The notes beneath the pieces are model-generated. The model ran no database searches and had not been told where the DNA came from. It saw only the letters and a list, made by a program, of their open reading frames with translations. Both the position numbers and the translations under genes were made by a program. Shown one piece after another: positions 1 to 26,381 of a DNA stretch of 26,381 nucleotides; positions within the stretch are counted from its first letter, which is position 1; every line of letters begins with the position of its first letter. The DNA lies in the IMG/VR virus record IMGVR_UViG_3300021472_000137; one strand, 5' to 3'. This stretch comes from a virus.

Positions 1-2
1 TG

Positions 3-191
3 CATCTGAGTGGCAGCGACTGTCGCTCTCTGTTCTCGCTTGAATATCTCGCAGCGATGGCTAAGGGCATCTCCTCGGAAACGCTCACGCTCTTCATAGG
101 CACGGACTACCCGCTGAAAATGGAGTTTGAGATTGCGGAAGGCTTCGGAAAAGTCATTTACTTGCTCGCTCCTCGCATAGAGGCTGAATGA
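3..191 (+). CDS. pcn: PCNA sliding clamp, C-terminal fragment (5' end outside window)
   Basis: Frame from 3 reads HLSGSDCRSLFSLEYLAAMAKGISSETLTLFIGTDYPLKMEFEIAEGFGKVIYLLAPRIEAE*, the typical euryarchaeal PCNA C-terminus (S-x-F/Y-S-L-E-Y-L, G-T-D-Y-P, YLLAPRIE). Confidence 0.93.
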   Translation, partial: HLSGSDCRSLFSLEYLAAMAKGISSETLTLFIGTDYPLKMEFEIAEGFGKVIYLLAPRIEAE

Positions 192-204
192 GGGGGAATG
201 ACTT

Positions 205-384
205 ATGCCGCTGGTCTTGCCAGGAAAATATTTAAAACTCTTGATTTGGGACGACAATTTCAGCATACAACAGAGGAAAGAAGGTAAAGTTGTAGATGAG
301 CTCAAGGAGCTAATTCAGCTTGCTCAACAGGCAGTCGAAAGGTTGGAAAGAGCTGAAGAGCTGGAGGAAAGTGAAAATGTCTGA
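205..384 (+). CDS. Hypothetical 59-aa protein (not in ORF track)
   Basis: MPLVLPGKYLKLLIWDDNFSIQQRKEGKVVDELKELIQLAQQAVERLERAEELEESENV*; follows PCNA with GGGGGA upstream; helical charged C-terminus. Confidence 0.6.
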   Translation: MPLVLPGKYLKLLIWDDNFSIQQRKEGKVVDELKELIQLAQQAVERLERAEELEESENV

Positions 385-431
385 GTTAGACTTGGAGAAA
401 CTGGCTGATGAAGTAGAGTAAGGGGGTGAAA

Positions 432-617
432 ATGGAAGAAGACTTAATTATCAAATTGCTGGGCAGGGCGGGAGCGAGGTTGCAGGCGATATGTAGCGCA
501 AGGTCGCAATACAAAGATGAAAACACCTTCAAGCACGCTCTTGCAGAATGCGTTGATGAAATAAGACAACTGTGGCAGGCATTAGAAGAGGGAAAACGAA
601 AGGGGAAAAATGCCTGA
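432..617 (+). CDS. Hypothetical protein
   Basis: ATG at 432 after GGGGTGA SD; stop overlaps next start; E/K-rich composition like neighbours. Confidence 0.7.
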   Translation: MEEDLIIKLLGRAGARLQAICSARSQYKDENTFKHALAECVDEIRQLWQALEEGKRKGKNA

Positions 618-1050
618 GAAGCCTTTAGACTTGGAAGAATTGGCAGATGAAATAATAAGGGTTGAGTATCCTACTTACGAGCAGGCGATTCCAGGACTAA
701 GAGAGGCAATCATCAGGAAGAAGTGGCGGATAAAGCATATTCTGGAACGATATATCAAGCAAACAGCAGAAGCAGAGGGGGCAAAGAAAAAGAAGGTTCT
801 GGAAGGTCGCCTTGTTTGCATCCCTTACGGAGGGGATGGATGGGTTCTGTTCAGTGATGATTCGGCTAAAGAATACCACGAGCTCCGCAAGAAGCTCCGC
901 AGCGGAGAGCTCACAGAAGAAGAGATGGATGTGTGCGACAGACGGCTGTGGGAAATAGAGCGAGGGGGTAAGTGGATTGATTCGGCTCTCTGCGATTTGG
1001 AGGGGAAGAAAGTGCGAATAACTGTTGAAGTAGTGGAGGATGAGAAATGA
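610..1050 (+). CDS. Hypothetical protein, 146 aa
   Basis: Coupled to neighbours by overlaps; C-terminal LEGKKVRITVEVVE beta motif. Confidence 0.8.
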   Translation: MPEKPLDLEELADEIIRVEYPTYEQAIPGLREAIIRKKWRIKHILERYIKQTAEAEGAKKKKVLEGRLVCIPYGGDGWVLFSDDSAKEYHELRKKLRSGELTEEEMDVCDRRLWEIERGGKWIDSALCDLEGKKVRITVEVVEDEK

Positions 1051-1361
1051 TAGAGAGCGAGGCGCTTAAGGAAATAGCTGAGAGAATAGAAAAAGGCAAA
1101 GAAAGGCGCTCACGCATCGTTCAGGAACTCTTCAAACTCTACGACAGAGTGCAAGAGCTTGAGAGAGAGTTAGAAGATGAAATCGTTGAACTGCTCAAAC
1201 GCTTGGACAGGGACGATTACTACCTCATTCATTTCGTAGGCACAACGCTGGAGGAGGATGGCTTAGAATGGTGGACAAGCAGAGGGAAAGAAATCTATGT
1301 GCGAGTGGACGGCTCTATTGAGGTGCGAGATAGAAAGGGAAAAACCATTCTGAGGGTGTGA
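1047..1361 (+). CDS. Hypothetical coiled-coil protein, paralog A
   Basis: ATGA overlap; shares GKERRxRIVQELFKLY...DGLExWT...DGS with 1363-1665. Confidence 0.85.
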   Translation: MIESEALKEIAERIEKGKERRSRIVQELFKLYDRVQELERELEDEIVELLKRLDRDDYYLIHFVGTTLEEDGLEWWTSRGKEIYVRVDGSIEVRDRKGKTILRV

Positions 1362-1362
1362 G

Positions 1363-1665
1363 ATGACAGAGCTACTTGAGGAAGTAACAGAAAGGGGTAA
1401 AGAAAGGCGAGCTCGCATCGTTCAGGAACTCTTCAAACTCTACGAGAAAGAAGAAGAGCTTGAAGTAAAATTATATAAAGAAGCTGCTGAAATACTCAAA
1501 CACATGGATGAGAACGACTTTATCGCTCACATCTCCGCAGCAGATGATGGCTTAGAGTTTTGGACAAGGAGAAAGAGAGTGATATTCATCGGAAAGGACG
1601 GTTCAGTCGCAGTGCAAGCAAGAAACGGGACTTACATCATAGGCTCAAAGACGAAGTTGCTGTAA
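1363..1665 (+). CDS. Hypothetical coiled-coil protein, paralog B
   Basis: Tandem paralog of 1047-1361; GGGTGTGAG upstream. Confidence 0.85.
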   Translation: MTELLEEVTERGKERRARIVQELFKLYEKEEELEVKLYKEAAEILKHMDENDFIAHISAADDGLEFWTRRKRVIFIGKDGSVAVQARNGTYIIGSKTKLL

Positions 1666-1677
1666 GAGGTGTGAGAA

Positions 1678-1833
1678 ATGTCTGAGCTGCTCTGCTATCT
1701 GTCTGGCTTCTTCACAGGAGTCGGAGTTACTTGCCTTGCGTTTTGCATTTATCTGCATCGCATCCAAAGGCAGCTCGCCGAAGCCCGCAAAAAGCTTCGG
1801 GGGGTTATAGAGAGGTTGGAGAGAAGGGGGTGA
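1678..1833 (+). CDS. Small membrane protein, 51 aa (not in ORF track)
   Basis: MSELLCYLSGFFTGVGVTCLAFCIYLHRIQRQLAEARKKLRGVIERLERRG*: one hydrophobic helix plus basic amphipathic helix; GAGGTGTGA SD. Confidence 0.7.
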   Translation: MSELLCYLSGFFTGVGVTCLAFCIYLHRIQRQLAEARKKLRGVIERLERRG

Positions 1834-1839
1834 TGTGCG

Positions 1840-2040
1840 ATGAAGTGTATAAGACCGTGGATGGAGTGCAGATTTAGAGATGAGAAGGGAATGTGCAAGT
1901 GGAGTTGTCCAAGGGATTTTCCAGGGACAGACTGCGAAATCGCAAGAGAAGCATGGGGCTGTCCTGCTGTATGCTACTATGAGGCAAAAGAGATGGGTTG
2001 CACAGATGAAGATATGTTTGGAGGGGATGAGAGTGCTTGA
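1840..2040 (+). CDS. Cys-rich small protein, possible metal-binding
   Basis: 8 Cys in 66 aa; GGGGTGA SD upstream. Confidence 0.7.
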   Translation: MKCIRPWMECRFRDEKGMCKWSCPRDFPGTDCEIAREAWGCPAVCYYEAKEMGCTDEDMFGGDESA

Positions 2041-2167
2041 GGACGACTACCTACTGGCTCTTTACAAAATAGAAGAATTGCGAAAACTGCGGAAGAAAAT
2101 CGCAAGAGAGTTCGCAAAGAGAAGAGTAGGAGACATCTGTGCATTCTCACCGAGGAGAGGGGCATAA
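2027..2167 (+). CDS. Hypothetical 46-aa basic protein (3' part of track ORF 1880-2167)
   Basis: ATG 2027 after GGAGGGG; MRVLEDDYLLALYKIEELRKLRKK...; TAATG coupling to next gene. Confidence 0.6.
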   Translation: MRVLEDDYLLALYKIEELRKLRKKIAREFAKRRVGDICAFSPRRGA

Positions 2168-2319
2168 TGAAGACAATATTCATCTTCGCCGAGCAAACTA
2201 CAACAGACGGAAAGAGATTTCTGCTCGGTTATGAGTTGGGCGAGTCAAGCACAAGCACAGGAGATGTTGTGGTTTTAGATGAGCGGGAAGATGGCATTGT
2301 GATGCCTTTGAGGAGGTGA
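2167..2319 (+). CDS. Hypothetical 50-aa protein (not in ORF track)
   Basis: MKTIFIFAEQTTTDGKRFLLGYELGESSTSTGDVVVLDEREDGIVMPLRR*; TAATG overlap; ends in GGAGGTGA SD of next gene. Confidence 0.6.
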   Translation: MKTIFIFAEQTTTDGKRFLLGYELGESSTSTGDVVVLDEREDGIVMPLRR

Positions 2320-2326
2320 TGTTGTA

Positions 2327-2536
2327 GTGCAAGTAGGTGCAACAGCATACGCTGAAGAGAAGCATGTGAGTCTTTCAAAAGAGATAGACTTGGTCAGCTG
2401 CCCCGCACTTCAGTGCGGAGCTTGCTCGACCTCCCTAACAGGGAAGGGAGCATTAGGCCGGCTGACAAGCGGCCCATTGAGTTGTAAAAGATTTGAGTAT
2501 TTAAATGTTGCTTCTAAAGGGGAGGAGAAATGGTAA
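2327..2536 (+). CDS. Hypothetical Cys-containing protein
   Basis: GTG start after GGAGGTGA; CPALQCGAC; overlaps next start. Confidence 0.5.
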   Translation: MQVGATAYAEEKHVSLSKEIDLVSCPALQCGACSTSLTGKGALGRLTSGPLSCKRFEYLNVASKGEEKW

Positions 2537-2730
2537 ATGCCTGCGAGTGTCGTTGGACAAGAGAGCAGGCGAAGGTTCTGCTCGCATTTCTCCTTGCGGA
2601 GAAAGCGAGACATGAGAGAGACATCCACGAAATTGAGCACTGCATTGAGCGAATACGCATCCACTACAATCTGCGAGAGGAGGAAATAGAGGATGCAAAA
2701 TACTTCTCCCGTCTTTTCGCACAGTATTAG
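2530..2730 (+). CDS. Hypothetical protein, 66 aa
   Basis: GGGGAGGAG SD; last gene before T-rich tract and long intergenic region. Confidence 0.75.
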   Translation: MVNACECRWTREQAKVLLAFLLAEKARHERDIHEIEHCIERIRIHYNLREEEIEDAKYFSRLFAQY

Positions 2731-2878
2731 ACTTCTTCCGCCTGCGTTTTCGCCTGCGTTGCGTTTGCGATTTCGCCTTTTGCTTTTTTATGAATGACAG
2801 AGTGCCCGCCTGCACGGCGGTAGAGTGCCTATATATTTCTATTGGGATAAGCTTTAAATAACCTTCATTTCCTTTGGG

Positions 2879-3002
2879 CTATCTCTATCTCTATCTCTAT
2901 CTCTATCTCTATTGTATGTAATAAAAAGATACATATATATTTACATCGGAAAAACATAAGAGGGTAGTGAAAGAGAAGGGTATTATCTCTATCTCTATCT
3001 CT
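2879..3002. repeat. (ATCTCT)n hexamer arrays: about 5.7 copies at 2879-2912 and 3 copies at 2985-3002
   Basis: Read directly in an AT-rich non-coding interval. Confidence 0.95.
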
Positions 3003-3108
3003 TTCATATATAAAGCTTACTCTTTGAGCAAAATCATAATAAAAAGAAGGAGAAAGGAAAAAAAAGGAAAGGGGTTATGTGCTACCTCTCTCCATCCTCT
3101 TACGACCT

Positions 3109-3375
3109 TCAGTCTTCGTATCTGAAGATTTCCCGCTGGTCGCTTTTGTAGGCGGTTACTACGCCGAGACCGTAATTTGCGATGACGAATCCTTTGAGGG
3201 GCGTCCCTTCGAGGATATGGATTTCGAATAAGCCGGTCCCGTCATCGTAGCTGATGGTAGTCCATCTGCATTCTTTCTTGTCATGTCCATAGTAGGCGAA
3301 GATTACCTCTTTCTCTGCTTCTTCTATTCGCTTCCTCATCCTCTCACGAAACGCCTTCGCTGCATTTTCGCTCAT
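3109..3375 (-). CDS. Hypothetical protein, 88 aa
   Basis: GGAGGTGA SD 6 nt upstream of ATG; divergent from 3439. Confidence 0.8.
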   Translation of the reverse strand: MSENAAKAFRERMRKRIEEAEKEVIFAYYGHDKKECRWTTISYDDGTGLFEIHILEGTPLKGFVIANYGLGVVTAYKSDQREIFRYED

Positions 3376-3404
3376 TTCACATCACCTCCCGTTCTATTTT
3401 AAGA

Positions 3405-3421
3405 CATATATATTTAAATAA
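3405..3421. promoter_or_regulatory. Divergent TATA region (ATATATATTTAAATA)
   Basis: Palindromic TATTTAAATA at 3411-3420 between divergent genes 3375(-) and 3439(+). Confidence 0.65.
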
Positions 3422-3438
3422 TGAATACATACGGATGA

Positions 3439-4218
3439 ATGGAAATGAGGGGTCGTCGTGTGTTCTTGGAGAATCCGAAGCATGTGGATGTGGTGCTGGA
3501 GGAGCGTCAGTTGAGAGAGATAGCGATGGTCGCAAAGAATAGAAGCGAGTTCATAAGGGATGCGATTGATTTGGCGTTGGGGCATAAGGACTTTACGGAG
3601 GGGCAGAAGCTTCGTGAGGAGAACGAGAAACTTCGTTCGGAGGTTGAGAAGTTGAGAAGTGAGAATGAGGAATTGAGGCGTCAGCTTGAAGAGGCGAAGA
3701 AGTTAATAGAGGTCTTGAAAGGGGAGCGGAAGGCGCAAGGATTAGATGCAAAGCGTTATCAGACATCATTTGGGTGGCTCACTGCGGGAGAGATAAAGGC
3801 GAAGTTCATGGAGAAGAAGCCAGTGAAACCGCTTGAATGGCTCTCTTCGGTCTTATATAATGATGCGGTTGCGATTCAGGAAGTAGCGCCGCTTTTAGGC
3901 TTACAGGATTCTTCATCTTCTTCGTCTGCTGTGCTTCGTGAGACTGCGAATGTCGTTGCGAAGGATGCGGTTCGTGAGACTACGGAGAATGCGGAGGAGC
4001 GAGAGCGAATAGAGCGGATGTTGAGAGCGAGAGAGGTTCGTCGGCGTCGTCGTCGCTATGAAGAGTGGGATTTCAAGCGACTTGCGGAAGACTTGGGATG
4101 CTCGGAAGAAGAAGCACGGAGGATGGTGGCGGAGAAGATTTCGGAAGCTGAGGGCGAAGCTGAAGATGAAGCTCGTGAGATGATAAAGAGGGCGAGGAGC
4201 ATCATAGAAGGCTACTGA
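3439..4218 (+). CDS. RHH-like DNA-binding domain plus long coiled coil
   Basis: N-terminal beta-helix-helix ending NRSEFIRDAIDLAL (RHH signature), then heptads LREENEKLRSEVEKLRSENEELRRQLEE. Confidence 0.7.
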   Translation: MEMRGRRVFLENPKHVDVVLEERQLREIAMVAKNRSEFIRDAIDLALGHKDFTEGQKLREENEKLRSEVEKLRSENEELRRQLEEAKKLIEVLKGERKAQGLDAKRYQTSFGWLTAGEIKAKFMEKKPVKPLEWLSSVLYNDAVAIQEVAPLLGLQDSSSSSSAVLRETANVVAKDAVRETTENAEERERIERMLRAREVRRRRRRYEEWDFKRLAEDLGCSEEEARRMVAEKISEAEGEAEDEAREMIKRARSIIEGY

Positions 4219-4221
4219 GCG

Positions 4222-4431
4222 ATGTTCGCAGTGAAGGATGTGGTATATGCGATTCTCATTGTTTATCACTTATACAGGGAAGGAGAGTTCATAGTGAGGA
4301 AGGAGGGAGAGAAGGTCGTGATAATAAAGCTTGGCGAACATGTGCCTTACAGCATAGTGAGAATAGTAATAAATAGAAAGAAAACGACAGAACCTATTGA
4401 GATATTTTGCACTCTTCCGAGCCGAGAGTGA
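4222..4431 (+). CDS. Hypothetical protein, 69 aa
   Basis: Follows 4218 after 3 nt; converges on the structural operon. Confidence 0.6.
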   Translation: MFAVKDVVYAILIVYHLYREGEFIVRKEGEKVVIIKLGEHVPYSIVRIVINRKKTTEPIEIFCTLPSRE

Positions 4432-4449
4432 GAGCGTTGCACACTTCTT

Positions 4450-4668
4450 TCATATTTTTTCTCTTGTGCAAGGCTTGTGTTCGTCGTGTCTGCAATAGTG
4501 CAAGTAGAAAGTAGCGTCCTTGAAATCTTCATGAGTTTTCAGCAGTTCTTGTTTTCTTGCGAGAGCTTCTTCTTTGCTTTCAACGATTTCGCTATGAATG
4601 ATGGTCTCTACGATTTCGCCAGTTTCTTCGTCTTGCGATTTTCCGGAGACTTCAAGGATGAGTTTCAT
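4450..4668 (-). CDS. Small protein with C-terminal HYCRHDEHKPC motif
   Basis: GAGGAGA SD; last gene of structural operon; His/Cys cluster suggests metal binding. Confidence 0.75.
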   Translation of the reverse strand: MKLILEVSGKSQDEETGEIVETIIHSEIVESKEEALARKQELLKTHEDFKDATFYLHYCRHDEHKPCTREKI

Positions 4669-4677
4669 TTCTCCTCA

Positions 4678-5652
4678 TCAAACGCCGTAGAAGACTCTTG
4701 TGAGATTGAAGAGTCTGCGAATTTCTTCTTCGCTTAGAGCTCTTGAATAGATGCAGACTTCGTCGATGGTGCCGTTGAAGTAAGAAGAAGGGCGATTTTC
4801 TATCCCTCTTGAACCTATAAAAAGTCTTGCATCATTTGTTTTTATTGCTCCAGAAGCCGTTCCTTCACCAACTTCAACACCGTTTATGTAAAGATAGCCC
4901 TTTCCTGTAGAAGAATCATAAGTTCCAACTACATGATACCATCTAAAAGATTCAAGCCCAGTTTTTTGAATAAACAGTCCTATGTTTGGAATTTCAAATC
5001 TAATCTCATCAGCCTTCCACGATAATAGTGCAAACCCGCTCTCGGTAGAATCTCTTTTCTCTAAAATACCTTTTTGTAAAGATGCAAGGTCGCCATTCAC
5101 CCACACCATAACCGTGATAGCATCGGTAATATCCAAACTCGCCGAATCAGGTACCTCCACATAATCATCCACTCCGTCAAAGCTCAAAGCGGATTTACCG
5201 CTTGGGAGAGTTTGCCAGACTGCGCCGTAGATTGTGCCGTGATTGCCGAACGGAGACCTATCGTATACTTCTGTGTCTGTGTCGTTTATTCCCGCTCTTA
5301 AATTTCTCGTCATGGGAAGCCAAAGCACGCAGTTATCGTATAAGCCTTCTTTGAGCATGAAACACAGCACACGCAGATATGATGCTTCGTCACCGTTCAG
5401 CTCCGCATAATTCGTCAGAAGCTCTATCTCCTCGTCTGTGAGCGTTATACATGCGTTTGCAGCCTTGTTTATGCTCTCATGCGCAGCCATATATTCAACC
5501 ACCTCCGCAGCCTTTCTCTCACTCAGCCTCCTTAAACCTACTTCTCCTCTATCATATAAATGAGATATGTGTGCATCCTCGACAGAATCCCAGTTCCATC
5601 TTATTTCGCCAGTTCTCGCATCTATGAATCGCTTTTCGCTCACCTCCATCAT
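4678..5652 (-). CDS. LamG/concanavalin-A-like (Laminin_G_3) domain protein, probable receptor-binding spike
   Basis: DRSPFGNHGTIYG, ALSFDGVDDYVEVPDSASLDITDAITVMVWVN, WYHVVGTYD, LYINGVEVG, FNGTIDEVCIYSRALSEEEI are hallmark LamG-like motifs. Confidence 0.92.
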   Translation of the reverse strand: MMEVSEKRFIDARTGEIRWNWDSVEDAHISHLYDRGEVGLRRLSERKAAEVVEYMAAHESINKAANACITLTDEEIELLTNYAELNGDEASYLRVLCFMLKEGLYDNCVLWLPMTRNLRAGINDTDTEVYDRSPFGNHGTIYGAVWQTLPSGKSALSFDGVDDYVEVPDSASLDITDAITVMVWVNGDLASLQKGILEKRDSTESGFALLSWKADEIRFEIPNIGLFIQKTGLESFRWYHVVGTYDSSTGKGYLYINGVEVGEGTASGAIKTNDARLFIGSRGIENRPSSYFNGTIDEVCIYSRALSEEEIRRLFNLTRVFYGV

Positions 5653-6032
5653 GGCACAGCACTCACCATTAATCTGAACCTTGTCTGAGCTGTTGCACCG
5701 TTCTCATATATAACCTTTACGAAATCCCCGCCGATAGAGACGGCATCTTTTGCTGGTGTTCCTCCCGTGATTGAGATTGTGTCCTCGTAATCAACTTCTT
5801 CGCCGTCAATGCTGTGCTGAATTTTGAGCGTTCCATCAGCATCTGTATTCACTAAATACAGCAGAGTGCTTTTCGTGCTTACATCCACCCATTCGCTCTC
5901 GTAGCTCTCATTCGCACCGAGAGGTCTCGTTGTCTTCGCAACAACAGCTTTGAGCGTCGCCTGCTTGTCCGTAGGAAGCACGATGTCCGTGCTTTCAATT
6001 GTTATCCGCTCTGGTAAGCGGGAGCCGAGCAT
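5649..6032 (-). CDS. Putative small beta-sandwich structural protein
   Basis: Alternating beta pattern (GTLKIQHSIDG, DFVKVIYENG, RFRLMVSA); ATGA overlap with LamG gene. Confidence 0.65.
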   Translation of the reverse strand: MLGSRLPERITIESTDIVLPTDKQATLKAVVAKTTRPLGANESYESEWVDVSTKSTLLYLVNTDADGTLKIQHSIDGEEVDYEDTISITGGTPAKDAVSIGGDFVKVIYENGATAQTRFRLMVSAVP

Positions 6033-6047
6033 TTTTATGCACCTCTC

Positions 6048-6191
6048 TCATGCGGTCAAATCCCATCTCTCGTGAGGGCGAAGAGCGGTTGTATCCTCTT
6101 TGCGATGCGTCGCAGTAGAATCAAATCTCTCGCCTTTTCTTGCGATTTCTGCGACTGAACAGCCGTTTGAGAGCGTCTTTACTTCTCTCAT
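6048..6191 (-). CDS. Hypothetical 47-aa protein (not in ORF track)
   Basis: MREVKTLSNGCSVAEIARKGERFDSTATHRKEDTTALRPHERWDLTA*; fills the operon gap exactly. Confidence 0.55.
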   Translation of the reverse strand: MREVKTLSNGCSVAEIARKGERFDSTATHRKEDTTALRPHERWDLTA

Positions 6192-6193
6192 AC

Positions 6194-6871
6194 TCATGCC
6201 ATCTCATACACGAACTCAATCACCGCATAGGTCAAATCAGTTGTTGCACCCGCCGTCGCCGAAGCGGTTGTGACAGCAACTTCCACATAAACCAATTCGC
6301 CATCGCTGAATGAAGTGCCTTCTGCCTCTTCATCGCTTCCAGTGTTTCCCGACACGGATGCGATTGTTCCCGTTGTTGTTCCGACAACTCTGACTTCTGT
6401 GACTGAATCCGTGTGCGAAGCAGTCCACGAAGCTCGCAGTCTTATCTTCTTCAAATAGCGAGCATCTACTTTTGTTCTCACAACTGATGTGAATTTCACA
6501 CCTGTTGAATCCGCTGCCAAGCCCGTCTGATTTATGCAGTCTTGAGGTGCAACGGGAACAGTATAGCCTACGATAGAATTCCTCTTCAAGCTGAACAAAT
6601 CAACATCATTCACTTCATCGCTTATCACTATTGTGTCGTTTGTGCTGTCATATCGCAACGCATACTTGTTCGTTCTGCCGAAATACACTTTCAAATCGTC
6701 ATCAACATCCGCAATTGTCGTTATGCGCTTCGCTGGCAGATTTATCTTCAGCACTTCTTCCCATGCTGCCGTTTCTGTGTTGTAGCGTTCAAAAATGATT
6801 TCGGATGTGGAATCATCGTAAGAGATTCTTGCTGAATTATCTGCCCTTCTCACAAGCGTCCTTTTCGCCAT
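6194..6871 (-). CDS. Putative spike/vertex structural protein
   Basis: Thr/Ser/Val-rich, beta-rich; two similar N-terminal units (ARISYDDSTSEIIF / YALRYDSTNDTIVI); GGAGGGGA SD. Confidence 0.7.
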   Translation of the reverse strand: MAKRTLVRRADNSARISYDDSTSEIIFERYNTETAAWEEVLKINLPAKRITTIADVDDDLKVYFGRTNKYALRYDSTNDTIVISDEVNDVDLFSLKRNSIVGYTVPVAPQDCINQTGLAADSTGVKFTSVVRTKVDARYLKKIRLRASWTASHTDSVTEVRVVGTTTGTIASVSGNTGSDEEAEGTSFSDGELVYVEVAVTTASATAGATTDLTYAVIEFVYEMA

Positions 6872-6890
6872 TTTTCATTCCCCTCCAAAC

Positions 6891-7097
6891 TCAAACACGC
6901 TCTTCTAATCTCGCCACCCTCTCACGCAGCTCCGTCAAATCTTCCTCAATATTCTCTATGCGTCTCTCTATTTGTTCCAAGCGTCTATATAAATGTGCGA
7001 TTTCGTTCCTGCGAAGTCGCCAGAGCCAGATTGTGAGGGAGAGCGTGAACGACGCAAGGGCTGCGAAGCTTCCGAGTGCTGCGAGCAGCACATCCAT
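6891..7097 (-). CDS. Single-pass membrane protein with coiled coil (virion membrane or holin-like)
   Basis: Hydrophobic residues 3-27, then heptads LEQIERRIENIEEDLTELRERVARLE. Confidence 0.7.
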   Translation of the reverse strand: MDVLLAALGSFAALASFTLSLTIWLWRLRRNEIAHLYRRLEQIERRIENIEEDLTELRERVARLEERV

Positions 7098-7112
7098 TCC
7101 GAATCACCATTC

Positions 7113-7346
7113 TTACCACACGATTATTTCGCCCGTGTCCTCTACAACGACTTCGCCGTCATCATAAACAATCAAATCGCCGAAGATGCGAGCAACGCCA
7201 GCGACGATGAACGAATTATCGGCATGAACATCGTCGTAATTCCGCTCTTCGCCTGAATTGACTATATACTTCTTATCTTTAATTCGCAAAGTGCGAGGCT
7301 CGTTGAAAGTCTCACGAAGAAGAAAGCGGAGCTCATCAGGCGTCAT
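7113..7346 (-). CDS. Hypothetical structural-operon protein
   Basis: GAGGTGAGGAG SD; operon position. Confidence 0.75.
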   Translation of the reverse strand: MTPDELRFLLRETFNEPRTLRIKDKKYIVNSGEERNYDDVHADNSFIVAGVARIFGDLIVYDDGEVVVEDTGEIIVW

Positions 7347-7372
7347 TCTTTTCTCCTCACCTCCTCACGCCC

Positions 7373-7864
7373 TCACTCCGCCTTCTCACGCATCATCTCG
7401 TCTATCATCGCAAGCAGCTCTTCGGTGTATTGCAGGAAGTAGATGTGCCACGACACAACGACATCCTCTGTGGTGGGGTTCAGCACGCTCACCGATATGC
7501 TTTCTGTGAACGGATACGGCGGGTCGGGGTAAAATCCGCCAACGAAGATTTTTTTGTCGGGGTCGTATCTGATGATGCGGAAGTTCCGGCGCTCCTCTTT
7601 GCCTAAACCCATTTCCCAGAGCATCTTCGGCGTGACTTCAAAGGTGATTGTGTCTATCGTGAAGTGGATGACCATCACATCAGAGGTTGTTTTCAGCGTC
7701 GCATCCAAGAGGAGTCCCCTGACATCCTCATATTTCACAAGCTCAACGAGCTCGCCAGCGCCTACCGTGACATCATCCTTTCTGTCGTGAATCCAATCAA
7801 ACAGCTTCGGAAATGCGGGGAGAAACTGCGAAATCGCAACAAGCTTCTCCGCTCTCATAGTCAT
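7373..7864 (-). CDS. Putative single-jelly-roll minor capsid/penton protein
   Basis: 163 aa, beta-rich (ESISVSVLNPTTEDVVVSWHIYF); downstream of MCP; fold is inferred. Confidence 0.5.
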   Translation of the reverse strand: MTMRAEKLVAISQFLPAFPKLFDWIHDRKDDVTVGAGELVELVKYEDVRGLLLDATLKTTSDVMVIHFTIDTITFEVTPKMLWEMGLGKEERRNFRIIRYDPDKKIFVGGFYPDPPYPFTESISVSVLNPTTEDVVVSWHIYFLQYTEELLAMIDEMMREKAE

Positions 7865-8694
7865 ACGATTCCCGCTCTGACACGCATCCAGAGCTCTTCG
7901 TCATGCGCCCTCGTCATTCTACCTAAGAGCATTCGCAGATAGTCGGTGAGTTTCGCCCTCTCGTAAGTGAATCTCCACTCTGCCGTCGCAGACGGCGTGT
8001 ATATCAAACGCAGTTCGTCCTCCGCAATCACATATAGTTCAACATCTGATGCGCCGCATGCTCGTCCATCCAAAGTGCATATATCCTTTCCGTCAACGGT
8101 TATCTGCAGCATCGCATCTGTTGGAATCTGCACGCTCCGCAGGATTATAACCTCATCGGAGAGCGGGAAAATTGACACAGGCGCAGTGGAAGAATCGCTT
8201 CTCGCCACTGTCGCCCTTCTCTTTGTCTTTGTTATTCGCTTCACGAAGACATCAAACGGCAGAGGCAGTGTTCCTTGCTCTATGCTCTCCTCCACATTCA
8301 TCGTCTCTGCAATCTCTCTCTCTTCGTCGGTGAGCGTCATGTCGAAGAGCATTTTATGTGCAACGGTCGGCTTCTGCCATACCTGCGAGCAGAGAAGCGT
8401 GTAATTCGTCACTGATGCGGACGCAACCGCCTTTATCTCAAAAAGGGAAAAAGCGTAAAGGTAGAAATCGTTGCCCAAGTTTGTCGTCAGCGTCTCTTCT
8501 TTCCACACATCTGCTTGAATTCTTAGCGACACATTTGCGTTTTCTGCTGCAACGATTTTATCAACGATGAGCAGCTTGTCCTGCAGCTCTTTCTTCAGCG
8601 AAATCAGCGAACCAATCCCAGCACTCAGATTCTTCACTACCGTTTCTGCGAGTTTCACAGGATAGTTTGAGATGGCTGAAACTACGACGCTCAT
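7861..8694 (-). CDS. Putative minor capsid protein (two beta-rich halves)
   Basis: 277 aa; two beta-rich domains joined by helical KPTVAHK...LTDEEREIA; in capsid operon. Confidence 0.5.
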   Translation of the reverse strand: MSVVVSAISNYPVKLAETVVKNLSAGIGSLISLKKELQDKLLIVDKIVAAENANVSLRIQADVWKEETLTTNLGNDFYLYAFSLFEIKAVASASVTNYTLLCSQVWQKPTVAHKMLFDMTLTDEEREIAETMNVEESIEQGTLPLPFDVFVKRITKTKRRATVARSDSSTAPVSIFPLSDEVIILRSVQIPTDAMLQITVDGKDICTLDGRACGASDVELYVIAEDELRLIYTPSATAEWRFTYERAKLTDYLRMLLGRMTRAHDEELWMRVRAGIV

Positions 8695-8990
8695 TCTACC
8701 GCCACTTTTTCACCCACGACCTCCACTTGCAACACGAGTATATCATTTACGGTCATTCCCGTGTCCAAATACAGCTTGAACTTGTTCGTCGCCGTGAGTT
8801 GTATCTCACCGTTTGAATCTGGAGTAGTTGAGACTACCGTCAGCGCCGTCCGAGATGCTGATGCCGCAACGAACAGGTCTCCCGCTATGATGGATGCGAG
8901 TGGCGGTGCGTTTGAGAGCGTGACTTCCGTTGCCTCCCCGTCATTTGTCGTTTTACCCATGATGACAAGCGTCCTCATCTTTCTGCTCAC
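8691..8990 (-). CDS. Small beta-rich structural protein
   Basis: 99 aa immediately after MCP; GGAGGGGGTGA SD. Confidence 0.65.
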   Translation of the reverse strand: MSRKMRTLVIMGKTTNDGEATEVTLSNAPPLASIIAGDLFVAASASRTALTVVSTTPDSNGEIQLTATNKFKLYLDTGMTVNDILVLQVEVVGEKVAVE

Positions 8991-9019
8991 CCCCTCCTTT
9001 TCTCGCTCCTTCTCACGAC

Positions 9020-10072
9020 TTACAACGACACATGGATGCCCTGAATCGCCACGACGATGCTATCTGCGGAGATTGAAGTCCCGTCGTCCTGCACGAACAC
9101 TCTACCCTTCTCGTCATGAATCAGGAAGCCCCAGTTCAGGCGTGGCACCGCATAGAATATCGGCATGTCCTGCGGGAACAGCGGGTAGCCATGACCGAAG
9201 TGCAACGGATGCGCAACGGGATAATCCACTCTGAATCCCTCATTGGCAGGGTATTTCACCGTTCCTATCTTGATGCCTGCGTATTTCAGATGCTCAACGC
9301 TTCTCACGCCAAGCGACTGAATGAACACTGCCTCGCTGGCGTCTAAATCAAAGAAGAGGTTTTCTTCTGGCGTCTCAACCTCGTCCCCCTTGTGTGAGAA
9401 CTCATACTCTCTGTTTGCAGTCGTTGCGGAGGCGTTGTAGGCGAACCTCACGAGTGGAAAGACAACCGGCTTCGCTTGCCTCACGCCACCGACCATCTCG
9501 TCCCAGTGCTCTATTGAGACATCAATCGCATCTTTGGTGACATCCAGCGAGATTCCTCGGTTCCTATCCACAATCGTCGCAGGGTCGGTGTATGCTCTGT
9601 CGCCGAAAATGCGACGCAAATGTTCCTCTTCTTCGTATAAATAGCCATAGATGCGAATTCTGAACGAAGATGTGACTGCTGAATCGCCTGCGAATGCCTT
9701 GATGCCGAAGCTCTTCTTCGCCTTGAGCGTTAAATTCATGAGCGGGTGCGTCTCCGCTATTGCTCCTGAACCGAACTGCCACACCGTATTATAGATGAAT
9801 GAGCGAGGCGGTGCGGTGTTGTGCCAGTAGTATGGATTTATGAGGACATATTGCCCCAAGTCCTGGCCGTCAATTATCAGCGTCAAGCGTCGCAAGTCGC
9901 CTGCTGTTCCTGAAGAAATCGGCGAGAACACTTCCACATGCGTTATCTCTGCGACTTGGTTGCTTTCCAGCGATGTCGTTTGTTCCCACTTGTCGCCTGC
10001 GTCCAAGTCGCCCTCACTGCTGTGGTCGTAATAGTAATCTGCCAACAGACATGGGTGCGCTCCTTCTGCCAT
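9020..10072 (-). CDS. Putative double-jelly-roll major capsid protein
   Basis: 350 aa (STIV/TKV4-type DJR size); two beta-rich halves with parallel patterns (EITHVEV..LTLIIDG..FRIRIYGY / FIQSLGV..AGIKIGT..IVVAIQGI); first gene of the structural operon with its own TATA. Confidence 0.72.
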   Translation of the reverse strand: MAEGAHPCLLADYYYDHSSEGDLDAGDKWEQTTSLESNQVAEITHVEVFSPISSGTAGDLRRLTLIIDGQDLGQYVLINPYYWHNTAPPRSFIYNTVWQFGSGAIAETHPLMNLTLKAKKSFGIKAFAGDSAVTSSFRIRIYGYLYEEEEHLRRIFGDRAYTDPATIVDRNRGISLDVTKDAIDVSIEHWDEMVGGVRQAKPVVFPLVRFAYNASATTANREYEFSHKGDEVETPEENLFFDLDASEAVFIQSLGVRSVEHLKYAGIKIGTVKYPANEGFRVDYPVAHPLHFGHGYPLFPQDMPIFYAVPRLNWGFLIHDEKGRVFVQDDGTSISADSIVVAIQGIHVSL

Positions 10073-10091
10073 ATTTTCACATCCGTAAGTC

Positions 10092-10118
10092 TATTTAAAT
10101 ACCCCTACGCTCTATATA
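10092..10118. promoter_or_regulatory. Divergent promoter region: TATTTAAATA (10092-10101) and TATATA (10113-10118)
   Basis: Between MCP start (10072) and RHH gene start (10133). Confidence 0.7.
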
Positions 10119-10132
10119 CTTTATGTAAGGCG

Positions 10133-10309
10133 ATGGTGCGGGTCAAAGCGGGGCGAAAGCAGGATTGGAGCAGGACGAAGCACCTCACGCTCACGGAGGA
10201 TTCATACTGGAAACTTCAGGAGCTCAAGGCGTGGCTCAAAGTCTCAACTTGGGAAGAACTCATTGACGAACTCTATAAGCGTGAGAAAAAACGCAGATTC
10301 GTCTTCTAA
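10133..10309 (+). CDS. RHH/antitoxin-fold DNA-binding protein, 58 aa (true start inside track ORF 9938-10309)
   Basis: TKHLTLTEDSYWKLQELKAWLKVSTWEELIDELY = beta-helix-helix RHH pattern. Confidence 0.7.
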   Translation: MVRVKAGRKQDWSRTKHLTLTEDSYWKLQELKAWLKVSTWEELIDELYKREKKRRFVF

Positions 10310-10344
10310 TTTTCGGTTTTGCTCGCTGCGACAAAAACCGAAAA
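10310..10344. terminator. Inverted repeat/hairpin after RHH gene
   Basis: TTTTCGGTTTT(GCTCGC) pairs with (GCGACA)AAAACCGAAAA; 11-bp perfect outer stem. Confidence 0.55.
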
Positions 10345-10383
10345 GGTTTTTAATCACTACTCTATATAGGGTAATGGTGGTGG

Positions 10384-10626
10384 GTGATGACGGGTGATGA
10401 CTCTGCGGTGATGCGGGGCAGGGAAGTGGCGAGCCCCGTCCACGAAGAAGGGAACGCCAGCGTGTTGGATGAGATAAGGCGGGAGGAAGCGGAGATAAGG
10501 GAGCTCTGCGATTACATCAAGGAGCACCTGAATTGTATAGATTGCACGACTGACGACCTCATAAATGTCGCAGAGCGCATCGTTACGAAGTTGCATGTGA
10601 TACGACAATTAGAAGAGAAGTTGTAA
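10384..10626 (+). CDS. Hypothetical helical protein
   Basis: GGTGGTGGGTG upstream; coiled-coil composition. Confidence 0.65.
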   Translation: MMTGDDSAVMRGREVASPVHEEGNASVLDEIRREEAEIRELCDYIKEHLNCIDCTTDDLINVAERIVTKLHVIRQLEEKL

Positions 10627-10640
10627 GGTGGTGATGGCGT

Positions 10641-11075
10641 ATGGGCGAGTCCTTACAAAATGTGCGTGCCGTTAAAGTCTCTCTTCCAGGGCGCTCAACG
10701 GGCATGGGCGCTTACACGCAGCATTACCTTTACAGCATTCGTCAGCAAAAGCGGTTAGAACCACATCGCACAGAGTGGTCAAGGACAGGAAGGCACTGGG
10801 AAGACATCTATTATCTTCTTCCAGGCAAGTATTTCCTTGCCATCAAGGACATTTCAAACAGCGGGAAGCACTACTGTCGCTATGCTCTCTTAAGAGTCTT
10901 CACGCCTGAAGAGTATAGAGAGAAAGTCAAGGATAAAGAGTATGTGATGCGGAACTTTGACCACTATTATCGCCACAACGCCTACGAAATCATTGACCTG
11001 CCATCAGAGCATCCGCCAGCTCCGTATGTTGAAGTCCCATGCGAGTGTTTGCGTGAAGAAAACGCAGAATATTAG
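10641..11075 (+). CDS. Hypothetical protein, 144 aa
   Basis: GGTGGTGA SD; internal duplicated motif SRTGRHWED / SNSGKHYCR. Confidence 0.8.
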   Translation: MGESLQNVRAVKVSLPGRSTGMGAYTQHYLYSIRQQKRLEPHRTEWSRTGRHWEDIYYLLPGKYFLAIKDISNSGKHYCRYALLRVFTPEEYREKVKDKEYVMRNFDHYYRHNAYEIIDLPSEHPPAPYVEVPCECLREENAEY

Positions 11076-11085
11076 GTGATGCGAG

Positions 11086-11331
11086 ATGCATGACTGTTCG
11101 GACTGCGAAGTCTTTAGGAAAGAGTGTGCGAACTGTCCGCTCCTTTATCCGAGAGCGCAGTGTAAGCAGCTCGGATGCTATGTCGTGGAGTGGTGTGAGC
11201 GTGTCGGATGCCCCGTTCTGAAGGAGAATCTTAAGTTGGATAGATATTGGGGTTGGGATGTATGTGTAGGAGGTGAGGAAAATGGAAGATGCGGAGGGGA
11301 GCATGGAGAAATCACAGGAGAGAACATTTGA
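11086..11331 (+). CDS. Cys-rich putative metal-binding protein
   Basis: CSDC, CANC and further Cys; GGTGATG SD. Confidence 0.6.
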   Translation: MHDCSDCEVFRKECANCPLLYPRAQCKQLGCYVVEWCERVGCPVLKENLKLDRYWGWDVCVGGEENGRCGGEHGEITGENI

Positions 11332-11536
11332 ACATAAAGTAGTGGAACTGGAGCAGTCAGCATTTCGCCTTCTCGCACTTATAAAGGAGTTGCACGGAAA
11401 CTTTTTGTCATACAAAGAGGGAGCAGGGAAGAAGGAGTATGTTGAGTTGGCAGCAATTCGGATAGTAGATGAAATCAAATACCTTTACAGAGCATTCAGC
11501 GATTTACAAACATCTGTAAGGAATTTACTGAAGTAG
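11282..11536 (+). CDS. Hypothetical helical protein
   Basis: ATG 11282 after GGAGGTGAGG. Confidence 0.7.
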   Translation: MEDAEGSMEKSQERTFEHKVVELEQSAFRLLALIKELHGNFLSYKEGAGKKEYVELAAIRIVDEIKYLYRAFSDLQTSVRNLLK

Positions 11537-11743
11537 GTGAGAAAGATGCTGGAGAAATTAGACAGAGTGCTTGAGCTATTGGTAGAAAGAGAGCGAACCT
11601 TTGATGAACTTAAGGCAGAGACCTCTCTTTCAGACGAAACACTCAACCTCGTCATAGATTTCTTCCTCGCTCACGACTTCGCCACGAAAGACAACAACCG
11701 CATAAGAATCACTGACAGCGGTAGAAAATTCCTTGAACTTTAA
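11537..11743 (+). CDS. Winged helix-turn-helix protein
   Basis: VLELLVERERTFDELKAETSLSDETLNLVIDFF...IRITDSGRKFLEL is a classic archaeal wHTH. Confidence 0.85.
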   Translation: MRKMLEKLDRVLELLVERERTFDELKAETSLSDETLNLVIDFFLAHDFATKDNNRIRITDSGRKFLEL

Positions 11744-12024
11744 TAGACTATCGCTTTTCTTTTTTTCCCTTTTTTCTCCGAACTGCTTCCTGTATCCTCG
11801 CCTTCCGTTGCACTCTCTTCTTTTGTCGCCTTCAACGCCTCGTTTATCTCTGCGAGTGCTGCACTCTTTAGTTTCTCCGCCATCTTCTCATCATCGCTTT
11901 CTTCCGCAAGCACATAAGCGAGCAGCGATGAAAGCACTCGCTCTTTCTGCTCTCCGCTCATTCTTCGCACACACTTCTTCAAGTTCCTCAAGGTGAAAAT
12001 CGCAGTCGTCTCAAGCAAATCCAT
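11740..12024 (-). CDS. Hypothetical protein
   Basis: End of minus-strand operon; convergent overlap with wHTH gene. Confidence 0.65.
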   Translation of the reverse strand: MDLLETTAIFTLRNLKKCVRRMSGEQKERVLSSLLAYVLAEESDDEKMAEKLKSAALAEINEALKATKEESATEGEDTGSSSEKKGKKRKAIVY

Positions 12025-12030
12025 CTTCTT

Positions 12031-12222
12031 TCACCTGTCCTTCTGTTTATCTATGCTTCTTGCCAGTATCGTCAGCAGCTCTACTTTCCTTCTTTCCCAC
12101 TCCAGCGTCGTTTCCATAAGCCTCATTAGCACCTCATATCTCATCCTCTCTAATTTTATCTGCTCCAGCTCTATTTGCTTCTCCAATACTTCCTTATCTT
12201 CATGCATTTCCATCCCCTCCAT
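12031..12222 (-). CDS. Small coiled-coil protein
   Basis: E/K/R/L heptads; operon position. Confidence 0.65.
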   Translation of the reverse strand: MEGMEMHEDKEVLEKQIELEQIKLERMRYEVLMRLMETTLEWERRKVELLTILARSIDKQKDR

Positions 12223-12820
12223 TCATCATCAGCACCGTCCTGAATATTTCCGCACCTCTTCCACGCCCTTTCTTCTTTTTCTTCTTATTCTTATTTTCAC
12301 TCTTCGGCGACTTGAACAAATCGTCAACATCACGCACAGAGTTCATCGCTATCTCAATTAATTCATCATCATCCGCTAAATAGCCCATCAGAAGCAATTC
12401 TGCGGGCGAGTAAAATCTCGTGAGTGCAATTTTACCCAATTTCTCCGTGAGCTTTCGCCCCTCCTCCTTCTCTTTCTTCTCACCATTTCCCTTCACGGCA
12501 GCAGCACGCATACGCATCTCCTTCGCCTTTTTCACATAATCCTTCAACTTATCATCCGCAACGATTTCTTCAACATTCGTCACATTCATATTTAAGCTGT
12601 TGCATATCTTGCACTCTTCTAACCTGCGAGCATATTTCAGCACTTCTTCCAGCGTGAACCTCTTATCGTAGAAGACACGAGCAGGCACGAACACATCTTC
12701 ATTCTCTAAATACCCAATTTCAACTTTCCACCCTCGCTCTGGCTCTTCTTTCGTCTCTACGATTTTCGCCTGCGGGAAAAATTCCACAATATATCCGTCT
12801 TCGGTTTCTCTGACCTTCAT
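12200..12820 (-). CDS. Hypothetical protein, long paralog
   Basis: N-terminal ~65 aa homologous to 12817-13059; CKIC; lysine-run C-terminus. Confidence 0.85.
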   Translation of the reverse strand: MKVRETEDGYIVEFFPQAKIVETKEEPERGWKVEIGYLENEDVFVPARVFYDKRFTLEEVLKYARRLEECKICNSLNMNVTNVEEIVADDKLKDYVKKAKEMRMRAAAVKGNGEKKEKEEGRKLTEKLGKIALTRFYSPAELLLMGYLADDDELIEIAMNSVRDVDDLFKSPKSENKNKKKKKKGRGRGAEIFRTVLMMNGGDGNA

Positions 12821-13059
12821 TCTCCCTCTCTTCTCTTAGCCAGCATCTCTCTCATGTATTTTTCTCCTCTCTCTGCGTATTTCCGCACTTCATCCAGCGA
12901 GTATCTTTTGTCGTAGAATACACGGGCAACAACAAGCCTATCTTCTAAATCCCCAATCTCCACCCACCATCCTATCTCTGGTTCTTCTCGCCTCTCCACC
13001 ACTTTCGCCTCTGGAAAGAACTCTACAATATATCCCTCCCCGGTCTCACGAATTTTCAT
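12817..13059 (-). CDS. Hypothetical protein, short paralog
   Basis: MKIRETGEGYIVEFFPEAKVVE..GWWVEIG..ARVFYDKRYSLDEV matches next gene. Confidence 0.85.
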   Translation of the reverse strand: MKIRETGEGYIVEFFPEAKVVERREEPEIGWWVEIGDLEDRLVVARVFYDKRYSLDEVRKYAERGEKYMREMLAKRREGE

Positions 13060-13072
13060 CTCTCACCGCCCC

Positions 13073-13237
13073 TTATCCAAAGTAAAAGTGAAAGTGTTTT
13101 CCGTTCTTCTCAAACGCTACTTCTAACTCGCTTGGGTTGTGGGTTTCTACTTTTATGTTTCTGCACCCCCATGTTGCCAACCCCTCTTTCAGTATTTGCC
13201 TTATCATTGCCAATGCTACAAGCTCATCTTCGTCCAT
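13073..13237 (-). CDS. Hypothetical 54-aa protein (not in ORF track)
   Basis: MDEDELVALAMIRQILKEGLATWGCRNIKVETHNPSELEVAFEKNGKHFHFYFG*; GGTGATGA SD. Confidence 0.65.
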   Translation of the reverse strand: MDEDELVALAMIRQILKEGLATWGCRNIKVETHNPSELEVAFEKNGKHFHFYFG

Positions 13238-13243
13238 CACTCA

Positions 13244-13366
13244 TCACCTATCTATCTTTAGCAGTTTTTCATCTTCTAACTCGCTTATCTCTTCCAAAGC
13301 TCTCGCTGCGATTTTTATCGCCTCTTCAATACCTTCCTTCTCCTCCTCTTCCTCTCTCATCTCCAT
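13244..13366 (-). CDS. Hypothetical 40-aa acidic protein (not in ORF track)
   Basis: MEMREEEEEKEGIEEAIKIAARALEEISELEDEKLLKIDR*; GGTGGTGA SD. Confidence 0.55.
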   Translation of the reverse strand: MEMREEEEEKEGIEEAIKIAARALEEISELEDEKLLKIDR

Positions 13367-13523
13367 CGCTCACCACCTTCTTAAACATCTTCCACGCATG
13401 CTCGTTTAGATATATTGTAATTGACTGATACTCATCATTGTAATCTATTGGAAGTTCATCGTCTGAATCATGCTCTTCCGCACACTGCAATATCTCCTTG
13501 AGTGCTTTGATGCTGAGTTTCAT
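13326..13523 (-). CDS. Hypothetical protein, 65 aa
   Basis: Operon position; plausible composition. Confidence 0.6.
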   Translation of the reverse strand: MKLSIKALKEILQCAEEHDSDDELPIDYNDEYQSITIYLNEHAWKMFKKVVSDGDERGRGGEGRY

Positions 13524-13525
13524 TT

Positions 13526-13699
13526 TTAACCCTCACGACCCTTTCCACGACCACGACCTCCGCCGAGACCGTGTCCTGGTCCTCCAAATCTACAACCGCC
13601 TCTGTTGCGTCCTCTTCTCATGCCCCCGGGCATCCCTTTACCACGACCACGACCATCGTGAGGTCTCTTCTCCCCTCTCGGATTCACATCCTCACTCAC
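13526..13699 (-). CDS. Gly/Arg-rich basic 57-aa protein (not in ORF track)
   Basis: GTG start 2 nt after previous stop; MSEDVNPRGEKRPHDGRGRGKGMPGGMRRGRNRGGCRFGGPGHGLGGGRGRGKGREG*. Confidence 0.7.
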   Translation of the reverse strand: MSEDVNPRGEKRPHDGRGRGKGMPGGMRRGRNRGGCRFGGPGHGLGGGRGRGKGREG

Positions 13700-13701
13700 T
13701 T

Positions 13702-15021
13702 TCACTCGCCTCCTCTTTCCCCCTCTTTTCTCTCTTCTTCCTCCTCTTCATCGCCAATTTCAATCTCTATGCCCTTTTCTTCCCCCCCTACCGACCCTAT
13801 CTCAAATCTGTCCTCTTCGTTCTCTTCTTCCTCTTCTTCTTCCTCATCGCTCTCATGATGCTTACTCCGCATCATCTCCAATAACTTCGCAATCGCCATG
13901 TCTCGCTCTCTCTTTCTACGCTCCCTCTCCAACTCTTTCTCCTTCTCCAAGCGTTCTAACTCCAATTCATGCTCAAACTTCTTCCTCTTGTAGTAATCTT
14001 CACCATCCCCCGAAGAAGAGGACGAGAGAATGTTCGTAAGCTCTTTCGCAGCATCCACATACTCCTTCAGATTTTGCATCACTCTCTTCGCCCTCTCAAT
14101 CTCACGCTCCTGCGAGCCACCGCCTCGCTCCTGCTCCAACCGCAGTATCGTCGCCCTCAACGAGGAAATCGCCTTATTCACCGACTCGCCCATCTCTTTC
14201 ACCGCCTTGCTCAGCAGCTCCACTTCTTCTCTCTTACCTTTCTCTTCGCCTTGCAGTTCTTGCAACTCCCGCCGTATCTCCAACAACTTCTTAATGTCTT
14301 CCACAGGGTCTCTCCTCGTCAGCGCCTCTCTCAATTGTCGCAGCTCCTCCCGCAGCTCTTCAATACCTCCGTCGTTCCGTCGCTCCTCACGGGCAATCTT
14401 CGCCAGTTTCTCCAACGCCTCTGCCAAATCCGTCACTGCCGTCTGCTGCTGTTGCTGTGCCTGCGGTGCGAAAAACGGGAAAAACGGCATCGTTGAGCGT
14501 GGTGCATTAAGCATCATTCCCAGTGCAAGAGCGAGCTCCTTGTTCTCGCTTAGCTCCTTCAGCAGCGCCTCTCGCTCTTCCTTCGTAGGCGCTAATGCGG
14601 TTATGAGCAGAGGTGCAGCAGATAAGTTCTGCCCTCCATCAGTGAAATTTCCGTTCTCCCCATGTTGTAATTTCTCCAATTCCCTTTTCACCTTCAACTC
14701 CTCCGCAGTCTCTTCAAGCATCTTTCGCCTCGCTCTCGCCAAATTCTTCCTTCGTATGTAATCAAGCAGTTCATCCTTATACTCTAATTCCTCCTGCGTG
14801 TGCAGCGTGAGCGTAAGTTCAGGCTCCTTCATTATCTCCTCCTCGTCGCTCATCGCAGGAAGACCCTCCCTGTTCAACCTCACTAATAAGAAATCACATT
14901 TATTAAAACATTCGGGACATTCAGGCTTCGTCTTCGCACCTTGAAACTCAAGTCCGCAGTTCAGACAAAGCCACCTCGCCCTCGTCTGCTGCGACGCCTT
15001 CTCCGATGAACTGCCCGCCAT
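13702..15021 (-). CDS. Zn-ribbon plus long coiled-coil protein with acidic tail, 439 aa
   Basis: CLNC...CPEC; extensive E/K/R/L heptads; central PFFPFF-AQAQQQQQ; poly-E C-terminus. Confidence 0.85.
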   Translation of the reverse strand: MAGSSSEKASQQTRARWLCLNCGLEFQGAKTKPECPECFNKCDFLLVRLNREGLPAMSDEEEIMKEPELTLTLHTQEELEYKDELLDYIRRKNLARARRKMLEETAEELKVKRELEKLQHGENGNFTDGGQNLSAAPLLITALAPTKEEREALLKELSENKELALALGMMLNAPRSTMPFFPFFAPQAQQQQQTAVTDLAEALEKLAKIAREERRNDGGIEELREELRQLREALTRRDPVEDIKKLLEIRRELQELQGEEKGKREEVELLSKAVKEMGESVNKAISSLRATILRLEQERGGGSQEREIERAKRVMQNLKEYVDAAKELTNILSSSSSGDGEDYYKRKKFEHELELERLEKEKELERERRKRERDMAIAKLLEMMRSKHHESDEEEEEEEENEEDRFEIGSVGGEEKGIEIEIGDEEEEEERKEGERGGE

Positions 15022-15144
15022 CTTTCTACTATAAGAACGCCGAACTCAAAAAACCGCAACACCCTTACATCAAACAAAAACGAAAACTCAAACGAAAAGA
15101 TAAGCACCGCAACAAAGAAATAATAAGAGAGACGAAGAAACTCC

Positions 15145-15465
15145 ATGAACCGAGAGCAGCACATCCGCCTCGCAGCGAAGGTTTTTGGCAATTCTCTTGC
15201 GGAGCAGTTCGCATTCATAAACGACATTTTAGACCACCCCTTCTGCGAGCTCTTTCACGAGAAGCATCGCCTCATTTTGCACGATGCCGACACTGTGAGA
15301 CTAATTGAGCGGCATTTCGGCACTTTGGCAGCAGCATTCGCAGCATTACACATCATCGCTGATTATCCTTCTCGCCTTCACGAGATTTATCATTCCCTTC
15401 CTCGCTCTGTTCGCTCTCTCTTGCCATCCGAGCAAACTCTGCGTCTTCTTGTCGCAAGCGTTTGA
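15145..15465 (+). CDS. Small His-rich helical protein, HD/metal-binding-like
   Basis: M-x-R-x-x-H...I-L-D-H-P...K-H-R-x-x-x-H...A-A-L-H-I-I-A-D spacing resembles small viral HD-like proteins. Confidence 0.6.
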   Translation: MNREQHIRLAAKVFGNSLAEQFAFINDILDHPFCELFHEKHRLILHDADTVRLIERHFGTLAAAFAALHIIADYPSRLHEIYHSLPRSVRSLLPSEQTLRLLVASV

Positions 15466-15793
15466 GAATGTTTTGAATAACTGTTATGACGCAAAATCTT
15501 GCAAAAAGCGTATCTCTCGGCTCTTCAATCCATCCTCGTGAATAGCTGTATTGTTTTGCTGCTTCAAAAGCAAGCGTCCATTTCGGTGCTAAGTGAATTC
15601 TTATGAGCTTTCGCTTCTGTGCGTAAAGCCTCTTGTAGCCCTTTCTGACTCCGCTTATGTAAGCCTGAAACAGCCGAAGACTGCTTTCAGGGTCGTCTCC
15701 CGCAATTTCTCTCAACCTTCCCGCCAATTCCTCCGCAGCTTTCGCCCCGAGCTTTTCCACCTCCTCAAGCGCCCTCTCCCTCTGCTCTTCCAT
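15353..15793 (-). CDS. Hypothetical protein, possible RHH-like C-terminal half
   Basis: ATG with upstream AATATAAAG TATA; KLIRIHLAPKWTLAF beta-helix pattern; first gene of minus operon. Confidence 0.7.
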   Translation of the reverse strand: MEEQRERALEEVEKLGAKAAEELAGRLREIAGDDPESSLRLFQAYISGVRKGYKRLYAQKRKLIRIHLAPKWTLAFEAAKQYSYSRGWIEEPRDTLFARFCVITVIQNILKRLRQEDAEFARMARESEQSEEGNDKSREGEKDNQR

Positions 15794-15914
15794 TTTTTAA
15801 TCTCTTTCTATTTGGAGAGCTTTCTTTATATTGTCTCTCCGCTTAAGTGCTTCTTTTTCTCAGAGAGCATTGAAAATGGGGAAGATTAAAAAGAGAGAGA
15901 TAGGCATAAGTGGC

Positions 15915-15932
15915 AAACCTTTATATATGGCA
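15915..15932 (+). promoter_or_regulatory. TATA box for 15961 operon (CTTTATATAT)
   Basis: About 35 nt upstream of ATG in divergent intergenic region 15794-15960. Confidence 0.55.
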
Positions 15933-15960
15933 AGGGGCAATTGAATGATGGTGGAAGAGT

Positions 15961-16269
15961 ATGGAAAGGGGGATAAAGTGGGATATGGAAACAATACCAA
16001 AAGAGGCGTTTCTGGAATTGGTGAGGCAAGGCAAAGTGATAAGAACGCCTGCGTCGCATGGTGGTGTAGTGCATGAGGTTCTGCGTTTTCTTGAGCGGAA
16101 CGCAGCGACGGCAGATGCGATTGCAGATGCGTTGAAAGTGCCACGAAAGACCGTTATGAACGCCATAAATCACCTGCGAAATCGCTACAACAAGCGAATC
16201 ATCCGCTTCTACAACCCAAACGACCGAAAGTATTATTATGTCTTGGAGGAGGAAGAAGAAAGGAGGTGA
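15961..16269 (+). CDS. Winged HTH transcription regulator
   Basis: VLRFLERNAATADAIADALKVPRKTVMNAINHLR followed by beta wing RKYYYV. Confidence 0.85.
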   Translation: MERGIKWDMETIPKEAFLELVRQGKVIRTPASHGGVVHEVLRFLERNAATADAIADALKVPRKTVMNAINHLRNRYNKRIIRFYNPNDRKYYYVLEEEEERR

Positions 16270-16275
16270 GCGGAT

Positions 16276-16656
16276 GTGAGCGTGGATAAGGAGAAGGTGA
16301 AGCAGTTCTTCTCGGAGCGTCCTCCTGTTGAAGATGAGCGAGCTTTGAAATTAGACAATCCAAATGTTGACAAAGCCATCGTTGCGTCGCTTGTCGGAGC
16401 GTCATGCGAACTTCATCAGGACAAGCAGGAGAAGAATGCGTGCTGGGAACTCTTACGACCCCTAGACAAGGACACGACCCCCGCTGAGGAAGTCTTGGCG
16501 AGATTTTACATAGAAGAGTTTGACAAGGGCGGTTTAGAAAGAATGCATCTCGTCGCCGACAGGACAAACTATATTCAGTGGAAAGCACTCCAAAAGGCGA
16601 AGCAGAAACTCATAGAAATGGGTAAACTCAACCCTGACGGAACTCCGAAAACCTGA
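16276..16656 (+). CDS. Hypothetical protein, 126 aa
   Basis: GGAGGTGA SD, GTG start. Confidence 0.8.
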   Translation: MSVDKEKVKQFFSERPPVEDERALKLDNPNVDKAIVASLVGASCELHQDKQEKNACWELLRPLDKDTTPAEEVLARFYIEEFDKGGLERMHLVADRTNYIQWKALQKAKQKLIEMGKLNPDGTPKT

Positions 16657-16658
16657 AA

Positions 16659-17243
16659 ATGCTGCAAGAGTTAGAGGAGAAGTATCCAGTAGCGAGTGCA
16701 ATCGCAGAGATGCTTCTTTTCTATGCCATCATCTACGGCACATTTTCGTTCTGCTTTCCCTCTTTATCGTTCTTGCCTATGAGCGAATACCCGCTCAACC
16801 GCATAGTCATGATGAAGGCGAATGTGCCAGAACCTTACTATATTCCGACAAATAGGACCGAAAACCTCACCGAGCTCGTCGAAGTTCTTAACGGAATTGA
16901 GTTTCCCTACATAGAGAACTATTGGGATTGCAGCGAGTCCTCCGCCTATTTAGAGCGCTACCTTGAAAATAAGGGTTTCACGACATATATCTGCGTTAAT
17001 CATAAGATAAGGCATGCGTGGCTCTGGGTTCGTGTCCGCATCAACAACTCTTCGCAGTTCATACCTGTGGAAGCAACTCGCAGACCGCACATATCCATCG
17101 CAACGCCCTTATACCTGCCCGAGCATGTATATAAAGATATATATACCGCCTTAGTTCATGAGGGAGAAAAGGAATTTGCGTGGTGGGAGCGAAAGGAGGT
17201 TTGTGAGGGAAATGGATGCGACTTCCCATCGCCTTCTCGGTAA
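16659..17243 (+). CDS. Membrane-anchored transglutaminase-like (Cys-His-Glu) protein
   Basis: N-terminal TM (AIAEMLLFYAIIYGTFSFCFPSLSFL); YWDCSESSAYL (Cys), RHAWLWV (His), PVEAT (acidic). Confidence 0.72.
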   Translation: MLQELEEKYPVASAIAEMLLFYAIIYGTFSFCFPSLSFLPMSEYPLNRIVMMKANVPEPYYIPTNRTENLTELVEVLNGIEFPYIENYWDCSESSAYLERYLENKGFTTYICVNHKIRHAWLWVRVRINNSSQFIPVEATRRPHISIATPLYLPEHVYKDIYTALVHEGEKEFAWWERKEVCEGNGCDFPSPSR

Positions 17244-17802
17244 GCATCTGTGTGAGTATTTTGGCTATCCGAAGGAGTATGCGGAGTGGTCAGTCGCACC
17301 AGACATGGATTTGCCGTTCTTGCATCGCTTCTGGAGGCATCGCTTCTCCACCTTTGAGAGCATTTACAACGAATTCGCATACATGCATCCTTCCGTGCCG
17401 AAGGGTAGCAAAATCGCAATCGGCGTGATGCTCTGCTCTCACTTCCTTTTAGACATCTACAACGCACCGCTCTTCTGCTGGGGCATCTTCCTGCCTGCGT
17501 CGCACATACCGCCTGAACTCCTAAAGGAATACTTGGAGGGCGATTATCCGCTTTCGGAACTTCACAAGGAAGAGGTAAAATGCTTCGTTCAGCACTTGAA
17601 GCCTGAGAGTGCCTCTGCGTTCATGAACGGCGTTATTGAACTGCTTGCGACGCACACGCCTTTCATCACCAAGCGAAGAGTGCGCAAGGCGAAGAAGTGC
17701 GTTGAGAACTTCTGCTCCGTCTCGCTTACGGAAACTTACGACCTGCGTGAGTTTGATTCCGCCTTCTTCAAAACGCTTAACGAATTCTTCGCATCTCACT
17801 GA
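17212..17802 (+). CDS. Metal-dependent hydrolase, YdjM/Zn-phospholipase-C-like
   Basis: True start probably ATG 17212 (MDATSH); H...APDMD...HRFWRH...SHFLLD pattern. Confidence 0.65.
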   Translation: MDATSHRLLGKHLCEYFGYPKEYAEWSVAPDMDLPFLHRFWRHRFSTFESIYNEFAYMHPSVPKGSKIAIGVMLCSHFLLDIYNAPLFCWGIFLPASHIPPELLKEYLEGDYPLSELHKEEVKCFVQHLKPESASAFMNGVIELLATHTPFITKRRVRKAKKCVENFCSVSLTETYDLREFDSAFFKTLNEFFASH

Positions 17803-18683
17803 AACTGCGAGAGATTTGTCTGCCTTATCTTATGATAATTCATCCATATGCAATCAATCCTTCGCTGACCCTTCTTGAATGTCGCCCCTTCGCCTTGAAT
17901 TCCCGTGTGTCGTGTTCTGCCGACAGCATGACAGGCAACATTCCAGCATATCTTGTGCCATCCACAACGCTCCAATTCCTCATACAACTGCGAAGGATAA
18001 CCCGAAAGCATGATTTTCACGCCTCGCTCTTTCTTTATGACTTCTATGAGCTCTTCGTGCTGCTTCTCCGTGAATTCAAACCTGTAAGAGCCGTTTCGCC
18101 GTGTCTCTGGCATATAAGGCGGGTCTAAATAAACAAATGCCTTAAACCCTTTCTCCTTCCACACGGGAACATAACGCTCATAGACGGAAAGCCAATCATC
18201 GCACTCCACCTGAACACGACGCAAACGCTCATGAATTTCTGGCAACCTGTCTATCGCTGAAAGATAATTGCGAACTGCTTTCAAAGTCTCTGTGATGTTA
18301 TAACCCCATGAATTTCCCAAACGACCCCTAAAACTCATTCTCGCAAGCACAAAGAACAAATGCGCCCTTTCAACATTATCTTTCCACTCTTTATTTCTGA
18401 ACTTTCGTAATGCCTCGTTGTATTCGCCCCTTGAGTATAGGGTCAAATATGCGAGGCGGTAGAAGCGGGCAAACTTCTCTTCATCACGAAGCACCGCATA
18501 GAGATTCATCAAATCGCCGTCTATGTCGTTGATTACCTCTATTTTCACGGGCTCTTTCGCAAAGAATAGCGAGCCAGCACCGAAAAACGGCTCTAAATAA
18601 GCATCATGTTCAGGCACGAACTTCAACAACCTTCGCACTGAATTTCCCTTACCCCCAAACCACCAAATAGGCGACCTAAGCAT
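17796..18683 (-). CDS. dam: DNA adenine methyltransferase, Dam/D12 class (orphan)
   Basis: WFGGKG, YLEPFFGAGS (motif I), EVINDID, FVYLDPPY (motif IV), FTEKQHEEL, MLSGY. Confidence 0.95.
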   Translation of the reverse strand: MLRSPIWWFGGKGNSVRRLLKFVPEHDAYLEPFFGAGSLFFAKEPVKIEVINDIDGDLMNLYAVLRDEEKFARFYRLAYLTLYSRGEYNEALRKFRNKEWKDNVERAHLFFVLARMSFRGRLGNSWGYNITETLKAVRNYLSAIDRLPEIHERLRRVQVECDDWLSVYERYVPVWKEKGFKAFVYLDPPYMPETRRNGSYRFEFTEKQHEELIEVIKKERGVKIMLSGYPSQLYEELERCGWHKICWNVACHAVGRTRHTGIQGEGATFKKGQRRIDCIWMNYHKIRQTNLSQFQ

Positions 18684-18815
18684 CTCTCCACTTTAGCGAC
18701 TTCTCACTTAATAATAGCGTTTGCCTCACAGAATCCGCATATACTCGCAACTTATAAGAGAGGGCAAACTTATACACCGCACCTAAAGGCGTTCTCTCTG
18801 CCAAAAAGATAAATC

Positions 18816-19784
18816 CTACGAGCTCGCAAGTTTCCGCCACCACGCAGGCGGAATCCACCTCCAGTCTTCATCAATCCACAGAAACCTCTTTAGGTTCAGG
18901 GGCGGATACCGCTTCAACTTCCTTCTTATCGGAGAGCCATGCTCACGAGCCCATCGCAACGCCTTCTCCGTGTCCCAACCTTTCTGCGAGCATATTCGCA
19001 AGATTTCCTCGCAGCTTCTCCTATCAGCATTCAGGTATATGCCGAGAATGCGGGAGTTCTGCCAATCCGATGCCACATCCCCCTTCCAACTCTGCTTGAA
19101 CAGATGCCCTACTTCCGCTCTCTTATCAACGATAACGGGATGCTGTAATCGCCATAAACGGAAGCCATGCTCTTCTTCCCATCCTAAGCGACGATGCTGC
19201 CACAGAAATCCGCCGAACTCGTAAAAATGCCTGAACACTTGCGGGGTCATCACAAAGGCGCATCCACATACTGTCGGAACCGCAAAAATCCTCTCATCTG
19301 AGGAGGGAGCATACCAAACCCACTCAAACGGGTGCTTCGTGAATCTGAATGTCACGCCGTAGCCTGTCGCCCCTTTAACCTCGCAGGAGGGGAAATCCAC
19401 CACTCGCACAGGCATCCCTAAAAGCGCATTCGGATACTTTCGCAGCGTTTCCACTGCACTTTCAATCGCCTCTGGTGTAAAACACACATGGCAGTCAAAG
19501 AAGAACAACGCCTCTGAACGGGGCGACGCTATAATCGCACCTGTGTTACGAGCTGCACCGCAAGACCACACCCTTCCGACGATTTTAACGGGAAAGTCCG
19601 CCTTCTTACGCACATAACTCCGCTCCTCTGCGGGTGAAGCGGTGATGAAGCATAATTCTATCTCCTCCCCCTCCGCTGCGACATCGTTCAACTGCTTTAT
19701 CATGCGGTCTATAAACTCTTCCTCGTGGTATTCCTGAATGATGAATGTTATTATTTCCCTCTCACCTCCTACTTCTTCACCCAC
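18816..19784 (-). CDS. GT-A fold glycosyltransferase with DxH motif (GT2/GT27-like)
   Basis: CGAARNTGA, FFFDCH, VPTVCGCAFVM, GWEEEHGFRLW, VGHLFK; no TM or signal peptide. Confidence 0.88.
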   Translation of the reverse strand: MGEEVGGEREIITFIIQEYHEEEFIDRMIKQLNDVAAEGEEIELCFITASPAEERSYVRKKADFPVKIVGRVWSCGAARNTGAIIASPRSEALFFFDCHVCFTPEAIESAVETLRKYPNALLGMPVRVVDFPSCEVKGATGYGVTFRFTKHPFEWVWYAPSSDERIFAVPTVCGCAFVMTPQVFRHFYEFGGFLWQHRRLGWEEEHGFRLWRLQHPVIVDKRAEVGHLFKQSWKGDVASDWQNSRILGIYLNADRRSCEEILRICSQKGWDTEKALRWAREHGSPIRRKLKRYPPLNLKRFLWIDEDWRWIPPAWWRKLASS

Positions 19785-20656
19785 TTGAAATGAGCATAAT
19801 AGTCTTCCACACTCTTCTTCCTTCTCCTCATAACTTCCTTCCGCAAGGGTAAATACTTCTTCATCGCAAGGGCAAAGATTTTTTCCTTATTCGGACACAT
19901 GAGCACTTCATACATCCTGCGCACCGTGTTCCAGTCAAAGTTTATCAAACCCGTGAGAAGCCTCGTCAAGCAGTATTCATCCGCCTTCGTTTCATCCCAT
20001 CCCTCGTAGTAGGGCTTGTATATGTGCATCACAGCAGCAGACGGAACTACATAAGAAGGATGTCCCAATGTCCACATTCGCAAACAGAACTCATAATCCT
20101 CACACGGTATTCCCGGCAGATAGCCAAATATGCTATCCCGCCATGTCTGCGCACTCATAAACTGGAAACAGCCACAAAGCGACGGGACTTCCCGTGGCGT
20201 CTCGCCAAAGGAAGGGTAAAAAACCGTGTAATGCTTCTCCATCTTTGGGTCTTCTCGTGGGTCTACAAGAACGGTTGCCAAATTCATCTCCTTCTTATCT
20301 GCCGCATACTTTGTCGGTCCTACTATTGCCCCCTCCTTCGTGTGTAAAAAATCTATGAGCTTTTCATCCCATCTCTCTGCTCTCTCATCAAATAAAACAT
20401 TCGCATCGCAGAACGCCACATATTGCGCATGTAACTTGTTTATCGCATAATCCGCCCCCAAATTCCGTGCAATCCCTCTCGGCTCTTGGTTCTTCAAGTA
20501 GACTATGCGTGGGCTCTCTCTCAACACGCTTCGTGGGGCTATCCCACTGATAATAATATGATGCGGTAAAGTAGTATAACGCTCTATGCCCCGTATGGTT
20601 CTTATTGTATTCTCCTCTGGCTCTTTTTCGTGAACGGGAATCACTATGCCTATCAT
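19769..20656 (-). CDS. GT-A fold glycosyltransferase (GT2-like)
   Basis: IGIVIPVHE, GIARNLGA, AFCDAN, VPSLCGCFQFM, CEDYEFCLRMW, VMHIYK; no TM or signal peptide. Confidence 0.9.
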   Translation of the reverse strand: MIGIVIPVHEKEPEENTIRTIRGIERYTTLPHHIIISGIAPRSVLRESPRIVYLKNQEPRGIARNLGADYAINKLHAQYVAFCDANVLFDERAERWDEKLIDFLHTKEGAIVGPTKYAADKKEMNLATVLVDPREDPKMEKHYTVFYPSFGETPREVPSLCGCFQFMSAQTWRDSIFGYLPGIPCEDYEFCLRMWTLGHPSYVVPSAAVMHIYKPYYEGWDETKADEYCLTRLLTGLINFDWNTVRRMYEVLMCPNKEKIFALAMKKYLPLRKEVMRRRKKSVEDYYAHFKWVKK

Positions 20657-20658
20657 AC

Positions 20659-21039
20659 TCAGGGAAGCATCTCTTCCTTTCGCTTTATCACGGCGGTGAG
20701 CGAGCAGAACACATCTGGCAACGCATTCACAAACGCCTCTTCTATCTCAAGGCACTGAATATGCTTGTCCGCTAACTCCTCACTGCCGACAAACTCAACG
20801 ATTTCGTCGTAAGTAACGCATTCGCCCTTCTCGCCCTTGTCGTTCAAAAAGTCTATGAGCGCTAAATGCTTATTCACGAAGTCTTCAAGCGAAACTTCCG
20901 CTGCTTGAAACGCCCTTATTCCTCCGACTCTTGACGCAGCCCTTGACATAACTCGTGTCCTCCGACCCTGAACGCTTTGACCCTGAATCCTCATCGCTCC
21001 TATCCGCTTCGCATCCAACTTTCTCGCTCTCGCATTCAT
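20659..21039 (-). CDS. Basic N-tail plus helical domain protein, paralog A
   Basis: Arg-rich N-terminal ~42 aa; SLEDFVNKH..C..DEIVE..H..C similar to 21052-21363. Confidence 0.75.
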   Translation of the reverse strand: MNARARKLDAKRIGAMRIQGQSVQGRRTRVMSRAASRVGGIRAFQAAEVSLEDFVNKHLALIDFLNDKGEKGECVTYDEIVEFVGSEELADKHIQCLEIEEAFVNALPDVFCSLTAVIKRKEEMLP

Positions 21040-21051
21040 TCTCGCATCACC

Positions 21052-21363
21052 TCAATAGGTTGTCTTCTCACGCATCTTCTTCAGCAGGTCAAAGAGCATC
21101 TTTATGCCTTCCGTCGTGCATATTGTATCTTCTGTTGCCTTCGCACACGCCTTCGCTGCCAAGAACATCTCCTCGTGCAAGCGCCATCTGTCATCGGGAA
21201 TGCCCAGCTTCTCCCTCACATCTGAAATATGAGCGCAAGAGCCTATTTCCTCCTTAATCTTGCGGTGTTCTTCTATGAACGCATCTATGCTCATTCCCGC
21301 AACGCCCGCTCCTGGACCGCCGATTTCAACCGTTCCCAACTCCCTTCTCTCCAAAACGACCAT
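21052..21363 (-). CDS. Helical domain protein, paralog B
   Basis: SIDAFIEEH..C..SDVRE..H..C; GGTGATGTGA SD. Confidence 0.75.
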   Translation of the reverse strand: MVVLERRELGTVEIGGPGAGVAGMSIDAFIEEHRKIKEEIGSCAHISDVREKLGIPDDRWRLHEEMFLAAKACAKATEDTICTTEGIKMLFDLLKKMREKTTY

Positions 21364-21382
21364 TTCACATCACCTTGCACAA

Positions 21383-22423
21383 TCACACCGCAGACACTAC
21401 CGCAGACCACCCGTAAAGCTCTGCTTCCAGTATGTATGTTGCTCTCGTGTCCGCAAGCGCCGTAGAAGGCATTAGCACATCTACATACAACGAAATGCCG
21501 TCGCCAGGGTCTACAGGCTCGCTCACATCAGAGCTGAACGAGAACTCCTTGCCTTCCACATCCCCCGTCCCCTTGAATGTAAGCTTCACTTGATATGTCG
21601 CTCTTATCCCATCCGTCGGGTTCTCAACCCTCAACCTGAATGTATATGCCGAACCCACAGTGATAATGCGGGGAATTCTTGACTCTCCGACATTTATATA
21701 GCCTTTCACCTCGCCCTTACGCACCTCAATCTCAATCGGAGGCGCTGGCGGTGCTGGCGTCAGCTTCGTCAGCGTGATATACTTATCTGTATCTTTATAT
21801 ACTGCAACAGTAGTCTCGTAGTCCGCATACCCTCTCTTTGTGAGTTTGATTTTATAAATCCCCTCACGAATCTTGAATGTTTCAGGCGTCAGCCTATATG
21901 TGTCCTCGCCCTCAATGAAAATCATCGCACCAGGCGGGTCGGACACTATCGTAAGGCAATGATAACCACTCCCTGGCGGTGGAGGGCACTCCTCTTTTGA
22001 AATCGGCTCCCAAGTAGGACCAGGTGTCGGCGGAGTAGGCGTAGGTGTCGGAGTAGTCGGAACGGGTGTCGGCGTCGGTGTTGGCGAAGGCGTCGCAACT
22101 TCCGTATAACAGAACTTGTTCGGAGCATCAGAATGATTCGCTATCCAAACTATGTCCTCATCTGTTAAAGCAACACCCCCGTTCTTTTCCCTTAATTTCG
22201 CCGCATCTATTTTGCCCGTTTTGTTGTATTTATCCTCGTAAGAGTAGCCTCCATCTAATATTGTCACCACTGCATCAACAGTGGAACCCCAATACTCCTC
22301 ACCTTTGGGAGTATATACTAAAACCGTTGTCGCATCTGTGTCTGTGAAACAGTATTTATTCGCCTCTGGTGATTCGCCCAAATACTTTGCTATGTATCTC
22401 TTGCATTCTTCTGTCAGCGCCAT
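21383..22423 (-). CDS. Pro-Thr linker + PEGA + Ig-like domain protein
   Basis: ATG 22423 coupled by TAATG; TPSPTPTPTPVPTTPTPTPTPPTP; PEGA LTIVSDPPGAMIFIEG...TP...EGIYKIKLTKRGYADYETTV; C-terminal FRLRVENPT..YQVKLTF. Confidence 0.88.
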   Translation of the reverse strand: MALTEECKRYIAKYLGESPEANKYCFTDTDATTVLVYTPKGEEYWGSTVDAVVTILDGGYSYEDKYNKTGKIDAAKLREKNGGVALTDEDIVWIANHSDAPNKFCYTEVATPSPTPTPTPVPTTPTPTPTPPTPGPTWEPISKEECPPPPGSGYHCLTIVSDPPGAMIFIEGEDTYRLTPETFKIREGIYKIKLTKRGYADYETTVAVYKDTDKYITLTKLTPAPPAPPIEIEVRKGEVKGYINVGESRIPRIITVGSAYTFRLRVENPTDGIRATYQVKLTFKGTGDVEGKEFSFSSDVSEPVDPGDGISLYVDVLMPSTALADTRATYILEAELYGWSAVVSAV

Positions 22424-23061
22424 TATGACCACCCGCACCCTATCTTCGCATCTCCCATACTATACAGCTCCAAGTAATAATAACGCACTCCTAAATATTG
22501 CTCCCATGAAATCGGCGAAGGAATGCTCGCAGGTCTTATGTCTTCTGGAATCGCTTTCCTCCTTGACTCCGCCAAATCACTCAGACCTAAATACTCATAG
22601 CGCAACGCAAGCACATGATTCCATGTCAGATTTCCCTTTCCAGCACTCTCCACATAAGCACACACCTCAGCATTCGGCACTGGTGTCGGCGTTACGGTTG
22701 GCGTCGGCGTTACCGTTGGTGTGGGTGTCGGTGTCGGCGTAGGTGTAGGCGTCGCAACCGCAGCACAGTATGGTGGCGTCTTCTCCTGCTCTTCACAAAC
22801 CGTCTTGACATCTTCTATGTCTAAATCATAACCATTCGCTTTTACAAAATCCTCGTAACTCTTCCCATTCACGATTTCTTTCGTCGTGTAGGGATAGCCT
22901 AATAACGATGCAACAACGAGCATCGCAGCGACATCCGTCGTTGAACCCGTGTGAGAATTGCCCTCTAAATCCTTGTAGGAGACGCCTGACGATGCAAAAC
23001 AGTTGTTCACGCCTGCATTGATTGCAAGCCAGTCCTTCCCACCATTCGTGAGTGTCATCAC
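22423..23061 (-). CDS. Pro-Thr linker protein with C-terminal Cys-bracketed module
   Basis: ATPTPTPTPTPTPTVTPTPTVTPTPVP, then VCAYV...YYY...GDAKIGCGW. Confidence 0.88.
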   Translation of the reverse strand: MMTLTNGGKDWLAINAGVNNCFASSGVSYKDLEGNSHTGSTTDVAAMLVVASLLGYPYTTKEIVNGKSYEDFVKANGYDLDIEDVKTVCEEQEKTPPYCAAVATPTPTPTPTPTPTVTPTPTVTPTPVPNAEVCAYVESAGKGNLTWNHVLALRYEYLGLSDLAESRRKAIPEDIRPASIPSPISWEQYLGVRYYYLELYSMGDAKIGCGWS

Positions 23062-23300
23062 GAATCACCCAACGCACATGGCGTCTTCTTATCCCCTTCT
23101 CTCACATTTCCCTTATAGTATTCCACCGCTCCATATATATAATCTTTCGTGGAAACATCAAACCCTAAATCTTTTACCCCACAGAACGCTAAAATCAAAT
23201 CCTTCAACTTCTCCGAGCTCGGATTCGAGGGCAAATCCTGAACGAATGCGCAAAATCCCGTATGCACCTTCCCTACTGTCCGCTCATCCTGCTTCGCCAT
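23058..23300 (-). CDS. Stand-alone Cys-bracketed dockerin-like module protein, 80 aa
   Basis: FCAFV..KLKDLILAFCGVKDLGFDVSTKDYIYGAVEYYKG..GDKKTPC. Confidence 0.8.
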   Translation of the reverse strand: MAKQDERTVGKVHTGFCAFVQDLPSNPSSEKLKDLILAFCGVKDLGFDVSTKDYIYGAVEYYKGNVREGDKKTPCALGDS

Positions 23301-23306
23301 CGTCTC

Positions 23307-24206
23307 TCATGCGTAGAGCGTCGCATCTATCGTGTAAGTTCCGCTCTGCAGGTTCAGCGGCAAGTCCCAACGCACATATATCTTGTCCTTCTTCCCAACA
23401 TCTATGCTCTTCTTCGCACTCGTTAGCGTCGTTGAATAGCCCGGTCCTGAAATCTTGACATCTACCCAGTAATTCGCCTTTATCTTGCCTGTGTTCTCCA
23501 CGCACACCCCTATGTTTATTGAAGTCCCCGCCTTCGCCGACGACGGAATGTCATGCTCATCGCATATTTTTCCCTTCGGCGCTGGCGTGCAACAGTTCGC
23601 ACATATCGTGTTCGCATCCTTCCCATCCGCTTTTTCAACAAAATCCCACTCCGCAACTGTGATGTTGCCTTTTGCGTGGTCTATCCATGCATTATCAGAG
23701 GAAACCACGCACTGGTCATCCGCATAGTGCTTCAACAACTCGCAGCCGCTTGAATAGTGCGGTGTCGCCTCCCAGCATGTAACCTTCTTCTCCACCTTGA
23801 AAGTGTCGCTTCTTGAATAGGAGCGCAGATTCACCCAGTTCCCCGTGCGAGGGTCTTTCGCATCCAAATACACCGCAGTTATCGTATATGTTTTGTCCGC
23901 CGTAAGCCCTAAATCAGGAGGCTGTGCCTTGAAATATATCCCCTTAGTCGTGCCATGCGTCATCTTTCCTGTGCCATAAGTATCCACCGCACCGCTCAAC
24001 GACGGCGAAATGCTTATGCGCACCCTATACTCCAAATCCAGCGAAGAATCCGCATGAACAACGCAGTAATAGAATTCATAGTATGCAGATGCCGCCTCTG
24101 GAACATTGCCGACGACTTTGAAATCGCTGAGCTTCGCATCCACCCCCGTCACTGAAATCTCTTCTATTGCTCCTATCCGTATGTCCCTTTTATGCATCTC
24201 TACCAC
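23307..24206 (-). CDS. Ig-like/CARDB-type multidomain protein
   Basis: C-terminal AKAGTSINIGVCVENTGKIKANYWVDVKI...KIYVRWDLP...GTYTIDATL; N-terminal beta-sandwich; Cys-rich helical middle. Confidence 0.82.
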   Translation of the reverse strand: MVEMHKRDIRIGAIEEISVTGVDAKLSDFKVVGNVPEAASAYYEFYYCVVHADSSLDLEYRVRISISPSLSGAVDTYGTGKMTHGTTKGIYFKAQPPDLGLTADKTYTITAVYLDAKDPRTGNWVNLRSYSRSDTFKVEKKVTCWEATPHYSSGCELLKHYADDQCVVSSDNAWIDHAKGNITVAEWDFVEKADGKDANTICANCCTPAPKGKICDEHDIPSSAKAGTSINIGVCVENTGKIKANYWVDVKISGPGYSTTLTSAKKSIDVGKKDKIYVRWDLPLNLQSGTYTIDATLYA

Positions 24207-24215
24207 CTCACACGC

Positions 24216-26159
24216 TCACCAGCCACAATCATATTCGCCCCCTTTGTATATTTTTACTACGCCCTCTATGTCTTTGCGAAGCACCACAAATCCTACATCT
24301 CTGAGATTATTGAATGCGAGAATTAATTCTGCAATATCCATTGATGTGACTTTCGCAGGAAGCCACTCGCACAACGGCAGCGGTTCCTTCCCTTTCACAA
24401 TCATCTTCTTTGAAAGCCTTATCCATTCATGAGATGCATCGCCATCCATTAGTGTGAAGCGAACAAAATCATACCCCTCTACTGAGACCTCAATCTCTTT
24501 TTCGGTAGGTCCCAATATTCCACTCTCCTCATAGAGAGTGCTCCATTCCTTCATATCCTCGCTTCCTTCTACCTTTATACCCCACCATGCGTTCCGCCTC
24601 ACTTTGAATTTCAACGATGAGCCACGAACACGCATCACAAGGCGGGGATACTCCTCTCCTTTTACTCTAGTTGAATACCACCACTCATCTTCCTCGGTGA
24701 GAACTTCATCAGGGTCTTCCACTTGCACAAAGAACGGCGAATCCTCCGCCAGAACAACAAGCTCACAAACTGGAAAAGTGTCAATCTCGCCGAAAATGAA
24801 CTGCTCAAGCAGCTCATAATCTCCCCAATCTATTATGCCATCCGCATTCACATCCGCCCGCCTTTTCTGCTCTTCCGTAAGCGTAACGAGGCCTTGGATA
24901 TATTCCCCGAGTAGTCTCGCATCCTTCGGGGACACATAGCCATCATCATCTAAGTCCCCGTAATCCTTACACGGCGGTCTCGGAGGCTCCTTTACACGCA
25001 GTTCCTTCGTTACAGAGCAACTCTCGTTCTGCAAATAGATGAAATATGTGCCTGTTTCTTTGGCTTCAAAACTTTCACTGCCACTACCGCTCACAGTCTC
25101 CTTCAGAACATACTCGTATGATGGCGAAATAACCTTCAAAGTCGTGTCCGCAGGCGCATTCTCATACTCCACTTCAACATATATGTATTGCACCGTCTCC
25201 GTGACCTCCTCGCCCCCAACCTTAACACTCAACGAACACGGCGGAGGCGTCGGGGTCGGCGTAGGTGTGGGCGTTGGAGTTGGAGTAGGGGTTGGCGTAG
25301 GTGTCGGCTTCGCAGGAACTGTTCTCTCTATTTCCTCCACCACTTCTTCGCTCTCTGTCGCCTTTTCAACCTCCACTAACTTGAAAACAATCGTGCCTTC
25401 AGATGGAGGGCTCGGAATGAGAAGCGTCGTGCTTAGCGTAGGCAAATATATCGTGCCTTCTGTCAGTTTCTCGCCATCAGAGAACACACGAATCTTATAG
25501 TAGTAACAATATTCACTATCGCACTTCTCAACATTCGGCACAATTGAGACAGCCGCATACAAATAACCATCCTCCCAATACAACTCAACAGAGCGGAAGT
25601 GCGATGAAAACAAAGCGAACATGTGATTCAGGAACCACGCCTTGACAAACGCAACATACCCTGAATCCTTTCGCTCATATTCGTATGTGTAAGGCAGCAA
25701 GCCCACTTCGCTGTAAAAGTCACGAATTCGCTGGAAAGCATCATCAAAAGTATCGCCATAAATGCCCCAGTATGGAGGCTTACTCACACTTCTGACATCA
25801 TAACCTAATAATTCCGCCAACTCTTTTATCCTGTCAAGAAACAAATCCTCACGAGAGAGATGCTGACCCTGCCACTTGATATAACATCTTCCGTAGCCCA
25901 CACAACCATCCGTGCAATGCTTGTGATGCACATATTCAAGCGTGAAACCTAAACTCTTAATCTCGTCTTGCACAGATTTCTTCAGTTCCACGCATTCTCT
26001 CGACACACAAATCACGGAAGAATTCGGAAAAGGCGGTGTTACCTCCACATCTAAAAGCTGTCCTATGTTCTCCCAAACTTCAAATGAGCCGTATTCATCA
26101 GGCTCGGTATTACCATACGCCTTCTTGTATAGTTCCTTGACCGCCTCCTTCTTGTCCAT
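24216..26159 (-). CDS. 647-aa multidomain protein: Pro-Thr linker, Ig-like domains, dockerin type I, C-terminal Cys-bracketed module
   Basis: (PT)~12; YGDLDDDGYVSPKDARLLGEYIQG..LTEEQKRRADVNADGIIDWGDYELLEQFIFG = duplicated EF-loop/helix dockerin (~24770-24965). Confidence 0.9.
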   Translation of the reverse strand: MDKKEAVKELYKKAYGNTEPDEYGSFEVWENIGQLLDVEVTPPFPNSSVICVSRECVELKKSVQDEIKSLGFTLEYVHHKHCTDGCVGYGRCYIKWQGQHLSREDLFLDRIKELAELLGYDVRSVSKPPYWGIYGDTFDDAFQRIRDFYSEVGLLPYTYEYERKDSGYVAFVKAWFLNHMFALFSSHFRSVELYWEDGYLYAAVSIVPNVEKCDSEYCYYYKIRVFSDGEKLTEGTIYLPTLSTTLLIPSPPSEGTIVFKLVEVEKATESEEVVEEIERTVPAKPTPTPTPTPTPTPTPTPTPTPPPCSLSVKVGGEEVTETVQYIYVEVEYENAPADTTLKVISPSYEYVLKETVSGSGSESFEAKETGTYFIYLQNESCSVTKELRVKEPPRPPCKDYGDLDDDGYVSPKDARLLGEYIQGLVTLTEEQKRRADVNADGIIDWGDYELLEQFIFGEIDTFPVCELVVLAEDSPFFVQVEDPDEVLTEEDEWWYSTRVKGEEYPRLVMRVRGSSLKFKVRRNAWWGIKVEGSEDMKEWSTLYEESGILGPTEKEIEVSVEGYDFVRFTLMDGDASHEWIRLSKKMIVKGKEPLPLCEWLPAKVTSMDIAELILAFNNLRDVGFVVLRKDIEGVVKIYKGGEYDCGW

Positions 26160-26191
26160 TTCTCTCCCATCACTTCTTCATCACTTCTTCA

Positions 26192-26381
26192 TCACGAGCG
26201 ACGCATACGCTCTAACAAACGCCACAACCTCAAGAAGCCCGCAAACTTGCAACCTGTCAAATCATCACCCGTGTCAATATCGCCTCTCTTATACGCTGCC
26301 ATCCCGTAAATCGCATCACGATTCACAGTGAAGTAGTAATCAATAATGCCGTTGAACGCTAAAATCATCTGCTGAATATCC
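26192..26381 (-). CDS. C-terminal fragment of another protein carrying the Cys-bracketed module (5' end outside window; not in ORF track)
   Basis: Frame from 26380 reads DIQQMILAFNGIIDYYFTVNRDAIYGMAAYKRGDIDTGDDLTGCKFAGFLRLWRLLERMRRS*. Confidence 0.85.
   Translation of the reverse strand, partial: DIQQMILAFNGIIDYYFTVNRDAIYGMAAYKRGDIDTGDDLTGCKFAGFLRLWRLLERMRRS

Follow-up and report, generated by a model that had tools for sequence, protein, structure and literature searches.

What do two soluble glycosyltransferases (GTs) modify when their genes close an operon in which three proteins carry long Pro-Thr tracts? This question was raised by a virus record of 26,381 nucleotides, the whole of which we call the window. 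The original prediction held that the enzymes resemble polypeptide GalNAc-transferases (ppGalNAc-Ts, family GT27), that they act on the Pro-Thr tracts, and that the virion thereby gains a mucin-like glycan coat. The resemblance and the linkage to Pro-Thr proteins held up in our analysis, and the coat proved overstated.

The element and its operon

The source of the window is a virus-like element of methane-oxidising archaea. It was marked as a virus by the presence of a candidate double-jelly-roll major capsid protein (Table 1), which gave full-length matches in VIA searches to the PBCV-1 capsid (Z 8.6), PM2 P2 (8.3), PRD1 P3 (7.6), and the STIV MCP (6.7). Another GT-bearing locus, L057, also has a homolog of this protein. 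In L188, a capsid-gene relative of 14.7 kb, the GT is absent and the Pro-Thr tracts are absent too.

Adjacent genes overlap by up to 16 nt or stand up to 19 nt apart, which indicates one tight operon on the minus strand, with the genes for GT1 and GT2 at its end. The GTs do close the operon as first proposed, but a methyltransferase gene follows GT1 on the same strand; of the close relatives, L017 and L022 lack this insert, and L014 has a replacement for it. At its other side the operon extends past the window end, and the counterpart of the ORF cut there is, in L014, L017, L021, and L022, a PKD-domain protein of 907-1792 aa with Pro-Thr tracts. DNA of the 126-aa gene aligns in L014, L017, and L022, and that of the 80-aa gene in L014. 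Hydropathy analysis found no membrane or signal segment in GT1, GT2, or any operon protein, the three tract proteins included, as had been claimed for the latter; the highest value (KD19, 1.67) lies within a core beta-strand of GT1.

Table 1. Coordinates of the operon, its Pro-Thr tracts, and the candidate capsid gene in the window
Feature	Position	Strand	Basis or remark
Candidate double-jelly-roll major capsid protein, 350 aa	9020..10072	-	AF2 model, pLDDT 68
D12-class DNA (adenine) methyltransferase gene, directly downstream of GT1	17796-18683	-	Strain-variable insert
GT1, 322 aa, soluble glycosyltransferase of GT-A type with a GT27-like catalytic domain alone	18816..19784	-	Pfam PF00535, E 3.4e-7
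GT2, 295 aa, paralog of GT1, strain-variable accessory glycosyltransferase	19769..20656	-	
126-aa operon protein, function unknown	20659..21039	-	No Pfam or PHROG match
103-aa operon protein, function unknown	21052..21363	-	No Pfam or PHROG match
351-aa protein: Pro-Thr linker and then PEGA domain between an N-terminal domain and a C-terminal beta domain	21383..22438	-	Pfam PEGA PF08308, E 1.6e-9; no signal peptide
Pro-Thr tract of 351-aa protein, residues ~116-141, candidate acceptor	22016..22093	-	Translation
212-aa protein: two small Cys-bracketed domains with Pro-Thr linker between	22423..23061	-	No signal peptide
Pro-Thr tract of 212-aa protein, residues 103-130, candidate acceptor	22672..22755	-	
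80-aa operon protein	23058..23300	-	ORF list
299-aa beta-rich protein, C-terminus with weak CARDB / Wzt_C-like matches	23307..24206	-	Pfam E 0.006-0.018; no Pro-Thr tract
647-aa protein: Pro-Thr tract and type I dockerin domain	24216..26159	-	Pfam Dockerin_1 PF00404, E 7.3e-10; no signal peptide
Pro-Thr tract of 647-aa protein, residues 284-307, candidate acceptor	25239..25310	-	
3' end of upstream operon gene, cut at window edge	26192..26381	-	Open-ended ORF

Likeness of GT1 to polypeptide GalNAc-transferases

GT1 contains the motifs FDCH (residues 96-99), PTVCGCAF (170-177), EEEHGFRLW (203-211), and VGHLFK (225-230), in which D97, H99, E204, R209, and H227 were invariant across all 61 unique family sequences. 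D97, H99, and H227, a DxH with a downstream His, align with the Mn2+ ligands of GT27, which are D209, H211, and H344 in mouse T1 (PMC4202792). E204 and R209 belong to a Gal/GalNAc-T-like motif, whose E...R...W core is shared with GT27, as are the C-terminal helices and GH-x-F-(K/R) followed by a flexible loop; in the AF2 model a low-confidence loop (231-240) directly after GHLFK occupies the place of the GT27 flexible catalytic loop. The Pro-binding pocket of GalNAc-T2 is formed by F361 and F280/W282 (PMC4432651; bioRxiv 10.1101/2020.06.25.171371). F229 of GT1, at H+2, corresponds to F361, and a conserved aromatic-x-aromatic motif of the GT1 family aligns with F280/W282, an alignment that is ambiguous between F153/W155 (HMMER) and F146/F148 (MAFFT). 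Since these aromatics are kept through much of the wider DxH group, they may be structural.

When the PDB was searched with GT1 alone, the sole match was GalNAc-T12. A family profile of 20 sequences retrieved GalNAc-Ts at all of the top 14 ranks (E 3.7e-18, profile positions 3-259), against E 1.4e-6 over the N-terminal half only for the best non-GT27 GT-A enzyme, Dol-P-Man synthase. With the AF2 model of GT1 (pLDDT 88.4, pTM 0.90), the top 49 ranks among the Foldseek matches listed were all GalNAc-Ts (E 6e-15 to GalNAc-T2). An exhaustive VIA search gave Z 25.2 to mouse GalNAc-T1 (286 residues, rmsd 3.1) and 23.9 to Toxoplasma GalNAc-T3, compared with 18.2 for K4CP, the best non-GT27 match, and 13.2 for STIV A197. 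The grouping with lipid- or polysaccharide-acting GT2-type enzymes that would have spoken against the predicted likeness was not seen among solved structures. In sequence and predicted fold, GT1 is closest to the animal enzymes that initiate mucin glycosylation, and these comparisons support a ppGalNAc-T-like character beyond shared motifs.

The likeness spans the whole GT-A catalytic domain of the eukaryotic enzymes (mouse GalNAc-T1, 8v9q/1xhb; human GalNAc-T2, 2ffu/4d0t; Toxoplasma GalNAc-T3, 6s22/8uhv). Unlike these Golgi enzymes, GT1 has neither a type II membrane anchor nor a ricin-type lectin domain, its setting is presumably cytoplasmic, and five cysteines surrounding the active site are almost invariant in its family; identity to GT27 is 14-18%. 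Phylogeny placed GT1 in a separate clade, not nested in GT27, within a large DxH group of prokaryotes and viruses. Membership in GT27 was rejected on account of this placement and the missing lectin domain. The wider group comprised 897 clusters at E<=1e-3, and 75 of 96 sampled members matched PF02709.

Pro-Thr genes and a variable second enzyme

Tract-bearing genes make up three of the seven genes upstream of GT1 in the window and none of its 38 other ORFs. The motifs, the soluble GTs, the tight operon, and the three tract proteins were all confirmed, with the tracts within a few bases of their predicted positions. The tract DNA of the 351-aa protein is an imperfect repeat with mixed codons, and in the 647-aa protein the length of the tract differs between strains (14 to 40 aa). 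The GT27 sequon is T/S-P-X-P, with Pro at -1 favoured by T2 (bioRxiv 10.1101/2020.06.25.171371). (PT)n iterates T-P-X-P, so that every Thr stands in the context P(-1)-T(0)-P(+1)-X-P(+3).

Related loci were sampled as one per 70%-identity GT cluster, which gave eight independent lineages; GT1 is the GT gene retained in all eight. Among genes on the same strand within 8 kb upstream of a GT1 homolog, 14 of 39 carried Pro-Thr tracts, versus 3 of 125 elsewhere (Fisher p 9e-8). In five of the eight lineages such genes lay directly upstream of the GT1 homolog (chance about 3e-4), and the linked loci fall on both main branches of the GT1 tree. A Methanoperedens provirus (L062) has tracts in five of eight upstream same-strand genes, including the two nearest GT1, versus 0 of 27 others, and several of its small proteins consist mainly of a Pro-Thr tract and small domains. 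In a head-tailed virus (L013), a heavy Pro-Thr protein is encoded just downstream of the GT1 homolog, 1.4 kb away. This co-occurrence speaks against an independent distribution of the two kinds of gene, which would have counted against the original prediction. Two lineages (the L060/L001 group and L049/L050) nevertheless lacked Pro-Thr and Ser/Thr-rich tracts in the neighbourhood that was sampled, the former holding at most one nine-residue TPTPAPTPP. As linkers, Pro-Thr tracts are common, and a GT1-type enzyme is usually not encoded with them: a (TP)5 pattern selected 120 viral loci, of which none had a GT1-family gene and only ~3 had a member of the wider DxH superfamily. The co-occurrence could also simply arise because the GT gene closes a set of structural or adhesin genes, since the multidomain products of such a set often contain linkers of this kind.

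GT2 is 27% identical to GT1 (BLASTP E 9e-12) and contains PSLCGCF, EDYEFCLRMW, and VMHIYK. At the position of D-C-H in GT1 it has D-A-N, with Asn for the DxH histidine, as does its 47%-identical homolog P0009. Its sole PDB match was GalNAc-T10 (E 0.034), and its PF00535 score of 19.5 bits was under the cut-off. The gene is missing in L022 and L017, and in L014 its slot is taken by a pair of other GT genes, one GT2-family and one GT4-type. A variable second GT beside a conserved GT1 is what one would expect of an initiating enzyme with swappable extension enzymes. To this extent the idea that one enzyme primes and the other extends has indirect support only; GT2 itself, absent or replaced in close strains and without the DxH histidine, fits it less well.

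Candidate acceptors of GT1

We propose, with a probability of about 0.5, that GT1 is a cytoplasmic metal-dependent protein O-glycosyltransferase acting on the Pro-Thr linkers of its operon. Built like the catalytic domain of the eukaryotic ppGalNAc-Ts without anchor and lectin domain, it would bind a metal, probably Mn2+, at its DxH...H site. During infection it would use a nucleotide sugar, probably UDP-hexose or UDP-HexNAc, and transfer the sugar, presumably with retaining chemistry, to Thr of the (Pro-Thr)n interdomain linkers; gene neighbourhood and homology to GT27 point to Thr as the acceptor. The substrates would be the upstream surface-type proteins (647, 212, and 351 aa) together with the giant PKD protein encoded past the window end. 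As they have no signal peptides, they would receive the sugar while still in the cytoplasm and only then be built into the particle as parts of spikes or fibres. Because the linkers match the preferred target motif of GalNAc-Ts, it is probable that the virus glycosylates the linkers of its own spikes or fibres. Exposed linkers would likely be stiffened and protected from proteases by this, or surface recognition would be altered. The second GT slot, empty in some strains, may serve to extend or vary the glycan. With 24-28 residues each, the tracts resemble interdomain linkers, for which a mucin-like coat is too strong a term, and we propose glycosylated linkers as the better reading.

GT2-type GT-A enzymes mostly make polysaccharides or lipid-linked sugars, and GT1 might act likewise on a non-protein acceptor. 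This might be a small molecule, a polysaccharide, or else an envelope glycan or lipid-linked precursor of the host, in which case the sugar would mask receptors or exclude superinfecting viruses. GT2 weakly matches a mycofactocin glycosyltransferase model, the wider DxH group is uncharacterised, and in the GT1 clade of the window the C-terminal tail is basic and rich in Trp, so that it could bind membranes. We regard such an acceptor as unlikely: hydropathy gives GT1 no membrane segment, and lipid- or polysaccharide-acting GT-A structures scored at least 7 Z units under GT27, aligning mainly over the nucleotide-binding half. Moreover, GT1 lies within or beside genes for large surface-type proteins in the lineages examined, no sugar-nucleotide or export gene was found among neighbours scanned against Pfam, and host genomes carry the family only sporadically (2 of 68 Methanophagales).

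The large surface proteins could instead be glycosylated off the linkers, for example at Ser/Thr on PEGA, PKD, or Ig-like domains, with the linkers as plain spacers. A giant PEGA/PKD/SNase/dockerin/Ig-like protein is indeed the one neighbour type present in most lineages, even in the nearly tract-free L060/L001 group. The exact fit of (PT)n to the GT27 sequon, the tracts adjoining the GT in five lineages, and the small tract-dominated proteins of L062 make this quite doubtful. Glycosylation of viral DNA bases against restriction, suggested by the adjacent methyltransferase gene, is highly improbable, since that gene is a strain-specific insert, other GT1 homologs do not adjoin DNA-modification genes, and no solved DNA glycosyltransferase was among the 50 best structural matches (VIA).

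Modification of Pro-Thr linkers by GT1 would have partial parallels. The mycobacteriophages Che8, Corndog, and Myrna glycosylate their virions with phage-encoded enzymes, as summarised from Freeman et al. 2023 in PMC12363180; there, as proposed here, virus-encoded GTs act on the virus's own structural proteins in the host cytoplasm, and GT genes are clustered with a content that varies between phages, but the hosts are bacterial and the acceptors described are subunits of the capsid and the tail tube. The Che8 proteins gp108-110 are no specific relatives of GT1 (E>=0.05 against the family profile), and their similarity to the DxH superfamily profile was only of a generic GT-A kind. STIV A197 is likewise an archaeal-virus GT-A enzyme with a presumed role in viral protein glycosylation, but has a minimal GT-A domain that is far under GT27 in its similarity to GT1, and we know of no motif in its acceptors and of no acceptor genes linked to it. 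Secreted bacterial cellulases, such as those of Cellulomonas fimi with their 'PT box', have O-glycosylated (Pro-Thr)n interdomain linkers that are thereby protected from proteolysis. Those proteins are modified by membrane-associated mannosyltransferases of the host, whereas here a soluble GT27-like enzyme is encoded beside the tract proteins.

Operon architecture and the Pro-Thr proteins

The region with the glycosyltransferase genes makes up the distal portion of a compact operon on the minus strand, where neighbouring genes overlap by up to 16 nt or lie at most 19 nt apart. Translation confirmed the three Pro-Thr tracts that the original prediction had located at about 22022-22096, 22675-22755 and 25241-25310; they are 24 to 28 residues long. 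Their DNA consists of imperfect repeats with mixed codons, and tract length varies among close strains, from 14 to 40 residues across orthologs of the 647-aa protein. Every enzyme motif cited in that prediction was also found on translation. Its statement that the tract proteins have no signal peptide held in hydropathy analysis, which revealed neither a signal peptide nor a membrane segment in the tract proteins, the other operon proteins, GT1 or GT2. The PHROGs search assigned no family to GT1, GT2 or most operon proteins, and the NCBIfam search gave nothing useful. The window had no match in the phage record collection at the DNA or protein level, and no tRNA genes were found in the window and four related loci.

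Coordinates of the features discussed (in the window unless a locus is named; operon genes in their order)
Feature	Coordinates	Strand	Length (aa)	Remarks
Operon gene 1	26192-26381	-		Truncated by window end
Operon gene 2		-	647	Type I dockerin domain (PF00404, E 7e-10); one Pro-Thr tract
Operon gene 3		-	299	Beta-rich
Operon gene 4		-	80	
Operon gene 5		-	212	One Pro-Thr tract
Operon gene 6		-	351	PEGA domain (PF08308, E 1.6e-9); one Pro-Thr tract
Operon genes 7-8		-	103, 126	Small proteins
Operon gene 9	19769-20656	-	295	GT2
Operon gene 10	18816-19784	-	322	GT1
GT1 C-terminal tail	18816-18915	-		Residues ~290-322
DNA methyltransferase	17796-18683			D12-class (Dam-like)
Lectin-domain protein	4678-5652	-	324	Laminin_G_3 / concanavalin-like, E 4e-29
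Predicted jelly-roll protein	9020-10072	-	350	
Giant GT1-neighbour proteins	L062:6007-10014; L057:2924-7651; L048:1-2376; L060:10937-17851			
SAM-dependent methyltransferase	L001:6626-7450; L060:9134-9979			Overlaps start of GT1 homolog
DxH glycosyltransferase region	L132:1-3531		>470	I-D-C-H; IMG/VR contig, 87 kb
GT1 homolog with in-frame TAA	L187 (G041:C160:4340-5191)			Second Methanophagales genome
TnpB/Cas12f-like gene	L001:619-1977			OrfB_IS605 / Cas12f1-like_TNB

Catalytic domain of GT1

Pfam recognized only a generic GT2-type domain in the two enzymes (PF00535, Glycos_transf_2; gathering cut-off 23.3 bits), with GT1 above the cut-off at 30.8 and GT2 below it at 19.5. Against solved structures, single-sequence queries returned only GalNAc-T12 for GT1 and only GalNAc-T10 for GT2, and 13 GalNAc-T sequences led the matches to a profile of eight family members. 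With a 20-member profile (down to 25% identity), GT27, the family of eukaryotic polypeptide GalNAc-transferases, was matched with an E value of 3.7e-18 over profile positions 3-259, whereas the best match outside GT27 (1.4e-6) was confined to the nucleotide-binding half. An AlphaFold2 model of GT1 (pLDDT 88.4, pTM 0.90) was then compared with known folds. All of the top 49 listed Foldseek ranks were GalNAc-Ts. In an exhaustive structural search (VIA), mouse GalNAc-T1 scored Z 25.2 (286 residues aligned within T1 residues 113-421, rmsd 3.1 Å) and Toxoplasma GalNAc-T3 23.9, followed by the chondroitin polymerase K4CP at 18.2. The archaeal-virus enzyme STIV A197 reached 13.2, in contrast to the 25.2 of mouse GalNAc-T1. 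These results demonstrate that the GT-A catalytic domain of GT1 resembles GT27 specifically, in both sequence and fold, as the prediction of ppGalNAc-T-like enzymes had proposed.

In all alignments inspected, D97-C-H99 of GT1 aligned with the GT27 DxH motif and H227 with the histidine of VGHxFR; the Mn2+ ligands of mouse GalNAc-T1 are D209, H211 and H344 (PMC4202792). D97, H99, H227, E204 and R209 were invariant in all 61 unique family sequences. The last two lie in LGWEEEHGFRLW, a stretch that resembles in part the Gal/GalNAc-T motif WGGENxExSxRxW; W211 is common there and the WGG part is not retained. In GalNAc-T2, F361, F280 and W282 make up the acceptor-proline pocket, and their mutation nearly abolishes activity (PMC4432651; bioRxiv 10.1101/2020.06.25.171371). 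F229 of GT1 lies two residues past the histidine, exactly as F361 does, and a conserved aromatic-x-aromatic motif aligns with F280/W282 (F153-E-W155 by HMMER, F146-R-F148 by MAFFT). The only internal loop of the model to be predicted poorly, residues 231-240 directly after GHLFK, is placed where GT27 enzymes have their flexible catalytic loop. GT2, which is 27% identical to GT1, lacks the DxH histidine as a metal ligand: it and a 47%-identical homolog carry D-A-N instead, and their next relatives D-A-H.

Five cysteines near the GT1 active site (residues 98, 101, 134, 173 and 175, in D-C-H-V-C, FPSC and CGCAF) were invariant or nearly so in the 61 members. GT27 enzymes also have cysteines near the DxH motif, where they form disulfides. 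Because the five are conserved in a cytoplasmic enzyme, they suggest a structural metal site. The C-terminal tail of GT1 is basic and Trp-rich (…RFLWIDEDWRWIPPAWWRKLASS), occurs in the window's GT1 clade only, and was predicted with low confidence; it could be a membrane- or partner-binding segment.

Fold and profile were closest to GT27, and the tree placed GT1 in a separate clade. This clade had support of 98/97 and groups with a small clade of homologs (P0027 and P0028); the GT2 clade branches off immediately outside that group. The true GALNT (P0107, with a ricin domain) fell far from both, among other DxH glycosyltransferases, a rough placement that rests on this single sequence on a long branch. 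No ricin-type lectin domain is present: the 322-aa protein has no PF00652 match, and the model covers only the GalNAc-T1 catalytic domain. Hydropathy showed no hydrophobic segment that could serve as a type II membrane anchor. When 1.84 billion representatives were searched exhaustively by profile, 17 clusters were retrieved at E<=1e-30, which are the family itself, and 897 at E<=1e-3. Most of the tail members inspected have DxH, [GAS]H-x-F-[KR] and a WGxEDxExSLRxW-like consensus, and 75 of 96 sampled matched Pfam Glyco_transf_7C. The closest protein-atlas clusters are phage GT2 proteins, and the closest viral structure models are uncharacterised phage enzymes. Without lectin domain or anchor, in a clade of its own outside GT27, with a large DxH tail and phage neighbours, GT1 was rejected as a GT27 member. 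GT1 and GT2 are therefore GT27-like without belonging to GT27: both are members of a large uncharacterised prokaryote and virus group that has the catalytic architecture of GT27. A specific relationship to Che8 gp108-110, enzymes of mycobacteriophage virion glycosylation, was also rejected (E>=0.05 against the GT1 family profile), the superfamily profile giving weak generic matches only.

Linkage to Pro-Thr genes and possible acceptors

The association between the enzyme and Pro-Thr genes was examined with ORFs called uniformly in all loci and one locus per 70%-identity glycosyltransferase cluster, which gave eight lineages; to count as a tract, a stretch of 8 residues needed 7 or more Pro/Thr, with no fewer than 3 Pro and 3 Thr. 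Of the 39 genes on the same strand in the 8 kb upstream of the glycosyltransferase, 14 carried tracts; among the remaining genes 3 of 125 did (Fisher p 9e-8). Upstream tract genes occurred in five of the eight lineages, for which the chance is about 3e-4 at the background rate. These counts support the predicted co-occurrence of glycosyltransferase and Pro-Thr genes. In the Methanoperedens provirus, tracts occur in 5 of 8 upstream same-strand genes, including the two nearest GT1, and in 0 of 27 others. The gene ending at the glycosyltransferase start encodes a tract protein in three loci (L048, L052, L057) and one with weaker tracts of 9 residues in two more (L051, L058), and a head-tailed virus has a ten-tract protein 1.4 kb away on the other strand. 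Tract-linked loci fall on both main branches of the tree, with tract-free lineages nested among them. The relative L188, which shares the capsid gene and has no glycosyltransferase in 14.7 kb, had no tracts either.

The neighbours of GT1 are large proteins of surface type, in which PEGA, PKD, thermonuclease, beta-helix, Ig-like and dockerin domains occur. In four loci the giant neighbour has a staphylococcal-nuclease domain along with PKD and PEGA domains, sometimes also dockerin or Ig-like ones; a nuclease domain is unusual in a viral protein of the surface or adhesin type. In the L060/L001 lineage, the glycosyltransferase is accompanied by a SAM methyltransferase and a PKD/Ig/dockerin protein of 1,943-2,305 aa. 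This lineage carries at most one 9-residue tract, and no tract was found in the sampled neighbourhood of the L049/L050 lineage. The overlapping methyltransferase gene of L001 and L060 hints at a methylated sugar or other modification chemistry in this Pro-Thr-free lineage.

In a reverse check, viral loci chosen only by a (TP)5 DNA pattern were examined for DxH glycosyltransferases. Among the 120 such loci listed, none had a GT1-family gene and about three had any gene of the wider DxH superfamily; viral Pro-Thr tracts are therefore generally independent of such an enzyme. Pro-Thr tracts are widespread without it, and the enzyme also occurs without tracts. One of the roughly three superfamily genes, on contig L132, encodes an unrelated DxH glycosyltransferase. 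It follows, 1 kb downstream, a protein of structural appearance with a Pro-Thr tract at its start, possibly an independent instance of the pairing in another virus group.

Close strains vary exactly at the slots on either side of GT1, where GT2 and the D12-class methyltransferase form strain-variable cassettes. Both genes are cleanly absent from two strains (L017, L022). In a third, L014, whose GT1 is 97% identical, the place of GT2 is taken by another GT2-family gene together with a GT4-type (GT-B) gene on the opposite strand, and an unrelated 173-aa ORF replaces the methyltransferase. Tandem glycosyltransferase pairs also occur in L046/L047, L049/L050 and L055. A conserved GT1 with a swappable second enzyme is indirect evidence for an initiating enzyme with variable extension, a role that GT2, with its DxH histidine missing, may have.

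In the best-supported reading, which we consider about an even chance (roughly 0.5), GT1 would be a cytoplasmic, metal-dependent protein O-glycosyltransferase. Before the surface proteins of the virus are assembled, it would modify the Thr residues of their Pro-Thr linkers, and accessory glycosyltransferases would vary the glycan. GalNAc-Ts prefer a P-T-P-X-P context (bioRxiv 10.1101/2020.06.25.171371), and (PT)n places every Thr in such a context. Transfer to a non-protein acceptor is unlikely, and transfer to other sites of the same surface proteins slightly more so. A DNA methyltransferase adjoins GT1, but we give very little weight to modification of viral DNA and rejected it as unlikely, since that gene is strain-variable and absent from L017 and L022.

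Modification of the Pro-Thr linkers would not amount to the mucin-like coat of the original prediction, which is too strong a term. Because only a few proteins carry tracts, each as one short linker, linker stiffening, protease protection or altered recognition is likelier. More tentatively, and at somewhat less than even odds, viruses and proviruses of methane-oxidising archaea (ANME-1, Methanoperedens) would carry, in the GT1 family, a genuine lineage of polypeptide O-glycosyltransferases, with (Pro-Thr)n as an iterated T-P-X-P sequon.

To our knowledge, mucin-type O-glycosylation by GT27 is treated as a eukaryotic feature. For archaea, the pathway of protein O-glycosylation is still reported to be elusive (PMC8241124, PMC10384203). 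Chloroviruses and mycobacteriophages are known to encode glycosylation of their virion proteins (PMC12363180), and putative glycosyltransferases have been noted in archaeal viruses (PMC10384203). Our literature search, of incomplete coverage, found no paper on a GT27-like enzyme paired with Pro-Thr sequon substrates in archaeal viruses. The locus is a compact pair: a soluble enzyme of 322 aa that has the catalytic architecture of GT27, and small putative natural substrates in which the GT27 sequon is perfectly repeated. If the family is such a lineage, it would provide the first enzyme identified for O-glycosylation of proteins within archaeal cells and, in viruses of prokaryotes, a counterpart of the catalytic core behind the eukaryotic mucin-type GT27 enzymes. 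Confirmation would open a first way into O-glycosylation in archaeal systems, would mean that the surface proteins of archaeal viruses can be glycosylated by the viruses themselves without the host N-glycosylation machinery, and would bear on the origin of the GT27 core. The enzyme could also supply a small soluble, probably thermostable, peptide O-glycosyltransferase.

Distribution and virus context

A metagenome scan with a 12-sequence family alignment found GT1 homologs in hydrothermal and other sediments. One lies on an 82-kb contig of a Methanophagales (ANME-1) MAG and another on a 63-kb contig of a Candidatus Methanoperedens MAG, where an integrase gene adjoins it. The family was present in 2 of 68 Methanophagales genomes, and therefore travels on mobile elements. 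The homolog of the second Methanophagales genome (L187) has an in-frame TAA and may be a decaying provirus copy.

On one IMG/VR contig, the glycosyltransferase is directly upstream of a phage portal gene, which identifies a head-tailed virus. The 350-aa protein of the window was modelled at moderate confidence (pLDDT 68) with two jelly rolls, and the model matched the capsid proteins of PBCV-1, PM2, PRD1, faustovirus and STIV over its full length, with Z scores in the middling range of 6.7-8.6. Its homologs in vent metagenomes are 44-94% identical, and the distant glycosyltransferase-bearing locus L057 has one as well. Because of this two-jelly-roll prediction, the matches to capsids of double-jelly-roll viruses (Varidnaviria) and the L057 homolog, the window most likely represents a tailless icosahedral virus of ANME-type archaea. 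On this assignment, the GT1 family spans at least two capsid types, and the GT1/Pro-Thr pair recurs in ANME-1 and Methanoperedens viruses across them. Elsewhere in the window, PHROG families of the 'virion structural protein' class match the 324-aa lectin-domain protein, a candidate for receptor binding. The glycosyltransferase-bearing element L001 also carries a TnpB/Cas12f-like gene.

Follow-up and report, generated by a model that had tools for sequence, protein, structure and literature searches.

The locus and the copies of module A

The window is a 26,381-nucleotide stretch of DNA (IMG/VR record IMGVR_UViG_3300021472_000137) from an uncultured virus, probably one of archaea. Towards its end, neighbouring genes on the minus strand encode proteins built from small domains, two of which are called here module A and module B. 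The features, from the window end inwards, are:

26243..26380, minus strand: module A, copy 1, C-terminal part of an ORF cut by the window end (family HMM E 3e-19)
26195..26242, minus strand: 16-aa tail, basic and amphipathic, behind copy 1 (from the translation)
24765..24974, minus strand: canonical type I dockerin of the 647-aa protein, p647 (Pfam Dockerin_1 E 7e-10, residues 400-455)
24219..24383, minus strand: module A, copy 2, C-terminus of the 647-aa protein (gene 24216-26159; family HMM E 6e-15)
23592..23810, minus strand: Cys-rich central segment of the 299-aa protein, a third small segment distinct from A
23073..23261, minus strand: module A, copy 3, nearly the entire 80-aa protein (gene 23058-23300; family HMM E 1e-22)
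22747..23061, minus strand: module B, N-terminal domain (about 105 aa) in the 212-aa protein, p212 (BLASTP and B HMM)
22426..22671, minus strand: module A', copy 4, diverged C-terminus of the 212-aa protein (family HMM E 1.1e-4)
22067..22429, minus strand: diverged module B', N-terminus of the 351-aa PEGA protein (B HMM E 1.2e-6, whole model)

The sequence-only reading had quoted four peptides as one Cys-bracketed module repeated in four neighbouring genes. All four peptides are present at their positions on the minus strand, and the repetition is borne out. The C-terminus of the 647-aa protein matches the 80-aa protein in BLASTP with an E-value of 4e-10 (48% identity over 42 aa) and the ORF at the window end with an E-value of 2e-8 (46% over 39 aa). 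Its pairwise comparison with the 212-aa protein is not significant (BLASTP E 8.7), and that copy is recognized by the family HMM. The HMM comprises 49 module sequences. Run on the whole window in six frames (644 segments), it gives the best segment beyond the four copies an E-value of only 4.7. The HMM and BLASTP values together thus define three clear copies of A and one diverged but supported copy.

The diverged copy, A', matches the HMM in two pieces, one on each side of an extra loop. In a MAFFT alignment this loop between the two helices is 17 residues long, and the landmarks of A align. Orthologues of the 212-aa protein end in either A' or canonical A. Copy 2 is a short variant with the end residues CGW, and the 80-aa protein has 15 orthologue clusters with 73-99% identity. 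The tail of copy 1 is followed by a stop codon at 26192-26194 (minus strand), and the same tail stands behind A in P0019, P0020 and P0021, where the cargo differs. P0020 (997 aa) is a full-length homologue of the end ORF, and consists of one TM segment, a PEGA-like region, two PKD domains and then A.

The further diverged copies suspected in the 299- and 351-aa proteins are absent, neither protein matching the family HMM even at an E-value of 100. The N-terminus of the 351-aa protein was dropped as a copy of A and belongs to module B by the B HMM. This protein has a PEGA match (E 1.6e-9); its gene (21383-22438, starting probably with the ATG at 22423) overlaps the 212-aa gene as TAATG. The Cys-rich segment of the 299-aa protein matches neither the A nor the B HMM. 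It is similar to residues 178-261 of P0035 (BLASTP E 2e-4), in which an EF-hand-like loop is retained. The dockerin of the 647-aa protein has kept both of its Ca loops and is itself bracketed by cysteines (PC...TFPVC), a bracket also seen in aligned dockerins of the A-bearing protein set.

Extent of the family

Module A is a real, undescribed and unnamed domain family. Among 1.84 billion representatives, 45 clusters match at E<=1e-3 and 8 at E<=1e-10. After two repeat-protein matches had been set aside, A (about 65 aa) was the last folded domain in every true match. The cargo of 37 members includes PEGA (10), PKD (6), Dockerin_1 (5) and Big_2 (2), with one each of SNase, polysaccharide lyase, CBM_4_9 and fn3; EF-hand Pfam matches also occur in the family, and proteins that consist of A only are present in several lineages. 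No N-terminal signal peptide was found in any of 15 proteins checked (12 A-bearing members, the neighbouring 299- and 351-aa proteins and P0018).

Module A has no match in Pfam, NCBIfam, PHROGs or PADLOC, and a sequence profile search of the PDB with A gave chance matches only (E>0.3). The ESM Atlas returned nothing for A or B, GenBank phages no match to A or to the 350-aa capsid candidate, and literature searches no description of such a module. An HMM search of IMG/VR and of genomes had been proposed, with a known family as one conceivable outcome. No relative of p647, of A (two alignments) or of B was found among IMG/VR-type viral contigs, A occurs once among 185,579 species genomes, and no known family emerged. 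A further 400 genomes from the phylum of the sole cellular match contained no A. The genome and metagenome scans relied on exact peptide patterns and returned 1 and 4 loci, so the context statistics drawn from them are thin. At least some of the uncultured virus-like elements that use A are linked to Syntropharchaeia/ANME-type archaea.

Predicted fold and internal duplication

AlphaFold models of A have pLDDT values of 93-97 (83.7 for the 80-aa protein). They consist of four helices: an N-terminal one that contains the first Cys, two duplicated ones, and a short one preceding the last Cys. The original description of a two-helix module is a simplification. The two bracketing cysteines are kept without exception in an alignment of 37 family members, and they probably form a disulfide staple.

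The duplication itself is supported, as one of a loop-helix unit: the two halves of A align in register over 18 columns (hhalign P 1.5e-4). The residue at helix position 3 is the same in both halves in 28 of 48 sequences, against 10.5 expected, and that at position 10 in 24 of 48, against 9.1 expected. This concerted identity was reached in none of 10,000 shuffles, by statistics that ignore phylogeny.

A structural search of 48,161 PDB chains placed five dockerins among the top 17 matches, at low Z (2.9-3.5). Among the structural matches no family recurred more often than the dockerins, with coverage of the whole domain. Foldseek found nothing at E<=0.001 in the PDB or BFVD.

Comparison with dockerins and other known systems

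The type I dockerin (PF00404) is the module that binds cohesin, in cellulosomes as well as in archaeal surface proteins that are not cellulosomal. It has two Ca-binding F-hand loops with Asp/Asn ligands at loop positions 1, 3, 5 and 12, and its recognition residues are repeated in both segments, which is the basis of its dual binding mode. Module A resembles it in size (about 60-70 aa), in its C-terminal position on modular cargo, in the duplicated loop-helix unit of about 22 residues, and in the concerted variation of the two repeats. It also shares the Cys bracket of the canonical dockerins that occur beside it. In contrast to dockerins, A has no Ca-binding Asp/Asn loops. In the 49-sequence alignment its loop positions are occupied by Gly/Trp/Ser or Leu/Gly/Phe, with only a position-12-like Asp common. 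Furthermore, the repeats of A are not joined by a linker helix, the second degenerate loop coming directly after the first helix. An additional helix with an invariant Cys is present at the N-terminal end, and the Cys at the C-terminal end is likewise invariant.

Homology of A to dockerins is unsupported by any sequence or profile similarity. Pfam Dockerin_1 never matches module A, neither in the proteins of the window nor in the 37 members. An hhalign comparison of A with nine co-resident dockerins, a small and local set, gave a probability of 0.1%, and its halves compared with 23-aa dockerin segments gave P-values of 0.16 and 0.23. No cohesin was found by Pfam in the window ORFs scanned. Because A and a true dockerin occur together in five proteins, A is not simply a substitute for a dockerin. 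What survives of the dockerin-like helices postulated by the sequence-only reading is the duplication, the concerted repeats and the recurrent low-Z structural matches, but not a common origin at the level of sequence or profile.

An EF-hand pair is likewise a tandem of helix-loop-helix units, and its hydrophobic spacing after the 12-residue loop is similar by eye, but A lacks the Ca ligands and no EF-hand is among the structural matches listed. Tailed-phage decoration and fibre proteins contain Ig-like domains (Big_2, fn3, PKD), and the spike proteins of membrane-containing icosahedral viruses such as PRD1 have N-terminal vertex-anchoring domains. The A-bearing proteins are similar to these in having Ig-like domains, no signal peptide, and one terminal module presumably kept for attachment to the particle while the rest is shuffled. 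They differ in having two terminal modules, a C-terminal A and an N-terminal B, shuffled through Pro-Thr linkers. Neither A nor B has sequence resemblance to known phage anchoring domains.

Exchange of module A and its genomic association with module B

Over residues 2-116 the identity of p212 and P0063 is 94%, after which the two proteins continue into unrelated subtypes of A. In P0034, p647-like cargo is joined to the subtype that P0063 carries. Near-identical cargo is thus found with different A subtypes, and the junctions lie in Pro-Thr linkers. Across elements with unrelated cargo, A is 50-70% identical. The B domain is 80-95% conserved among close relatives whose C-terminal module is swapped. 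Several different A subtypes are found in one element, and the other loci have a single copy each. Of the interchangeable docking tag originally proposed, an autonomous and strictly C-terminal module exchanged between near-identical proteins on varied cargo is retained, and the homology to dockerins is not.

Module B of the 212-aa protein matches neighbour genes at two other loci, L001 (BLASTP E 9e-12) and L004 (E 2e-20). The gene after the A gene thus carries B in three divergent elements (the window, L001 and L004); at L002 it is without B. The genes overlap as TGATG and TAATG, and B and A are fused in one protein in P0028, P0039 and P0046. Docking of A to B was modelled within the natural fusion P0028 and dropped as unsupported: with a pTM of 0.43 and a pLDDT of about 50 for B, B is poorly modelled and no A:B contact is supported. 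A profile match of B to a cellulosomal X-dockerin chain in the PDB (E 0.44) was taken as chance.

Possible role of module A

By combining these observations, it is possible to propose how module A might work. We put at about even the chance that A is a small, Ca-free, probably disulfide-stapled helical docking or assembly domain, dockerin-like in its architecture and logic, that joins surface proteins to a common partner, most likely B. Proteins without signal peptides, bearing Ig-like, PEGA, PKD or enzyme domains, carry A at their C-terminal end, and A would plug them into one common partner within a surface structure of several proteins, which is most likely that of the virion. The two duplicated helices may form a pseudo-symmetric binding face, on which two positions per helix would decide the specificity subtype. 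Subtypes would be transferred among cargo by recombination in the DNA of the Pro-Thr linkers. The most likely partner would be module B, with which the 212-aa and the 351-aa protein begin; p212 and other proteins of B-linker-A type would serve as adaptors. When the cargo is an enzyme or a CBM, A is the plausible attachment end. We infer the binding, the docking partner and the disulfide; the virion location is suggested by the context, namely ORFan-rich, virus-like contigs and a putative capsid assignment.

The same architecture would arise if A were the distal tip of fibre or spike proteins, an adhesin that recognizes the host (its S-layer, a glycan or a cohesin-like receptor), and B the conserved virion anchor, so that swaps of A change the host range. 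Many fibre tips are C-terminal as A is, the conservation of B beside a swapped C-terminal module would be expected, and so would several A subtypes in one element. However, the level of identity of A across elements with unrelated cargo is unusual for receptor-binding tips, and in the lyase/CBM and nuclease proteins it is the cargo that is the likely business end. The 80-aa proteins made of A only are hard to account for in this way, as are the basic amphipathic tails on some copies, and we regard a role as host-recognition tip as rather unlikely.

It is also conceivable that A modules bind each other, in a homo- or hetero-oligomeric knot that bundles the cargo into one spike and needs no receptor domain. 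The pseudo-twofold internal symmetry of A would suit such a knot, as would four copies in one operon, including an A-only protein able to complete the bundle, and the single copies at other loci would fit homo-oligomers. Such self-association leaves the conserved order of A gene then B gene and the B-A fusions unexplained, and we consider it improbable. Least probable, and proposed by analogy, is a C-terminal domain that a secretion or surface-attachment machinery recognizes, and that exports or sorts proteins lacking signal peptides to the host cell surface. The PGF-CTERM / PEP-CTERM type of signal is a short motif followed by a hydrophobic transmembrane helix and a basic cluster at the extreme C-terminus. 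Module A is strictly C-terminal on extracellular-type proteins without Sec signals and has Cys near both ends. Yet, apart from a basic amphipathic tail in a few members, it has no hydrophobic anchor or genuine transmembrane helix (hydrophobic windows occur only in P0017 and P0018, on amphipathic core helices), no known sorting motif and no NCBIfam match, and it is a confidently folded 65-aa domain. As a sorting domain it would leave the A-only proteins without cargo, and its near absence from cellular genomes means that no host machinery co-occurs with it.

The docking reading can be extended, doubtfully and by analogy with dockerin and cohesin, to A and B as a virus-encoded, Ca-independent, disulfide-stapled docking pair in which B would be a new receptor fold. 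Viruses of ANME-type or Syntropharchaeia archaea would then build a combinatorial, recombination-shuffled surface scaffold from a spike anchored in the membrane and ending in A, from adaptors of B-linker-A type, and from cargo with B at its head or A at its tail, following the logic of a 'viral cellulosome'.

Implications

A and B are two domain families missed by current databases. If A is a docking tag, it represents an undescribed, very small, metal-free protein-protein connector with natural specificity subtypes and a built-in staple, by which uncultured archaeal viruses would assemble modular surface proteins, and it could provide orthogonal connector pairs for protein engineering. Such a tag would help to locate virion proteins in ORFan-rich archaeal virus genomes, and would explain how PEGA, PKD, Ig, dockerin and enzyme domains come to be combined in these viruses.

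The module A operon and its copies

A tight minus-strand operon occupies the right end of the window, and the majority of the remaining window ORFs are ORFans. The operon encodes, in the order of transcription:

cut gene at the window end (62 aa seen)
647-aa protein
299-aa protein
80-aa protein
212-aa protein
351-aa protein
further downstream, two small proteins, two GT2 glycosyltransferases and a Dam-type methyltransferase

The 80/212 gene pair overlaps in TGATG and the 212/351 pair in TAATG. For the 351-aa ORF, the probable start in the stretch 22423-22438 is the ATG (22423) within the latter overlap and not an upstream GTG; with this start its N-terminus aligns with that of module B, described below.

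The sequence-only reading had proposed that a Cys-bracketed two-helix module (here module A, about 65 residues) is repeated in four neighbouring genes, and all the peptides it quoted are found in the window. In BLASTP comparisons the C-terminus of the 647-aa protein matches the 80-aa protein (E 4e-10) and the cut gene (E 2e-8), with no significant match to the 212-aa protein. An HMM was made from a 49-sequence alignment of the true hits in 1.84 billion proteins. Against 644 six-frame window segments it recovers all four copies, in the 80-aa protein (1e-22), the cut gene (3e-19), the 647-aa protein (6e-15) and, as a diverged copy A', the 212-aa protein (1.1e-4); the segment that comes next is at E 4.7. 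A' keeps the Cys-x-aromatic motif, a Gly-Gly-like turn, both helices and the Gly-Asp ... Gly-Cys landmark, with 17 extra residues between the helices.

Further diverged copies suspected in the 299- and 351-aa proteins have no match to the HMM among these segments. In the 299-aa protein, the Cys-rich central part (23592-23810, minus strand) is a third small helical segment and not a copy of module A. It matches residues 178-261 of P0035 (E 2e-4), where the segment lies before an A module and retains an EF-hand-like Asp-rich loop. In the cut gene, module A is followed by a 16-aa basic amphipathic tail (26195-26242, minus strand), which is also found behind A on unrelated cargo in P0019 and P0021, and other members carry basic tails of a different kind. 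The tail may contact a membrane or nucleic acid.

Extent of the family and its cargo

A search of 1.84 billion representative proteins with profile A1, built from three window copies and orthologues of the 80-aa protein, returned 45 at E<=1e-3, eight of them at E<=1e-10. Among these, two repeat proteins matched in five short stretches were set aside as spurious. The consensus reads approximately C-x-W ... GG ... DIxxLVxAYxG ... LGFxVT ... IxGxVAYYxGN ... SGNxLTGC, both cysteines being invariant. HMM building and searching, suggested as a check, thus recovered a family, to which nothing corresponds in Pfam, NCBIfam, PHROGs, PADLOC or the sequences of the PDB.

Module A is the last folded domain in every member, with a short basic amphipathic tail added in a few. 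The preceding cargo in 37 members includes PEGA (10/37), PKD (6), Dockerin_1 (5) and Big_2 (2) domains, and an SNase, a polysaccharide lyase, a CBM_4_9 and an fn3 domain in one case each; several proteins consist of module A without any cargo. An N-terminal hydrophobic signal is absent from all 15 proteins checked, and a single TM segment is present in the 997-aa protein homologous to the cut gene.

NCBI lists one member under the name of a PEGA protein, from a Candidatus Syntropharchaeia MAG. In a pattern scan of 185,579 species genomes the module turned up once, on a virus-like contig of 8.9 kb that had been binned as Parcubacteria; 400 more genomes of the same phylum contain none. This contig has another gene family in common with the window. 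By this distribution the module A family appears to be confined to viruses or mobile elements. Two adjacent window genes (12203-12835 and 12820-13062, minus strand) match the same N-terminal ~80 aa of one protein (L001:891-1592; E about 1e-7) and are tandem paralogues linking the window to this 'Parcubacteria' MAG contig (L001). Dockerin and cohesin proteins are numerous in ANME archaea (PMC9012536), and capsid proteins of ANME-1 viruses are undetectable by sequence (PMC9894754); both reports fit the context of module A, which is described in neither.

Module B

The gene following an A gene brings in a second undescribed module, with its own Cys pair:

22747-23061, minus strand: module B, N-terminal ~105 aa of the 212-aa protein
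22067-22429, minus strand: module B', N-terminus of the 351-aa protein (B HMM, full length, E 1.2e-6)
L001:6189-6896 and L004:10328-10855: module B in outside loci, gene directly after the A gene

The gene-context sample comprised five outside loci, three of them informative. Module B of the 212-aa protein matches the gene after the A gene in L001 (E 9e-12) and L004 (E 2e-20), so that the A-then-B order is found in three divergent elements, with B heading different proteins; by the B HMM, the corresponding gene of L002 lacks B. The same HMM detects three kinds of B ... A fusion (P0028, P0039, which lacks both B cysteines, and P0046). The conserved gene order, the overlapping genes and the fusions all speak for A and B being functionally linked. 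A direct A:B contact within the natural fusion P0028 was not supported by modelling (pTM 0.43, B at pLDDT about 50). In L004 the A and B genes are followed immediately by an IS605-type TnpB/OrfB transposase gene (10992-12308).

Shuffling at Pro-Thr linkers

Orthologues of the 212-aa protein are 77-95% identical in the N-terminal domain and end in either A' or a canonical A subtype. Over residues 2-116, P0063 and the 212-aa protein share 94% identity; beyond the junction, which lies within a Pro-Thr linker, they are unrelated. Likewise, P0034 has its N-terminal part (81%) and Ig part (72%) in common with the 647-aa protein, after which a Pro-Thr linker leads directly into the A subtype of P0063, without dockerin or beta-sandwich. 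At the DNA level, the window linkers (22013-22074, 22681-22754 and 25246-25308) are imperfect tandem repeats. Since the swap junctions between orthologues fall in such linkers, it is plausible that these act as recombination joints.

Comparison with dockerins

The proposal that the paired helices resemble those of dockerins stood in part. The duplication is real: the two halves of module A are related in register (hhalign, P 1.5e-4). The same residue occupies helix position 3 of both halves in 28 of 48 sequences (10.5 expected; states include Met, Ser, Thr and Asn) and position 10 in 24 of 48 (9.1 expected), values reached in 0 of 10,000 shuffles by statistics that ignore phylogeny. Parallel change of both helices is likewise seen among A' orthologues. 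In dockerins, the dual binding mode rests on recognition residues repeated in both segments. Profile similarity, however, did not hold up. The Pfam dockerin model recognises the genuine dockerin in the 647-aa protein but in no case module A (window proteins and 37 members), and hhalign was null both for module A against nine co-resident dockerins and for its halves against 23-residue dockerin segments. Module A, lacking the family profile match and the Ca loops, is therefore not a dockerin family member, but may work like one.

The model of the 80-aa protein has a mean pLDDT of 83.7, and module A of P0028, modelled with the deeper alignment A6, reaches 93-97, with predicted helices at 118-124, 130-140, 152-162 and 166-173. 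Foldseek gave no match to these models in PDB or BFVD at E<=0.001. Dockerins recur among the best low-scoring PDB matches, two of the same entries reappearing when the 80-aa model served as an independent query. By themselves the scores prove nothing; the recurrence is suggestive because few dockerins (by our estimate a few dozen) are possible among the structure representatives.

Conserved cysteines (PC ... TFP[VI]C) flank the canonical dockerin in the 647-aa protein (24765-24974, minus strand) and each of the eight others in family members. Proteins of this set thus seem to follow a design rule by which small domains are routinely bracketed by Cys, as a putative terminal staple. In both dockerins of P0032 the second Ca loop is already degenerate.

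Possible function of module A

Module A might be the host-binding tip of an adhesin, a knot through which A-A oligomerisation takes place, or a sorting domain. The enzyme and CBM cargo speak against the first of these, and argue that module A is the attachment end of the protein rather than its host-binding tip. The best-supported mechanism is that of a docking or assembly tag: module A is a conserved, autonomous, terminal and pseudo-symmetric small domain with specificity subtypes, carried by very varied, signal-less, surface-type proteins of virus-like elements.

Follow-up and report, generated by a model that had tools for sequence, protein, structure and literature searches.

A type I dockerin carried as an optional cassette by a modular protein of a probable archaeal virus

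Phage receptor-binding and decoration proteins carry Ig-like, PKD, or BACON decorations, swap tail-fibre tips, and have exchangeable distal modules. In cohesin-dockerin complexes of the 1OHZ type, the helices of the dockerin contact the cohesin. Non-cellulosomal modules of this kind occur in the archaea Archaeoglobus fulgidus, ANME-1, and ANME-2, and ANME-1 encodes scaffoldin-like proteins with a dockerin and multiple cohesins, up to five (Chadwick et al. 2022, PMC9012536). Narayanan et al. (ISME J 2026, PMC13452462) described dockerins on a putative ANME-2 virus contig and hypothesised a role in adhesion.

A second viral case is provided by Ruminococcus (pro)phages (IMG/VR contigs L035-L043; R. 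intestinalis L023). These phages encode a 738-aa dockerin protein (dockerin, 51.5 bits) without a signal peptide, the gene of which is located between the major head gene and that of a giant protein, and which matches phrog_511 ('internal virion protein'). We found no description of this protein in the literature. One of the phage contigs is 100% complete by CheckV. No cohesin was identified in the Ruminococcus phage contigs, including the complete one, and the R. intestinalis genome encodes six cohesin domains. An earlier note on the DNA analysed herein suggested that the binding of a viral dockerin to a host surface cohesin or an internal partner would represent an unusual attachment mechanism. 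Since dockerins are present in Ruminococcus phage structural modules and those of a putative ANME-2 virus contig were published in 2026 (PMC13452462), this was overstated.

In the present study, we analysed the dockerin-carrying protein P0001, encoded in a 26,381-nt stretch of DNA (IMG/VR record IMGVR_UViG_3300021472_000137; hereafter the window). The dockerin is genuine and the match is far beyond chance. The Pfam Dockerin_1 profile (PF00404) was matched over its full length (positions 1-56 of 57) by residues 400-455; the score was 39.3 bits (E=7.3e-10), with the curated cutoff being 22.9, and the homologue in the related contig L006 scored 38.9 bits. Using phmmer against the PDB, solved dockerins were recovered, including 8x39 (1.8e-8) and 1daq/2mte (CelS, approximately 4.6e-6); further matches included 4fl4 and 1ohz/2ccl (Xyn Y), and the E-values ranged overall from 1e-8 to 1e-4. 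The module consists of two tandem F-hand repeats, each a 12-residue Ca-binding loop followed by a helix, with acidic or amide residues at loop positions 1, 3, 5, and 12 (D402, D404, D406, and D413; D436, N438, D440, and D447), and it is kept in seven further homologous genes. The earlier note had read a canonical type I dockerin with both Ca-binding loops intact. The former was confirmed by the PDB matches and by the PF00404 search that the note had proposed, and the latter by the ligand positions, which are conserved across the homologues. The peptide it quoted is exactly present on the minus strand, and its span (24765-24970) falls inside the module. An AF2 model predicted helices at residues 411-421, 429-434, and 445-455, with low confidence in this region (pLDDT 32-49 over residues 391-470). 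Since the two repeats differ from each other at helix positions, a symmetric dual binding mode appears doubtful.

The coordinates of the features are summarised in Table 1. P0001 comprises, in order, a constant N-terminal domain, a Pro-Thr linker, an Ig-like domain, the dockerin, a beta-sandwich, and a C-terminal Cys-bracketed module. The N-terminal domain matched no known family, and an ESM Atlas search with this domain was uninformative (score 0.76). The Ig-like domain aligned structurally with the macroglobulin domain 2p9r_B (VIA-align Z 10.2, rmsd 2.0 Å, 80 residues) and also with CARDB, PKD, and S-layer Ig domains. It was the only reliable part of the AF2 model, which was based on a 5-sequence alignment (mean pLDDT 49.7), and the fold search was, therefore, uninformative on the dockerin, N-terminal, and post-dockerin domains. 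The C-terminal module also ends the giant PKD protein encoded upstream and is present in an 80-aa protein. Its interpretation as a degenerate dockerin was not supported (hhalign probability 0.9%, E 0.058), although the aligned pattern looks F-hand-like. Hydropathy revealed neither a signal peptide nor a transmembrane segment in P0001; the most hydrophobic 15-residue stretch among its first 50 residues had a Kyte-Doolittle value of 0.36. Signal peptides were also absent from the neighbouring and giant proteins. In contrast, L019, L020, P0006, P0007, P0011, and P0013, which are the closest dockerin proteins of cells, all have signal or lipobox N-termini.

The P0001 gene was found in the same operon on 17 metagenome contigs, in the order giant PKD protein, P0001, CARDB-like protein, PEGA protein, and two GT2 enzymes. 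In the relatives, the giant PKD protein carries the P0001-type C-terminal module and no signal peptide. The 299-aa protein is syntenic in 11 relatives, with or without a dockerin. No tRNA genes were detected in the window or in L001-L017.

Table 1. Positions of the features discussed in the text, numbered along the window
Feature	Position	Strand	Remarks
Archaeal PCNA gene, 3' end	3..191	+	PDB matches to archaeal clamps
Candidate capsid protein, 350 aa	9020..10072	-	Nearest ESM Atlas clusters 91-93% viral, score 0.94
Two GT2-family glycosyltransferase genes, end of operon	18816..20656	-	PF00535 at 30.8 bits (over cutoff) and 19.5 bits (under cutoff)
351-aa PT-linker protein with PEGA domain	21383..22438	-	Pfam PEGA 38 bits; same operon by synteny
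Downstream 299-aa protein	23307..24206	-	Weak CARDB/Ig-like match
P0001 gene, 647 aa	24216..26159	-	ORF and translation, family alignment, hydropathy
C-terminal Cys-bracketed two-helix module	24219..24377	-	Alignment and blastp cross-matches
Beta-rich post-dockerin domain	24390..24758	-	Residues 468-590; shuffled module, absent or moved in some relatives
Dockerin module	24765..24977	-	Residues 395-465 of P0001; bracketed by Cys397 and Cys465 (PPC...TFPVC)
Ca-binding loop 2	24819..24854	-	Residues 436-447, DVNADGIIDWGD; D1, N3, and D12 invariant, position 5 D or N (8 homologues)
Ca-binding loop 1	24921..24956	-	Residues 402-413, DLDDDGYVSPKD; positions 1, 3, 5, and 12 invariant across 8 homologues
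Ig-like beta-sandwich	24984..25238	-	Residues 308-392; AF2 pLDDT 74-90
Pro-Thr linker	25239..25313	-	Residues 283-307; length variable across family
Constant N-terminal domain	25320..26159	-	Residues 1-280; in all full-length family members
Upstream gene, 3' end	26192..26381	-	In relatives approximately 1,650-1,810 aa (931 aa in L011), 3 PKD domains

The dockerin is carried by 8 of the 17 relatives. In four others (L009, L010, L011, and L014), it is precisely missing: residues 392 and 468 are joined directly, and the genes around the P0001 homologue are unchanged. We concluded that the dockerin is an optional cassette that is dispensable for the P0001 family. Its exact absence between unchanged neighbours indicates that assembly does not require it, which would be expected if the module interacts with the host. 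Among the relatives compared, no gene co-varied with the presence of the dockerin. The dN/dS ratios of the dockerin were 0.02-0.19, and, thus, the domain is maintained by purifying selection; positive selection was not indicated by gross dN/dS, which was well below 1 (8 sequences, 3 types). The three sequence types (A, B, and C) keep the Ca-ligand positions and differ mostly in the two helices. The dS between types was 1.2-2.5, compared with 0.3-0.5 for the adjacent Ig domain, the N-terminal identity of family members was uncoupled from the dockerin type, and P0144 was a further mosaic. These results indicate that modules are exchanged by recombination. Regarding the donor of the dockerin, a pattern-limited genome scan favoured DPANN and Altiarchaeota, and an exhaustive HMMER search returned thousands of matches, few of which had names (CPR).

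The host was assessed from a single gene, PCNA. The closest named relative of a full-length member of this PCNA family was from Ca. Methanospirareceae (ANME-1c; 47% identity, 231 bits), and the next named clamps, from Methanosarcinales and Methanocellales, reached at most 195 bits. The host is, therefore, probably an ANME-1-type archaeon, and probably a thermophilic methane oxidiser. One relative bears a 'Chloroflexi bacterium' MAG label, which we took as mis-binning because the window ties the gene family to an archaeal PCNA.

We propose, with a probability of approximately 0.45, that P0001 is located on the virion surface and carries an exchangeable adhesion module targeting host cohesins. 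P0001 would be made by the virus-like element in the cytoplasm of an uncultured, thermophilic ANME-1-type archaeon and would most likely end on the virion surface together with its operon partners, namely, the giant PKD, CARDB-like, and PEGA proteins and the two glycosyltransferases. The constant N-terminal domain and the C-terminal Cys-bracketed module probably fix P0001 to the particle or to these partners, and exchangeable modules on Pro-Thr linkers, of which the dockerin is one, would sit between the constant ends. After leaving the cell, the dockerin may fold in the Ca-rich fluid and insert into a cohesin displayed on the host or consortium surface. The outcome would be a reversible, high-affinity primary adhesion, and the range of cells bound may be tuned by whether the cassette is present and by which of its three sequence types is carried. 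The virion location, the Ca-dependent binding of cohesin, and the identity of the partner are the parts of this scheme that we infer.

The partner of the dockerin may be sought on the host surface or within the virus itself, and the earlier note had named both options. Cohesins (PF00963) were not detected in the window ORFs of at least 130 aa or in the giant PKD proteins at Pfam E<=0.01, 1, or 10. The beta-rich proteins of the operon also yielded none at E<=10 with Pfam, which a divergent cohesin fold could escape, and a PDB profile search with the 299-aa family returned no cohesin. These searches covered the approximately 26-kb window and the flanks of the relatives; since the whole element measures 45 kb or more, a cohesin of the virus may be encoded in the remainder. 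Plug-in assembly, in which the partner of the dockerin is a cohesin-fold domain encoded by the virus, either outside the DNA searched or too divergent for Pfam, may clip P0001 onto the virion or another viral adhesin. Several beta-rich operon domains match no family, the common C-terminal module shows that these proteins are constructed to dock in a modular manner, and only part of the element was covered. However, we consider this explanation to be unlikely because no threshold yielded a cohesin in the window ORFs or the giant proteins, because the four relatives that lack the dockerin are otherwise the same in their neighbouring genes without any co-varying gene, and because the complete Ruminococcus phage has a dockerin and no detectable cohesin. 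These findings and the ANME-1-like PCNA give the host-surface option better support than the internal one, and the binding itself is predicted from sequence.

The earlier note also referred to P0001 as a viral protein. The element is probably viral, as judged from its sequence, with ORFan richness, palindrome avoidance, viral ESM clusters, and a PHROG match on one side, and no verified hallmark fold or packaging ATPase on the other. Its viral nature is unproven because the fold prediction of the capsid candidate failed. The element carries PCNA and Dam genes, and its extracellular-type domains are without signal peptides. Short palindromes are extremely depleted (GATC 0, CGCG 0, and ACGT 0 in 26 kb), a pattern typical of restriction-exposed elements, and a LamG protein of the element matches PHROG virion structural families. 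The candidate capsid protein has a 50%-identical homologue in L007 and no sequence match in PHROGs, Pfam, INPHARED, or IMG/VR. Weak ESM Atlas leads pointed to PM2 P2 and VP17 (0.75-0.77), and a single-sequence AF2 model had a pLDDT of 36.7, which is too low to show the fold. Double jelly-roll capsid proteins are found in tailless icosahedral archaeal viruses, such as the Coyopavirales of ANME-1. Among the ORFs of at least 120 aa in the window and L001-L017, in which the element is incomplete, there was no genuine candidate for a P-loop packaging ATPase (FtsK/HerA-type); the sole match of the P-loop motif scan was in the Dam methyltransferase homologue of L017. Terminases and integrases were likewise absent from the window and the relatives examined, and INPHARED phage records and IMG/VR contained no relatives of P0001 or the capsid candidate.

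Accordingly, P0001 may not be a virion protein: the element may be a plasmid, an integrated island, or a non-viral mobile element, or P0001 may be non-structural. Released at lysis or exported by another route, it would plug into the cohesin scaffold of the cell and alter the adhesion of the host or consortium in the manner of an auxiliary gene. No virus hallmark was confirmed in the window or the relatives examined, an identical PCNA fragment is present on a 139-kb contig, the operon contains two GT2 genes, and viral adhesion genes have been hypothesised to alter host cell-cell adhesion (PMC13452462). However, a role at the cell surface normally requires a signal peptide, which these extracellular-type proteins lack, and the viral ESM clusters nearest to the capsid candidate, the PHROG matches of the LamG protein, and the depletion of palindromes, as in restriction-exposed elements, argue for a virus. 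We regard this explanation as improbable, to a similar degree as plug-in assembly.

The least likely alternative is a dockerin fold that functions without a cohesin, as a Ca-dependent stabiliser or spacer or through another ligand (a glycan, S-layer, or mineral): no partner is known for many of the dockerins outside cellulosomes (Peer et al. 2009, as summarised in PMC9012536), and the four incomplete MAGs with the most similar cellular dockerins (DPANN, Altiarchaeota, and Campylobacterales labels) yielded no cohesin; however, the three types differ mostly in the helices that contact cohesin in solved complexes, the inferred host lineage is rich in cohesins (PMC9012536), and the archaeal dockerins assayed so far bind cohesins specifically, according to refs 167 and 168 as cited in PMC9012536.

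We return to P0001 as the carrier of an exchangeable adhesion module on the virion. A more specific proposal, which we make tentatively and with less confidence, is that a family of ANME-1 viruses uses the dockerin cassette on host scaffoldin-like cohesins as the primary receptor, with the types and presence of the cassette setting the host range. ANME-1 archaea consume much of the methane in hydrothermal and seep sediments, and no pure culture is available. Therefore, to our knowledge, the attachment of their viruses has not been described. If the proposal is true, a receptor and its ligand would be identified for the first time for a virus of the uncultured methane-oxidising archaea. The cohesin-dockerin assembly system would also have its first natural example of hijacking by a virus, to which the Ruminococcus phages would be a convergent counterpart in bacteria. 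The dockerin is a small, autonomous module, the partner of which may be found in vitro, and a question on an uncultivable virus and host would thereby become a bench assay. Provided that the link is correct, the surface 'scaffoldins' of ANME consortia also serve as virus receptors, and this added selective pressure could explain the marked variation in scaffoldins among closely related organisms. By analogy with the Ruminococcus phages, microbes that display cohesins may generally be targets of this type.

The dockerin of P0001 resembles the type I dockerins of bacterial cellulosomes (C. thermocellum CelS, 1DAQ/2MTE; Xyn10B/XynY, 1OHZ/2CCL) in its full-length PF00404 match and two F-hand repeats. 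In contrast to these, the carrier has no signal peptide or enzyme domain, two conserved cysteines flank the module, which is located internally instead of at the C terminus, and the same genome segment yielded no cognate cohesin. Similar to the cohesin-dockerin modules of A. fulgidus, ANME-1, and ANME-2 (PMC9012536), it is archaeal and unlinked to cellulose; however, the cellular examples are secreted (ABC substrate-binding and S-layer proteins), whereas P0001 belongs to a virus-like element and has no secretion signal. The putative ANME-2 virus contig (PMC13452462) also carries dockerins and originates from archaeal consortia of hydrocarbon-seep or hydrothermal settings. The present element differs from its description by the absence of NosD and of a signal peptide, by an ANME-1c-like PCNA, and by a dockerin that is an optional, recombining cassette.

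The Ruminococcus phages share with P0001 a dockerin in a signal-peptide-less protein of a virus structural module, for which no viral cohesin was found. However, they are bacterial tailed phages, and their dockerin is only 45% identical to that of P0001 and lacks the Cys bracket. Phage receptor-binding and decoration proteins and P0001 have in common constant anchoring parts, exchangeable binding modules, and recombination at linkers. In P0001, however, the swapped module is a plug for protein-protein contacts, of a type otherwise employed in the assembly of cellular surfaces.

P0001, a 647-aa protein encoded on the minus strand, contains the exact peptide in which the earlier note had recognized a canonical type I dockerin. 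Residues 400-455 matched Dockerin_1 (PF00404) over profile positions 1-56 of 57, with a score of 39.3 bits (E=7.3e-10) against the curated Pfam cutoff of 22.9 bits. Both Ca-binding loops are intact, as the note had stated. A phmmer search of PDB sequences recovered the solved dockerin 8x39 (1.8e-8), CelS (1daq/2mte, ~4.6e-6), and XynY (1ohz/2ccl). We regard the dockerin of P0001 as real and confirmed at the sequence level. P0001 consists of a ~280-aa domain matching no known family, a Pro-Thr linker, an Ig-like beta-sandwich, the dockerin, a beta-rich domain (~120 aa), and a C-terminal, cysteine-bracketed two-helix module (~50 aa), and has neither a hydrophobic N-terminus nor a TM segment. The Ig-like beta-sandwich was the sole part confidently modelled by AF2 (pLDDT 74-90); it resembled a macroglobulin domain (Z 10.2, rmsd 2.0 A), with further matches to CARDB, PKD, and S-layer Ig domains.

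Homologues of P0001 were found in metagenomes only. A large protein collection contained proteins of 74-77% identity, and a metagenome scan yielded 17 loci (L001-L017). The dockerin is present in eight family genes (the window, L012, and L001-L006). In L009, L010, L011, and L014, the alignment jumps from residue 392 to 468 while the neighbour genes are unchanged, so that precisely the dockerin is missing. The remaining relatives carry other modules or module orders between constant ends. The eight dockerins represent three sequence types with invariant Ca-ligand positions, and the types differ mostly in the two helices after the Ca loops. In type I complexes, these helices touch the cohesin. 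The dockerin dN/dS of 0.02-0.19 indicates that the module is kept by selection. Moreover, dS between dockerin types was 1.2-2.5 versus 0.3-0.5 in the adjacent Ig domain, dockerin type was not tracked by N-terminal identity, and in a database fragment (P0144) the dockerin is of type B and the domain downstream of it of type A. Judged from these comparisons, modules of the P0001 family are swapped by recombination. In L007, the dockerin slot is filled by a different Cys-bracketed segment with a single loop-like motif, DLKGDEEIDIFD, which may be a degenerate half-dockerin.

The P0001 gene is part of a conserved co-directional gene block in L001-L017, with the giant PKD protein gene upstream of it and the remaining members downstream in the order of the table; the window includes only the last 62 codons of the giant PKD protein gene. 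A signal peptide was absent from every extracellular-type protein of this operon. The two-helix module, which closes P0001 and the giant protein, has the approximate consensus DIxxLILAFNGIxDLGFxVSxxDIxGAVxYYxG...C and two subtypes (...CGW and ...GNNLTGCSL), and may be a shared device for anchoring or oligomerisation. Its relationship to dockerins was not significant (hhalign probability 0.9%). In all relatives reaching that far, the giant PKD gene has directly upstream of it a conserved pair of genes, for a DUF5678 protein and an aspartyl protease of retropepsin type (DTGFS motif; gag-asp_proteas 26.7 bits, slightly below the cutoff). Three PT-linker proteins and two GT2 glycosyltransferases are encoded in one operon. 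PT linkers in cellulosomal proteins are O-glycosylated, so that glycosylation of the linkers directed by the virus is an idea that could be tested. The near-identical N-terminal stretches within two pairs of adjacent small genes suggest tandem duplication. The PAPS-reductase-domain and Cas7-like proteins at the far end of L007, a 28.5-kb relative, may belong to the element or to a host flank.

Features of the window, its relatives, and the Ruminococcus phages
Feature	Location	Strand	Remark
P0001	window 24216-26159	-	
Dockerin module with conserved cysteine bracket (PPC...TFPVC)	residues 395-465; window 24765-24977	-	
12-residue Ca loops	P0001 residues 402-413 and 436-447	-	D/N at positions 1, 3, 5, 12 in each
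Two-helix module	window 24219-24377, 23061-23300, 26195-26380	-	also L003:6043-6252, L013:2891-3085, others
Giant protein			~1,650-1,810 aa (931 aa in L011); 3 PKD domains, C-terminal module of P0001
299-aa block member			weak CARDB match
80-aa block member			mostly two-helix module
212-aa block member			PT linker
351-aa block member			PEGA; PT linker
Two small ORFs, then GT2 glycosyltransferase(s)			block members
Dam-type methyltransferase and wHTH regulator			beyond GT2 gene(s)
D12-class methyltransferase (Dam)	window 17796-18683	-	
PT-linker/GT2 operon	window 18816-26381	-	
PCNA C-terminus	window 3-191	+	first ORF
Small paralogue pair	window 1047-1361/1363-1665	+	
Small paralogue pair	window 12200-12820/12817-13059	-	
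DUF5678/protease pair	L007:4044-4328 and 4409-4864	+	also L002, L003, L010, L012, L016
Gene with alternative segment in dockerin slot	L007:10272-12341	+	
PAPS-reductase-domain and RAMP-superfamily (Cas7-like) proteins	L007:18223-21159	-	
Ruminococcus (pro)phage dockerin protein	L035:6282-8498	+	also L036-L043; L023; G005 loci L044-L049

Several features support a viral origin. Depletion of short palindromes is extreme: GATC, CGCG, and ACGT do not occur in the window, GTAC occurs once, CTAG twice, GGCC 4 times, CCGG 9 times, and TCGA 10 times (expected roughly 85-100 each); CATG, AGCT, and TGCA are near expectation. The majority of ORFs have no family match. We also counted in favour of a virus the PCNA together with the D12-class N6-adenine methyltransferase (Pfam 87 bits; phage methyltransferase phrog_56 213 bits), a LamG protein with matches (E 6e-20) to PHROG families named "virion structural protein", a 350-aa capsid candidate whose nearest ESM-Atlas clusters are 91-93% viral (score 0.94), and the adhesin operon lacking secretion signals. 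However, no capsid fold was obtained for the 350-aa candidate, packaging ATPase, terminase, and integrase were absent from the window and the relatives' loci, and IMG/VR and INPHARED contained no relatives. On balance, we favour an association of P0001 with virions.

The PCNA is archaeal and points to the host. A full-length member of its family scored ~159 bits to 1rwz and ~158 bits to 3hi8, which we take to be the Archaeoglobus and Haloferax clamps, respectively; the next group scored ~87. The nearest named PCNA, at 47% identity and 231 bits, was from Ca. Methanospirareceae; clamps of Methanosarcinales and Methanocellales followed at <=195 bits. Ca. Methanospirareceae corresponds to ANME-1c, whose known occurrences are confined to hydrothermal sediments of Guaymas and Pescadero. 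ANME-1 are reported to encode dockerins and multi-cohesin proteins (PMC9012536). The element's PCNA family (P0027-P0066) forms ~40 clusters with 58-100% identity, from metagenomes only, indicating that the element family is abundant. A protein with an identical PCNA C-terminal fragment sits on a 139-kb contig, pointing to either a far larger genome or, possibly, integration of a copy. A Chloroflexi MAG label on one P0001 relative was read as mis-binning. P0001 is probably an adhesin of an ANME-1-type virus.

We propose that a virion-borne dockerin would plug into a host cohesin, and assign this whole chain a probability of about 0.45. A virus-encoded cohesin is a live rival as the partner. Pfam detected no cohesin (PF00963) in any window ORF of sufficient length for one, in the giant PKD proteins or variant family members, or, even at E<=10, in beta-rich unknown proteins, and none emerged when a profile of the 299-aa family was searched against PDB; these searches covered part of an element of at least 45 kb, and Pfam may miss divergent cohesin folds. 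No gene co-varied with dockerin presence among the loci compared, which also argues against a viral partner. The P0001 dockerin is of interest because a host cohesin as its putative partner amounts to a receptor hypothesis that can be tested directly although the host is uncultured.

We found no mention of dockerins in the ANME-1 virome paper or its supplements. A putative ANME-2 virus contig has dockerin domains beside a NosD-like protein bearing a signal peptide, and adhesion roles were proposed for them (ISME J 2026, PMC13452462). A jumbo phage with a dockerin is also listed in a brine-pool preprint. We found no paper showing or proposing that a virus dockerin engages a host cohesin as a receptor. 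The cassette behaviour, the three types, the missing secretion signal, and the orphan status of the dockerin (no viral cohesin detected) are new.

An exhaustive dockerin search also returned P0070, P0155, P0082, and P0150, which include proteins with as many as 21 and 24 dockerin stretches and small proteins, lacking a signal peptide, built of two tandem Cys-bracketed dockerins (PPCGNYGD...TFP[VI]C). Among cellular dockerins of the Cys-bracketed subtype seen in P0001, the nearest belong to proteins carrying a signal peptide or lipobox, as surface display would require. In contrast, P0001 has no secretion signal, as would be expected of a protein that exits the cell on or together with particles. 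A bacterial parallel is a 738-aa dockerin protein (51.5 bits) in nine Ruminococcus phage contigs of IMG/VR and the R. intestinalis genome, for which we found no description in the literature. Its gene is flanked by portal and major-head genes on one side and a giant-protein gene (>1,840 aa) on the other, and the protein matches phrog_511 "internal virion protein". Similar to P0001, it has no signal peptide, and no cohesin was found in these phage records, one of which is 100% complete by CheckV. The R. intestinalis genome encodes six cohesin domains. By analogy, these phages support the logic of a host cohesin as the partner of the P0001 dockerin.
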